Shown here: positions 1-64,000 of the stretch, piece after piece
How positions within the stretch are numbered: position 1 is the stretch's first letter
Layout of the letters: each line of letters begins with the position of its first letter
NCBI RefSeq assembly: GCF_000315625.1
Contig: NW_005434576.1
Span: forward strand, 124,001-188,000
Reading direction: 5' to 3'
DNA: 64,000 nt
DNA from: Guillardia theta CCMP2712
Lineage: Eukaryota; Protista; Cryptophyta
The notes under the pieces: generated by a model
What the model was told of the DNA's origin: nothing
What the model saw: only the letters and a program-made list of their open reading frames with translations
Database searches by the model: none
Position numbers and translations under genes: made by a program

Positions 1-237
1 AAAGGAGAAGCAAACACGGGAGGACAAGAGAAGAGTGTAGGGGACGACAGCGAAGTTACCTGCCGCGACAAGGAGGAGGCAGCAGTGGTTAGGATGAAGC
101 CTTTGCATGCAAGGGCGGACAAAAGGACTGCAAGCAGGCCCGCGGCTGAGAGGTCGAGGAAGAAGCTCAGGAAGGAGGTGAAGGTGACGAGTGGGAAGGG
201 ACCCATGGACGCCTTCCTGGTCGCCATGAACAAGTGA
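1..237 (+). CDS. 3' end of a gene entering from the left edge; basic C-terminal tail
   Basis: Frame 1 is open from base 1 to TGA 235-237 and ends ...RSRKKLRKEVKVTSGKGPMDAFLVAMNK*. Confidence 0.55.
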   Translation, partial: KGEANTGGQEKSVGDDSEVTCRDKEEAAVVRMKPLHARADKRTASRPAAERSRKKLRKEVKVTSGKGPMDAFLVAMNK

Positions 238-460
238 AGACAGCGCTTGTCAACAATGAATATCTTACAGACTGAATCATCACAATACCTTCTCCTCCCC
301 TCTTACTCCTTCCTCTTTCCTTTCTCCTGCTCCTCCCTCCACCCCTACTCTTGCTCCTGCTCCTGCTCCTGCTCTTTCTCGTCGAAGCTGAACCAGTTAA
401 ACACCCTTGGCCTTTCCCCCTCCTCCTGATGCTTCAAGAGGTCTCGTCCTGCCCTGTCCT

Positions 461-3400
461 TCATGGCCACTTGAAGCTCGCTTCGTTGAGCACGACGTCT
501 TCCGCAGTTAGAAATCTCAACACGTAGGGCGTGCCAGGTGCAGCTCGCAGCATCAAGTTTGCCTGCAATCTTCGTCATCCTCCTCCTCCTCCTCCTCCTC
601 CTCCTCCTCCTCCTCCCTATCATCATCATCATCATCTTCACCACCACCATCCTCCTCCTCTATCCTCTTCTATCTCGACCTTCCTCTACCTCCCCTCCGC
701 TCTTTTCCCGCTCCTCCTCTCGCAACTCACATGCTTGTTGCGATTCAATGTGATAGTCTGCTTCCCCGACGATCGCACGTTCTGATTCTCTCCGATCTTG
801 ATGCTCCCTTGGGGCTCGGCGAGAGACGCTCCCTTCCTGTACAGACCGATCCACATGCCGCTCGAGGCTGCCGCTGCGGGCTGAACGTCCCACTCCACGT
901 CCACCTGCAACTTCAGAGTCAAATCGCTCTCGAGGACCTTCAATGTCTTTCGCCTTCCTTCTCCTTCCTCCCCCTGGGTTGCGATCCCTGAACTCACCTC
1001 CCTGCGCCCCCTCCACGCTAACCATATTCATCTGCTCCTCTCCTACTCTCCGCTCTATCCCCACTCCCTCCTCCTGCTCCTGCGCCTCCCTGCCATCACC
1101 TCGAGCAACTTGGCATTGTAGCGATAGGCGTATTTCATGGAAACAGAGCCCACAACAACCTCAGCCGTCGCCTGCACCTTTCCGAGTGCCACCATGCCTG
1201 CAAGAAGGTTTCAGGAGGAGGAGTGCAAGAAATGTGTGAGAGAGAGCAGGCTGGGTGAAGGAGGGGAGGCCAGGACGAGGAAAGAGAGCAGAACAAGAAG
1301 AGAGGAGAGGAGGGAGGGAGGGAGGGAGGGAGGGAGGGAGGGAAGGAGGGAGAGAGGTGGGAGGGAGAGAGGTGGCAAGACCTAGAGTGTACGTTGCCGA
1401 TGGGATACCCGAGACGTCCAACGTCACGATCCCTTCCCGCTGACCCTCAACTGTCCCGAGCTTGTACCACGAGTCTCGCTGCTCGTTTTGGAAGAGACCG
1501 AACTCCTGAGAAGCAATGAGACCAGATGAGGGCAAGAAAGGAGACGAAGACGGAGGAGCAGAAAGGAGAGGAGGGTGAGGAGGAAGGGGGTTCTGGAGGA
1601 CTTGGAGGGGGAAGGGGAGGAGGGGAGGAGTAGACGGAGAAGGAGTAGGCGAAGGAGGAGAGGAGGAGGAGAAGGACAAACCTTGGAAGAAGGCGGGTTC
1701 GAGTCCTGCTCGAGAGGCATGCTAAACTCAGCCCTCAAAGTGCTGAAGCACAGGTGGGGAGCGACTAGCCGGACGGGCTGGGGTGTTGTGACGGTCTTGG
1801 CCGCCTCCTCTGCCTGCTGATTGTGCTTTGCCCGCAGCTTCTTCGCCTCTTCCTCGTCTTGCCATCGCTGAGCAAAACGTGTCCTCGATTCGGCAATGAA
1901 CTGAGCCGACAGAAGGTCAGCACTTCTACAACAGGAGGAGGAGGACAGAGGGGGGAGAAGAGGGTGGTGGTGGTGGTGGTGGTGGTGGTGGTGGTGGTGG
2001 TGGTGGTGGTGGTGGTGGAGGAGGAGGCCACCTTCTTCTTCGCGTCCTCCGCTGCCGGCTCTACGGCGCTGCATCGCTCCACCACCACCACGTCCGGCCA
2101 CAGGCGCTGCAGAGGGAGCTGATATCCCCTGCTGACCCCGAACTCGTTGCTTCCCAGGTACTTGGCATAGTACACCGCAAACTCCCCAGCTGGAAGAGGA
2201 GGCAGGGACAAGACCCCGGTGGAGGCGCAGGTGGACCCAGCAGCCCAGGAGCTCTTTCCCCCGCAGATGTGGAGGGGGTCCGACGCAGCTGCAGCCCACC
2301 CTCCTGCTGGGGTCCAGGGCGTGACGTCCTTGCGGAAGACCTTGGAGAGTGTGAGGCGAGGGAGAGCGAGGAAGAAGACGAAGAAGGGAGAGGGGAGAGC
2401 AAAACAGATGAGGAGTGATGGCGGCAAGACGAGGACGGGGAAGAAAGTGAACGGGACGAGGAGAGGAGGACGAGGAGAAGGAAGTTGGAACAAGCATAAA
2501 GGTTCCGCATCACCTGGACGTATCCACCAGGTACAAACTTCGCCTCCTCCTCCTGCAACGACCACGAGATGAAGGGTCTCTGCTCCGTTTTGCCCGTCTG
2601 CGTGCAGACAACGTTGGAACCGACCACGATCTTGTTCTCGCAGAGAGGGCCGAAGTGACCAGGACGGCACACGCAGGAGCACGTCCGAGGGTCGAGCTTT
2701 CCTCCCTCGCTGCATTTGAGGGAGCAAACACTGCAAGTGTCTCCCGTCCACTCCCCCTGGCAGCGGCAGCGGCAGCGCTTGTCCAGCTCAGCCCCGTTAG
2801 AGCAAACTTTAGACCCGCAGATCGAGGGCTTCTGGGGAGTGATGAACCACACGCTGTCATGCCAGAGAGGAGGAGAAGGAGGGGGAAGGGGAGGAGGAGG
2901 AGGAGGAGGAGGAGGAGGAGGAGGAGGAGAAGGAAGGGAATAGAAGAGGAAGCAAATGACAAGGAGGATTCAACAAGAGCAGAAGGATAAGAGGAAGAGG
3001 AGAAGAACGTCAGAAGAAGCAAGTCAACTGCCCTCCACCCTCTTACCCGAGGCTCTCAATTCCGCACTCGTCGACTCCCCTCTTGATCTTGAACCTTCCC
3101 TTGTCCCCCCATTTCTCTGACCAGGAGTTCTGAAGGAGCCAGTAGTCCTGCCCTGTCTCCTTATCCGTCCCCCACCCCACCATCATCACGGCATGACCCC
3201 CAGTCTTCCCTTGCGCGAGCGCCTCCTTGCTCGCCGAGTACACCCCACCCGTGTACGCCATGAAGTCCGAGTACACCCAGAACGCGGCGAAGACGGGCCC
3301 GTTGCTCAGAATCTCCGACTGGATCTGGCGGACGTTGTCTTGGATGACGCCGAGTGAAGAGGCCTTCACTGAGTAGTCCGGGCCGAGACTGCAGACGTCC

Positions 3401-5312
3401 GAGCAGGCTGGCCCTCCTCCTCCGACATCCTTGGCAAGATAGGGCATGCACCATCCGGGAACACGGCCGCTGGTGTACATCTGAGAGTAGCGACAAGTTA
3501 AGAGGAGGCAGAAGAGCGAACCGAGGGAGGGCATGAGGAGGAGGAAAGCCGGAGGAGGAGAGAGAGCCGGTGGTGGTGATAGTATTGGAGGAGAGTACGA
3601 GACTTCACCTGTTCGAAGGTATCGATCGCATTCCCGCCGCTGCATCCATCATTTGAATTGCAAGAAACCTGCTTTCATGTCAAACTGACATCGCGCCTTC
3701 TCAACTTCCTCACAATCTGCTGGGGACTCAGATCGATGTTGAACTGTCCTCCTGTCTGAGCACACAGGCGAGCCTGGAATCCGACTTCAGAGAAGCAGAA
3801 GAGACAGAAAAAGGAGAAAGAGAAGAAAAAGAGTGAAAACGAGGAAGAGGATGGGAGGAACGACGTCGAGGGACACAAGAGGAGGAAGACGATAACGATG
3901 ATCATGATTATGATGAGTACGAATAGGAGGGGGAGGAGAAGAGTTAGTGACCGAGTAGACTGCAGCAGCAGCGAAGGCATAACACGACCCGCAGCTCTTC
4001 TGGTCCTTGGGAGTGAAGGCCTTGCAGCTTGAGAACCTCTCTGAAGCGTCGTACTCATCTACAGCCATACGTCAACTGGCGTCCCAAGTCTGCAAGCCCG
4101 AGGGAAACCTGGAATGACTTCGAGCAGCAGCATCGTTGTCTGTTTCCTGATGCGCAGAACCTCGGACGCATTCGGAGGCTTGTACCCCAGGCTCGTCGGC
4201 TGTCGATCTTTGTATGCTGCCGGCCATGCGATCCCGTTGTTGGACCAGCTTGCGTTGTTCGGCCAGACCAGGTCCTGACCCCAATTGAGATTACCTGAGA
4301 TCCACTGTGTCAAAACAGAGGAGATACATAGTTGTCGATGATGAGAAGGACAAGGAAGAAGCGTGGGGGTAGCGGAGGATACAGGAAGAGGAGAGGGAGG
4401 GGAGGGGAGGGGAGAAGGAAGAGCACCATTGGAGGATGGCTGGGACGGAGGAGGTGACGAGGAGGGAGGAGCCTGCGGTCTTGGGATGTTCTCTGGTTGA
4501 TTCCTGGGCCATTCGATCTCATTCACATTGGAACCAGCAGCCGACTGGTTGCCTTGACAGGGGGATGGGTGCACTGATCTTATCTTGAACATGCCGAGAA
4601 GCTCTGGGATTTGGTCCTTGTGCCTCGTCGATGCTGGGACACGATCCTTGAAGGCTGGCAAGCGAACAACAGAGAGCGAGTAGATGTACTTGTCCTCCAC
4701 GAGCAGCGCCATCTTCATTCTGAAAGTTTTCATCAGTGTCCCATTGCAACCGTAATGGTTGGAAAGGAAGCTGGGCGGGGAGGGGAGGTTGGCAAGGTGG
4801 AATTTGGTGGTGGAGGAAAGGGTTTGCAGCTCATGACAACGGATGTGAACAGGGTCAGGAACGGTCGAGCAGCTTCACCTGTAACCGCCATCGATGATCC
4901 TTGCTTGGGCCGAGGTAATCTTGTAGTAAGAGTATCCTCGCATACCGCAGAGAGCTCTGTCCTGATTGATGCGGGCGAAGCAATACTCTCCTCCCTGCAC
5001 AGCTTCATCGCTGTTCGTATCGAGGACTCTGATCCCATCGAGGAGCGGATAGTCAGCCTCCTCCTCATTCACCTCAGTCGGAACGCCAGGGGTCTCCTGA
5101 GTCCAGTCCTTGACCCACATGGGGAGGAGCTCGCTTCCTCGTCGAGTGTCAGCGCGATCGTCTCTCATCCCAAGTCCGACCATGGCCACTGCAACTGCCG
5201 CCATTGAGAGACCGATGAGGAGGAGGGCAGCCTGCCGCCTCCTACCCCTCTGACCTTGAACATCAACAGGTGCCACAAGCTCCCTCCCCTCCCTTGTCCT
5301 CCCTCCTTCCAT
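461..5312 (-). CDS. Multi-exon type II membrane papain-family (C1A, cathepsin B-like) cysteine protease: TM, cystatin-like domain, propeptide, peptidase, EGF-like repeats, Ig-like C-terminal domains
   Basis: Catalytic motifs DQKSCGSCYAF (~3970-4010), GGHAVMMVGWG and YWLLQNSWSEKWGDKGRFKIKRGVDECGIE (3043-3200). EGF-like CRCQGEWTGDTC and CVCRPGHFGPLCE (2630-2850). N-terminal hydrophobic stretch AALLLIGLSMAAVAVAMVGLGM. Last exon ANLMLRAAPGTPYVLRFL...FKWP* ends at 461. Confidence 0.88.
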
Positions 5313-5517
5313 CCTTGACGACGATCGAGCACTCACTTCAGTCTGCTCCTCCTGGTCTTGTCCTCTTGTCTCTCCTTCACTTCCTCTCGCCCTTCCTCCC
5401 CTTCTCCCTCACCACAGCAAAACCCAATCTGCCATGGCGCCAGAAATAGGAGGGTGCGAGGGGGGACGAGGGGTTTTGTGGGGATTGCGGGGGGATGTGG
5501 GTACCGCTATTTCGGGC

Positions 5518-7361
5518 ATGGCGGGCAGAGCAAGGTGGGCAGCTACATGGTTGGCGCTGGCAGCGCTGGCGGCAATGGTGGTTCTGATAGCGCAAGGAGA
5601 CGGTGAAGGAAGGGAGAAGGTGAGCCCGTCCCTCCTGCTCCTGCTCCTGCTCTCCTCCCTCCCTCCCTTCCGTGTTCCGCCATCCCTTCGTTTCACCCTC
5701 CTTCCGCTCGGCAGCCTCTTGCGGCGTCTTGATCGCTCGTTTTCTCAGGGCTCCAGTCTGGCCGAGTACGACAAGTTTGGTATCCCAAAGGATGAAGCTG
5801 TTGACTCGCCCATCGACCACAAGCTACACCTCGAGAAGCAACTGCTGCAAACCGTAACTGAGCTCGGGAACGTTGACGGTTGTGCTGACATGTCGGTGTA
5901 GATCAAGGGTCTCCAGCAAAGGGTTGACGGCCTCTCGTCCGAGATGGAGAAGATCAAGGAATCTTCAGTGGGTAGCTCGCACAGCAAGGAAGGCGCGATG
6001 AAGCGCCTCTTGCACAAGCATCAAACACTGGAGAAGGATCGGTACGCGCCGGTAGTGGTTCCTGAGGAGAAGGAGAATGCGAGGAGACAGGAGGAGGAGC
6101 CGGCGCAAGGCGAGCAGGAGCAGATGGAGCAGGACCACCAGGAAGCAGCTGTCGAGGACAGACATGCGCCCAACCGTCAGCATGTTCGAGCGCAGGTTGC
6201 AAGGGAGCCGGTCATGTCGGTTGAGGGGCAGAGAGAAATGGACGAGATGATCGGCATGCAGATCGGGAAGGCGATCAGTCGAGCAGTGGCAGGAACTCTC
6301 AAGGAGGAGATCCACCACGTCCTCGTCTCCGAGTTGTCCAGAGAGAAGGCGGCGAAGGCTTCAAAGCATGTACCTGCGAAGCAGCAGCGCAACAACCAGC
6401 AGGTCGCCGCCAAAAGAAGCGCACCAAAGGAAGCCTATCCAGCAGCCACGTCGCCGCCTGTGAAAGTTGGTCATCCAGTCGAGGCCAAGAAGGCAGCAGC
6501 TGCTGTGGGAGCAGGAGGAGCTCGCAAGGTCGCAGCCTCGCAGGAGGAACCTGCTGCTGCAAATGCACAAGACCCGAGGAAGGAGCTCGACGAGCTTCAA
6601 TCCAAGGTGGAGACGTTGGCAGCAATGGAACGAGAGGCGCTGGACAACCTCCCGCAGGTCATGATGATGATGATGAGGAGGGGGAGGAGAAGGACAAGGA
6701 GTTGAGGGGATGGTGGTGGTGGTGGTGGAGGAGGAGGAGGAGGAAGAGGACGGGAAGAGAAATTTCGATGATAGCGAGGAGAGCGATGCTTTCAGCCAGC
6801 TGAATTCTTCGCAGGTAGAGAACAAGGAGGCTCTTGCCCGCTCCTCCATCGCCAGCACCCTTCAGTCCCTGAGGATAGCCAAGGACAGGTTAGCTTCCTG
6901 CTGGGGAGGAGCGGCGAGGCTGACGGAGGAGCAGGAGCGTGTTGGCGCAGCGAGCTGTGGATGACGATAAAGTGACATCGAACATGCAGCAGCTCAAGTT
7001 CGATCAGATGACCGCACAGCGCGCGACTGAGATCGAGGATGCGGTAAGAGGATGGAGAGAGCGGGATAGTGGATGGAGAGAACGGGGTGAGGGGGGTCGA
7101 AGGGAGACGGAGAGAGGAGGGAGGTGATGGAGGAGAGGAGGAAGGTGGTGGAGCTGACGTGACGGGCAGGTGAAGAGGGAGTTGCAGAAGGAGCTTCATC
7201 GGCAGGCGGAGCTGAAGCTGGAGGCAGAGAGAGGCCCGCTGCTCGCTCGGCGACTGCACCTGGCCAGGAAGGAGCTGAGGGAGGAGAAGGATAAGATGAA
7301 GAGATGGTCGGAGGAGCAGGAGGCGCAGAAGCTGGAGGAGAACATGAACTTTGCAGCCTGA
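5518..7361 (+). CDS. Multi-exon N-terminally anchored coiled-coil protein of unknown function, divergent from the protease gene
   Basis: N-terminus MAGRARWAATWLALAALAAMVVLIAQ; long exon ~5902-6657; E/K/Q/R-rich heptad-like exons ending ...QKLEENMNFAA*. Confidence 0.6.
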
Positions 7362-7542
7362 GGAGGAGGAGAGCTGGGTGTTCACTTGATATTGTTTGTC
7401 TTGTTTCTCTGTCTCGTCCCTTTTCCTTCCGCTTGCTCCCTCTCACTTATCTGTAATCCTTTTCTTCTTCTCTTCTCCTCTCTTCCCTTCTGTCTCTCTA
7501 TCTCTTTCTGTCTTTCTTTAAACTTTTTTAAAAAATTGCTTA

Positions 7543-8425
7543 TCATCCCGCCTTCCCGCATATCGCGAGCTGATGGAGGAACTGAAGAGCAGGAGGCGAG
7601 AAGGTGAGAAGGGTGAAAGCACCATGAGATTAGGAACGATGCAGAAATCGTGGATTCGAGTGCATATGGAAGGTGGATGAAGTGGAGGAGGAGGAGGAAG
7701 AGGAGGAGGAAGAGACAAACAGTGTCAGTTCCGCAAGGAAGAGAGGAATATCGACCTGATCGGGGCTAATCATGTCCGTCGTTCCATAGCAACTGGAAAC
7801 TCCAACCTGAAGCAGGAAGTAAGGGAGGACGGAGAGAGCAGGCGAAGCAAGGAGAGGAGGCGGAGGCGGAGGGAGGGGGGAGTAGGGGATGCGAGAAGTA
7901 GGAGGGAGGAGGGGGAGAGGGAAGGAGAATCACCTGGTCCAGCGCCTTCCGTATGTCCATCATCTCAACGAAATTGCCACCGCCGTTGACGAAGACCATG
8001 GCATGCGTGACATCCGCGAGGGCATCACTGACTGAAGTCAGCAGGAGGTGGAGGGGAGTGGAGAGCAGGGAGGAGGGATGAAAGTGAGTAAGTGAGAGAG
8101 CAGGGAGGAAGGGAGAGAGAGCAGGGAGGAAGGGGGAGAGAGCAGGGGAGAGATCAAGGGAGAGAAGGAGCCGGGGAGAACGAGAAGGGGGAGGGAGGCA
8201 GGAGAGGAGAAAATGCGGGAAATACCAAATCCTCATCTCATGGAAAGGATCGAAGGAGACGAAATTTCGGGAGATTTCTGCCTCTACGGAGGAGGGAAGT
8301 TTTTCATCCCCTCTCCCCTTTGCGCCTCCTCTCTCCATTCTCTCCTGCAGCGCATCTTGAAGCTGGATGACGAGCTGCCGTACCATCCTTGCCAGCGAGC
8401 TCTGCGCCGCGTCAGCAACTTGCTT

Positions 8426-8472
<47 letters not shown>

Positions 8473-11400
8473 CCTCCTGTTCCTGCTCCTGCTCCTGCTC
8501 CCCTCCTGCTCCCGATTACCTGCACGTTTGCTGTCCCCGCCAGACTCAACCTTTCCGTGCTTGCCGACAAGATCCCTGCGACATGTCAAAGAGACAAAGC
8601 GAAACTTGTTGGCAGAAGAATGAGGAAAGGAGAACGAGTACAGAATGGGAAGAGAAGAGATGGTGAAGGAAGAAAGGGGATGGGAGGAGGGGGAGGAGGA
8701 GGAGGAGGAGGAGGAGGAGGAGGAGGAGGAGGAGGAGGAGCATACCTGCTACCATGCCTTTGGGACGGCCAAAGTCAAGGTTCGCATCCATTTTCTTGAG
8801 GTGCAGGAGGTGACTGAAAACACTCGTGTCGCTCCCTCCCGCCCTGCCGCGTTTCTCCGTCAGCGGCTGGGAAGAGATGGGAGGAGCTAAAGAGAAGTAG
8901 GGGGGGGGGGGGAGGGACAAGGAGCTGAGAGGAGGGAGGAGGGAGGGGAGGACGGAGTTTGTGAGGACGAGGCAGGAATAAACGAAGAATTCACTGAGAG
9001 ATGAGAAAGAGGCGGGTTGGCCGCACGAGCGACGAAGAGCGAAAGGGAGAAAATGAAGGAGATGGCAGTGCAGGACGTAGAGGAGGAGGGGGAGGGTATG
9101 GAAGACCTGGGAGGGGAGTAAAGGGGAGTGGAGAGGGAGGGAGGAGGAATGACAAAGATAGGGAAGGAAGGGGAGGGAGGGGAGAAAAGGAGTCAGGGAG
9201 GAATCACCTGACGTATTTGAAGAGCTCTTGGAGGAGTTCGTCCTCTAAGGAGCAGCACATGTAGAGGATGAGAAAGAGCCTCATCCTGTCGTTGGCCGTG
9301 CAGGAAATTTTGACGCGATCCTCCTCCGGCACCTGGATCTTGTAGCCGGACAGGAGATCTTCGATGGCTGGACGCGCTTCAGAGGAGAGGATGGAGCTGA
9401 GGATGAGGGGTAGAGGGGGATTGGGGGAAGGAGGGAAAGAGGAGTTGGGGGAAAGTAGGAAGAGGAGGAGAAGAACGACGAAAGTTAGAGGAGAGGTGGT
9501 GGCGGTAGTGGATGGAGATAGGGCATAAGGAGTGGGAAGAGGGAGAGAGAGAGCAGGTCAACCGTCGATGTTGGGAGCGTGAGGTTTCGACAGGATTTTC
9601 GATTCGACTTCGTAGAAGTCATCTAGCCCCCTCTTCTCAATCTCCTGCTCCTCCAATCAGCATCATCACCGCATTAGGGTATCTTGCTACTGCCCCACTC
9701 CTCCTCTTCCTTCATTCCTTCCTCCTCCTTCCTACGTCATAACCCCTGCGAGTCCTTCTTGTTTCTTCTCCCTAGCCTTCTCCTCCCCTTCCTCCCTCGC
9801 CTCCTCCTCCCCTTCCTCCCTCGCCTCCTTCTCCCCTCCCTCCCTCCCCTCCCTCCCTCCTCCCTCTTGCCTCCTGCTCCTTCGTCTGACCCCCATGCTT
9901 CATACCTCCGCAAGGTTCGTGACTATCTTCATGTGAGCATCTAGAATACGACCGCGAAAGGCTCTGCACAGAAGGAGTCAGCAAATCTTCTTCCTCTCCT
10001 CCAACCGATTCCCCCATCCTCTGATCCTCCCCTCAACTTTTTCAATGTCCCTTCTTTCAACCTCCTCCTCTTGTTCCCCTTTGCCCCCGTCCTCCTCAAA
10101 TCCTGCTTGTATCTTCCTCCAGCCGTCTTTCTCTCCCACTACCTCTTCATCCCGTCCTCTGTGCAAGTCGTTCCATTGTCCCACCTTCCCCTCTCCTCCT
10201 CGCCTCTCACTTACTGTTTCAATTCTGCTCTGAGAGGAGACTCGGGATCCACCTCCTCGTCCTGTTTGAACAATTTTTGAGGAAAAGCTGGGGGAGAGGG
10301 CAAGCTGGAGGAGGGGCGAGTGAAGAGAGGAAGAAGGAGAGCGGAGAGAAAGAGCAGGAGCAGGAGGAGAGCAGGAGCAGGAGGAACAGGAGCAGGAGAG
10401 CAGCAGCAGGAGGAGGAGCAGCAGTAGTAGAACCAGGGGCAGGAGGGCAAAGGGGAGAGTACTTTATCAAAGGACAGCCGGTCCTGCAGATCCTTCACCA
10501 CGTTGGGGATGGTATCGTTGAGGTTCTTACACCAGAAATTATCCTCCTTGCCTGTAGCTGTGTGAGACTTTTGATGACGTGGCAGCGGGAAATGAGAAGA
10601 GAGAGCAAACGATACAAAGGCAACGAATTCAAGGCGGGAGACGATCAGTCAGACAGATGGAGGAGGAGCAGGAGCAGCAGAAATCAGAGCAGAGCAGAAG
10701 TAGGTGGAGACAAGGAAGTAGTAGTAGTAGGAGTAGTAGGAGGAGGAGGAGTAGGAGTAGGAGGAGGAGGAGTAGGAGGAGGAGGAGTAGGAGGTGGTGG
10801 AAGAGGAAAGGAATAGCGGGACAGGAGAGGGAGTAGGAGCATAAGGAAAGGGAAGGTCATAACGTACTCAAGGGCCAGAAGAAGTGCTTAGGAGAAGTGC
10901 TGTTTGAAGATTGCTCTATAACCCCACCTCATGTCAGTGAGCATTATCAACAAAAGTGCCGGAAACACATCTTCTTGAAGTTTGCAAGACATCGCTCCCC
11001 TCTCCTTAGCCCTGATGGCCTCCACCATGAACTTTTGTCATCTTTCTCCTCCTCCTCCTTATCGTCGTCGTCGTGGTCGTCCCATCCTCCTCCTCCTCCT
11101 CCTCCTCCTCCTCATCATCATCATCATCATCACCATCTGAGTTGGACCATTGCAATCGTTTCAATGATGTCGTACTTCACCTTGTTTCGTCGGGATGGCA
11201 ACCGTGTTGACATGTATACCAAGACAGTCATGGATCAGCGGTCTGTATTCGCAATGATGATGCAGCATGATCGGAAAATCGACAATCTGCAAACAGTCTT
11301 ACATCCCATCATCCATCATCACAGACAAGAAGCGTGTCGTGCAATGTCCAGAGATCAGAGAAAGACAGCTATCACATCTCCTCACCCGGTCTGCGATCAC

Positions 11401-12110
11401 AAGGATGGGACGAGGGGTCTCATCTATCTCAGGGTTCTCCCCGTCCTTTGTGGGCTCGAACGAGTAGATATGCCTCCCGAGCTGCTCATTGATCTTCGCC
11501 CTCAACCTCTCTGCGACCCTGATTGCCCACATGCTGCGATGTTGCGTTTCAAGTTTGTTTGTTCGGTCGGAGATGCAAGGATTGGTTGCAGAGAAAACAC
11601 GATCAGCAAGATTGAAAGGGAGAGGCAACCTCCAATCTCTCGTACCTCTTCTGCGCGAAGATCACTGGCTTCAGGTTGCAAGTGATCAGAACGTTAAGAA
11701 GTCCTTCAGAGATTTGCTGCAAACTCCGTCTTCAGGCGCAAACATCGCAGGACAGGTTCTGGATACCTCTACCATGTCATGGTAATCGCCTTTCTTATGA
11801 CACATATGCAGGTTAGAGTAGCAATCTCTCAAGCCCAGCTCGAACATGTCGTCGTCTGCAAGTGAGCTCTTCCTTCAGTAAATTGTACACTTGTGAACAG
11901 GATTGCAATCAAGACCGAGAGAGATGAAGTCTATCGGAAGAGTGATACACGAGCTGAGAGTTGCCTTGAGAGCATCTTCCGGAAACTCCTGAGCAACCAG
12001 CCTGTCACCTTCGGGACTAAGAACGTGTCGTTTGAGAAGAAGAAATCCACGAGGAGAAAGTGCTACAATCGTCGTCTTCATCATCGTCCCATCATCATCA
12101 TCATCAACAA

Positions 12111-12145
<35 letters not shown>

Positions 12146-13136
12146 TTCGTGAAGATAACAAAAGACAACAGAACGATCATATTTAAAGTTCGGATCATTT
12201 ACAAGCAATGTGTAGCAAGTGGCACGACAAATACAATTGCAAGCATGTCAACAGCAACAATCATGCAAACCTTGAAAATGTCATGCACTCTCGATGGATT
12301 ATGCGGCCCTGACAGGTGTAGGTAATAAGATGTATATTGGTTTCTAAGGAAACTCTGCATGATCTGCTCGATCTGATCAGAGGACGAAAACATCAAGAAT
12401 TCTTCATCAAGGGTCTTACAGCTTTGGCTGTGTGATTGTTCAATCGGCAGAACATCATCACCGGCACGTCCAGACTACCTTCACCCTCATTGATATGTTG
12501 GTGATTCACCACTCCGTGCAGCACTGGAAATCTCACAAGTCAACCCGACGGCAGCGAATCGGAGGGAAGTCAAGGGGATCACTTAAATCAAAAGGTCTGA
12601 TAGCCATCGACAACACGTCTCTCCAGTGCTCGTCGTACTCTATCATGCGGAGAGCTCCGATTTCTGTCGTCGGTCAACGGGAGGGATGCGTTGCTAGTGA
12701 TCAGGGCTTACTCATCGAGGAGTTGTAAGGTTTGACTCGACTGAGGACTTGTTCCAAGACTGAAGCTTGCTTCTTGACGAGAGACTGAGGAAGAGGAGGA
12801 GGAGGAGTATGTGAATGGGGAGGAGGAGGATGTGGAGGAGGAGAAGGGGGAGGAGAGTGAGATTCTCCTCTCCATCTCGAGCAAACAAGGAATCCTTACG
12901 TATGGCAACGACGACGCATGCACTCCTTGCACTTGCACCGCTTCCCCTTGGCCGCTACCGCCTCGAAGGCGAAGCCAAAGATCGCCTCGATGCAGATTTC
13001 CCACAGACGTCACACCTGGCAACACCTCGTCATGTGACGATGCAGGTGTACCACGGCCGGTCTCACATCCAATGGAAGGCAGCAGAAGGGCAAGGGTTGC
13101 CAGTCCCATGTGCATGACAGTCCTCGCGGGCGCCAT
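7543..13136 (-). CDS. Sec1/Munc18 (SM) family protein, Sly1/SCFD1-like, with N-terminal signal peptide and LRLRGG
   Basis: Spliced motifs SLVKKQASVLEQVL, MIEYDEHWRDVLS, QIEQIMQSFLRNQYTSYYLHL, RPILVIADR/DFPIMLHHHCEYRPLIHDCLGIHVNTV, AMVFVNGGGNFVEMMDI and YGTTDMISPDQ/FLHQLAICGKAG*, in the order expected for SM proteins. Confidence 0.82.
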
Positions 13137-13791
13137 GGGCTAGGCGTCTGAGCTGCAGGCTATTTAAGCATGCTGCTGCTGCTGATGATGACGATGATGA
13201 TGGTGGTGGTGGTGGTGGTGGTGGCGGTGGCGGTGGTGGTGATGATGAGGAGGAGGAGAGGAAGGGGGGGGGGGGGGGAAGGGGCAGGTGGTTGTGGTAG
13301 AGGAGGAGGAGGTACTACCTCAAGAGGTTAACCGTGGCAGAAGTCGCGGTATCCCTGATGATCCTTACACCATCACAAAATTGTTGACCTTCGGCACCGA
13401 GTAAGAGCGGCACATGCTTCCTGTCAAGTCATCTTGTCTCGACCTCTGCTCTCGCTGCCCTGCTCTCGATATCACCTCCCTCACTTGACGGCCCTCGTTC
13501 CTTCCTCCTATGTTCCTCTTGCCCTTCCTTTCATATTTCTCTCCTCTCCTTTCCTTCTTGGTCTCCTCGTTTCTCCCCTTCTCCTCCTCCTCTCTTCTCA
13601 TCTTCTCCCTCCCTCTCCTTCTCCATCACAACTCTCCCCTACTTCTCCTTCTCCTTCTCCTCCTTATCATGACGTCCTATCGTGCTGGACGCATTTCTTT
13701 CGGCAAGAGTGGTCGCATAATACATAGGATGTATCAGATGTATCCTTAAGGATACCAGGTATGAGGGGGATGATAAGAGGACCTCGGTGAG

Positions 13792-14730
13792 ATGGCGAAG
13801 GAGCAAGTGGTTCGAGCGCTGATAGAGCTCGGCTTCGATGCTGAGAGGAGCGAGGCAGCGGCAGAAGCATGCGGAGACAGCGTGGAAGCGGCGGTTGCAT
13901 GGCTCGTGCAAAGAGGCGAGCAGGGGAGCCAAGGGAGAGGAGCGAGCGGACAAGCTGTTTCTGGTGGACCCGGCGGACAGGTTTCGGAGGAGAGAAGCCG
14001 AGCTGAAGCGAGAGACGAGCAGATTGATGCTGTGGGCAGCGAGGGTCCTGTCGTGGATCAATCGGGAGGGAACGTGTGGAGTGTGGTTGGAGGTTGGCCA
14101 GAGGACCCCCTGGTTTGTCTTGCAGACACGAATCAATTCAATTTGCATGATACGGGAGATGGTTGGGTTGTGATGCATGCGACTATGGGTCAACCTCTTC
14201 TATTCATTGCGGAGACCAGCACATGGTATGGGAAGATGTTCGCAGGGGGAGCAAGAGAGGTTGAGTACATTCTTACCGATGTGGGGCGTCGGCCAATCGT
14301 CAAGATATCGAAAGCTTTCGGTTTTTTCTCGCAGGAAGCTAAGGTTTCTTACATTGTAGCACCAGAAAACGCCATCCTGGCGGACCGCTTGTCGATAGGC
14401 TCCATCAAGCAAGAGACTACGTTCTCACGTCGCACATTCCTTGTCTCGGATTCAACTCCGCATCATGCTGCTGGCGACGTCACCATAGAAGCTCCCAGCT
14501 TTGCAGACAAGCCCTTCACGATCAAGCTCGGGGACAGTACTCTTGGTACCATCATGCAGCCGAAAAATGGACTTGGCGTCGCCTCAATCTCTCTGCATCC
14601 GAACGCGTTGGATCCTTTCCGGTCAAACAGGATGAGAGCGCTTTTGATCGCGGCTGCTGTAATCATCAGTGACGTCCATTGGGGCATGTCGCCTGGCCCA
14701 GCGACTATCTTGAAAGCTCTGCCGCATTAG
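13792..14730 (+). CDS. UBA domain + scramblase/LURP-one (tubby C-like) protein
   Basis: Uninterrupted 312-aa ORF. N-terminal LIELGFDAERSEAAAEACGDSVEAAVAWL is UBA-like. A beta-rich region ends in the helix RMRALLIAAAVIISD typical of scramblase/LURP folds. Confidence 0.7.
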   Translation: MAKEQVVRALIELGFDAERSEAAAEACGDSVEAAVAWLVQRGEQGSQGRGASGQAVSGGPGGQVSEERSRAEARDEQIDAVGSEGPVVDQSGGNVWSVVGGWPEDPLVCLADTNQFNLHDTGDGWVVMHATMGQPLLFIAETSTWYGKMFAGGAREVEYILTDVGRRPIVKISKAFGFFSQEAKVSYIVAPENAILADRLSIGSIKQETTFSRRTFLVSDSTPHHAAGDVTIEAPSFADKPFTIKLGDSTLGTIMQPKNGLGVASISLHPNALDPFRSNRMRALLIAAAVIISDVHWGMSPGPATILKALPH

Positions 14731-15197
14731 CCTGTTGCAATATCCGACAAGAAATCTTGTTGCTCTCATTTACCTCGTCGGCCGGGCCCAGTCAATCGCC
14801 GCACATGAATTCAGCTGAACCGTTAATAATGATTGACCCGGGCAGAGTCTGTAAAAAGTAAAAAAACCAGTGATCGGGTGTCACTGTGTAGTTTTCGAGT
14901 TTCCAGGCCGTGGAATTCAAAGCCGTAGCTGGCCCAGTGGTCACTGGTGAGATCGGTGCCATGATAGTAACTTGACTGTGACTCCGAGGCTCAGCAGTTC
15001 CGAGTCAAGTGACCAGTGAGTCGGGACGGCAAGTTGACAGCCGCACTGACTCGTACTAGAGTCGAAGTATGGAGACATCATTCTTCAGTGAATGAAGCGG
15101 CTGCCCGCCACTGGCAGCCCTGCTGATCGGCGGCGGGCCCGGCGGGCCAAACGACGGTTTCGCCAGGCCTATTATCCCCTCCGACGCGAGCCCAGTT

Positions 15198-15261
15198 GCT
15201 TCCAAGTACCGGGTAGTCATGGTCTCACAGCTTCCAAGTACCGGGTAGTCATGGTCTCACA
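15198..15261. repeat. Exact 32-bp tandem duplication in the upstream GC-rich island
   Basis: gcttccaagtaccgggtagtcatggtctcaca x2, followed by a partial third copy (aagtaccgggt). Confidence 0.9.
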
Positions 15262-15370
15262 GGGCAAAGTACCGGGTCAGTAAAGCACCATAATTCCCAT
15301 TTAGGTACCCGTAGTAGCCTCCACCCAGAGCCCGGAGCAAATTTCCTTTATTTTGGCAACACGTCAGCCC

Positions 15371-16813
15371 ATGGCGAACCAGAGCAGGCGCATGCGCGCG
15401 AATGGGATCTGAGCTGGGCTAGAAGTGGAAGGAAGTAAGGCAAGAGCATTCTTTGAAGCATTTCTCTGCTACATAGCTCTTCAATCTTGTATCAGCGTGC
15501 CATACTCATCTGCATTTCTGCCAAAGGAGCTGCCCCGCACAAACTTCGCCAGCGAAGATGAGCGGCAATATTCAGAGCGTGGAGGTTGCTCCTCAGCCTC
15601 CTCCGTTCTCACCTCCTGTCCCCGTGGGTTCGGACTCGTCGAACTATGGCTCGGGGATCCTAGAGGATACGACATTGGACGAGCCTGTGCTGGACACAGT
15701 GAAAAGAGATTTGGGGATGGTCTGGACCAAGTTAACGAAAGTGATGATGCCTTCGAGGGATACACGGGATGAGCTACGAAACTGGTGAGTCCTGTGCTGG
15801 ATGATTTCTTGCTCTGATCTCCGTTCACGCATGCAGGGATTTGTGGGGGCCTCTTTTTCTTTGTTTGATCCTCGCAATTCTACTCAGCATCGATGAATCT
15901 GGGAACATACAAGAGAGCACGAACAGAGATCGACCTGCGGTTGTCTTCTCCGTCATGCTGTTGGTGAACACTTACATGTCGTTGAGGGCATTCTCTGTTA
16001 ACTTGAATTTCGCGTGTTTCAGGTTGTTTGGGTTGGAGCTGTTGTTGTGACAGTGAACGCGAAGCTATTGGGAGGAAATGTATCATTTTTTCAGGTTCTC
16101 TTTCACTTGTCATGGAGATCTCATGAGATTTTTTGATGTACATGACTGATTGAATTGTTCCATAGAGATTTGTGGTGAGCGATATCGTTGACTCCGTGTG
16201 TCACAGAACATTTGTCTGCTGGGGTACTGCGTGGCTCCGATGATTCTTGCCACTTCGCTTTGTATGATCGTCCGTGTCTCCATCCCCGACCAGGTTGTGA
16301 TGTTTTCCCAGCAAGATGCTGTGACTGATGGTTGGAACAGTACTATTACTGCACTGAAATCAAAGTCCTCAACCTGCAGAATGTCACAGACCCAAGGACT
16401 ATCCGTTGCAATGTATCCTCTTCTCGCGACGTCCTCTTCTTGCTCTGACTAGACTCCCACAGGGCTGGTCGGACGTCACGACATGCCCAGCTGGACGTCA
16501 GTGCGACGTCATCAAGGTCCCGACCATGTCGCCCGTTTGCCTTCGAGTTGGTTGACGCCTACGGCAGACTGGCGTTGCGAACGTTATTCTCCGCCTGCTC
16601 TTCTCCCTGGGAGGGATGCTGTGGTCCTTGCGGTCTTCTCTGGGTTTTCTCTCTGAGGTTATTGCCCGTTGTAACATCATGGCATGAGCGCTGACTGAGA
16701 TGCTTCATGGGCAGGTGGTTGTTCCTCAGAGGCGCGCACTGGCTGCATACCCAGTCTTGCTGTTCTTCACTGCTATCACATGGATGATCATGTTAAGAAC
16801 AAGCTCTGCATAA
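15371..16813 (+). CDS. YIPF6: Yip1-domain Golgi/ER membrane protein, YIPF6-like (5' exons uncertain)
   Basis: TLDEPVLDTVKRDL, ELRNW/DLWGPLFLCLILA, VVWVGAVVVTVNAKLLGGNVSFF/QNICLLGYCVAP and RRALAAYPVLLF are Yip1 motifs; TAA at 16811-16813. Confidence 0.88.
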
Positions 16814-16924
16814 TCTTTAAAGTACAGTTACTTGATACTACCACACATCGAATGAACACCTCACCGTTCAACGGTTACCGTACATACCGGCCGGGCCCGG
16901 CACGCTAGTCAGTGATGGGGGCAA

Positions 16925-16948
16925 AACTTCGACTCCTCTGAGGCGAGT
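16925..16948 (+). repeat. 24-bp direct repeat, left copy (TSD-like)
   Basis: aacttcgactcctctgaggcgagt, identical and in the same orientation as 28479-28502; abuts the left inverted repeat. Confidence 0.92.
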
Positions 16949-17110
16949 CCGGGATGGGTTGTCAAGAAGAGTGAAATCCGTTGCTTCACCCCATCATGGC
17001 GCCAAGATGGCGGGGAGCCGCAGCGCTGCTCGTCATGCGGCTGACGATGGTGATGGGGCAGACGCCAGCAGGCCGAGCAGGTAGGAGGATAGCTGGGGAG
17101 TGAGGAGAGG
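16949..17110 (+). repeat. Terminal inverted repeat, left arm (5' UTR, ATG, signal-peptide exon, intron start)
   Basis: ccgggatgggttgtcaagaagagtg...gtgaggagagg is the reverse complement of ~28317-28478 with about two substitutions. Confidence 0.92.
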
Positions 17111-20100
17111 ACATGTCAAATCCTGTCCATCTCAGGGTACTCCCTCGGAAGCACATCTCAAACGAGCCTTGCAAGCGACTATACAACATTGGCTGGAGGT
17201 AAGGGTCTGTACCGATCTGTCAATCATCTGTCGAACATCAAGGAGGAAGGGGAATGACGTTGTCACTGCAGCTGTGATATCCTCGGACCCGACAACGTCT
17301 TACCAGTTCACCGTGGAGGCATGGGTGAAACTTGAGCCAGTATCGTCCTCTTCGTACGTGGGCGTTGTTGTGGGAGGCATCGACAGTGTGTCATCGGGAA
17401 CATGCACATCCATAAGTGGTAAGAGACTGCGACACGTCGTTGACACACACGAGAGCACTCTCCTCATCGATCATGAAACTTTCAATCTCCTCTCGGTGTG
17501 CTGGGTTTCGGACAGAGTGAAAGGCATTTGCACATATTCGTCCTCCATCCTCACGATTTCTTCTCATCCTGTAACGTCGATTTTTTACTTCCAGGAAGCT
17601 GCTCCAATCCAGTTCCCCTCGGTGGTTGTTCCTCGAACTGTAGTTTATCCACCGTGACATCTCAGAAGTGTGACTTGTCAAAAATCGTGAAAAGTTCGAA
17701 TCCTGAGAAAGGCTCTGGCAGATCATTCATGTTGTACTGCGGAGGACAAAATCAAGCCAGCGGACATTGCGGTATGATTGTTGTGTCAACATCACTGTCC
17801 TTTTGGCCTTGATTACATATGTACAGGACTTGCCGTCGTCAACACCAAACTTGTACAGGAAAGAAATGGAACTGAAGCAAGCATGTTGCTTCTGATTCTT
17901 GTTTGCACCAGATCACCACAGGACCGAACTCGATCCCGATGTCAACCTGGAACCATATTGCCGGTGAGGACGTCTTGTGGTCGAAAGCACGGGCAGAAGA
18001 TGACATCTCATGTACACGGTAGCTTCTTTCATTAGTGGTTCTTTCAAGGTGAAGAAACACACCTTAACTTGGATCGAATGATCAGCTTTATCGGCATGAC
18101 ATCTGAAATGGCTGAACAGATTTATCTCAACGGCGCCCTAAAGGATTCTTTCACATTCAGCACTCTGTCGAGCATCCAAGGTTTACATGCTTTTATTCTG
18201 ATTCTGTCAGTTGACATGCTGGTTTTCTTGTTGTCTTGTTTCCAAAGGTTCACATTCTCTCTCAATTGCAAGTAGAAAGACACTTGTAAGATAAAGGAGG
18301 GAGGCAGGGAGGCAGGGAGGCAGGGAGGCGGGCAGGAAGGGATGCAGGGAACGAGGGAGGGAGGGAAAGAGCACGTCGATTCAAAGAATGAAAACATTGA
18401 AGTTATGGACAATCAGGGAAGCGGGTTTGGATATGGCTGCTTCAGCGGCTCGTTGGATGAGATAAGAATATGGAAACAGGTAAGCTCTCAATCCAGATAG
18501 TGCAGGGAATGATGATCCTGATCGCGATGACCATTCTGACGGAGATCATGCGAATTGATGATAATGAAACGTGTCGTTAGCGTTTCTGATCGATCTGATC
18601 AGTTATGCTCCAGGTACGAAATCCTCAACAGACCATGATAGACATGCTGGATACTTCAGCAAAGGTCACAGACCTTGTGTATTACTGGTAGATGACATTC
18701 TACTCCCAATACCTCTATCAAGAAGTAAGCGTGATATTGCATTTTCCATTGATACAAGCTGGCAGGCAATTCAACGAGGGGGTCAAGGTTCAGAACTCAA
18801 CTGGAAATCGTGTCATCATCGAGGGGATAACGGTCAGTGGGTCTAAGAGGGCTATGAAATCTTGAATACCATCTCACGTGATTGTTCAAGGGGACTCTTA
18901 TGACTATCTCAACTATTCCAACATTCCAAACTCAACCCGTTGGTAAAGTCTTCGTTCCCCTCCTCTTCTCCACCGGGTCTTATGTGACCGTGTCTTGTCT
19001 TGTCTTGTCTTGTCTTGTCTTGTCTTGTCTTGTCTTGTCTTGTCTTTCTTTCTTAACCCTTCTCCATTGATGAATCAGACTTGCTCTGATAACTCACAAA
19101 TGGTGATATGGGTATATCAACATCCCCTTCAAATCTACACACCCACCCTTTTTTTTTCTGATACAAGTTTTTTCAGTTGACGGAGCCACGTACATTGACA
19201 GACCAGCAAAGGCAGTGATCAGCGCAATCTCCGGTTGTACTTTGACAACTCTCCAAAACGGCAACATTGTCATCACATACAGGTCATCCACTCGTTTGCT
19301 ATGCTAAGCACGACGACACATTTTTTCGACAATCTTCAACTGTTTGTTATCGTCTTTGATGTTCCACATGACCGAATGTCACTTATACTCATCTCAACCC
19401 TCTCGTTTCCTCCTTCATGGCTACATCTCTCCCCGACCTTGATTTCCGATTCCTGTTTGTTCACTTGCTCTCTAAAAGTTTTTTCTCTACAGCCTGGGGG
19501 TCGAAGGGAAATGGAAAATTGCTCTCAGCGATCAGAACCCCAACGACGGCATCTCCATCTCTGATCCTCCTTTTCTTCCAGCCCCATATGGCATTCCGCA
19601 GGTGAGGAGTAAGGAACAGGAGCAGGGAAGAGGGGGAAGAAATGTGCAGAAGTCTTACGACGCAAACTATGCAGGATGCAACTTTCAGTGATACTGGAAC
19701 TGCTCCTTGTGTTGGCAGCACTCCTCCTTGTCTTCCTAGTTACTGCAACGGGAATGCCGAATGTCCTGTAAAATCTCCTTCTCTTCTCTTCCTCCTTATT
19801 CCATTCCTCGTCCTCCCTCGTCTACTCGCGTCCCTCCTCCATTTCATCCTCCTCTTCTCATTACCTCCCTATGCTTTTGCCTGCTGTCATCGTCCCCTTC
19901 CTACTGCTCTCCTTGCCCCTCCTTCCTCTCTCCTCCCTCTGCTTCGCCCGCCTCCTCCCTGACGCTTTTGGTCCTGCGTGCAGCCCAACCAGTTGATCGG
20001 TTCCTACATAGAGAGAGTTCTCACCTGGAACCCTCAGAACAACGCGGGCTGGGTCGTTCCTGCTGGGGGTTTTGAAATTCGAATCTCCTCAATTGAGAGG

Positions 20101-22762
20101 CCGACAAGTGGAAACTCGGCACAGATTCCAGCTCCCCAACGCACCATCCTCGTTCCTACTGTCTTCCTCTTTGTGCAGGTGGGTAGGAGAACATACAAGA
20201 GACGAGGAAGAGGACGACAAGAGGGAGGAGCGGAGGAGGCAGAGCGGAGAGAGGAGAGAGGAGAGAGGAGAGAGGAGAGAGGGGAGAGGAGAGAGGAGAG
20301 AGGAGAGAGGAGAGAGGAGAGAGGAGGGGAGAATTGCAGTGGCAGAAGGGAAGGAAGCGAGCTAGATAATGATTTCTCCCAGGCCAATCCAGAGTTTGTG
20401 AGTCCAACACCTGGAGGGCAGGTGATGATCCAAAAACATCTTACGGCTCCCCTCAAACCTCCTCGCATCCCTTCTCCCCTCCTCTTGCACGGCCCCCCCC
20501 CTGACGTCCATGTGGACAGGATACAGCCGCCTTCGTCTTCACGTCCTACATCGGAGAGGAAGTAGCGTTCACCATTCGGGTGCAGCAGCGAAACTTCGGG
20601 CAGCAGGTGGATATAGTCACCGCTGAGGTACAGGACTCTGCCTCCTCATACTCCTCCTCCTCCTCGTATTCCTCCTCCTCCTCCTGGTACTCCTCCACGT
20701 ACTCCACCTCCTCCACGTACTCCTCCTCCTCCTCCTCGTACTTGTCCACCACCATCACCTCCTCCTCCTCCTCCTCCTCCTCCTCCTCCTCCTCCTTCCT
20801 CTCCTTCTGCCCCCATCCCTTGACGAGCTATTTCTTCCTCCAGGACCCTGGCCAACCAAATGGAGCTGTGACGTCAGCGCAAGAGGAGCAGGTCGCAACT
20901 GCCTCAACTCCATACTATGCGCAGAGATCGTAAGAGGCCAACATGCTGTGATGAGCCGCTGACACCTGACCATTCGATCAACTTCACCTTGACTGCTCCC
21001 TCCGTCCAATTTCTTTCTCCTCCCCTCTTCAATTTCTCCTTTACGGTTTTATCCTGCCCCTCTCCTCTCCTCTCCCCATCTCCTCCTCTCCTCCTCCTCT
21101 CCTCCTCCTCTCCTCCCCTCCTCTCCTCCTCCCCTCTCCCGTAGATTCTCCTGGACCCCCGTCTGCCAGCAGGCTGGTCTCGCTCGTGTCCTCTTCCTCG
21201 TCACCAGCCGAGAGGTTCCCTCCCTCAGCATCTCCAAGCTCATCCACATCGACGTCGTCACGCCGCAGCCCGTGATCCTCAACATCTCGACCTCGAGCAG
21301 GTGAGGCCGCGAGGGCTGCGAGAGGAGGAGGAGACAGAGCTGACGAGAGGGGGCGAGGACAGTCAGATGCGGGTAGGATGCGAGATGATGCTGGAGGTAC
21401 AAGCGGCGGACGGGAGGGAGGAGACGAGGAGGAGGAACAACTCGGCGTACGGGCAGGACTTCAACTTCACCATCTGGCGGTGGGACGCGGGGAGGACGAC
21501 GAGGACGGCGATGCCGCTGACGACAGCGGGGGTGAGCATAGGGGGGGCAGAGGCGAACGCGTACAACGGGACGACGGGGAGGTAGGCGAGAGGCGGAGAC
21601 GAGGAGGGGGGAAGGGAGGAGAGGGGAGGGCAGGAGGGCGGGAGACAAGCAGGGGAGGAGAGGGGGCAGGGAGCTGACGAGGGAGGGGACGCAGGCTGAT
21701 GTGGAAGCCGGTGAGGGGGCAGGAAGGAGGAGAGTACGAGATCTGCATGGTGGTGAGAGATGGATGTCACGTGGGGGTGCCGGCGGAAGGCTGCGTGAAC
21801 ATGAGCATCGCCAAGTGCCAAGCGTGTCTGGCAGCTGGGGACTCGCTGGAGGGGCTGGCGCGGCAGTACCGGACGGACTTCTTGTCCTTGTACACGTTCA
21901 ACGTCGGGCTGGGTAAGGAAGGGGAGAGGCAGGGGGAGGGTGCGGGGAGGGGAGCGAGAAGGGGAGAAGGGACTGACAAGGAGGGGCAGGTAACCCAGAC
22001 AGCGTCACGGTGGATCGACCGATCAACGTGGGCTTCCTCTACCGGGTGAGTCAAGAGGAGGAGGGGGAAGGAGGAGCTGAGAGGGGAGGGGCACAGGTGA
22101 AGGAGGGGGACACGCTGGACGAGCTTGGGAGGACGTTCTTCACGGAGATAGGAAGTCTTCTTGAGGCGAGGAGGGAGGAGGAGGGGGAGGAGGAACGAGA
22201 GGGGAGGAGGGAGGGGGAGGAGGGGAAGGACGAGCTGCGAGGGAAGGGGGACGTGGAGGGAAGGGGGATCGGAGGGAAGGGGGAAGGGGGAGGGGCTGAG
22301 AGGAGGAGGTGCAGGTGAACAGCGACATCGCGGAGAGGAACAACATTGCTACGGAATACTGGAGGGGAGGCACGGTTGTAGCGGGTAAGAAGGGGAGAGG
22401 GGGCTGAAGGGAGGAGGGGGCTGAAGGGAGGAGGAGGAGGAGGATGAGGATGAGGGCGAGGGCGAGGGCGAAGAAGAGGATGTTGACGAGCAAGAGAAGG
22501 AGGACAAGGAGGAAAAGGAAGGAAGAGCAGGAGGACGAGGAGCAGTACAAAGAGAGGGACAGAGAGAAGGGAGGAGGAAGGGGAGGACTTGAGGGGGAAG
22601 AGTGAAGGAGGGAGATTGCAATAGCTCTCTGACGTGAGAGGAGGAGCAGGGAACGTGAGTACTGTTATCATCTACCCCGGAGAAGATATCTGCATCGTCA
22701 ATATGATGTGCCACGTTCAATGTGACAATACTGGTTGCTTGTCCACTCAGACCTTCGTCTGA
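16996..22762 (+). CDS. Large secreted protein A: signal peptide, LamG/concanavalin-like domain, Cys-containing beta repeats, two LysM domains
   Basis: Signal peptide MAPRWRGAAALLVMRLTMVMG; LamG motifs YQFTVEAWVKL, IYLNGALK, FSGSLDEIRIW; LysM-like CLAAGDSLEGLARQYRTDFLSLYTFN and VKEGDTLDELGRTFFTEIGSLLEVN...IYPGEDICI; stop 22760-22762. Confidence 0.75.
21141..22442 (+). repeat. Internal inverted repeat, left arm (~1.3 kb of exons and introns)
   Basis: Near-identical reverse complement of ~23404-24698, including introns, with scattered substitutions (e.g. EICMVV vs EICVVV). Confidence 0.92.
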
Positions 22763-22896
22763 TGTACTCTTGTTACTTGCTCCCACTCCTCTTCCTCTCT
22801 CTCTCCCTCGTCCTCTTCCTCTTCCTGGTCCTACTTCACTCTTGAATTTTGTTTTCATGTACATAAATGCCTCCTGATGGTTGTAACGAGATGGGA

Positions 22897-23013
22897 GGAG
22901 AGAAGAGGAGAGGAGAGGAGTGGAGAGGAGAGGAGAGGAGAGGAGAGGAGAGGAGAGGAGAGGAGAGGAGAGGAGAGGAGAGGAGAGGAGAGGAGAGGAG
23001 AGGAGAGGAGAGG
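22897..23013. repeat. (AGGAG)n microsatellite between the convergent LysM genes; representative of many simple repeats, e.g. (GTCTT)n ~18991-19044, (GGACA)n ~38146-38205, (GAGCAG)n ~59219-59333, (CAT)n ~57942-58019
   Basis: Direct inspection of the sequence. Confidence 0.95.
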
Positions 23014-23157
23014 ATGAGATAAAATGAAAGGTGAACATGACGCGACTGAGAGTGGAGGATGGCTTATTTTCTGACACAGGTCAAGAACGATCCAACAAGA
23101 CATGACTGCAGGATTCAATCTTTCGTGTCTGCTCTTACTATACAACATGTACAACAT

Positions 23158-25383
23158 TCATCTCAGCTTGCACTCTGACGACGAGCATTCCACTCTACAC
23201 ACGGAGGAGACAACGCAGACCTGACAAGAAAGCATGTGACAACACTGAGACAGCAGCATGATGTTTCTATCATCACCTTCTCGCCAGGTAGGATGAGAAT
23301 ACTGCTCGTGTTCCCTCCTACTCTCTCCGAGTCAACACATCCTCCTCCTCCTCCTCCTCCTTTTTCCTCAGCCTCAGCCTTTTGCCACTTCCTCTTCATC
23401 CCTCTCCTCCTCCTCCTCCCTTCAGCCCCCTCCTCCCTTCAGCCCCCTCTCCCCTTCTTACCCGCTACAACCGTGCCTCCCCTCCAGTATTCCGTAGCAA
23501 TGTTGTTCCTCTCCGCGATGTCGCTGTTCACCTGCACCTCCTCCTCTCAGCCCCTCCCCCTTCCCCCTTCCCTCCGATCCCCTTCCCTCTCAGCTCGTCC
23601 TTCCCCTCCTCCCCTCCCCTCCCCTCTCGTTCCTCCTTCCCTCTCCTCCTCCCTCCTCGCCTCAAGAAGACTTCCTATCTCCGTGAAGAACGTCCTCCCA
23701 AGCTCGTCCAGCGTGTCCCCCTCCTTCACCTGTGCCCCTCCCCTCTCAGCTCCTCCTTCCCCCTCCTCCTCTTGACTCACCCGGTAGAGGAAGCCCACGT
23801 TGATCGGTCGATCCACCGTGACGCTGTCTGGGTTACCTGCCCCTCCATGTCATGCCCTTCTCCCCTTCTCGCTCCCCTCTCCGCTCCCTCCCCCTGCCTC
23901 TCCCCTTCCTTACCCAGCCCGACGTTGAACGTGTACAAGGACAAGAAGTCCGTCCGGTACTGCCGCGCCAGCCCCTCCAGCGAGTCCCCAGCTGCCAGAC
24001 ACGCTTGGCACTTGGCGATGCTCATGTTCACGCAGCCTTCCGCCGGCACCCCCACGTGACATCCATCTCTCACCACCACGCAGATCTCGTACTCTCCTCC
24101 TTCCTGCCCCCTCACCGGCTTCCACATCAGCCTGCGTCCCCTCCCTCGTCAGCTCCCTCGCCCCCTCACCCTCCCCTGCTAGTACTAACAGACCACCAAG
24201 ACAACCCCATAACCTCACTTCCCCCCTCATCGTCTCCGCCTCATCGCCTACCTCCCCGTCGTCCCGTTGACGCGTTCGCCTCTGCCCCCCCCTATGCTCA
24301 CCCCCCGCTGTCGTCAGCGGGCATCGCCGTCCTCGTCGTCCCTCCCCCCCCCCCCACCGCCAGATGGTGAAGTTCCCCCCCCCCCCCCGTACGCCGAGTT
24401 GTTCCTCCTCCTCGTCTCCTCCCTCCCGTCCGCCGCTTGTACCTCCAGCATCATCTCGCATCCTACCCGCATCTGACTGTCCTCGCCCCCTCTCGTCAGC
24501 TCCTCTGTCTCCTCCTCTCGCAGCCCTCGCGGCCTCACCTGCTCGAGGTCGAGATGTTGAGGATCACGGGCTGCGGCGTGACGACGTCGATGTGGATGAG
24601 CTTGGAGATGCTGAGGGAGGGAACCTCTCGGCTGGTGACGAGGAAGAGGACACGAGCGAGACCAGCCTGCTGGCAGACGGGGGTCCAGGAGAATCTACGA
24701 GAGAGGAGAGGAGGAGAGGAGAGGAGGAGAGCAGGAGAAGAGGAGGAAGGGAAAGCAAAGGGGGTTAGGGCAAGTCGGGAGGGGACACGAGGAGGAGAGG
24801 GGAGAAGAGATGAAGTCGATAGTATCAGGAGGTGAAGGGACAGGATAGGGAAAGCAACGTATCAGTGGCTTATCGTCGGTTTGGATGTCTTGTTACCTCT
24901 GACCGACTTCGACGGGTTCACTTGCTGATCTTGTTTGTAAATTTGTTGTGAGATTGGAGAACGTGGCATAAGATGGACTTCCATATATCTGCAGCACGGC
25001 AAAGTCAGTGACGGATACTGTTCTTGTTCTTTGTTATGAGGCAAGTTGGGTTGAAAGCGGGTGTTTGGTCTGCCTTTGTGATCGATGATGCAGATTAATC
25101 TTACCTCGTCAATGCTAAAGATAACTTGTTGATCAACATTGCGCAACAGGACTTGAATCATGAAGTTGAGGTTGTCTCCGATGTACATGAGCATTTCGAA
25201 AGGCTGAGAGCTCTGCATGAAGAGAGTTAGAGGAGAAGAGTGCTTGCTACTTGTGTGTACGTTTCCTCCGGGTGTTGGATAAGTGAACTCCAGCGGCAAC
25301 TGAAAGGAAGGCGAATTCAGTTTGAGACCACGAGATATGGCCCAGAACAAAGCAGCAGATAAATCCAGCAAAGGAGGGCTAGA

Positions 25384-25426
<43 letters not shown>

Positions 25427-28400
25427 GGAGGAGGAGGAGGAGGATTACAAAGAGGAGGAGGATCAGGTGTACTAGGAGGAGGAGGACGAGGAGGAGGAAG
25501 AGAAGGAGGGGAAGGAGAAGAAGAGTAGGGTAGACAACATTTCTCTGAGCAAACAACAACCGATACGTGTCAACAAGGAGACATTCTCAGGAATTTCTAC
25601 CCAGGTGAAGAGATAGATGGGAGGCAAGGCGATGCTCCTAGCTGGGGCAGGGCGGAAGGGGTCGAAGAAGTTGGAGGGAGTTTCTTTGAGGAGGAAAAGA
25701 AGTTGAAAACCATGCCGAGGAATGACAGCAATCTTAACGTCGGAAGGTCTCCATGAAACAGTAAGAACGTGGTACGACCCCACCCACTTGTTGTCCTGAC
25801 GATGATGACGATGATCGTACGAACGAGGGCGAGGAGGAGGAGGAGGAGGAGGAGGAGGAGGAGGAGGAGGAGGAGGAGGAAGGGGGAGGAGGAGGAGGAA
25901 GGGGGAGGAGGAGGAGGAGCAAGAGCAAGAGCAAGAGCAAGAGCAAGAGGGAGGGCAAAAGATGAGTCCAAAACGGAACGAGGATGAATTGGATGAGAAG
26001 AAAACGAAAGTGAGAGATAAGAGTAAGTCAGTCATCACTTTCCTCATATGAATGACGATAATGAAACCTGACAGATGGTCGGGAAGGGGCATTGATGGCA
26101 AGAGCAGTTGAAGATGTCGTAACATGAGCACGTCTGAACCTGTTGCAAGGGTGGTTGTAAGATTTTCTCCTTGACATGTCCGACAACGGAGAATTAAAGC
26201 ACAATATCATTCATGATGAGCGGTTGAAAAGAAGCAAAGCACGGAGAAAGCACAAACACGAGAACAAGTCACGCGACATTGCAAAGAGATGGAAAGAACA
26301 CGTTCACGATCACAAGATTCGAAACAGTGTTCAAACACAATGCACATGACTACCTGACTTGTGATCTTCAAATCTGTGAAGACGGTAGGATTCAACAAGA
26401 CAAGATCAAGTCGATCCAACGGATTTGCATCAACAAGCTGAATCTGCAAGGTACCAACTTGGTTGTTGCTACATCATCTCAGTCAGGTGTTGTTAGATTG
26501 TTCAAACAGAACTGTCCCATCACCCGAACTCAAAGATCTGCATGGCTGCATCCTTCATAGAAGCACTTCCCCCCGTCTGATAATTGAGGCCCGCAAGTCT
26601 GTCCATGTATGAGGCTCCGCTGACTGGATAGAGGAGTTTTCAGCAAGGGATAAGATCGATATCTGCCCTCACCGACTGCTTCTGATTCCGTCTGGTAAAA
26701 GGTCGACGTCATTGCGGTCGTATCGTTGAAAGACCTGAAGAAAATATCAGACAATGCTCACAAGGTGGCACAAGGTGGAGAGCATTTGCCAAGTTGCTGG
26801 GGTCAAATGAAAACGAAACTCGAACGTTGCTGAACATGTTTACAACCATGAACAACAGCACGCACAGCATCACATCGACATTCGAATGAGATGAGGGAAA
26901 ATGTCTCTTCTCACCAATAGTACGCAAGTCCGTTCTGTTTGCATCTTGACAACAAGCTCGCATTGCAAGCTGTCTCGAAAGCATCCATGCTCAACTGCCA
27001 TCCTTCTCTCACCTGACCCAAGAGCGTCATTCCTCTCCCTTCCTTGTCCGCACGTCTTTCATTACAGTCTCCCAGATTCGTATCTCGTCCATATTTCCGC
27101 TCAGGTACGAAGTTTGTCCCATTGCCTGTCAAAGTGAAAGGTGCGTCAGGTAACGTGAAACGTTTTCTGCTCTACCTGAAAATCTGCTCGGCCCCCGAGG
27201 GAGATCTTGTTGACGTTTCCTGTGCCATCCATCTTTCAACGACGATGCTCAAGAAGGAAGTGACCACCTGATCGGATCAGCGGAGGCAAGACGACGCTGT
27301 TTACTTGTTTTGCATCCACGTAGAACTGATCAGGGTTGTCAAGTCATACTTGCCCAGCGATGAAGATGAAGAACACTGACGTACTTTCATCGTTCCGTTG
27401 CTGTATGTTGCTGATCGATGGAGCAATCAATCGCACATCAAGGAACATGTCAAAGTTCGAGCTGACCTGAGATGTGCGTCCATGTACCGAACACGATGCT
27501 CTGACTCTCCGAGGTTATCTGAAAACTCAGTTGGTCATTCAAAACCTCAACAAACTGATCAGCTTGCCTGATAAAGAGTGTTGGATGATGACACAACGAA
27601 GCCTGCTCGTTCGGTCTGAGTGTTACAAAGACAAACATCCTCCCCTGAGGTAGAGGAGAAAGACACACCGCAATAGGGATTTGCGCTAGTCTGTCCGCAA
27701 AACAGCAAGAAACCTTCGTTTGTAGAGGATGATCTGAAAGAGGGTCTCAGCAGTGCCTCGATAACCCAATGATGCTATCAGTGTACGAGCTCATTCCGCA
27801 TTGAACAGAGCAGGATCCAAGGTATGAAGTACCGCCGCAATCTATCACAATACTCGTCAAACGGTGCACAACTACCCGATGGGAGGAATTTCATAATTTC
27901 CTACTTGTCAGATTCAAGCAGCTCGTCGTGCTCACTGTGTTCAGCGTCCCAACAATGTAGTTGATGTCGCTCGCTGGCGTCTTCTGCACTAGCCGAACCT
28001 GTTGCTTCTTCATCATGCCTTCAGCAGGCCAAAGCGCTTTGTATCACCCAAGCCTGAACCGCCAAGTCCTGTGTGTTCAAAACTGCAAAATGGCCCACAT
28101 CAAAAGAGGAGCAAGGAGCAGGAGATGGTGTTCGTACCTGGACTGGAAACCTCTACAGGAGCATTCCATGTCGTCCCAGAGACCGGCGGAGTGACCATAA
28201 TGGAATATCCTGCCAGCTCAGATCAACATCCCCCAGGGCCCCTTTGCACCGTACAACACATCACTTCCACAGGCCTGAGGCTCCCTCACCGTTGAGGGCA
28301 GCAATCCCTCCCTCTCCCTCTCCTCACTCCCCAGCCATCCTCCTACCTGCTCGGCCTGCTGGCGTCTGCCCCATCACCATCGTCAGCCGCATGACGAGCA

Positions 28401-28431
28401 GCGCTGCGGCTCCCCGCCATCTTGGCGCCAT
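23158..28431 (-). CDS. Large secreted protein B, paralogue of A (signal peptide, LamG, repeats, LysM x2); apparent frameshifts at 24180-24390 may be base-call errors
   Basis: Same first exon as A; diverged LamG motifs (GTWTHISG, FYVDAK, YLSGNMDEIRIW); shared LysM exons; private last exons ILILPGEK/VCVVSSVCRVECSSSECKLR*. Confidence 0.7.
23404..24698 (-). repeat. Internal inverted repeat, right arm
   Basis: Reverse complement of 21141-22442; the ORF track shows matching translations (e.g. 21699-22049 + vs 23777-24127 -). Confidence 0.92.
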
Positions 28432-28478
28432 GATGAGGTGAAGCAACGGATTTCACTCTTCTTGACAACCCATCCCGG
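28317..28478 (-). repeat. Terminal inverted repeat, right arm
   Basis: Ends ...cttgacaacccatcccgg at 28478, the reverse complement of the sequence starting at 16949. Confidence 0.92.
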
Positions 28479-28502
28479 AACTTCGACTCCTCTGAGGCGA
28501 GT
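28479..28502 (+). repeat. 24-bp direct repeat, right copy (TSD-like)
   Basis: aacttcgactcctctgaggcgagt, identical to 16925-16948. Confidence 0.92.
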
Positions 28503-29010
28503 GTGGCGTGGCAAATATTATCCGACCGGATACCGGGCCCGGCCCAGGCTGACCGTACACCGTGGCACTCAGTGACTGAGAGCGGGCGCCTCTGAGTCGG
28601 CAGTCACGGGGCCCGGCCCGCGGCCGGGGCCGGCGGGGGAGCCTCGGAGCCTGGCCCCCGCGGGGGCGGGGCTACCGTACTACCCGGCGGGCCCGGCCGC
28701 TAAACCCGCGGCCCGCGGCGCCGTGTCACGTTGTGGCCAAAGTGCCAATGTGCCTCCGGGGCCCGGGTGGAGGGGGGGCCCGGGCCGCGGCGTGGCAATT
28801 AAGTTCGGCCAGCGCCCGGAACCCGGCGTTCCGGGAACTTTGCCAGGTTTCCGTGCTGCGGGACGGTCGACCGGAGTCGGCGGAATGTCACACGGTGTTC
28901 CGCGGGTTCAACATGATAGCCTGAGCCCATTTGATGCCCGGCCCTTGAATGTGCCGCCCACCGCTCCAACGGTGCCAGCCTTCCCCACCCGCGGCCCTTA
29001 CACGCGCTAG
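28503..29010. promoter_or_regulatory. GC-rich island with palindromic CCGGGCCCGG and ACTCAGTGACTGAG motifs
   Basis: Abrupt rise in GC and CpG; the same motifs recur at 14780-15340, 16870-16920, 42170-42610, 49290-49500 and 56040-56140. Confidence 0.45.
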
Positions 29011-29146
29011 AACGCAGCACAGAGGAGTTGCCTTGGTGTGTGTGATGGAGTGAACTGGAAAATGAGATCGAATTGAAGTAGGCTTTCAAAGTTAGTGTAA
29101 ACAGAGAGGGCAAATATCTTTCAACTTAGATTTTAGCACGTCAAGA

Positions 29147-29821
29147 TCAAGCTATCGAGGGAACAAAGTGCAGCATCATCAGGCACATCATGCTCAGAAC
29201 AAATAGGATGGGTATAGTCCACCAAGACCACACCGGCCAGAGTGCAATGGGGAAAGAGACTGCTGAAGTGACAACACAGATGGCAGCTAGCCCGATGGCC
29301 CTTTTCACAGGCTTGCTGTGCGGGTTCCCCGCATCTCTAGAATTGTAAGCTGTCTCCCACTGAATGTTATGCACGATTGCAAGCCAGAATATAAGATAGA
29401 TCATCACTATGAGTACTGCAACACAACACAACAAAGCAAGGTTCAGGAAAAACCGATTCACCCTATCATCAACTAGCACCACTTGAACGAACTCAGTAGC
29501 GTTGAGAACAGCAAATCCTGCAATGAGCCAGCAGATTGCCTCGACTTTGCTCTTGATCTGCGCCTTTCTTGATCTCAAGTACTTGTTGTGCCAGTAATCT
29601 TCAACTCGGTTCCATTCGGCCGTTCCATGATTCGTGTTCGGGCGCAATCCTGGAATCTTGGTGATCTTTTCTGCATCCGCAAGAGCGTTCAAGATATTCT
29701 CCGCGACCTTTCTGCCCTGGGGAACCCTCGATCGCATTTCATTCTCAGGCGCATCTTGTTGCACGCTTGGGTTGGAAGAAAGTAGGGTGTCAGTCTCATT
29801 TGCATGATCGTCCTTCTCCAT
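29147..29821 (-). CDS. TMEM128-like four-TM membrane protein
   Basis: Single ORF with four hydrophobic segments; DDRVNRFFL and ALWPVWSWWTIPILFVLSM resemble TMEM128. Confidence 0.7.
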   Translation of the reverse strand: MEKDDHANETDTLLSSNPSVQQDAPENEMRSRVPQGRKVAENILNALADAEKITKIPGLRPNTNHGTAEWNRVEDYWHNKYLRSRKAQIKSKVEAICWLIAGFAVLNATEFVQVVLVDDRVNRFFLNLALLCCVAVLIVMIYLIFWLAIVHNIQWETAYNSRDAGNPHSKPVKRAIGLAAICVVTSAVSFPIALWPVWSWWTIPILFVLSMMCLMMLHFVPSIA

Positions 29822-30052
29822 GCTGATCAAGCTGTCAAAAACAAAAGTAAGCGGGTATGAACATGTGAAAATCATTGTCGACATCATTTGCTGCGATATT
29901 TACCACACTTCAACGGCAGTCAAAAGTGTGCGAGAGGGTCCCAACCCTAGATTTCGCTACCTTGTTTGCATACTGAATTTAGGCACCGTATTTACTTGAA
30001 TTTTGATGATTGATATAATAAACACAATCATAGCAAAACAGGGAGAGTTGAC

Positions 30053-30353
30053 ATGGAATCATTGCGAGGAGGATCAGTGTTGACAACAACGGAGCAGAAA
30101 AGGAAGGAGCAAATGCGATGAATACATAAATTAGGGACAAACGAGTGAAAATCTGGATCTATTGAGGATGTGCAGATCGATTCTGCAATTGGCTATCATG
30201 TACGCGTTCTTGATCGCTCTCGCCACTCTCTTGTATGCCCTCTACCATACTTCGCTCCTGCTGACCGACCCGACCAACTTCCGTTCAGCACATTGTCCTT
30301 CTGAGGCGGACTCAGCGACCTGGTTTGTGTGTGAAATTCAGACGGAGGGGTAG
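30053..30353 (+). CDS. Small single-TM hypothetical protein (probably spliced)
   Basis: LQLAIMYAFLIALATLLYALYH followed by a Cys-pair tail (HCPSEADSATWFVCEIQTEG*); start uncertain. Confidence 0.35.
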
Positions 30354-31063
30354 TAAGACTCCAGGGGTCAGAAAGTATGGTGGTTACGAGGACAAGAATA
30401 TGGATAATTAAGGGGTGGGTCTTTTGATGAGGGGTCATGTAATTAAGTGGGGTGGGGGATGCTGTAGGAGGGTATTTTAAATATGAACATGGTACAGATA
30501 ATAATTCTGAATCTGTACTGAATTGAGGGATCCTTCTGGTTCTTTTGTATTGAAAATCACTTCAATATATATAATAGTAACAAAAAAAGATACAAATTTT
30601 GTTCAGAATTAACTTATTTCAAAATTCCAAAAAAGCTACCAGATTTTAAAAGTGGACACCATTGGGAGACCACACAATCATACAGCGTAATCTACCCTAC
30701 CCTACCAATTAAGCATAAACTTGGGTAATGATCAGGGGTATCCTTAGTACCCCGACCACCCTGCCCATCCCCTGAGTGCTCATCATAGACGTCACAAGGC
30801 AATGCTACCCTACCTTCGACACGACATACCCCCCAGACCATCTTGTGATGAGGACTCTTTCTAGTAATATCTCTGCAAGGCTGCTTATAGTAAGACATTT
30901 TATTAAGTAACAGTATCAATAAAAGTTTGATACCCACCGATATTCCATCTCTTCCCATATCACCCCGACCTACCCTTGAGAAACAACCCCTGTCAATCAG
31001 CTACCCCTACCCCAAAAGATCAATGACACCGGGTGGGTGGGTGGCCTCCTCACTCACGCGGCT

Positions 31064-31799
<736 letters not shown>

Positions 31800-33365
31800 T
31801 ACTCTACGCCCACATGGGTAGCGTTCACAACTCGGGAACTAAGGTGTATAAATTGAAGAATACATGAATCCTTATTGAGCTGCTTTTTAAAAGATGGCAA
31901 GCTGCTTTGGGGAATGATGTAATAACAAAGAAATTTGATTGGCAGAAATGCAGTTCGCACCCTAACTAGATGCAGGATTTTGAGAACTTGTATCTCGGTT
32001 GACATTCCTATTTGACAGAAAGTAGAATGTTTGAGATGTTGTCTGGATGCAGCGCTTGCATATTACAGTATGCACAATTGTGTGATGTAGTTGATGCCCC
32101 ATCGATGACCTCCGTGGTTAGTTGCTCATCATGCTACAGAGAACTTGATCTCGTCGCAAGACAAAGTACTTGATCCGTCCAAGATGTGAGTTGGCACTAT
32201 CACCGTCGCAATTGATGTTACTCGGGAGACAACGCATGAGAGCAACTAGTTGTTATGACACAAACAACTCTACTCAGTCGCACGCTGCAATATTCCATCC
32301 CACTTACTCCGCCCGCTCTCTTGACAAACAAGATGGCAAGCCGTTCCTAATCGCTTTCTTCTCCAAAGTCTTCAGAGGGCTCAGAGGATCTGATGCTACA
32401 GAACGAAATGAAAGGACAAAGATGTCGGCAGGAAGAGAGGGGAGAAAGGGATGGGATGTAGAAGGATGGAGAGGAAGTTGAAGGAAGCGGAGAAGGGAGG
32501 CAAAGACCAACGAGAGGGAGGAGGACAGGAGAGACAGAAGGAGGAGAGGAGAGACAGAAGGAGGACAGGAAAGATAGGAGGAGGAGAGGAGAGATAGGAG
32601 GAGAGGAGAGACAGGCGGCTGAAACAGGAGCCGCAAGTTCAGGAAGGGATACAGCATGACGAGAAACCGCAAATGATGGTAGAGCAGCAAGAAGTGGTCA
32701 ACTTAGGGGGTAGGGTACACATTAGGCGCCCTCAGTTGGTGGGTCATTGAGTGGAATATAAGGGGGTACTTTATAAATCTATACGGTCCTAAGAGGGTAG
32801 GGTGGACGGGCGGGAATGGCGGTGGTTTGAACGAGATAGGGACAGGAGGGAGAGGAGGAGGAAGAGGAGGAGGAGAGGAGAGCAGAAGCTTGTGACTTGT
32901 TCGAAAACATGAATGTCATATGGGTGCGATCGAAAGGAATTAGGGTCAGAAGGAAGTGTGCAGGCAGGTACGAAGCTAGGACGTAAAGGTGTCTTGAGGG
33001 TACAATTCAAGGAGGTGAGGGGGAGATTGGAAAATCTCATAGCAAAGCGTCAGGCTGGGGTGTTCTTACACTACAGTTGGTTCTCATGGTCAGAAAATCA
33101 GCCTCGTAGACCTGAAAGTCTGTCTGAGAGCAAAGTGTTCGAAAAAAACCGACATGGTGTAGTAGGGAGGGGAGAGCACGGAATTGTAAGAGAATCTTCT
33201 TCAGAATCCTCCTGTTGTATCTTGTCTAATTTCGATGATTTCCTTCTATGACATTGTAATGTACCTGGTGACAGGTGGAGATGCTACGGATTTACCCTCA
33301 GTCCGCACGTCTTTTGTTCAGAGGGAGCCCCGATCATTGAGTGTTTGACCTCCACCCTCGCAAGG

Positions 33366-34574
33366 ATGCAAGTGAAACTCGCCGACAAGGATGTAGCCCT
33401 CCTTGTGATGGGCTACCTGCAAGACAGAGGTTGGCTGAGCGCGATGACAGCTATGGAGGAGGAGAGCGGCTTTCAGATGGAAGACTATGGAAAGGAGCTG
33501 AATTTTCTTCGAAAGCTGGTCTTACGAGGAGAGTGGAAGAACGCGGAGGAGTTCATCAGACCGCTTCAGTCTAGCGTGAAGGAAGACTATGCTCGTGTCC
33601 TCTTTGCCGTGCGCAAGCAGCAGTTCCTGGAGCTGCTCGACGACGCTGAGAGCAGGCCCGAGCTGCCGGAGCTTGTCAAAGTCCTCAAGGGCCTGGAGGA
33701 GCTGTGTTCGCGCAGTGAGTTCAAGGAGCTGTGCTTCTTCCTCACTCTGAGCGACCTGCGCGAGCATGGAGACTATCGCTCTTGGACAGTTTCGCGAGGA
33801 AGATACGACACCTTCCAGTCCATGCTCAAAGATCTTCACCCACTCTATGGCAGCCTGCCGGACCCCAATTCGACCAGGTTGCACAGCGGAAGGCGCCTCC
33901 AACTTCTGCTTGAACGAGCTGTGCTCCATCAGGCCAGCCAGGTGGCTGGGAGGAACGGAGAGAAGCTGCTGGACGCGTTGGCTGCAACAGGCGTGACATC
34001 CATTCCTCTCCCCGTCCTGCACGATGTTTCCCCTGCGGACTTTGAAGCAGATACCATGAACACATCTGCAGGCGGAGCAGCGTCAAGAAGTGCAGTGCAT
34101 GCGTCGATAGATTTCTCTAAGACGCAGAAGCTCCCAGGGTTGAAGGACTTCGCCGAGTACGCAGACGCGAAGTTGAGTGACCTGGGAAAGGAGAAGAAAG
34201 ATGCACTGATCCTCCCGATCAGGGAAGAGACGATACAAGGGGAGAACGTCTTCCCGGAGGGTGAGCGTACTCCTTCCCCGGATCTGAAACTTCACACTCA
34301 AGGCCTGGAAGACCTCGGAGAACGAGATGCGTTGGATGCAGACATGCAGGAGCTGGGCAGTGCCAACGACGTGGCGCGGCAGCAGACGCCGGGGGGCGAG
34401 AACAGTCTGGAGGCACCATCACAACGCAACGGGCAACACCTTGAGGGCGACCCTGAGCAGCGTCTTGAGGCTGTCCAAGAGACACGCCATCCAGAAGACC
34501 TCGACAGCTCCAACATGAACCCACAGCAACTTGCAAGACAGACGATGGAGGATTTCTCCCATCCTCAGGAGGAA

Positions 34575-34606
<32 letters not shown>

Positions 34607-35367
34607 GGGGCAGGAGGAGGAGGGTCACACACACAAGGCGGAAGAGTCCAAGTCTGTGCGCAAGCCTGTTGCATGGACCATTGAGTTCGAGAGCCCTGAG
34701 AACGTTGTGCAATCCCCACCCATCATGTCGAGCTCGAGAGTTCGTCAGTCAGGAGGGATGGGGGTGAGGGGGAGCAGGGAGGGAGCGACGAGGTCAGGGC
34801 CGCAGAATAGGAGCAAGGAGAATCTCTCCTCGAGCAAGGGGAACGCGAAGAAGTCGGTGTCGACCGTCGGGCCTCTGGGAGGGACAGTCAAGAATGTGCA
34901 GGAGTTTGCCATGGAGGCAAGATTTCAATGCCTGCTGCTAGAATTTGAAACATCTGACGAGCTTTTGGCCATCAGGGATATCAAAGCGACGAGTCCAACG
35001 AGCTTGAGGAGGAGCAAGAGGTGAGAGGCTGTTGGCGCGTCGAAACTTTTGACGATCTTGACAGTATGAGAGGACGGGAGGCAGTCAGGTAACCCGAGAA
35101 CCCTTGAGGCGAGCTCAGAAGGTTTAGCCTTACCTCACTTCCTACAGGCATGGACCATAGACAACGACGATTTCTCCTCACACAACTTCACCTTTGAGCA
35201 TCAGGCGTCAAGACCTCCCTCGTCCAAGAACCGCCCGTCCTCCTCCTCCTCTCTCGCTTCTGACCGCTCGGGCTCCAACAAGCAGAACCCAATTCACACC
35301 CACCCACCGATACGAGAGCAAGCGGCTCCGAAGGGCTTCAAGGAGCAGAGCAGCAAGGCATTCTCTC

Positions 35368-35419
<52 letters not shown>

Positions 35420-38107
35420 TGGAGCAGGTGGAGGAGCAGGAGCAGACTGGAAGCGGGCGGCTCCTCATCGGACAGCTCCTCCTGACTCGCACTCGCATCA
35501 TTTTCCAGAGGCTCGGCAGACCAACGTGAAAGTGATGAAGCAGAGCATCGTGACTGATGACGCTGGGGGCTACGAAGGCTTCGAAACCTTGGACCCTTCG
35601 GCCATGAAGGAGATCGACGTCCTCCAAGACTCTCAGGTTCCCACCCGCTTCGTCCTCTTGGATCTCACACGGGCATGAAGGTGATACGAACTGTCACGTG
35701 GAGCACCGCCCCGGACTCCAGGTGACCTGCCCGCCTTGCTTCCTTCTTGCATTCCTGCCTTCCTGCTTGCCTGCCTTGTTGCTCCTTGCCTGCCTGCCTG
35801 CCTTCCTAACGATCAACAGCTGCTCTCTGATCGCCTCATACAGCATGTTCGTATATGGAACAACCTCCAGGGCCCTCAAGTTCGCAGAGGCTTCGGCTCA
35901 GAGAGGAATCTCGGTCTGACTCTCCTCCCCCCTCCTCCTCCCTTGCTCCCTCGCCTTCCCTCGCTCCCTCGCTCCCTTCTCTCCCCTCCCTCCCCTTCCT
36001 ACCTTACTGCCCATGTTGACTGTGATACCATGGAACAGCTCTTGCAGGAGCTGCCCGACTACCATGCCGGCTCCATCTACGCCATCTCGTGGCACCGCCA
36101 TGGCGACCTCCTGGCCACGGGCTCCAACGACAAGCAAGTGCAAGTGGTAAGGGTCAGCAGGAGGGGAGAGGGCGGGGGTTGACGCCATGACAGACGAAGT
36201 TGACGGTGGAGAGGGACGGGGGCTTCTCTCACTCCACCCCCGTCCACCTCCAGGGGCACACCGGGACCGTCCGATGTGTCGAGTGGTGTGACAGTCTCAG
36301 CCCCTCCTGCCTCCTTTCTGCTGGCGCCGGCGATTGTGCCGTCCGCCTGTGGGACTTCAGCAGGAAATCTTGCCTTGCGATGCTACAGGGACATACGGAT
36401 CACATCCAGGTTTCGTTTCCTACTCCCTCTCCCTCTCCCTCTCCCTCTCCCACTCCCTCTCGCCCTCTCCCGCTACCTGTCCCTGCTCTCTTCAGAAAAG
36501 GACGAGCGCATGCACGAGAAGAAGAGATCTGAAGGCGAATGAGGAGATGCAGACTGACGAAGCTGGATCACCACAAACAAGGACCTGGCGACCACGCGCT
36601 GACAGGTCGAGGACAGGAAGAGGCTGACCTGCAAATGAGAGGAAGAGCTAACCCTAAACTTGCAGCCTTCGCAAACCAAACCGAGTGCTCGCTCTGACAC
36701 TGAGACTTCGACCTCCCCCTCACCTGTCCCCTCTCCCTCTTCCTGTTCCTGTTCCTCCTCCCCCTTTCTGGTTCTGCTTCCCTCTTCCTGCTCTTGTTCT
36801 CCCCCTTCCTCTCCCTCCTTTTCCTTCTCCTCCCCATCTCANNNNNNNNNNNNNNNNNNNNNNNNNNNNNNNNNNNNNNNNNNNNNNNNNNNNNNNNNNN
36901 NNNNNNNNNNNNNNNNNNNNNNNNNNNNNNNNNNNNNNNNNNNNNNNNNNNNNNNNNNNNNNNNNNNNNNNNNNNNNNNNNNNNNNNNNNNNNNNNNNNN
37001 NNNNNNNNNNNNNNNNNNNNNNNNNNNNNNNNNNNNNNNNNNNNNNNNNNNNNNNNNNNNNNNNNNNNNNNNNNNNNNNNNNNNNNNNNNNNNNNNNNNN
37101 NNNNNNNNNNNNNNNNNNNNNNNNNNNNNNNNNNNNNNNNNNNNNNNNNNNNNNNNNNNNNNNNNNNNNNNNNNNNNNNNNNNNNNNNNNNNNNNNNNNN
37201 NNNNNNNNNNNNNNNNNNNNNNNNNNNNNNNNNNNNNNNNNNNNNNNNNNNNNNNNNNNNNNNNNNNNNNNNNNNNNNNNNNNNNNNNNNNNNNNNNNNN
37301 NNNNNNNNNNNNNNNNNNNNNNNNNNNNNNNNNNNNNNNNNNNNNNNNNNNNNNNNNNNNNNNNNNNNNNNNNNNNNNNNNNNNNNNNNNNNNNNNNNNN
37401 NNNNNNNNNNNNNNNNNNNNNNNNNNNNNNNNNNNNNNNNNNNNNNNNNNNNNNNNNNNNNNNNNNNNNNNNNNNNNNNNNNNNNNNNNNNNNNNNNNNN
37501 NNNNNNNNNNNNNNNNNNNNNNNNNNNNNNNNNNNNNNNNNNNNNNNNNNNNNNNNNNNNNNNNNNNNNNNNNNNNNNNNNNNNNNNNNNNNNNNNNNNN
37601 NNNNNNNNNNNNNNNNNNNNNNNNNNNNNNNNNNNNNNNNNNNNNNNNNNNNNNNNNNNNNNNNNNNNNNNNNNNNNNNNNNNNNNNNNNNNNNNNNNNN
37701 NNNNNNNNNNNNNNNNNNNNNNNNNNNNNNNNNNNNNGCTCTTGCTCTTCCTTCCTATTTCTCTTTCCTTCTCCCTCTCTTCTTCTCGTCAGGCTCCTCA
37801 TTTTCACCCAGGAACCATCGCGTTTGTAGACGTTGTTGACGGCAGTGTCGCCGCGATCCTCACAGGGCACGAGGACAGGTAGGGAGAGGGGAGGGGGGGG
37901 GGAAGGGAGAGGGGGAAGGAGAGGGAGAGAGAGAGAGAGAGAGAGAGGAGGGACGGGGAGGGAGAGGGGTATGAAGGGTTTGGAGTGGAGATTCTGTGGC
38001 GAATGAGGATGTAACATTCTCGCAGAGTTGTTCAAGCTCGTCCTCATCCCCAACTACCCTGGACGCTCTCATGCAGTGTTGACAAGACTGTCCGACTTTG
38101 GGGATGA
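33366..38107 (+). CDS. WDR47: LisH-CTLH-WD40 protein, WDR47-like (spans the assembly gap)
   Basis: LisH LLVMGYLQDRGWLSAMTAMEEESG; CTLH FLRKLVLRGEWKNAEEFIRPL; WD repeats HAGSIYAISWHRHGDLLATGSNDK and GHTGTVRCVEW...SAGAGDCAVRLWD; ends SCSVDKTVRLWG*. Confidence 0.82.
36842..37737. other. Assembly gap (N run); smaller gaps at 50901-51000 and 56763-56862
   Basis: Runs of n. Confidence 1.
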
Positions 38108-38350
38108 AGAAGTAGAGGAGGAGAGGAGAGGAGCGGAGCGGACAAAACAGGACAGGACAGGACATGACAGGACAGGACAGGACAGGACATGACAGGACAG
38201 GACAGGAGCGGAGGAGAGGAAAAGAGAGGAGAGGAGAGGAGAGGAGAGGAGAGGATGTACTAGGAGCATTTATGAGCTAAGAAGTTGAGAGGTGAAGGAC
38301 TAAATTAAAGGGGCTACTCCCATCCATGTAGCATCAAATCTTTCTTCGCC

Positions 38351-39949
38351 TTAAGAAAACGACGGAATATCAGCATCTCGTTGGTGGTGTATCTCTTGGG
38401 TAAACTTTGATGATCTGATATGATAGAAATGTGAGACAAGTGAAAAGAAAAACAAGAAAAAAGACGAGAAGAGAAGAAATACAGAAAGGAGAAGAGAAGA
38501 GAAGAAATACAGAAAGGAAAATTCAGAGAACAACATGAAGAGAAAGCAATTCAACAACAACATTAGTATTGTACCTGCCGAGTCGAAGCTGGGGTAGATG
38601 TCGCTTTCGCGCATGAAGCCTTCGGAGCCAAAGCTCCTCTCGAGCCAGTCTTCACCCGCATGTTGGTGTTTCACTTTCTTCACCTTCTTGGCGGGAGACG
38701 AGGACGCAGATCGCAGCTCGGACGTCCTCTTGTCGAAATCCTCAAGAAAGCTCCTCGTCTTGTCCAAGATCATGTCAACGTCCTGATACCGAGGGGACAA
38801 GACCACAGCTTCCTTGCGTGACGACGCTGATCCTCGAGCTTCGGTCAGCATGTCAACCTGAACAGACTTGTGCTCTACGATCCCGCACGTCTCCTTATAC
38901 TCCCCGATCCTCTCGAGGTCCACAAAGTCGAAGGCGTTGTTGAGGCAGGCCAGCGTCTCCTCCAGCGCCCTCAAGCTCCTGCCGAACTTGTCGCTCATGG
39001 AGCCCAGGGCTCGAGCCGCTTCCTCCCTCTCGACGCTCAGGCGCTGGTTGTGCTGCTGGGAGGCGACGAGCTGCTGGGAGAGAGAGCGGTTCTCGTTGAG
39101 GAGGAACGCGATGATCTTGTCAGCGCTGACCTTGAGCTCTCCGACGGCTCTCGCAGCATCGGCTTCCTCCTTAGACACACGAGCAGCGTCGGACGGAAGC
39201 GGCTGCTCCCCGACGTTGGCAAAGGCCTCGAGGTCAATGAAGGAGCGCGGTGAAACCTCGAAGCTTGCTCCTCCCACCTCGTCTCCACTGATGCTCAGGT
39301 CTGATCCTTGCGACGCTTCCCTGCCCTGTGGACCATGACCCTCCGTCCCTCCTCGACCTCTGCGGTCACGCGCGTCTGTCTCCTCTTCTCCTCTCCTCCT
39401 CTGGTCTTCGTCGTGTACGTATCTCCCTGCATGCAGCTGCGTTGCTGTCATGGACTCTGTCCCATGCTCGTTGAATGCTTCCTGGCGGGCCTCTCGCCTT
39501 CCTGCCTGAGGCTCCCACCCTCTTACGCCAGCCTCCTCCTCCACCCGCCGCTTGTGCTGTGTGGCCCCCTCCTTCCTTCCTTCCCCTCGACCTCCTCGGG
39601 ATGTTCCGTTCGTCAGCATTCCTGTGCTGTTCTGCCTCCCTCGCTCACTCCGTCTCCATGCCACCAGCTCTTCATCACAGCAAGGTTGCTTCCTCACCAT
39701 CGTTCTCCTCCTTTCCTCTTCTCTCATCTCCATTCTACTCATGTCCTCTTGATGCCTGATACTCGTTTCCATGTTCCTCTCGATCTCTCGCCTCGCTTGC
39801 CTTCTCCTGTCCTCCTCCCTCCGGTCAAAGTAAGGTGCGTCGATCAACCTCCTCTCATCACTCCGTCCTCTCCCTGCCCTTCCTCCTCGCTCTACTTCCT
39901 CTCTTCTGTTCTTGTCCTCTACCGCGATGGTAACAAGTAACGCGACCAT
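38351..39949 (-). CDS. Hypothetical charged/coiled-coil protein
   Basis: Long ORF with R/E-rich N-half and heptad-like LLNENRSLSQQLVASQQHNQRLSVEREEAARALG; probable intron ~38418-38573. Confidence 0.55.
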   Translation of the reverse strand: MVALLVTIAVEDKNRREEVERGGRAGRGRSDERRLIDAPYFDRREEDRRRQARREIERNMETSIRHQEDMSRMEMREEERRRTMVRKQPCCDEELVAWRRSERGRQNSTGMLTNGTSRGGRGEGRKEGATQHKRRVEEEAGVRGWEPQAGRREARQEAFNEHGTESMTATQLHAGRYVHDEDQRRRGEEETDARDRRGRGGTEGHGPQGREASQGSDLSISGDEVGGASFEVSPRSFIDLEAFANVGEQPLPSDAARVSKEEADAARAVGELKVSADKIIAFLLNENRSLSQQLVASQQHNQRLSVEREEAARALGSMSDKFGRSLRALEETLACLNNAFDFVDLERIGEYKETCGIVEHKSVQVDMLTEARGSASSRKEAVVLSPRYQDVDMILDKTRSFLEDFDKRTSELRSASSSPAKKVKKVKHQHAGEDWLERSFGSEGFMRESDIYPSFDSAGTILMLLLNCFLFMLFSEFSFLYFFSSLLLSVFLLFSSFFLFFFSLVSHFYHIRSSKFTQEIHHQRDADIPSFS

Positions 39950-40559
39950 GGCGACCCTGCTTGTACCCCCGTACCTCTTTGTGTATGGTAGTACCCCTCC
40001 AGTATACCAACTATGATGACATACCCTCTTCTGATACACTATTGGACAAACAAAGGTACCGGTACTTTAGTAGCTTGAAACCCGTGACCCACCCTTGTCT
40101 TCAACCCACCCCCGGGAACCCCACAATGTAACCGCCATGGACACTCTTAATGTTGTACATCGATAGCATCACAAGTTTGATAGGTGAAATCACGAATGGA
40201 GGACGGGAGAAGGAGGAGGGGAGAGAAGGGGAGGAAGACGAGGAGAGAGCGAAGAGAAGGAAGACGATACAGTGCTGAAGGTAATCAGAAAACATGGAGG
40301 AAGGGCTGTCACTAGTTTGCTATGCTGTTGCTGGCATGTAGAGTCAAGTCCAACTGTGTTGTCCATATGGCAAGGGATGTGGCGTAGCGATATAGCGCGG
40401 GATGCGAACAATGTGCAAGCAGACTGCAGTTCAAAACGATGTATTTAAACTTGTGTAAGTGCGGTGGAGAAAACAAAATCTCACAGAAACCAACATTACA
40501 ACAAGCTCCACCGTCGTTTTGCAACCATTTCACGCATGCTTTATATCATCTACAAATGA

Positions 40560-41708
40560 TTACTCGACTTTCTTCCTAAATGAGCAACCCTCCATAAGAC
40601 GTGCCTTTCCGCCAGTAGGCTGACACAAAACCTGATTGCAATTTCCGCACAAAACCACAGACTGAGCATGGCTGAATACAGTGGTACTGCAGAGGAGACA
40701 TGTCAATGACCGACAATGCACTACTGAGAGGATCTCACATGTTAAAGCATCCCGGACACTTCACATCCATGAAAAAGCTGTTAGGAGTTGGTACAAGCCT
40801 CTTGAGCTTGTGTTTACGCTTCTCGGCAGCTGGATTAGGGTGAAGCAGATCGTCCTCAATCTGTTACCGAACGAGTCAGTTGACTGTTGAAATACCACAA
40901 GCACAGCTGGGATTTGTGAGAGCAAGACAAGATACATCCGCAAGTGACCAAAAGAAGCAAAGAAAAATAGACATGACAGCCATAACATGCCAATGATCAA
41001 TATCTCCTTCAGCTGCTGTCTGAAAAAAATCTCCACAACAAACATAACGAAGTTTCAAGAAGCCCCTTCATTGACAACATCCGATCCTAAATATGGGATC
41101 TGTCCTCTTCCAACACGACACAAAGAACATGAAAGAATATCATATTAATTATCGTCTATATACGACTCACTTACACACAGACTTTCAAGTGATCAAACTG
41201 ACGTTAATCAAAACCAAGACAGCCTTTCACACCTCAACACTGGCTGTTCACAGAACCAATCAAATCAGCCATGATTTGTCTTCCGTGCACAGGAGAAAAA
41301 AGAATTGAGCAAAAACAAGTCAATCCTTTGATCTCCGTAATGCTCCCCACTGGTACTGGACAAGTACAATGACACGTAATCATGTCGATTTCATTGCTCA
41401 CAAATTGATCTTCACAGGACAGAATTTGCACAGGAAGCACATTAGCTGTGAGCTACACATATTGAAACTTCACAGGATATGAAAGTTAAGTAACATGAAG
41501 CCACGACACTTGAAAAAAACCCTGTGTCAAGCACATTTTCCTGCTGCAACTCAAAATAGCTCGAGTGTCAACATCTGCTGTTTGAAACAAGCTCTCAACC
41601 TCAAACAAACACACAAATCTGACAACACAGGTTCAAATGTTTCAGAGAACAATCAGCATTCATCAGGGCTGGTCTTATCATGGCGGCGGCGTCTCTTACA
41701 TACGGCAT
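40560..41708 (-). CDS. RPS27: 40S ribosomal protein S27 (eS27); exons 41708-41700, 40860-40739, 40686-40560
   Basis: Spliced product [85 protein letters not shown], with GT-AG boundaries and the Cys4 zinc ribbon. Confidence 0.95.
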
Positions 41709-42169
41709 GGCGGCAGGCTGCTTGGCTGCGAGGCTGCTCTCCTGCTCCTCGTGCTCTGAAAAAAAAGAAACACTACCCCTCACCCCCCTCACATCCTTAC
41801 ACTACCCTACCTTTTCGTCTCCCCACCCCTCCTAATCCCTCCATAGACCCCACCGTTTTCATGACCCACCCTGATTATTCGTTGTCCACGATCACCCACC
41901 TCTAGTTTCACCATAGAACTGGAGTACCCCACCATAAATAGTCAAATTCACCACCCCCTCTATCTGGACCAATGGACCAACCACTGTAGACAATTCGTTA
42001 CCACCCCACCTATTTTTCTTACCTACCTACCCCAATTTGATCACCCTCCTTATTTCAGACCATGACCCTATGGGGTACCACACTCGAGGGGCGAGAAGAA
42101 ACTTCAGTAACTTCTGTCGCCTTGAAAGTTTGACGCCGAACCCCTCCAGCCAAACTTCAAAACTTAATC

Positions 42170-42610
42170 ACAGGCTGGCCAGGCTGTGCGGCCACTGTGG
42201 CGGCCCGCCCCCCCGGCCGGGGGCGGGGGCCGGGCCGCCACGCCGCCGGCTGCGCCGGGTCCGCATCCTCCGTGACTGAATTATTAAACTCGCCGCGCTG
42301 CCAGAGTCACTGTGGCCCACGGCGCTGAGCCTGTTGGGCCGCGCCGCCCGCCCGGTGCTGAGCGGCCCGGCGCCGGGCGGCCCGGGACTGGGATCGGATC
42401 ACCGGCGGCCGGGCCGGCACGGTTCCGGCCCCGCCGCCGGCCCGGGCGGCCGCCCGGTCGCCGCCGCCACTGGCAGGGCCGGCCGGGCCCCGGCCGTACC
42501 GTACGAGTCCGGCACTGCAAGGCCTGAGTCTCACGGTCGCCGACCGTCACCCGGGCCGCGCCGGGCCGCGCCTGGTACCGTACCGTACGCCGCGCGGCCG
42601 GGTACTACGA
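42170..42610. promoter_or_regulatory. Very GC-rich island upstream of RPS27
   Basis: Dense CCGG/GGCC, GTACCGTAC and GAGTCAC motifs; no credible coding signal. Confidence 0.4.
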
Positions 42611-43119
42611 TACCCTCCATCATTGTGAACTTCGGAACTTGGAACTTTGCCAAGTTGAGCCTGCCGGCTCTAGGGCACGTACGGAGGAGTCGCAAGGAGA
42701 AAGGGTGGGGTAGTTCTGAGGGCAAATGGAGGGGAGGTACTGGATCATTCACAGATGCCATTCCAGGTAAAGTGAAACGGTGAGTGTTGATGATCCACGG
42801 ATCTGTTGAGGCCATCTGTTATCCAAAAGACTTGTTTTCAACTACAAAGGGGTGATCTATAATTTAACTGTATCTGAGGAGGCGAAGATATCACTCCAAA
42901 AGAGTTGATTTCGGTAATCGGCGGACGATCCCTCCGTGAGTCTCGAAGGACTCTCTACAACACCAGGAGTTTTTAATTCCGTCGTCTCCCGTGTTGCCTC
43001 ATCGACGTTCTCCTCCTCAAACCCACACGCGCGCTTACTAATTACAAACCTTATCGCTATCCAGACCCCATTGAAATTCTCTTTCTTTCCTTCCCTGATT
43101 GCTCATTTGGCTTCTTTCT

Positions 43120-44159
43120 CACTCAACTATATCCCTTGACCGTCTTCGATTGGAATTTGCTACATACATCTCAGTTTTCACATCCAAGCATCCATGCAGC
43201 TCTCCGAAGAAGATTCTATTTTCAGTCCCAGCAACTCCGACTGCGAATCCTTACCAAACCGTCAAATACTTTGCGCTGATATCAGGGTTCCGTCGTTTAA
43301 TATGAAGAAAGCCCAAAGTGCTCAGAACTTCACCAATTTGAAGGAAAGTGTACAGAAACTCAGCAATTTGGAAGAAATGGATCAGAACTTACTAGACAAG
43401 TTGTTAAATATTTGGTAGTCCAAAATAAATAGATTCCAAGAATATGATCGATGTCCCTGATGCACCAATGTGCCCGAGCGCCATCGATTTTTTTTTCATT
43501 TCAATCATTGTTCATTGATTCCGAGGTGTGTTACAATCAAACCCGACCCTTGCTATAACACGCACACATGTCCGTATCTTCTCTTGTAAAACAAAAATAT
43601 AGACTTGTGGAGGGCTTCTTTTCGGGTTCTCTTTACCTTGACAATCATTTTCTTTGTCTAACGGTCTTGTTTTATTGCGGAGTTGCAGTAGTTTCCCCTG
43701 CATAATGGTCTCCTCCAACTATGCCCATGATCACTTTCGATTTCATCACTCTGTCCTGTGCAATTTTATTTGTCCTCTCTGATGTTCTAAGAGAACAATG
43801 ATGCTGTGATCAGGGTTTACACCACGGAAAGGTATATTTTGCAAAATTCATTTGTACACAATATATCACAAGGTAGAGTTAATTACAGCTAGTTTTACAT
43901 CACCAAAGATTGAGATATTTGGCAAGCTCTGGAGTAACATTTCCATCGAAGTGGATGGTATCATGTGGTCCACTTGCACAAAATTCCTTCTCCCACAACG
44001 TACGGAGGTAGTTGAAACGAATGCTGGTTTCAACAAAATCCTTCTCTGATTTAGCATTTGTGTTGCTGAGTGTAAGCTCTCGGACTTGATCAACGAGCCC
44101 AAGGGAATGATCTGAATTGTTTGGTGTAACCCAGTGACAGGAGCACTTCTCATCGGCCA
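43120..44159 (-). CDS. Probable multi-exon hypothetical protein
   Basis: MADEKCSCHWVTPNN...LAKYLNLW exon followed by short GT-AG-separated open segments; no recognisable family. Confidence 0.3.
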
Positions 44160-46729
44160 TTTGATCGCTTGAACTGTATGAGGGCATGTTGGTTCAAATT
44201 CAAAGAGGAGCGAATAAGAAGACAGTGGAAGAGAACGGTATCAAGTGCTATAAGGTCGACGAATGCAAGGAAGGATAGCGCTAGAGCGGGGAGGAGGATC
44301 AGGGCGTGGGAGGGTGTGGCTGGGTGTAAGGTGCTGAGATGCTGCGGGAGGGTTGTGTTTGAAACTTCAAGAACGAGAAGGTTGGGAAAGCAGGGGAATC
44401 ATGGCCCGTCATGCCCGGGGAAGTCAAAAGAAGTGCTTTCAGATTTCGAAAGATCCAGAAGTCCTCGAAACGACCCGTTTCTGAAGGATCCCCGGCCCCT
44501 GCAGTACAATTTCTTTACTCAAAGGGCCGCACCCCAACCCCCGGACCGTGCTCCTCCGAGTCGCTCCGAAGGGTGAAAGTAACGTTTATGTAACGTTTCG
44601 TCCCCTTCTCGCTTCCACGAGGGTCAACGTCAAGGGAGGGGTAGTTGAAGATAGGAAAAGGGGGGTGATCCTCGAAATTCACCAGCAGCAAACGAGAACC
44701 ATAGGGGTACTAAATGCAAGAGGGGGTACCTACCTGGGTGTTCGATCACCATCACAATTCTCGTTCAAATTGGGGGTAAAGGGTGGTATTACTCGAAATA
44801 TCGACACTCAGATGGGGTTATCATCCCAAGGGGTAGTGGATCGATGGGGGTGGGGTAGGTATGACTGGATTTTGGAGGGGTTGGCCTGAAGCCGCACGCA
44901 GGAGAGGCCGCAGAGGAGATGATGGATCACCCTACCCCGTCTTTGGTATTCATGCAGTACTACCCCCTTCCACCAATACCCCCGTACAAAAAGCCTCAAT
45001 TGACATCAGATGGCTACCTATGGATACCTCAAAGATAACTCTATTCAGCCATTAATCAAAAAGGGGTAAGAGAGGACCATTGGACTGATATTGGACCTTC
45101 TTCACTACTTCCTTTGGTCTTGGGTCCCACCCCCATCGATTGGAACCAGAGAAGCCAACATTTCACCGACCCTGGTGGTCCTACTGATGATTTTCTTTAA
45201 GTTTTTCAATATGAAATTTACGCATAGAGGATACCTGGATGCTTGCTCTGAGGCCTCAAGGTAGGGGTGAGCACCCCTACCCCACCTCAGAGGGCCAAGG
45301 CATTACCCGTACAACTCTAAACAGGTCCATTCCTTTGCACCCCACCCTCAATATCACCACCCTGGGATACTTTCATGTGTACCCAAACACCACCTCCCTT
45401 ATTCATTGGATATGTCTGAAGGATATTGTGGGGCATACCTGAAATTTTTATCGATTACTATATTATCTGAAATGAAGTATGGTCGTTACATAACAACATA
45501 AACTCCTCAACCTGTTAAAGGAGGGGTATCCAAATAACCCTACCCCGACGGATATACAACTTGCTTTGCACTACCCTTTCACTTGGACATTGGAATGATC
45601 CACCACCCCACGTGGAAAGCACCCCCACCCCCTGTCTACGAGACAGTCCTCGCCTCGGGCACCCCTCCCTCCCCCACGAGCAGGAGACGAGGAAGACAAG
45701 GCGAACGAGCGGCTAGTTCCAAGCGACAGAAGAACAGAGAACAGAGCAGAGCAGAGCAGCAGGATACATCTGTACCTGTGAGTTGGTTCGTAGACACACA
45801 GCTAGATACTTTCCTTGCTCAGCTTGGTTGTTCAAGGGAAGTGAAAGCGCAGAGCGTGTGAGGTATAGCAGGTAGTGGGGCAAGGTGAGTTGCAGCTCGA
45901 TACATCGTTGTATAGTGGCGATACAAACGGAAAGATAATTAATTCGACGAGTCTTTGGTGATTGAAACAAGCAGCTCTCGGTGTGCCTGGACGGTGTATA
46001 GGAATTGCTGGTTGGGAAGATTGCGAAATCGGAATTGGTATCAAAGCATGAGGTAGGATAAGGGCGTCTGTGCGCAATCTGGGATAATTCAAGGACATCG
46101 AGCAAAGCTTCAACAGTTTGCTTTCATTCAATTTTGGATATAACTTTTTGGTATTCATTGTGGATTTACGGCACGGTAATTGCGTCAAAAGTTTGAATTT
46201 AGTCCCTCTTTTCTCGAGTCCCCTTTCAGCCTTATTCTGGCACGGTGTCAGACTTGCTTGCACTTGGATTTGGTCTCAGCGGAGTTTCAATGATGTTGAG
46301 CTGATTCAGAACTGGGACTGCAGTCTATAACTTCTTCCCTTACTTGTTTTCCTCTTTGTGTAATTCTGCTGCATTTCAATTTTATTCTTTGACAAGACAC
46401 CCCGTTCTTCTTCTACTACTTATTGTCTCTCACCATCTTGCGCGTTCTTAAACTCTACTGAAATCTTGGTTCTTACCCTCTTCCAAATCATCGGATCAAT
46501 CCAGTTCTGTGGCTCCCACCAAAACTCTCACTCGGCCCTCTGAAACAAGTTTACTTCGATACCCTCTGTTGGAACAAAGTTGACTGGCATTGGAGGCACC
46601 GTTGGAATTTTGTTTTGCTGTAAGTCCTCTCTATTAACCTGCCATCACCGTCCAACCTTTGGGTGTGGGCGGTGCTGGAAGGGGGAGTCGTAAGGCGTGT
46701 TATGCCACGACTGCCATTGTTGCCTTTCC

Positions 46730-47785
46730 ATGGACGGTGTTAATCTCAAATCTGGCTGGCTGAATGCAGGTCGAACTGCAAATAGCAACATCACAGCTCC
46801 TCCGATCGAATCAATCTACAAGAACAATGACTTCTCGAACGGATCTAGCGAAGGAATTCTCAGCTCGGCTGGTTCCAACGGAGTCTCTCGTAATACAAGT
46901 TCTTCCAAGGGCATCATAGGGCCACGACCGATCATGGGCAGCATGCCATGGCCGGCAGTGAACGGTTCGAGAGGTGGACAGACCACGAATCCTGGCTCGG
47001 GGTCTAGCTGGGGAAATCAGAACAGGGGTCTGTCAGGTTCGCAATCTTCTACACACTCAACTTCGAAGATCTCGGCTACCACAACCTTGCCCATTGCTAA
47101 GACCCTTCAGCCCTTGACCAAGACTACCGCTCCTGCGAGTGGCATCTCAAAGTCATCGTCTACCGGGACTCGCAGCGGAAGTTCGAGCTTGGTCAAGGCC
47201 CCACCAGTTGTTCAACCTGTGGTTCATGTTACGGAGGTGAATGAGGAGTCGAAGCACTCGAAGAAAGAAAGCGACGGCAACAAGCAGATTCGAAAAGAGA
47301 AACTGGAGCAACGCAGAAAGTTTCTCGAAGAACTGAGCAGGCAAGGGACTGGAGCGAAGTCCAAGTCTGAAGACGAGGCTGAACTTCCTCGAAGCGTGGA
47401 ACCTGAAGTGGTAACCTCGCAGGAGGATGTCAAGAAACCTGCCGAGGAAGAGATCACAGAAGCTGTTTTGATAGACAGCAAGGTAGAGGAGGTGTCGCTA
47501 TCCAAGGAAGAATGGAATGCCAAATGGAAGGATATGTATGGCATGTTCGCACGTGGCTCAGAGGATTCTCATCTCATCGACGACGCCGACGAGAACTCTG
47601 ACACCGGGGAAGGAGAGTCTCTCCTTACCGAAGAGGAGATGGCAACGTTTCGGGCTGTTTATGGGTCCAGGATTAGACGCAAGCAGCCCAAAGAATTTTT
47701 GATCCGAAGGAGCAAGGTGGAAGACCAGTTCGACGTCACTGCTGGAGATGACAGCTACTCGACGTCGGATTCTGACGTGAGCTGA
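46730..47785 (+). CDS. Hypothetical intrinsically disordered protein (S/G/T-rich N-half, acidic/basic C-half)
   Basis: Uninterrupted ORF of ~351 aa from ATG 46730 with non-microsatellite composition. Confidence 0.65.
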   Translation: MDGVNLKSGWLNAGRTANSNITAPPIESIYKNNDFSNGSSEGILSSAGSNGVSRNTSSSKGIIGPRPIMGSMPWPAVNGSRGGQTTNPGSGSSWGNQNRGLSGSQSSTHSTSKISATTTLPIAKTLQPLTKTTAPASGISKSSSTGTRSGSSSLVKAPPVVQPVVHVTEVNEESKHSKKESDGNKQIRKEKLEQRRKFLEELSRQGTGAKSKSEDEAELPRSVEPEVVTSQEDVKKPAEEEITEAVLIDSKVEEVSLSKEEWNAKWKDMYGMFARGSEDSHLIDDADENSDTGEGESLLTEEEMATFRAVYGSRIRRKQPKEFLIRRSKVEDQFDVTAGDDSYSTSDSDVS

Positions 47786-48027
47786 AGGGATTAGACCGTA
47801 CGCTCTGTGATCGACCAAAGTTCATGTTTTGAGTTCGTAAGATGTACAGTTTGCGCAGGTGTTGTGGTATACAAAGGGATTTGTCTTGGTTGTCTCCCCA
47901 CCACAGCAAGCTTGTGAGCAGCGAGTATCTCAGTGGGTAAGAGTTTCAACAAGCTTGTCTTGAATGTTAGCCATGCAGTAAAGAATATTCGTTGTGTTGT
48001 GAAGATTAGCGAGAAGCCTTTCAGTTT

Positions 48028-48833
48028 CTACAGCTTCGCATTCTCAGGGAAATAGACAGCCATCTGAACTTCCTTCCTCTGAAACCCACAGCGTTCGTAG
48101 AACTTGACGTTGTCCTGCCAATCCGTCAAAGCTTTCTTCTACCTGTGCCTCTCTCCCTATTTCCCTCCCGCAAGCCAATCCCTCGTTATCTGCTCCTCCT
48201 CCTCCTCGACCTCAACTTCTTATCTCCCTCCTCAATGCCTCTGCTCCTTCTATTCCTCCGTCCTTCTTCCCTCTTCTCACCTCGGAACAGTCGAGGATAA
48301 CCTTGTAGCACCCGACTTTTTTTCCGATGTCTTGCAGCGCAGCCATCAGCCGAGCTCCCACGTTCTTCCCCCGCAGACTAGCATCCACTACCACGTCTTC
48401 GATATGGCCAGCCAGTCCCCCTCCTCTGAGGAACTTGTACTCGGTGAGGAGAGTAGCAGTCGCTACTATCCGACGTTCCTCCGTGTTCTCCACCACCACA
48501 GTGAAGTAGCTTCCGCTGCAGCGCACACCCAGTCAGGCCCGTCCTGCGCTCCACATCCCCCCCATACGCTTCCGTCGATCTCCTCTGCCCTCCTCTGCTC
48601 TCCTCCTCCTTCCTCCCTCCCTTGCAACATCCGCACCTGCTGCGCATCTTGTTGAAGATGTCGTTCCATCTCTCTTTGGGGATCTCAGGAGCTTTGGTGA
48701 GCTGAGCGAGCAGAGGAAGGAAGCTCTTTTCATGATCGGAAGACTCCAGCGCCCTCAAGACAAGCTTGTCTGAAATCTTCGCCATGGTCTCGCTGATCTC
48801 TGGCGACTCGAACTGCTTGATCGCGCCTGACAT
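48028..48833 (-). CDS. GNA1: Glucosamine-6-phosphate N-acetyltransferase (GNAT), three exons
   Basis: LRALESSDHEKSFLPLLAQLT; IVATATLLTEYKFLRGGGLAGHIEDVVVDASLRGKNVG; GCYKVILDCSE/DNVKFYERCGF. Confidence 0.93.
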
Positions 48834-49792
48834 GGTACCTGTAGAGCAAGAGCAAGAAATTCTCAGGATAATGGGAGCGAGTTGCGGGTAGAAGGAGGGC
48901 AGATGCTTAACAAGCGGAAGTAGGTAAGAAAGAAACGGAGGTCAGGGAGTGAGAATACAAATAATCTCATCGTATTGTCAATGACATTGTACTACACTGA
49001 AGTCTGCCTCATCCAACCTACATCCTCCTTTCACGGAATCAATTGGTCCTCTTACATCAAAATACCCGCGGAACTCCGACGCTACTTCTTTCTGCTTCTC
49101 CTTCTCCCTCTGCTTCTCCTCTTTCCATTCATCGTCCTCATCATTGTCGGCAACGATCCCATCCTCCACCTCCTCTCCTCCTTCCCCTCTCCTCGCCTTC
49201 GTCCTTGTCATTGTAACTTTTCAGCGCTGTGGATGAGGAGGTGGGGGTCATGACACCACCCTCCTCAAGAAGTGAAATTTTGTATCAAAGTACCGGTACT
49301 CACAAAAATTTCCAGGGTGGAGAAGTTTGGAGAGTTGCAAGCCAAACCCGCCTCAGGACAACAGTGCGGCGTCCGACAACCCGGTACTGAGTGACTGAGA
49401 CCGGCGGTCACTGACTGAGTCTCGAGTTAGAGGCAGGGCCGGGCCCGTTCCATACAGACGGACAGCCGGGGCCTCACCCGTCGGAAGGCCCCCGGAGTCT
49501 TTTAGGCTCAACGATGTCGCGGGACATGAAACTCAAGGCTCAGATGAATAAACCCACGGTGGTGGGCTTCTTCACTACCGTCGTTGGCTGCTAGGCTATG
49601 TCGCTCAGCACTGACTCAGGCTCCTCCTCCTCCTCCTCCTCTTCCCAGTCCTCCTCCTCCTGTCTGATCTTAGTAGCGTCTCAGTGTCACTGAGCCTTGC
49701 CGCTCGGCGGCTGCTGTTCCCAAACTCGTACTCCGAGCCTACTATCCCACGGCATCCTCCGGGTTTGCTCTCTCCTCCACTCAGCTCCCGCC

Positions 49793-52700
49793 TCAAGGAA
49801 GCGCTCCCTGCCCGACGATCTTCGCTCCCAGGCACTGACCGTAGAGGCCGATGCAGGCATAAACATTGGGAGGGAGATCATCGAAGGCCAGCCCCTGCTG
49901 CACGATGAGCCAGCGGCAGGAGCAGGAGCCTCTTGGTTACCTGCTGCCTCCCGTTGATGAGAAAAGAGAGTCTGGGGCCATCGCGGATGACGCGGATCTG
50001 GTCGAGGAGGATCAGGAGGAGGGCAGAGGAGGGTCAGAGAAGAGGATCATGAGCAGGAGAGCGCAGCAGAGGGGAGGGAGGGACACATGCAGGTTAAGAT
50101 CTGGCCAAGGCAGAAAGCCCAGGAAGGGCAGGGGAGCGAAGCGGGTGGGAAGGACGTCCGGCTTACTTCATCAGCAGTGTTGAGCTTGCCAAGGCCAAAC
50201 TTGCGATCTCCAGGCATCTTGAGAGGCGAAGAGGTCAGATTGAAGACATCATCGATAGCTCAGAGAGCCACCACAGAGTTTGCAAGCTATCATCACCATC
50301 ACCACCACCATCACCATCACTATCACTATCACCACCACCATCACCATCAGCACCATCACCACCACCAGCAGCATCGCAGTAATCATCATCATCATCATGA
50401 TCCATCTCCGTCGTTGTCATCGTTATCAGCAGCAGCAGCAGCATCGCAAGAAGGCATGTGGTCATGCTTACAAGCTTGAAACTATGCTCGTTGACCGAGG
50501 GTTTTTCGTCGAAAAGAATCCATGTGTCTGCATTGGGAAGCCCTGCCAGAACAAATCACTAATGACGATGATGGAGCCAGGAGGAGGAGGAGGAGGAGGA
50601 GGAGGAGGATGAAGGAGGAGGAGGAGGACGAAGGAGGAGGAGGAGGAGGAGGAGGAGGAGGAGGACGAGGACGAGGAGGAGGACGAGGACGAGGACGAGG
50701 ACGAGGAGGAAGAGGAGAAGGAGGAGGAGGAGGAGGAGGAGGAGGAGGAGGATGATGAAGGAGGAGGAGGAGGAGGAGGAGGAGGAGGAGGAGGAGGAGG
50801 AGGAGGAGGAGGAGGAGGAGGGAAAGTGATGGCTCGCTCCTCTTGGTGGTTCTAGAGGAAACTTACCAGTAGCAGGCTCTTTGAAAGGATGGTGGGCGGA
50901 NNNNNNNNNNNNNNNNNNNNNNNNNNNNNNNNNNNNNNNNNNNNNNNNNNNNNNNNNNNNNNNNNNNNNNNNNNNNNNNNNNNNNNNNNNNNNNNNNNNN
51001 AGCCATCACAGTCTCCCAATACATATTGACATGTGAACCAACAAAACAATAATAATGATTGCCTTTATAGACTAAACGTTTTCTTTCCTCATTGCTTGAC
51101 AGCTCACCGTAGGCGCACTGGTCAAATCTATCATCACTTTGATTCAAAGGCAGCTTACGTGAGATGTTTGAAGTGAGAGAATGTCGTAGGGTTATAACCA
51201 CCCCTTACAGATGTTGAGCTCCAGGAGGAGAAGGTGGAGGAGGAGGAGGAGGAGGAGGAGGAGGAGGAAGGAAAGTGATGCTCGCTCATCTTGTGGTTCT
51301 AGAGGAAACTTACCAGTAGCAGTCTCTTTGAAAGGATGTTGGGCGAAGGAAGTGACTCCAACCTAAAAAAAGGTCAAATGGACGAGGAGGACAGTCAGTT
51401 GAGTCAACCTTGAGTCCTCCCTGAAATTCGCCCCTCTTCTTTGCACGTTTCATGATGCGAATCTCCCACCACCAACGCTGAAGAGGAAATAGTGAGTAAA
51501 AGAGAAGAGAGGGGGGGAAGGGGGAGCGAGAGCGAGGGAACAAGGGGGATGGATAAGGGGAGGTGCGAGGATATTCACGATATGTGACACGGCAGAGGAA
51601 GGGAGTTAGCAGAATGAAGACGAGAGCTGCAGAACATCTTGTGACCTGAGGAACTTGCTCTGTTGAGATTGCAAACGTCTCAAACCCTTCAGTTCTCTTT
51701 ATCATCGACCCGTTCTTCTCAAATTGCGGCGGCGAATTGATCTTTGCCTGCGATATTCGTCACCAGCTACTGCTCCTGCTTCTGCTCCTCCTCTTCTTCA
51801 TACTGTGACTTTCACTGCTGTAGGTGCTGTTCGGATTGCTACGTTTCTATCACCATGATCTCCATCATCGTCATCTCAACATCTGACATTCATATCTCTA
51901 TCATTCACATCGTCTGATATTAATATCTCTGTCATTCACATCGTCTCGATCATCACGTCTATGATAATCATCTACATCTATGACAACATTTTACGCCTCC
52001 GTCCTCGTCATGGAATTTCGTCTGTCGTGAGCTTTACCTCTTCATTCCATCTTATACATGGCCTCCATTTCGCCGTCATGAATCGCAACTTCACCTTCCT
52101 GTGCAGTTTTCAGTCGCGCGGGTCACGATAAATAATCAAACGACTTGTCGAAATGCGAGAAGAAATGTTCCCTCCAGCCTGCAGGCAAGACGTTCTTGGC
52201 AATCTGAGAAAGGGATTATCATAGCAAGAACGTCTGTTGAGATTTTGATCACCTCCTCACATTCCAGCTTCACCAACAGACGCGATCTGTTCGTCAAGAG
52301 TGCGAAGGTGTCAAAAAGAGCGCACACATGACAAGACAGGAGATTCCTCCCACACTTCTCACTTTCTCTCTGACTTTTCAATCTTTGCTTGTGATTTTGA
52401 CATATTGAGCGCCTTCAGCACAGCCTTGACGAATAAATTGTCAAACGAAGAAAGAGAGGAAGAGGGGGAGAGGGAATCAGAGATGTAAAGGAGGACACAA
52501 TGAGCAACGTACCGCTTTCTTCGCTTTTTCGTCAATGCCAGAGATGCAAAGTGTAGGATAATGCTCAAGAACTTCCGAGGACGATGAAGACGAAGACGAA
52601 GAGGAGCCCATACTTCTCTTGGCAATCTTTGACAATGTCAATCTCAACCTGGCGCAAGGAACAGTCTTGTACCTGTAGCATGACCTTGTCTCCTTTTATC

Positions 52701-53190
52701 ATCTTTCCGTTCATCGTCATAGCAAAGCTAGCTGACTCGTCCTGTTGAAAAGTCTCAACAACTTTGCCACTTGTCAGGCGCTTCTCTCACCCATTCAAAC
52801 TCCACGATGGCGAAATCATTGATTTTCGGAACCCTCTTCTCCACCCTCCTCTTGGATCGGATGATCCTAATGTATCGGATGGGCCCAAAAGGTGAGAAAG
52901 TCTTGGCAAGATGCCTTTTCTTCACTCTAACGGTCATGTTCAAGTCAGCAAGCACGTCAACAGATTCATCTTCGTCTTCTCACTTCTTTGACAGCCCGAT
53001 GACTAGCAGATCTCCTTTCCGCGTCTGAACCTCCTCGACCGTCGTCTCGTTGGCTGGGAGAAGCTTTGGAGAGGACGTTGATTTCTGCGTGAAGGCAGTC
53101 AGGTGGAGAAGGAACGTGTGACGGTGACAATGAACTGTTGGGAAGGGAAAGAGGAATTACTATGATAAGAGCGCTGACCGAACGTGCAAC

Positions 53191-53231
<41 letters not shown>

Positions 53232-53298
53232 GGAGGAGGAGGAGGAGGAGGAGGAGGAGGAGGAGGAGGAGGAGGTGGTGGTGGTGGTGGTGGACGAA

Positions 53299-53333
<35 letters not shown>

Positions 53334-55825
53334 AGCAACATCAACAGCAGCAGGGGCAAGAGCAGGAGCAAGACAAGGCAAAGGAAGAGAGAGAAAGAGG
53401 GGGGGGGTTCAAAGAGACAAGAGATGATGGAGGTTCCAACTTACATCATGAAGTAATGCTCTCGTGTTGTTCAATTTGTTCCATTTGATTGACTTGGTCG
53501 GTGCTGAAAGAAATTAGCAAGAGAGAAAATACTCACGATCGTGATAACAATCACTAACAGCTCCTCTATCATGATTTCCATCATCAACATCGCAACCACA
53601 CCAAGTTTAACAATCATAATCTTTTGAAATCATTATCTCAATGTCCATGAATACAACAACAATAAACATCATCCTCTACATCTCCATCCTCCTCGTCCTC
53701 CTCCTCCTAATCCTCCTCCTCCTCCTCCTCCTCCTCATCATCATCATCATCATCATCATTTACAACAAAACATCATCATCATCAACAACAACAGCAAGTC
53801 ATCATCGTCTCACGTAAATTCAACGGACGCCATGGCTGGCGAGCTTCTTTGTCAAGGATGGATTCGAAGTAATCTGCTCCAATCCTTCCGGTGAGAGACG
53901 GGAGGTCTTCCTCTTGCCACGTCATCTGCGTGTAAGGTGAGAGGGGAAAGCCGGAAGAATGCGTGAGGGAAGGGCAAAGGCAGGAAGGAAGGGAAGAAGT
54001 CAGGAGGAGGAGGGGAGGAGGAGGAGGAGGAGCGGGGGGAGGGGGATGGTGATGGTGATGGTGATGACGACGACGACGATGATGACGAGGAGGAGGGAGG
54101 GGGAGGGGGAAGAGGAGGGGACAGGAAAGTAGGGAGATCCTGAGGCGTATCTGCAGTCGCACCTTGAGGTATATCCTCCCGTAACTCATCAGGATTCCTT
54201 CCCTTCCTCTCTTCTCGGGGCCGTTTTCCATGCCCCGTAAGACACACTGGAGTTCGCCTTTTTCCCTCTTCTGCCACAAGACGCCCTCTATCGTCTTGTT
54301 CTCGAACAGGCGACTGATGCCCTTGGAGTAGGATTGATTGACATGCTCTGGGCCCACTGAGTCTTCATCGTAGATAAGTACAGGGGCAACAATGGGGGAG
54401 GGAGGGAGCTGAAGACGGCAGAAGCAGCAGGGTCATCACATCAAGAGCAAGAAGAGGAGCAGGGGTGAGTACAGGTCCAGGAGCTAGAGAAGGAGGAGGA
54501 TTGAGGAGGAGGAGGATTGAGGAGGAGGAGGAGGAGGGGGAACGGAATCTCTTTCAAGATAGGATCTCTGCAAGATAAAGCTGACGACAGCAACGGCCTG
54601 ATGACTCACCGGCAGGGAAAAATCTCAATCTCACTGTCACAGGCTTCAGAGTCTTAACGTCCTCGACGTCCCGGCTCGAGATCTCCAACCCAAGGAACAG
54701 AGTTGCGCTAGACTGATACATCTGAATCAACCAGGGCCCGACCAAGAGGTTGGAATGAGACGGGAATCGAAAGATTTCCTGCTTCTCTCCGTCACGACAC
54801 CTCGGAACCAAAGACACCCTCACCTTGTTCGATGATTGTTTGAGCCCTCGAGAAGGCTGTTTGCTAAGTTTCGATGAAGTCAACTTCCGCTCTTTCACCT
54901 TCTTCTTCTCTTTCTCCCTGCCCTTCGTATCGAGTCGTCTCCTCTTTGGCAGCGTCTCCGACCGGCTCTCCTCCTGGATATCGTCGCTCACCTCCACCTC
55001 TTGTGTGTGCGAAGCTGAAAAATTCTGATGATATGCATGTCATGGCGATGAAGGTGAGCAAGAGCACGTACAGATTCTCCGCGCACAGATCCTCTTCGGC
55101 CAAGCTTCTACAAACAGCATCAGACTTTGTTCACTCTTCCCCTTCCCCCTCACCGGCGGGCAGGCGGGTCCAATCATAACCTCCTCCTCCTTCTCCTCCT
55201 CCTCCTCCTTCACTTCCTCTCTGCCATCTCGGATCGACAGGTCACTCGATGTGTCCGACATGTCCCAGTCGTCCTCCTGAGACCTCACTACCTTTACTCC
55301 GCTCTCTGTCACGAGCTTCTGATCCTTCCACACCACCCTCTGCCTCGACCCTCGCTGGCCCTTCACTGTTGCCACCTTCCCGTCCCTCACTCGTTGCAGG
55401 ACGTGGTCATACGCTCGCTGCGACAGAACGATCGATCTAGCTCGCGTGCTTGTTTCTTGTTTCACATCCCTTGCGCTTGTCTCATGCTCAGAACCTTCTC
55501 GGCTCTTCAGCGGTATACGACTCCTTGGGGTCTTGGACTTGCGAGCGGAGAGCAGGGAGGGAGAGACGTCCTTCATCTCGGGGGAGTGTCCCTGCAACCT
55601 CCTGCTCCTCTTCACTGTTGGTGTCTTGGGTGAGTCTATCCCTCCTCGAAGCCTCAGGCTGCATCGCAGCATGGGGTGCGCTGCTTTCAAAGGGTTGTTG
55701 CCGCATGCGTGCGGGGCGACAACCAGATCACTGTTGACCCCTGATCGTGTGAGAACCAAGAAGTTCGTGTGAACAAGGAAGAAGAGGAAGAGTCTTAGCA
55801 GACAAGATCTCTCTCGTGCAGGCAT
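49793..55825 (-). CDS. Large multi-exon protein: signal peptide, LRLRGG, basic low-complexity region, RRM, C-terminal NHR/SPRY-like domain (may be two genes)
   Basis: N-terminus MPARERSCLLRLFLFFLVHTNFLVL...CSLRLRGG; RRM HLAKTFSPFGPIRYIRII...DFAIVEFE...MNGKMI; C-terminal WWWEIRI...LKVGVT and IRVIRDGPRLSFLINGRQQ/GLAFDDLPPNVYACIGLYGQC; stop 49795-49793. Confidence 0.6.
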
Positions 55826-56278
55826 GCTCTCTCCAGCTCCAGCCCATGCACACACACCAACAACCTGTCTCAACTGCAAACCGGCTGTTTCAATCTCGGA
55901 TCATGAAGAAGTCTCCGTGCTGATCGGTGAAGGTGTGGAGGGCTCAGGTCTCTGCAAGGTCTTCCACTATCTGCCTCTCATCCCTCCTCCTCCTCCTCTC
56001 CGCCCCTTCGACTCCATGCCCCCTCCCGCCTCTTTCTCGCCGCCGGCATCGAGGTATCCGGCCGCATCTCCTTTTTTATGTGTAAAAGGGTTTTCTTGAA
56101 AATTACAGCCGGGTCAAACAGCTAGCAAGATCCGGCCGGCGTCAAATGGTGGAAGTTGGAAGGGATGGAGGAGGAGGAGGAGGAGGAGGAGAGAAGAGAG
56201 ACAGAAGAGAAGACTGGCATGAGAGCATGGCAAAGTCGAGCTGACTGGATGACGGTCAACTCAAGAAGGCAGGATAGG

Positions 56279-59479
<3,201 letters not shown>

Positions 59480-59578
59480 GGGAGTACAGCAGAGGAGGAA
59501 GGGATAGAGGAGGAGGAGGAGGAGGAGGAGGAGAGGGAGGAGGAGCCTACTGATAAAAAAATCGTCTAGATTACAATG

Positions 59579-59986
59579 TTATGAGCATGGGATTACACAG
59601 ACTTCTTGTCCTGCTGGCAGTGAGAAGTTGGAGGTGTCGAGGTCCGGGTTGAGCTGCAGCAGGCTGACGAGATTCGTGTCTGCGATGATGCAGATCAGGG
59701 GAGGAGAGGGGGAGAGAGAGGGGGAGAGGGGAGGAGAAGAGGAGGGAGAGGAGAACAGAGCAGAGGGGAGACGGGAGAGGGGCTGGGAGGAGAGGGCAAT
59801 GGCAAGGGAGGACAGGAAAGGGGGAGGGAGGGGGACGGGAAGAGCGGGGAGGAGGATTGGGAGTGAAGGGAGTGCGCGAAAAAACGGGCAGAGGTGGGGC
59901 GGGCGATGAGAAAGAGAGCAGAAGAGGAGGGGAGGGGGGGACGGAAGGAGGGTGACGAAGACAAGAGGGAGGAGGAGGAGGACGGC

Positions 59987-60024
<38 letters not shown>

Positions 60025-61427
60025 AGAGATTACGGAAGCGGGAGGACACGTCAAGCAAGGTTTCTCCCTTCTTGGTCCGGTAGATCATTCCCACGTTGAG
60101 GACAGTCGAGTTGCCGTCAGTCGCAACAAAGAAGGGATCTTCGATGGTCTGAGAGCAGGCGGGTGAGAGAGGAGGAGACGAGTGAGAGAAGTTAGAGGAG
60201 GAGGAGTGAAGTCAGAGGAGGAGGAAGAGGTAGGCGCAAGGGGGATGGGAAGGGTGAGAAGAAGTGAAGGGAGATGAAGGGGAGGAATTGGAGCAAGACG
60301 AGGAGGGTAGAAAGAGGATGGAGGAGGAGGATTGAGGAGGAACGAGAGAGGTCGGCGGGTGGGGGGATGGTGGGGAGGGAAACAGACAGACTGAGAGAGA
60401 CTGAGAGAGGAAGAGGAGGAGGAGGAGGAGGAGGAGGAGGAGAGCATTGAAAAGTTCCTACCGGCGTTCGCGGGTCTCCATCCTCGTTGCCGTTCACCGC
60501 CCACAGGCGAAGCCAATTCATGCCGGGAAGAAAGAAGCGCATCTGATGAGATGAGTGAGATGAGGAGGGGAGCAGGAGGGGAGCAGGAGAGGAGCAGGAG
60601 GAAGGTACGGAGAGAAGGGAGGAGGAGGAGGAGGAAAGAAAGACTGAGAGCAGAGGAGGGAGGAGGAGGGAGAAGGGGAAAGAGGAAGTGGGAGGGACGA
60701 TGGGGGAAGAGGAGGAGCGGAAGGGGTGGAGGAAGCAGCGTGACGGAGACCTGAGACAGGAGAGTCTCCCCTGTAGCAATGCAGTACTTGCAGCGCTGAA
60801 CGTGAATAACGAGGCATCGTTCTCCTCCTCCTCCTCCTCCTGCGTAGATCGTCTGAGGGTCCCCAAAGGCTCCTCCACCGAATCCTCGTGCTCTGAGGAC
60901 CATACACATCCTCGTCACCGAGCCCTCGGTCCCTATAGGAGGGCTCCACTGAAGGACAGTCTGGGTAGCAGTGCTGAGGAGGGAGGAGGAGGAGAGCAGA
61001 GTCATGCCGTCCAGGAGGGGAGTGGAGGAGCTGGGGAGGATCTCGACGAGGTAGTGATCGGAGGAAGCGAAGAAGTAGTAGCGCTCCTGGCAGCCGACAT
61101 GCGCCGCCACGACTGTGCCCTGGGAGGAAGCGATCGTTTCGTTGGACCAGGAGACGATCGCTGGTTGGACTTCGACCTTGACACAGTGCGGGAGGCCGTA
61201 GAAGCCGCGGGAAGTCGCGAGGCGGCTCGGGGAGGAGAGGAGGTGAGGGAACGTTTGGAGGCAGATGGAGGAAGAGTCCTTGGCGAGGAAGCAGAACCTG
61301 AGAAAGGGGGTCAAAGGATGATGGGAGTGCAGGGAGGGAGGGAGGGAAGGAGGGAGGGAGGGAGGGAGGGAGGGGGAGCAGCAGCAGCAGCAGGACGGCA
61401 AAGAAAGAATTTTAGTAGCAGTAGGAT

Positions 61428-61484
<57 letters not shown>

Positions 61485-64000
61485 CAGTGGTACCTGTACA
61501 CCCTTCCGTCCTCTCCTCCCATGGGCGTCCACCTCAGCTGCCTGACCGCCTCCACACACGACCCGGGACCCCCCGAGACGTTCTGACCCGAGGGGGTGGT
61601 TATGCTAACACAGGAGCTGGGGGTGAGCTGGGAGGCAGTTGGAAGGCCGGGATCCTCTAGAGTGACAATCTCGACGTCGTCTCCAGAGTTTGGATCCCTT
61701 GCTCGCATGCTGAACGCGACCTGCCTTCCTACGTAGGCTGAGAAGAGGCTGGTGCCGTTGCCCATCATGTTCAGATCTTGAGCAGGGAAGGGAGAGTCGA
61801 GGAGGTTGGAAGAGTGGCGGAGGAAGACGGGGGGGCCTTGGAAGTTGATGGAGTGACAGCGGAGGGAAGTGTTGTTGAGGCCCCTGCCTCGGTAGACTGC
61901 CTGTGAGGAGCGAGTGAGGTGAGGAGGAGGAGGAGGAGGAGGAGGAGGAGGAGGAGGAGGAGGACGAGGAGGAGAGTGACAAGGGGGGGAGGAGAGGAAG
62001 TGTGGAAGTGAGATGAGCAGGAAGGAAGGTTCGAGTGACAAAAAAGGAAGAGGAGAATAGAGGGAGAATGAAGAAAACGTGAAAGGCATCGGGGGGAGCG
62101 GAGGGGAAAGGAAGGAAAGGGAGGGAGGAGGGAGAGGGAGAGTAGAGGGGAGGGAGGGAGAGAGGGGGGAGGAGGTAGGACGGGTGGTAGGGCAGTTGAA
62201 CTTGTCTCGTTGACCTGGTTGTCTGTGGCGAGCAGGCAAGCGACGCGAGGAGAGATGAACTGACTGTAGAAATATTCGCCAGGAAGTCCTTCAGACACCT
62301 GAAACGAGGAAGAGAAAGAAGAGAAGGTGAAGGAGAAGGAGAAGGAGAGGGAGAGGGAGAAGACGCAAAGCAGAAAGTTACAGGATTATGTTGACAGAAA
62401 AAAGAAAACATGGAGGACAGGACGAGAAGAGAGGAGAAAGAGGAGGAGAGAGGTAGACCAGAGGAAGTGTAGGGAGGAGGAGGAGGAGGATCATGATATT
62501 GATGAAGAGGACAAGGAGGACGAGGACGAGGACGAGGGTACAACAAAACATCTCACCTGCGAGTACGTCTCGGTAACAACAGGCGACTCTCCTCCTCCTC
62601 TCCTCCCATACTTTACGCTCACGTTCAGATAGACAAGGGCCGTCCTACAGGTCTCATCGTAGACGTGCAGGAGGCTGGACGGGCGCCGATCGCAGGAGGA
62701 GGAGGGGTGGTGAGTGTAGAGGGAGATGGAGTGGACAGAGTCGTCGAGGAAGTAGACGTTGGAACGGTTCGTGTCGTTGAGCACCTGCAGCTCCACTGTC
62801 TCCCCTCGATCGTCGTCGAAGGCCTCAAATTGGAACTCTGCTGCAGCGGCTGCTCCGTACTGGGATGTGTTAGAGAGCAGGAAAGAGAAGGAAGGGAAAG
62901 GGAAAGGGAAAGGGAAAGGGAAAGGAAGAGAAGAAGGAGATAGAAGGGACAGGGAAGGATCGAGAGGAGGGAGAGGGAGGGAGACAACGGAGGGAGACAA
63001 CGGAGGAGGAAGGAAGAGGAGTGATGGAGGGGATAGAGAAGAGCGATTGGTAAGGGGAAGACAGGGTCAGAAGACTGGTGTGATGCAGAAAAGGAGAGCG
63101 CGAATAGATCAACTGGAGGAAGAAGCAACGCGAAGGAGAGAGGGAGGGCTAGGAGCAGCAGCTAGTTGAGGAGGACCAACCAGGGACGAGTTCCCGTCAT
63201 CGTTCCCGAGGGAGGACGAGGACAGCAGGACTGTCTTCTCCTCTTTCCAACAGGCTTGAAGCTCCGTGCACGTCGATCGCAACGTCGAGACATCGGGGAC
63301 TCCCTGCAGCACGTTGTCGAGGGTCTGAAAAGTCTTGAAGAAGCATCCTGAAGCATCCTCTGACAATCTCGTCAGTCCACTCCGGCCCCTGCTCCTGCCC
63401 CTGCTCCTGCCCCTGCTCCTGCCCCTGCTCCTGTTCCCCTACTGACTGCGCTCCTTTCTCAACCACTGTCGTACACACAGCCTCTACCCATCTTCAAGCT
63501 GCCCTCCTCCCTACATCCTTCTTCCCCCTCTCCTCCTTCTCCTTCCCTCATTCTTCTTCGGCCTCTCTCTCTCCTTCTTCTCTTCCTTCATTTCCTCCTT
63601 CTTCTGTCCATTCTCTCCTTCCTGCCTCTCCTCTTGCCTCCCCCCCTCCTCCCCATCACCTGGGATGGTGAACCGAGGGAAGTGACCGACTATCTCCACC
63701 ACCACACAGTGAGGGAGGCTGTAGCAGCTCGATCGGCAGGTCGAGCAGCGGGCCTGGAAGCACAACGAGAGTTTCCTCCCGATGTCAAACTCTGACGGCC
63801 CGGCCATGGATGTCCGCTGCCCGAACACTGACACGGTCAGGGCCTTCACCCCTGCCGCCACCGTCGACTCGTTGAAGGAGTGACACTTGAGGTCGAAGGA
63901 GGAGCCTGTTGTCTTGCGAAAACAACCTTGAACGGACGCGTGCTCCAGGTCGTACTCGATGTTGCCGTCCGTGTTGATCTTCTGGTCACATCGGCTGGTA
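59579..64000 (-). CDS. 3' part of a third large repeat + LysM protein (runs off the right edge)
   Basis: Repeats AYVGRQVAFSMRARD..EDPGLP..LRWTPMGGEDGRVYRFC and LQWSPPIGTEG..MC; LysM-like CIATGETLLSQ and YRTKKGETLLDVSSRFR/TNLVSLLQLNPDL...LPAGQEVCVIPC*. Confidence 0.75.

What the first reader, a model, noticed from the sequence alone, without database searches (positions are those of the whole stretch)
16925..28502. 11.5-kb two-gene cassette with terminal inverted repeats and an exact 24-bp flanking direct repeat
Seen: the block 16949-28478 starts and ends with ~160-bp inverted repeats (about two mismatches). The 24-mer aacttcgactcctctgaggcgagt abuts both ends in direct orientation (16925-16948, 28479-28502). 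The inverted repeats contain the 5' UTR, ATG and signal-peptide exon of two inward-facing LamG-LysM paralogues whose central parts are highly diverged. Removing the block leaves one continuous GC island between the 3' ends of YIPF6 and the TMEM128-like gene, as an empty site would. Known: DR-TIR...TIR-DR is the geometry of a DNA-transposon insertion, and Mutator elements transcribe convergent genes from their TIRs, but 24 bp is far longer than typical DDE target duplications and no transposase is visible. Inference: a non-autonomous mobile or amplifiable unit carrying secreted glycan-binding genes, or the scar of a template-switch repair event.
Basis: partly seen in the sequence, partly recalled or inferred. 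Interest (0 to 1): 0.85.

Follow-up and report, generated by a model that had tools for sequence, protein, structure and literature searches.

The report
Convergent lectin-gene pair with repair scar
Two old, tail-to-tail copies of a secreted sugar-binding gene in the alga Guillardia theta have been made identical again in two short patches; one patch ends in an odd 24-base repeat that looks like a transposon footprint but most likely is a DNA-repair scar.

Summary
A 163-nt inverted repeat (T; 2 mismatches) bounds 16949-28478, and an exact 24-mer (D) abuts both ends in direct orientation. Both junctions are backed by data from two sequencing studies. The mobile-element reading is not supported. 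T and D occur only here in the 87-Mb assembly. The block is filled by two spliced genes, A (+) and B (-, GUITHDRAFT_145175: signal peptide, Laminin_G_3, LysM), leaving no room for a transposase. T is one of two near-identical patches in an otherwise saturated, collinear paralogue pair. Protein identity runs 100% in exon 1, 25-46% in the LamG and middle part, 90-99% in a 1.36-kb internal patch, and 42% in the last exons. In that internal patch both arms share 8 of 11 differences from a wild relative, which indicates concerted evolution. That relative has the same left junction. Best reading (about 0.55): an old convergent gene pair patched by gene conversion, with the T'+D end a young break-repair scar copied from the contiguous donor 16925-17110, its 24-nt end flipped. 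A one-off cassette insertion with a 24-bp target duplication remains possible (about 0.2). Interest is modest.

The parts
16925..16948 (+). D-left: 24-mer direct repeat, about 111 nt after the stop of the Yip1-family gene
   Evidence: Exact copy of 28479-28502. These are the only two copies in the genome. Crossed by the X2 and X6 DNA contigs and by the X7 RNA contig.
16949..17110 (+). T-left: near-identical patch 1 (47 nt of leader, exon 1, 30 nt of intron 1 of gene A)
   Evidence: The donor at 17081 is supported by an RNA joint.
16996..22762 (+). Gene A (signal peptide, LamG-like, middle region, LysM module, Cys-rich tail). Exons 1-10 are RNA-supported; the rest is placed by homology to gene B.
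   Evidence: Spliced RNA contig X7 with GT..AG joints. P0006 maps onto the arm. Stop at 22760-22762.
17111..21091 (+). Diverged body of gene A (LamG plus middle part)
   Evidence: No nucleotide similarity to arm B. Collinear exons at 25-46% aa identity. No other copy in the genome.
21092..22453 (+). Near-identical patch 2, arm A (internal exons and introns, including the LysM module)
   Evidence: 94.2% over 1378 columns, with long 100% runs broken by clustered differences. RNA exons 21145-21297 and 21360-21610.
22454..23395 (.). Diverged last exons of both genes, plus about 395 nt between the stop codons (A stop 22760-22762, B stop 23158-23160), with a (GGAGA)n tract
   Evidence: C-terminal exons 42% identical.
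23396..24747 (-). Near-identical patch 2, arm B
24748..28316 (-). Diverged body of gene B (Laminin_G_3 plus middle part)
   Evidence: P0006 maps here at 80-100%. Laminin_G_3 at 57.8 bits. The part searched (25950-28316) has no other copy in the genome.
23158..28431 (-). Gene B = GUITHDRAFT_145175, 585 aa
28317..28478 (-). T-right: near-identical patch 1 in gene B (30 nt of intron 1, exon 1, 47 nt of leader)
28479..28502 (+). D-right: 24-mer direct repeat
   Evidence: Junction words are held by runs of two studies.
16873..16907 (+). 35-nt GC-rich flank motif, left copy
   Evidence: 31/35 identical, in direct orientation, to 28670-28702. Rare in the genome.
28503..29067 (.). Right-flank GC island (71% GC at 28500-28999) between D-right and the 3' end of the TMEM128 mRNA; holds the second motif copy at 28670-28702
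   Evidence: unique in the genome; the TMEM128 transcript ends at 29068.

Best explanation
The locus is an old, convergent (tail-to-tail) pair of paralogous host genes of Guillardia theta. They encode secreted proteins with a signal peptide, a LamG domain and a LysM module. It is not a mobile element.

The pair arose by an ancient local inverted duplication. Most of both genes has since diverged beyond nucleotide recognition. Two patches have been re-homogenised by non-reciprocal recombination (gene conversion) between the inverted copies. One is the 163-nt leader/exon-1 patch (T). The other is a 1.36-kb internal patch that carries the LysM module. The result is a constant secretion signal and constant LysM part joined to two very different LamG and middle parts.

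The 24-nt direct repeat is a by-product of the event that made the T patch. The sequence at the right end (T' followed by D) consists exactly of the contiguous donor stretch 16925-17110, with its last 24 nt in the opposite orientation. This is what a double-strand-break repair with a template switch, or a short templated fill-in before end joining, would leave. The junctions would carry only 1-2 nt of microhomology (A at T'|D, GT at D|flank).

Shown: the anatomy, the single-copy status, paralogy with a mosaic identity pattern, concerted evolution of the large patch, expression and splicing of gene A, and support for the left junction from an independent contig and for the right junction from sampled words of runs from two studies.

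Inferred: gene conversion as the cause of both patches, and the repair mechanism that produced D.
For: 1. Single locus. T and D have only these two copies in 87.1 Mb. Gene bodies A and B and the right GC island are unique, apart from microsatellites.

2. No cargo space. Gene A (16996-22762) and gene B (28431-23158) fill the block. No transposase-like hit appeared in the ORF pieces scanned.

3. Old paralogy. The exons are collinear but 25-46% identical in the LamG and middle parts, with no nucleotide match.

4. Mosaic. P0006 on arm A gives aa 1-32 at 94-100%, aa 49-102 at 30%, aa 318-370 at 33%, aa 377-552 at 90-99% and aa 545-582 at 42%. The patches have sharp edges that fall in introns or non-coding DNA.

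5. Concerted evolution. At 8 of 11 sites where a wild relative (X6 contig) differs from arm A in 21143-21794, arm B carries the arm-A base. At the other 3 sites it carries the relative's base. The relative's contig there has about 1.7 times the single-copy depth (10.8 against 6.25), which suggests it is two-copy there too.

6. Both patches are GC-rich (0.63 and 0.65) against 0.49 in the diverged bodies. This fits biased conversion.

7. D is young. It is 24/24 identical while neighbouring neutral DNA of the arms is saturated, so it cannot date from the original duplication. T shows 2/77 non-coding differences.

8. The relative has the same flank-D-T-gene A junction (contig 16001-17350), so that side is at least as old as the split. 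Its contig shows no fork at the inner edge of T, whereas G. theta's own contigs break at 17090.

9. B exon 2 starts with GYS just as A exon 2 does. B therefore always had a homologous exon 1 available for conversion to act on.

10. Unchecked first-stage notes list many other inverted paralogue pairs with patchy identity in this genome. These are leads only.
Against: The DR-IR...IR-DR geometry, with nucleotide-exact, symmetric ends, is explained more simply by one insertion into a 24-nt staggered break. My repair model needs two template switches or joins with almost no microhomology.

The two flanks share a genome-rare 35-nt motif in direct orientation. This fits one GC island split by an insertion.

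A patch of 163 nt lying 11 kb from its partner is short for sustained homologous conversion.

The right junction was not seen in any relative, so the age and direction of the event are unknown.

The 'no fork' argument rests on one low-depth metagenome contig.

The differences in the large patch sit mostly in non-coding or low-complexity DNA. Purifying selection therefore contributes to the coding identity.
Confidence: 0.55

Rival explanations
1. One-off insertion or relocation of the whole two-gene cassette. An 11.5-kb fragment bounded by the T/T' repeat was inserted between the convergent YIPF6 and TMEM128 genes at a break with a 24-nt stagger, and fill-in gave the 24-bp target duplication. 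The fragment could have been a transposon-like unit cut at its TIR ends, or a stem-loop cut at the base of the T:T' stem.
For: - Exact DR abutting both IR ends, with no extra base at either end.
- The flanks share a rare 35-nt direct motif and the word CCGGGCCCGGC, as parts of one island would.
- The flanking genes are convergent, so the block lies in a 3'-3' intergenic region.
Against: - There is no second copy of T, D or the cargo anywhere, so there is no family and no donor site.
- No transposase is present.
- To my knowledge, 24 bp is outside the target-duplication lengths of known DDE superfamilies.
- The cargo is an old paralogue pair with a second, internal homogenised patch, so T need not be a transposon end.
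- A relative about 4% diverged already has the left junction, and no empty site was found.
Confidence: 0.2
2. Invertible (flip-flop) cassette. Recombination within T/T' inverts the 11.2-kb segment and swaps which gene body is joined to which upstream region (the short YIPF6-side leader or the 565-nt GC island). Frequent exchange keeps T identical. This is not exclusive of the best explanation.
For: - T contains the leader and exon 1 of both genes, so either orientation gives intact genes.
- Gene A was silent in one RNA sample (X21) and well covered in another (X7).
- The X2 contig joins the left flank to the right-arm base at 16991. Bubble-popping in the contig assembly explains this equally well.
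Against: - No read evidence for the inverted isomer.
- No recombinase or specific site.
- It does not explain D.
- The same near-identity is seen in the internal patch, where inversion has no such effect.
Confidence: 0.07
3. An element integrated by site-specific or homologous recombination of a circle, with D as the shared core (attL/attR-like).
For: Direct repeats of 15-60 nt flank integrated elements. D flanks the block exactly.
Against: - No integrase or recombinase gene in the block.
- No other D site in the genome.
- The cargo is ordinary intron-bearing host genes.
- 24 nt is very short for homologous integration.
Confidence: 0.03
4. Assembly artefact at the repeat ends.
For: Repeats of 163 nt can mislead short-read or Sanger assemblies.
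Against: D is shorter than a read, and both D|T junctions are distinct sequences. An independent 2011 contig crosses the left junction and a metagenome contig does so too. All sampled words of the right junction are present in runs of two studies.
Confidence: 0.02

Closest known systems
Palindromic or inverted paralogue pairs kept similar by arm-to-arm gene conversion (for example the human Y-chromosome ampliconic palindromes; own knowledge)
   Same: Two inverted arms with a unique spacer. Within-genome arm identity is higher than identity to the orthologue in a relative (8 of 11 sites). Sharp-edged tracts and GC-rich converted tracts.
   Different: Here only two short patches (163 nt and 1.36 kb) of roughly 5.5-kb arms are homogenised, and the rest is saturated. 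The genes converge. One patch ends in a flipped 24-nt segment.
Templated insertions and micro-inversions from template switching in break repair (SD-MMEJ, PMC2943611; MMBIR-linked templated insertions, PMC8421209; foldback inversions, PMC10622511; titles and abstracts only were seen)
   Same: A short segment (24 nt) is copied from next to the donor tract, in the opposite orientation. The junctions have 1-2 nt of possible microhomology.
   Different: The donor lies 11.5 kb away, not beside the break. The event is coupled to a 163-nt homologous tract. The mechanism is inferred from one locus only.
Class II TIR transposons that carry host genes (Pack-MULE-like or foldback elements; own knowledge)
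   Same: Long terminal inverted repeats (about 160 nt), flanking direct repeats, transcription starting in or near the terminal repeats, no transposase inside.
   Different: Single copy. A 24-bp rather than a 2-11-bp duplication. The repeat is a functional leader plus signal-peptide exon. The cargo is two complete old paralogues with introns. No family in the genome.
Inverted duplications at inversion breakpoints from staggered breaks (Drosophila; PMC3355041, title and abstract seen)
   Same: Inverted duplicated sequence at both ends of a segment, with no transposon needed.
   Different: As I derive it, that model predicts inverted, not direct, duplicates at both breakpoints. It cannot give D-T...T'-D.

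Membership tests
TIR DNA transposon (non-autonomous, MULE/foldback-like) | Terminal inverted repeats | tested here: met
   163 nt, 161/163.
TIR DNA transposon (non-autonomous, MULE/foldback-like) | Target-site duplication of the superfamily's fixed short length (2-11 bp) | tested here: not met
   The duplication is 24 bp. The known lengths are from my own knowledge.
TIR DNA transposon (non-autonomous, MULE/foldback-like) | Several copies, or related termini elsewhere in the genome | tested here: not met
   T and D occur only at this locus in 87.1 Mb. The cargo is unique.
TIR DNA transposon (non-autonomous, MULE/foldback-like) | Transposase in the element or an autonomous partner | tested here: inconclusive
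   None inside: two host genes fill the block and no transposase hit appeared in the pieces scanned. A partner elsewhere was not searched for.
TIR DNA transposon (non-autonomous, MULE/foldback-like) | Presence/absence polymorphism (empty sites) | tested here: inconclusive
   Only one relative was seen, and it has the filled left junction. There was nothing in the JGI metagenome contigs.
Inverted paralogue pair under gene conversion | Arms homologous and collinear over their whole length | tested here: met
Inverted paralogue pair under gene conversion | Mosaic of near-identical tracts with sharp edges within diverged sequence | tested here: met
Inverted paralogue pair under gene conversion | Paralogues more alike within the species than each is to its orthologue (concerted evolution) | tested here: inconclusive
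   8 of 11 sites in the large patch support it, but this rests on one collapsed metagenome contig. It was not testable for T.
Template-switch / templated-insertion repair scar | Inserted segment has a nearby template, and the junctions show short microhomology | tested here: inconclusive
   The template (D) adjoins the donor tract T. Possible microhomology is only 1 nt (A) and 2 nt (GT).
Laminin_G_3 / LysM secreted protein | Pfam domains above the gathering score | tested here: met
   Gene B (P0006) scores Laminin_G_3 at 57.8 bits against a 27.6-bit cut-off. LysM scores only 17.5 bits against a 20.9-bit cut-off, but homologues of the same segment score 39.6 and 28.2 bits. UniRef names it a LysM domain-containing protein.

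The most novel reading that the evidence does not exclude
The cassette was moved as a unit by a route not yet described. IR-bounded DNA would be excised exactly at the ends of its inverted repeat, for example at the base of a T:T' stem-loop, and reinserted at a 24-nt staggered break. That would make a single-copy 'mobile' gene pair with no transposase. Alternatively, or in addition, T acts as a flip-flop switch that swaps upstream regions between two lectin genes.
Probability: 0.15. Interest if true: 0.7.

Novelty: new member of a known kind. Interest (0 to 1): 0.3.

Why it matters
The finding shows how transposon-like geometry (direct repeat, inverted repeat, inverted repeat, direct repeat) can arise at an ordinary host locus, so it warns against calling mobile elements from geometry alone.

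Biologically, it documents patchy concerted evolution in a cryptophyte nuclear genome. The secretion signal and the LysM glycan-binding module of two secreted proteins stay identical while their LamG and middle parts diverge freely. This is a simple way to keep a constant anchor joined to two different recognition domains.

If first-stage notes on other loci of this genome hold up, such mosaics may be a general feature of Guillardia.

The flipped 24-nt end is a clean natural example that could inform models of template switching during break repair.

Tried and rejected
- Hairpin potential of D. Folded as DNA it is not unusual (z = -1.75 alone, about 0 in context). I therefore dropped the idea that a cruciform at D explains a 24-nt stagger.
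- Rfam on 16000-29500: only two sub-threshold chance hits.
- Foldback priming at D as the centre of a T'-D-T palindrome. Rejected because 6 nt (AACTTC) separate T' from the stem in D.
- The staggered-break inversion model gives inverted, not direct, duplicates by my own derivation. Rejected.
- A degenerate second copy of the left-flank unit at 28527-28607, seen by eye. Not significant, because only the 35-nt motif stands out, and 1 of 300 shuffles reaches its score.
- D in JGI metagenome contigs: no match.
- TMEM128 relatives in metagenome contigs: none.
- A 47%-identical TMEM128 contig (L017) shows no synteny and is uninformative.
- Fetching the relative's right junction through an antisense ORF (28073-28438): no homologue.
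- Look-up of P0006's own contig was withheld.
- A search with P0006 found only itself, so the duplication could not be dated with Hanusia.
- Raw ORF pieces gave only a weak LamG hit. This was resolved later through P0006.
- Genome sampling for other IR+DR structures. Only 200 kb of contig C1 could be fetched. It held 2 IR pairs, and no flanking direct repeat was found (one pair lies beside an assembly gap).
- I spent it on the left half (16001-22000), so the right junction in the relative and gene B expression were not examined.
Full report
OBSERVATION

The block is as described. The repeat finder and a blastn self-comparison give inverted arms at 16948-17110 and 28317-28479, 163 nt long and 161/163 complementary. 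The two mismatches are at 16991 (5 nt before the ATG) and 17091 (intron 1). Identity ends abruptly at both edges.

The 24-mer AACTTCGACTCCTCTGAGGCGAGT is exact at 16925-16948 and 28479-28502, in direct orientation, abutting the arms with a 1-nt overlap. A chance 24/24 match at fixed positions is about 4^-24. In the whole 87.1-Mb assembly, where the window is C98:124001-188000, the 24-mer has only these two copies at up to 3 mismatches. The repeat T also has only these two copies.

ASSEMBLY

A 1935-nt contig of an independent 2011 DNA run (X2) lies on 16001-17090 with one difference, so it crosses flank-D-T. All 7 sampled 31-mers of 28440-28545, which spans T'-D-flank, are held by three 2011 runs and one 2021 run. 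The structure is not an assembly artefact.

ORGANISM AND NEIGHBOURS

The right-hand neighbour (29147-29887, minus strand) is a TMEM128-family gene (PF20479). Its cluster carries the UniRef name Guillardia theta, and its nearest named relative is Hanusia phi at 78%. A transcript, L049, matches 29068-30283 at 100%, so this mRNA ends 566 nt from D-right.

The left-hand neighbour has a weak Yip1 hit on an exon fragment. Its introns are supported by RNA, and its stop lies about 111 nt before D-left.

WHAT FILLS THE BLOCK

A profile-free search with the LysM-containing piece found P0006, a 585-aa protein named GUITHDRAFT_145175 of G. theta CCMP2712. It has Laminin_G_3 at 57.8 bits and a sub-threshold LysM at 17.5 bits. 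Its homologues score 39.6 and 28.2 bits for LysM.

P0006 maps on the minus strand from 28431 to 23161. This is gene B.

Gene A is transcribed and spliced. One RNA contig (X7) shows GT..AG joints at 17081-17135, 17199-17271, 17419-17594 and further on. The resulting protein starts with the same 28-residue signal-like exon and continues with a LamG-like sequence. Gene A ends at 22760-22762.

About 395 nt separate the two stop codons, so nothing else fits in the block.

THE KEY ANATOMY: A MOSAIC

Arm against arm, there is no nucleotide similarity in 17111-21091 versus 24748-28316. The exons there are nevertheless collinear and 25-46% identical. A and B are therefore old paralogues.

Two patches are near-identical:
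- T.
- An internal 1.36-kb patch at 21092-22453 / 23396-24747. It is 94% identical overall. Runs of 100-270 nt are 100% or nearly 100% identical, and they are broken by clustered differences in low-complexity or non-coding DNA.

The last exons are diverged again, at 42%. Both tracts are GC-rich (0.63 and 0.65, against 0.49 in the diverged bodies).

A WILD RELATIVE

A freshwater-labelled metagenome (X6) holds an organism about 95% identical. One of its contigs lies on 16001-17350, so it has the same flank-D-T-gene A junction.

In 21143-21794 it differs from arm A at 11 listed sites. At 8 of them G. theta's arm B has the arm-A base, and at 3 it has the relative's base. That contig has about 1.7 times the single-copy depth.

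This is the pattern of concerted evolution, but it rests on one collapsed contig.

The relative's contig also passes the inner edge of T without a fork, whereas G. theta's own contigs break at 17090. This hints that T is not near-identically duplicated there. A few extra mismatches would have the same effect, so I treat it only as a hint.

WHY THIS IS NOT A MOBILE ELEMENT

- There is no family and no donor copy.
- There is no transposase.
- The cargo is two complete intron-bearing host genes.
- The duplication is 24 bp, outside known DDE ranges to my knowledge.
- The right GC island is also unique in the genome.
- In the 264 kb I could inspect, two other inverted-repeat pairs exist, and no flanking direct repeat was found for them; one lies beside an assembly gap.

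WHAT D IS

D cannot date from the ancient duplication. It is 24/24 identical while neutral DNA of the arms is saturated. It must be young, like T, which shows 2 differences in 77 non-coding nt and none in 85 coding nt.

Read in gene orientation, the 24 nt upstream of T in gene B are the reverse complement of those upstream of T in gene A. The right end therefore equals the contiguous donor 16925-17110 with its distal 24 nt flipped.

Two descriptions fit this single fact.

(i) A break in the 5' region of one copy was repaired from the other copy, giving the homologous tract T. A template switch or short templated fill-in on the adjacent 24 nt then preceded joining. Possible microhomology is A at T'|D and GT at D|flank.

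(ii) The whole cassette was inserted into a 24-nt staggered break.

I favour (i) for these reasons:
- T behaves like the second conversion patch.
- B clearly had a homologous exon 1 beforehand, since both second exons start with GYS.
- No trace of mobility exists.

Points for (ii):
- The symmetric, base-exact ends.
- The genome-rare 35-nt motif shared by the two flanks in direct orientation.

I give about 0.55 to the old-pair, conversion and repair-scar reading, and about 0.2 to a one-off insertion. Smaller weights go to a flip-flop cassette, circle integration and artefact. The remainder is for mechanisms I have not thought of.

FUNCTION (INFERRED)

Both proteins should enter the secretory pathway. 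They share an identical LysM-containing module, which would bind peptidoglycan or chitin-type glycans, while their LamG and middle parts differ strongly.

Gene A is well covered in one RNA data set and silent in another. In the expressed set, the contig retains 18248-18402, which carries a stop. A 18181-18402 intron would restore the LamG end motif.

CONTEXT

Unchecked first-stage notes for other windows of this genome describe many inverted paralogue pairs with patchy near-identity. These are leads that agree with my reading, not evidence for it.

LIMITS

- The right junction in the relative, gene B expression and orientation isomers were not examined.
- The full gene A model beyond exon 10 is partly conjectural.
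- The papers cited were seen only as titles and abstracts.

Noticed in passing
window 18296-18366: A G-rich unit of about 70 nt (GGAGGCAGGGAGG...) inside an intron of gene A. It has dozens of copies at 80-97% identity across many contigs, some in tandem. It is either a dispersed minisatellite or a small repeat family.
   Followed up: no
window 17855-17909: The RNA contig X7 skips 53 nt with CA..AC ends, not GT..AG. The frame stays open. A canonical GT..AG alternative (17853-17911) would drop two codons. This may be a non-canonical intron or a contig artefact.
   Followed up: partly
window 18181-18479: The RNA contig of gene A retains 18248-18402, which carries stops in all frames. Splicing 18181-18402 instead gives an intact LamG end (...GCFSGSLDEIRIWKQ). 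This looks like intron retention or an alternative acceptor.
   Followed up: partly
window 16713-17077: One RNA contig runs unbroken from the last exon of the Yip1-family gene, through D and T, into gene A. This implies overlapping UTRs or read-through. In another RNA sample, coverage stops between 16800 and 17000 and gene A is silent.
   Followed up: no
window 16991: The 2011 contig joined to the left flank carries T, the right-arm base, where the assembly has C. This could be bubble-popping in the contig assembly, a conversion polymorphism or an orientation isomer.
   Followed up: no
window 21298-21692 vs 24134-24537: RNA contigs of gene A treat 21360-21610 as exon. The annotated gene B protein skips the equivalent stretch. 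This is either alternative splicing or an annotation error in GUITHDRAFT_145175.
   Followed up: no
window 31037-31799: Two adjacent ubiquitin-fold ORFs: a canonical ubiquitin (112 bits) with a 14-residue N-terminal extension, and a diverged ubiquitin-like domain (41.7 bits) with a hydrophobic leader.
   Followed up: no
window 13792-14727: A single-exon ORF of 312 aa with a UBA domain and a sub-threshold scramblase-like region.
   Followed up: no
G000:C1:198408-199750 (L038): Another local palindrome: 472-nt arms, 98.9% identical, 402-nt spacer, no flanking direct repeat.
   Followed up: partly
window 28620-28700: The right-flank GC island contains an internal imperfect palindrome (73% self-complementary over about 80 nt), together with repeated GGGCCCGG words.
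   Followed up: no
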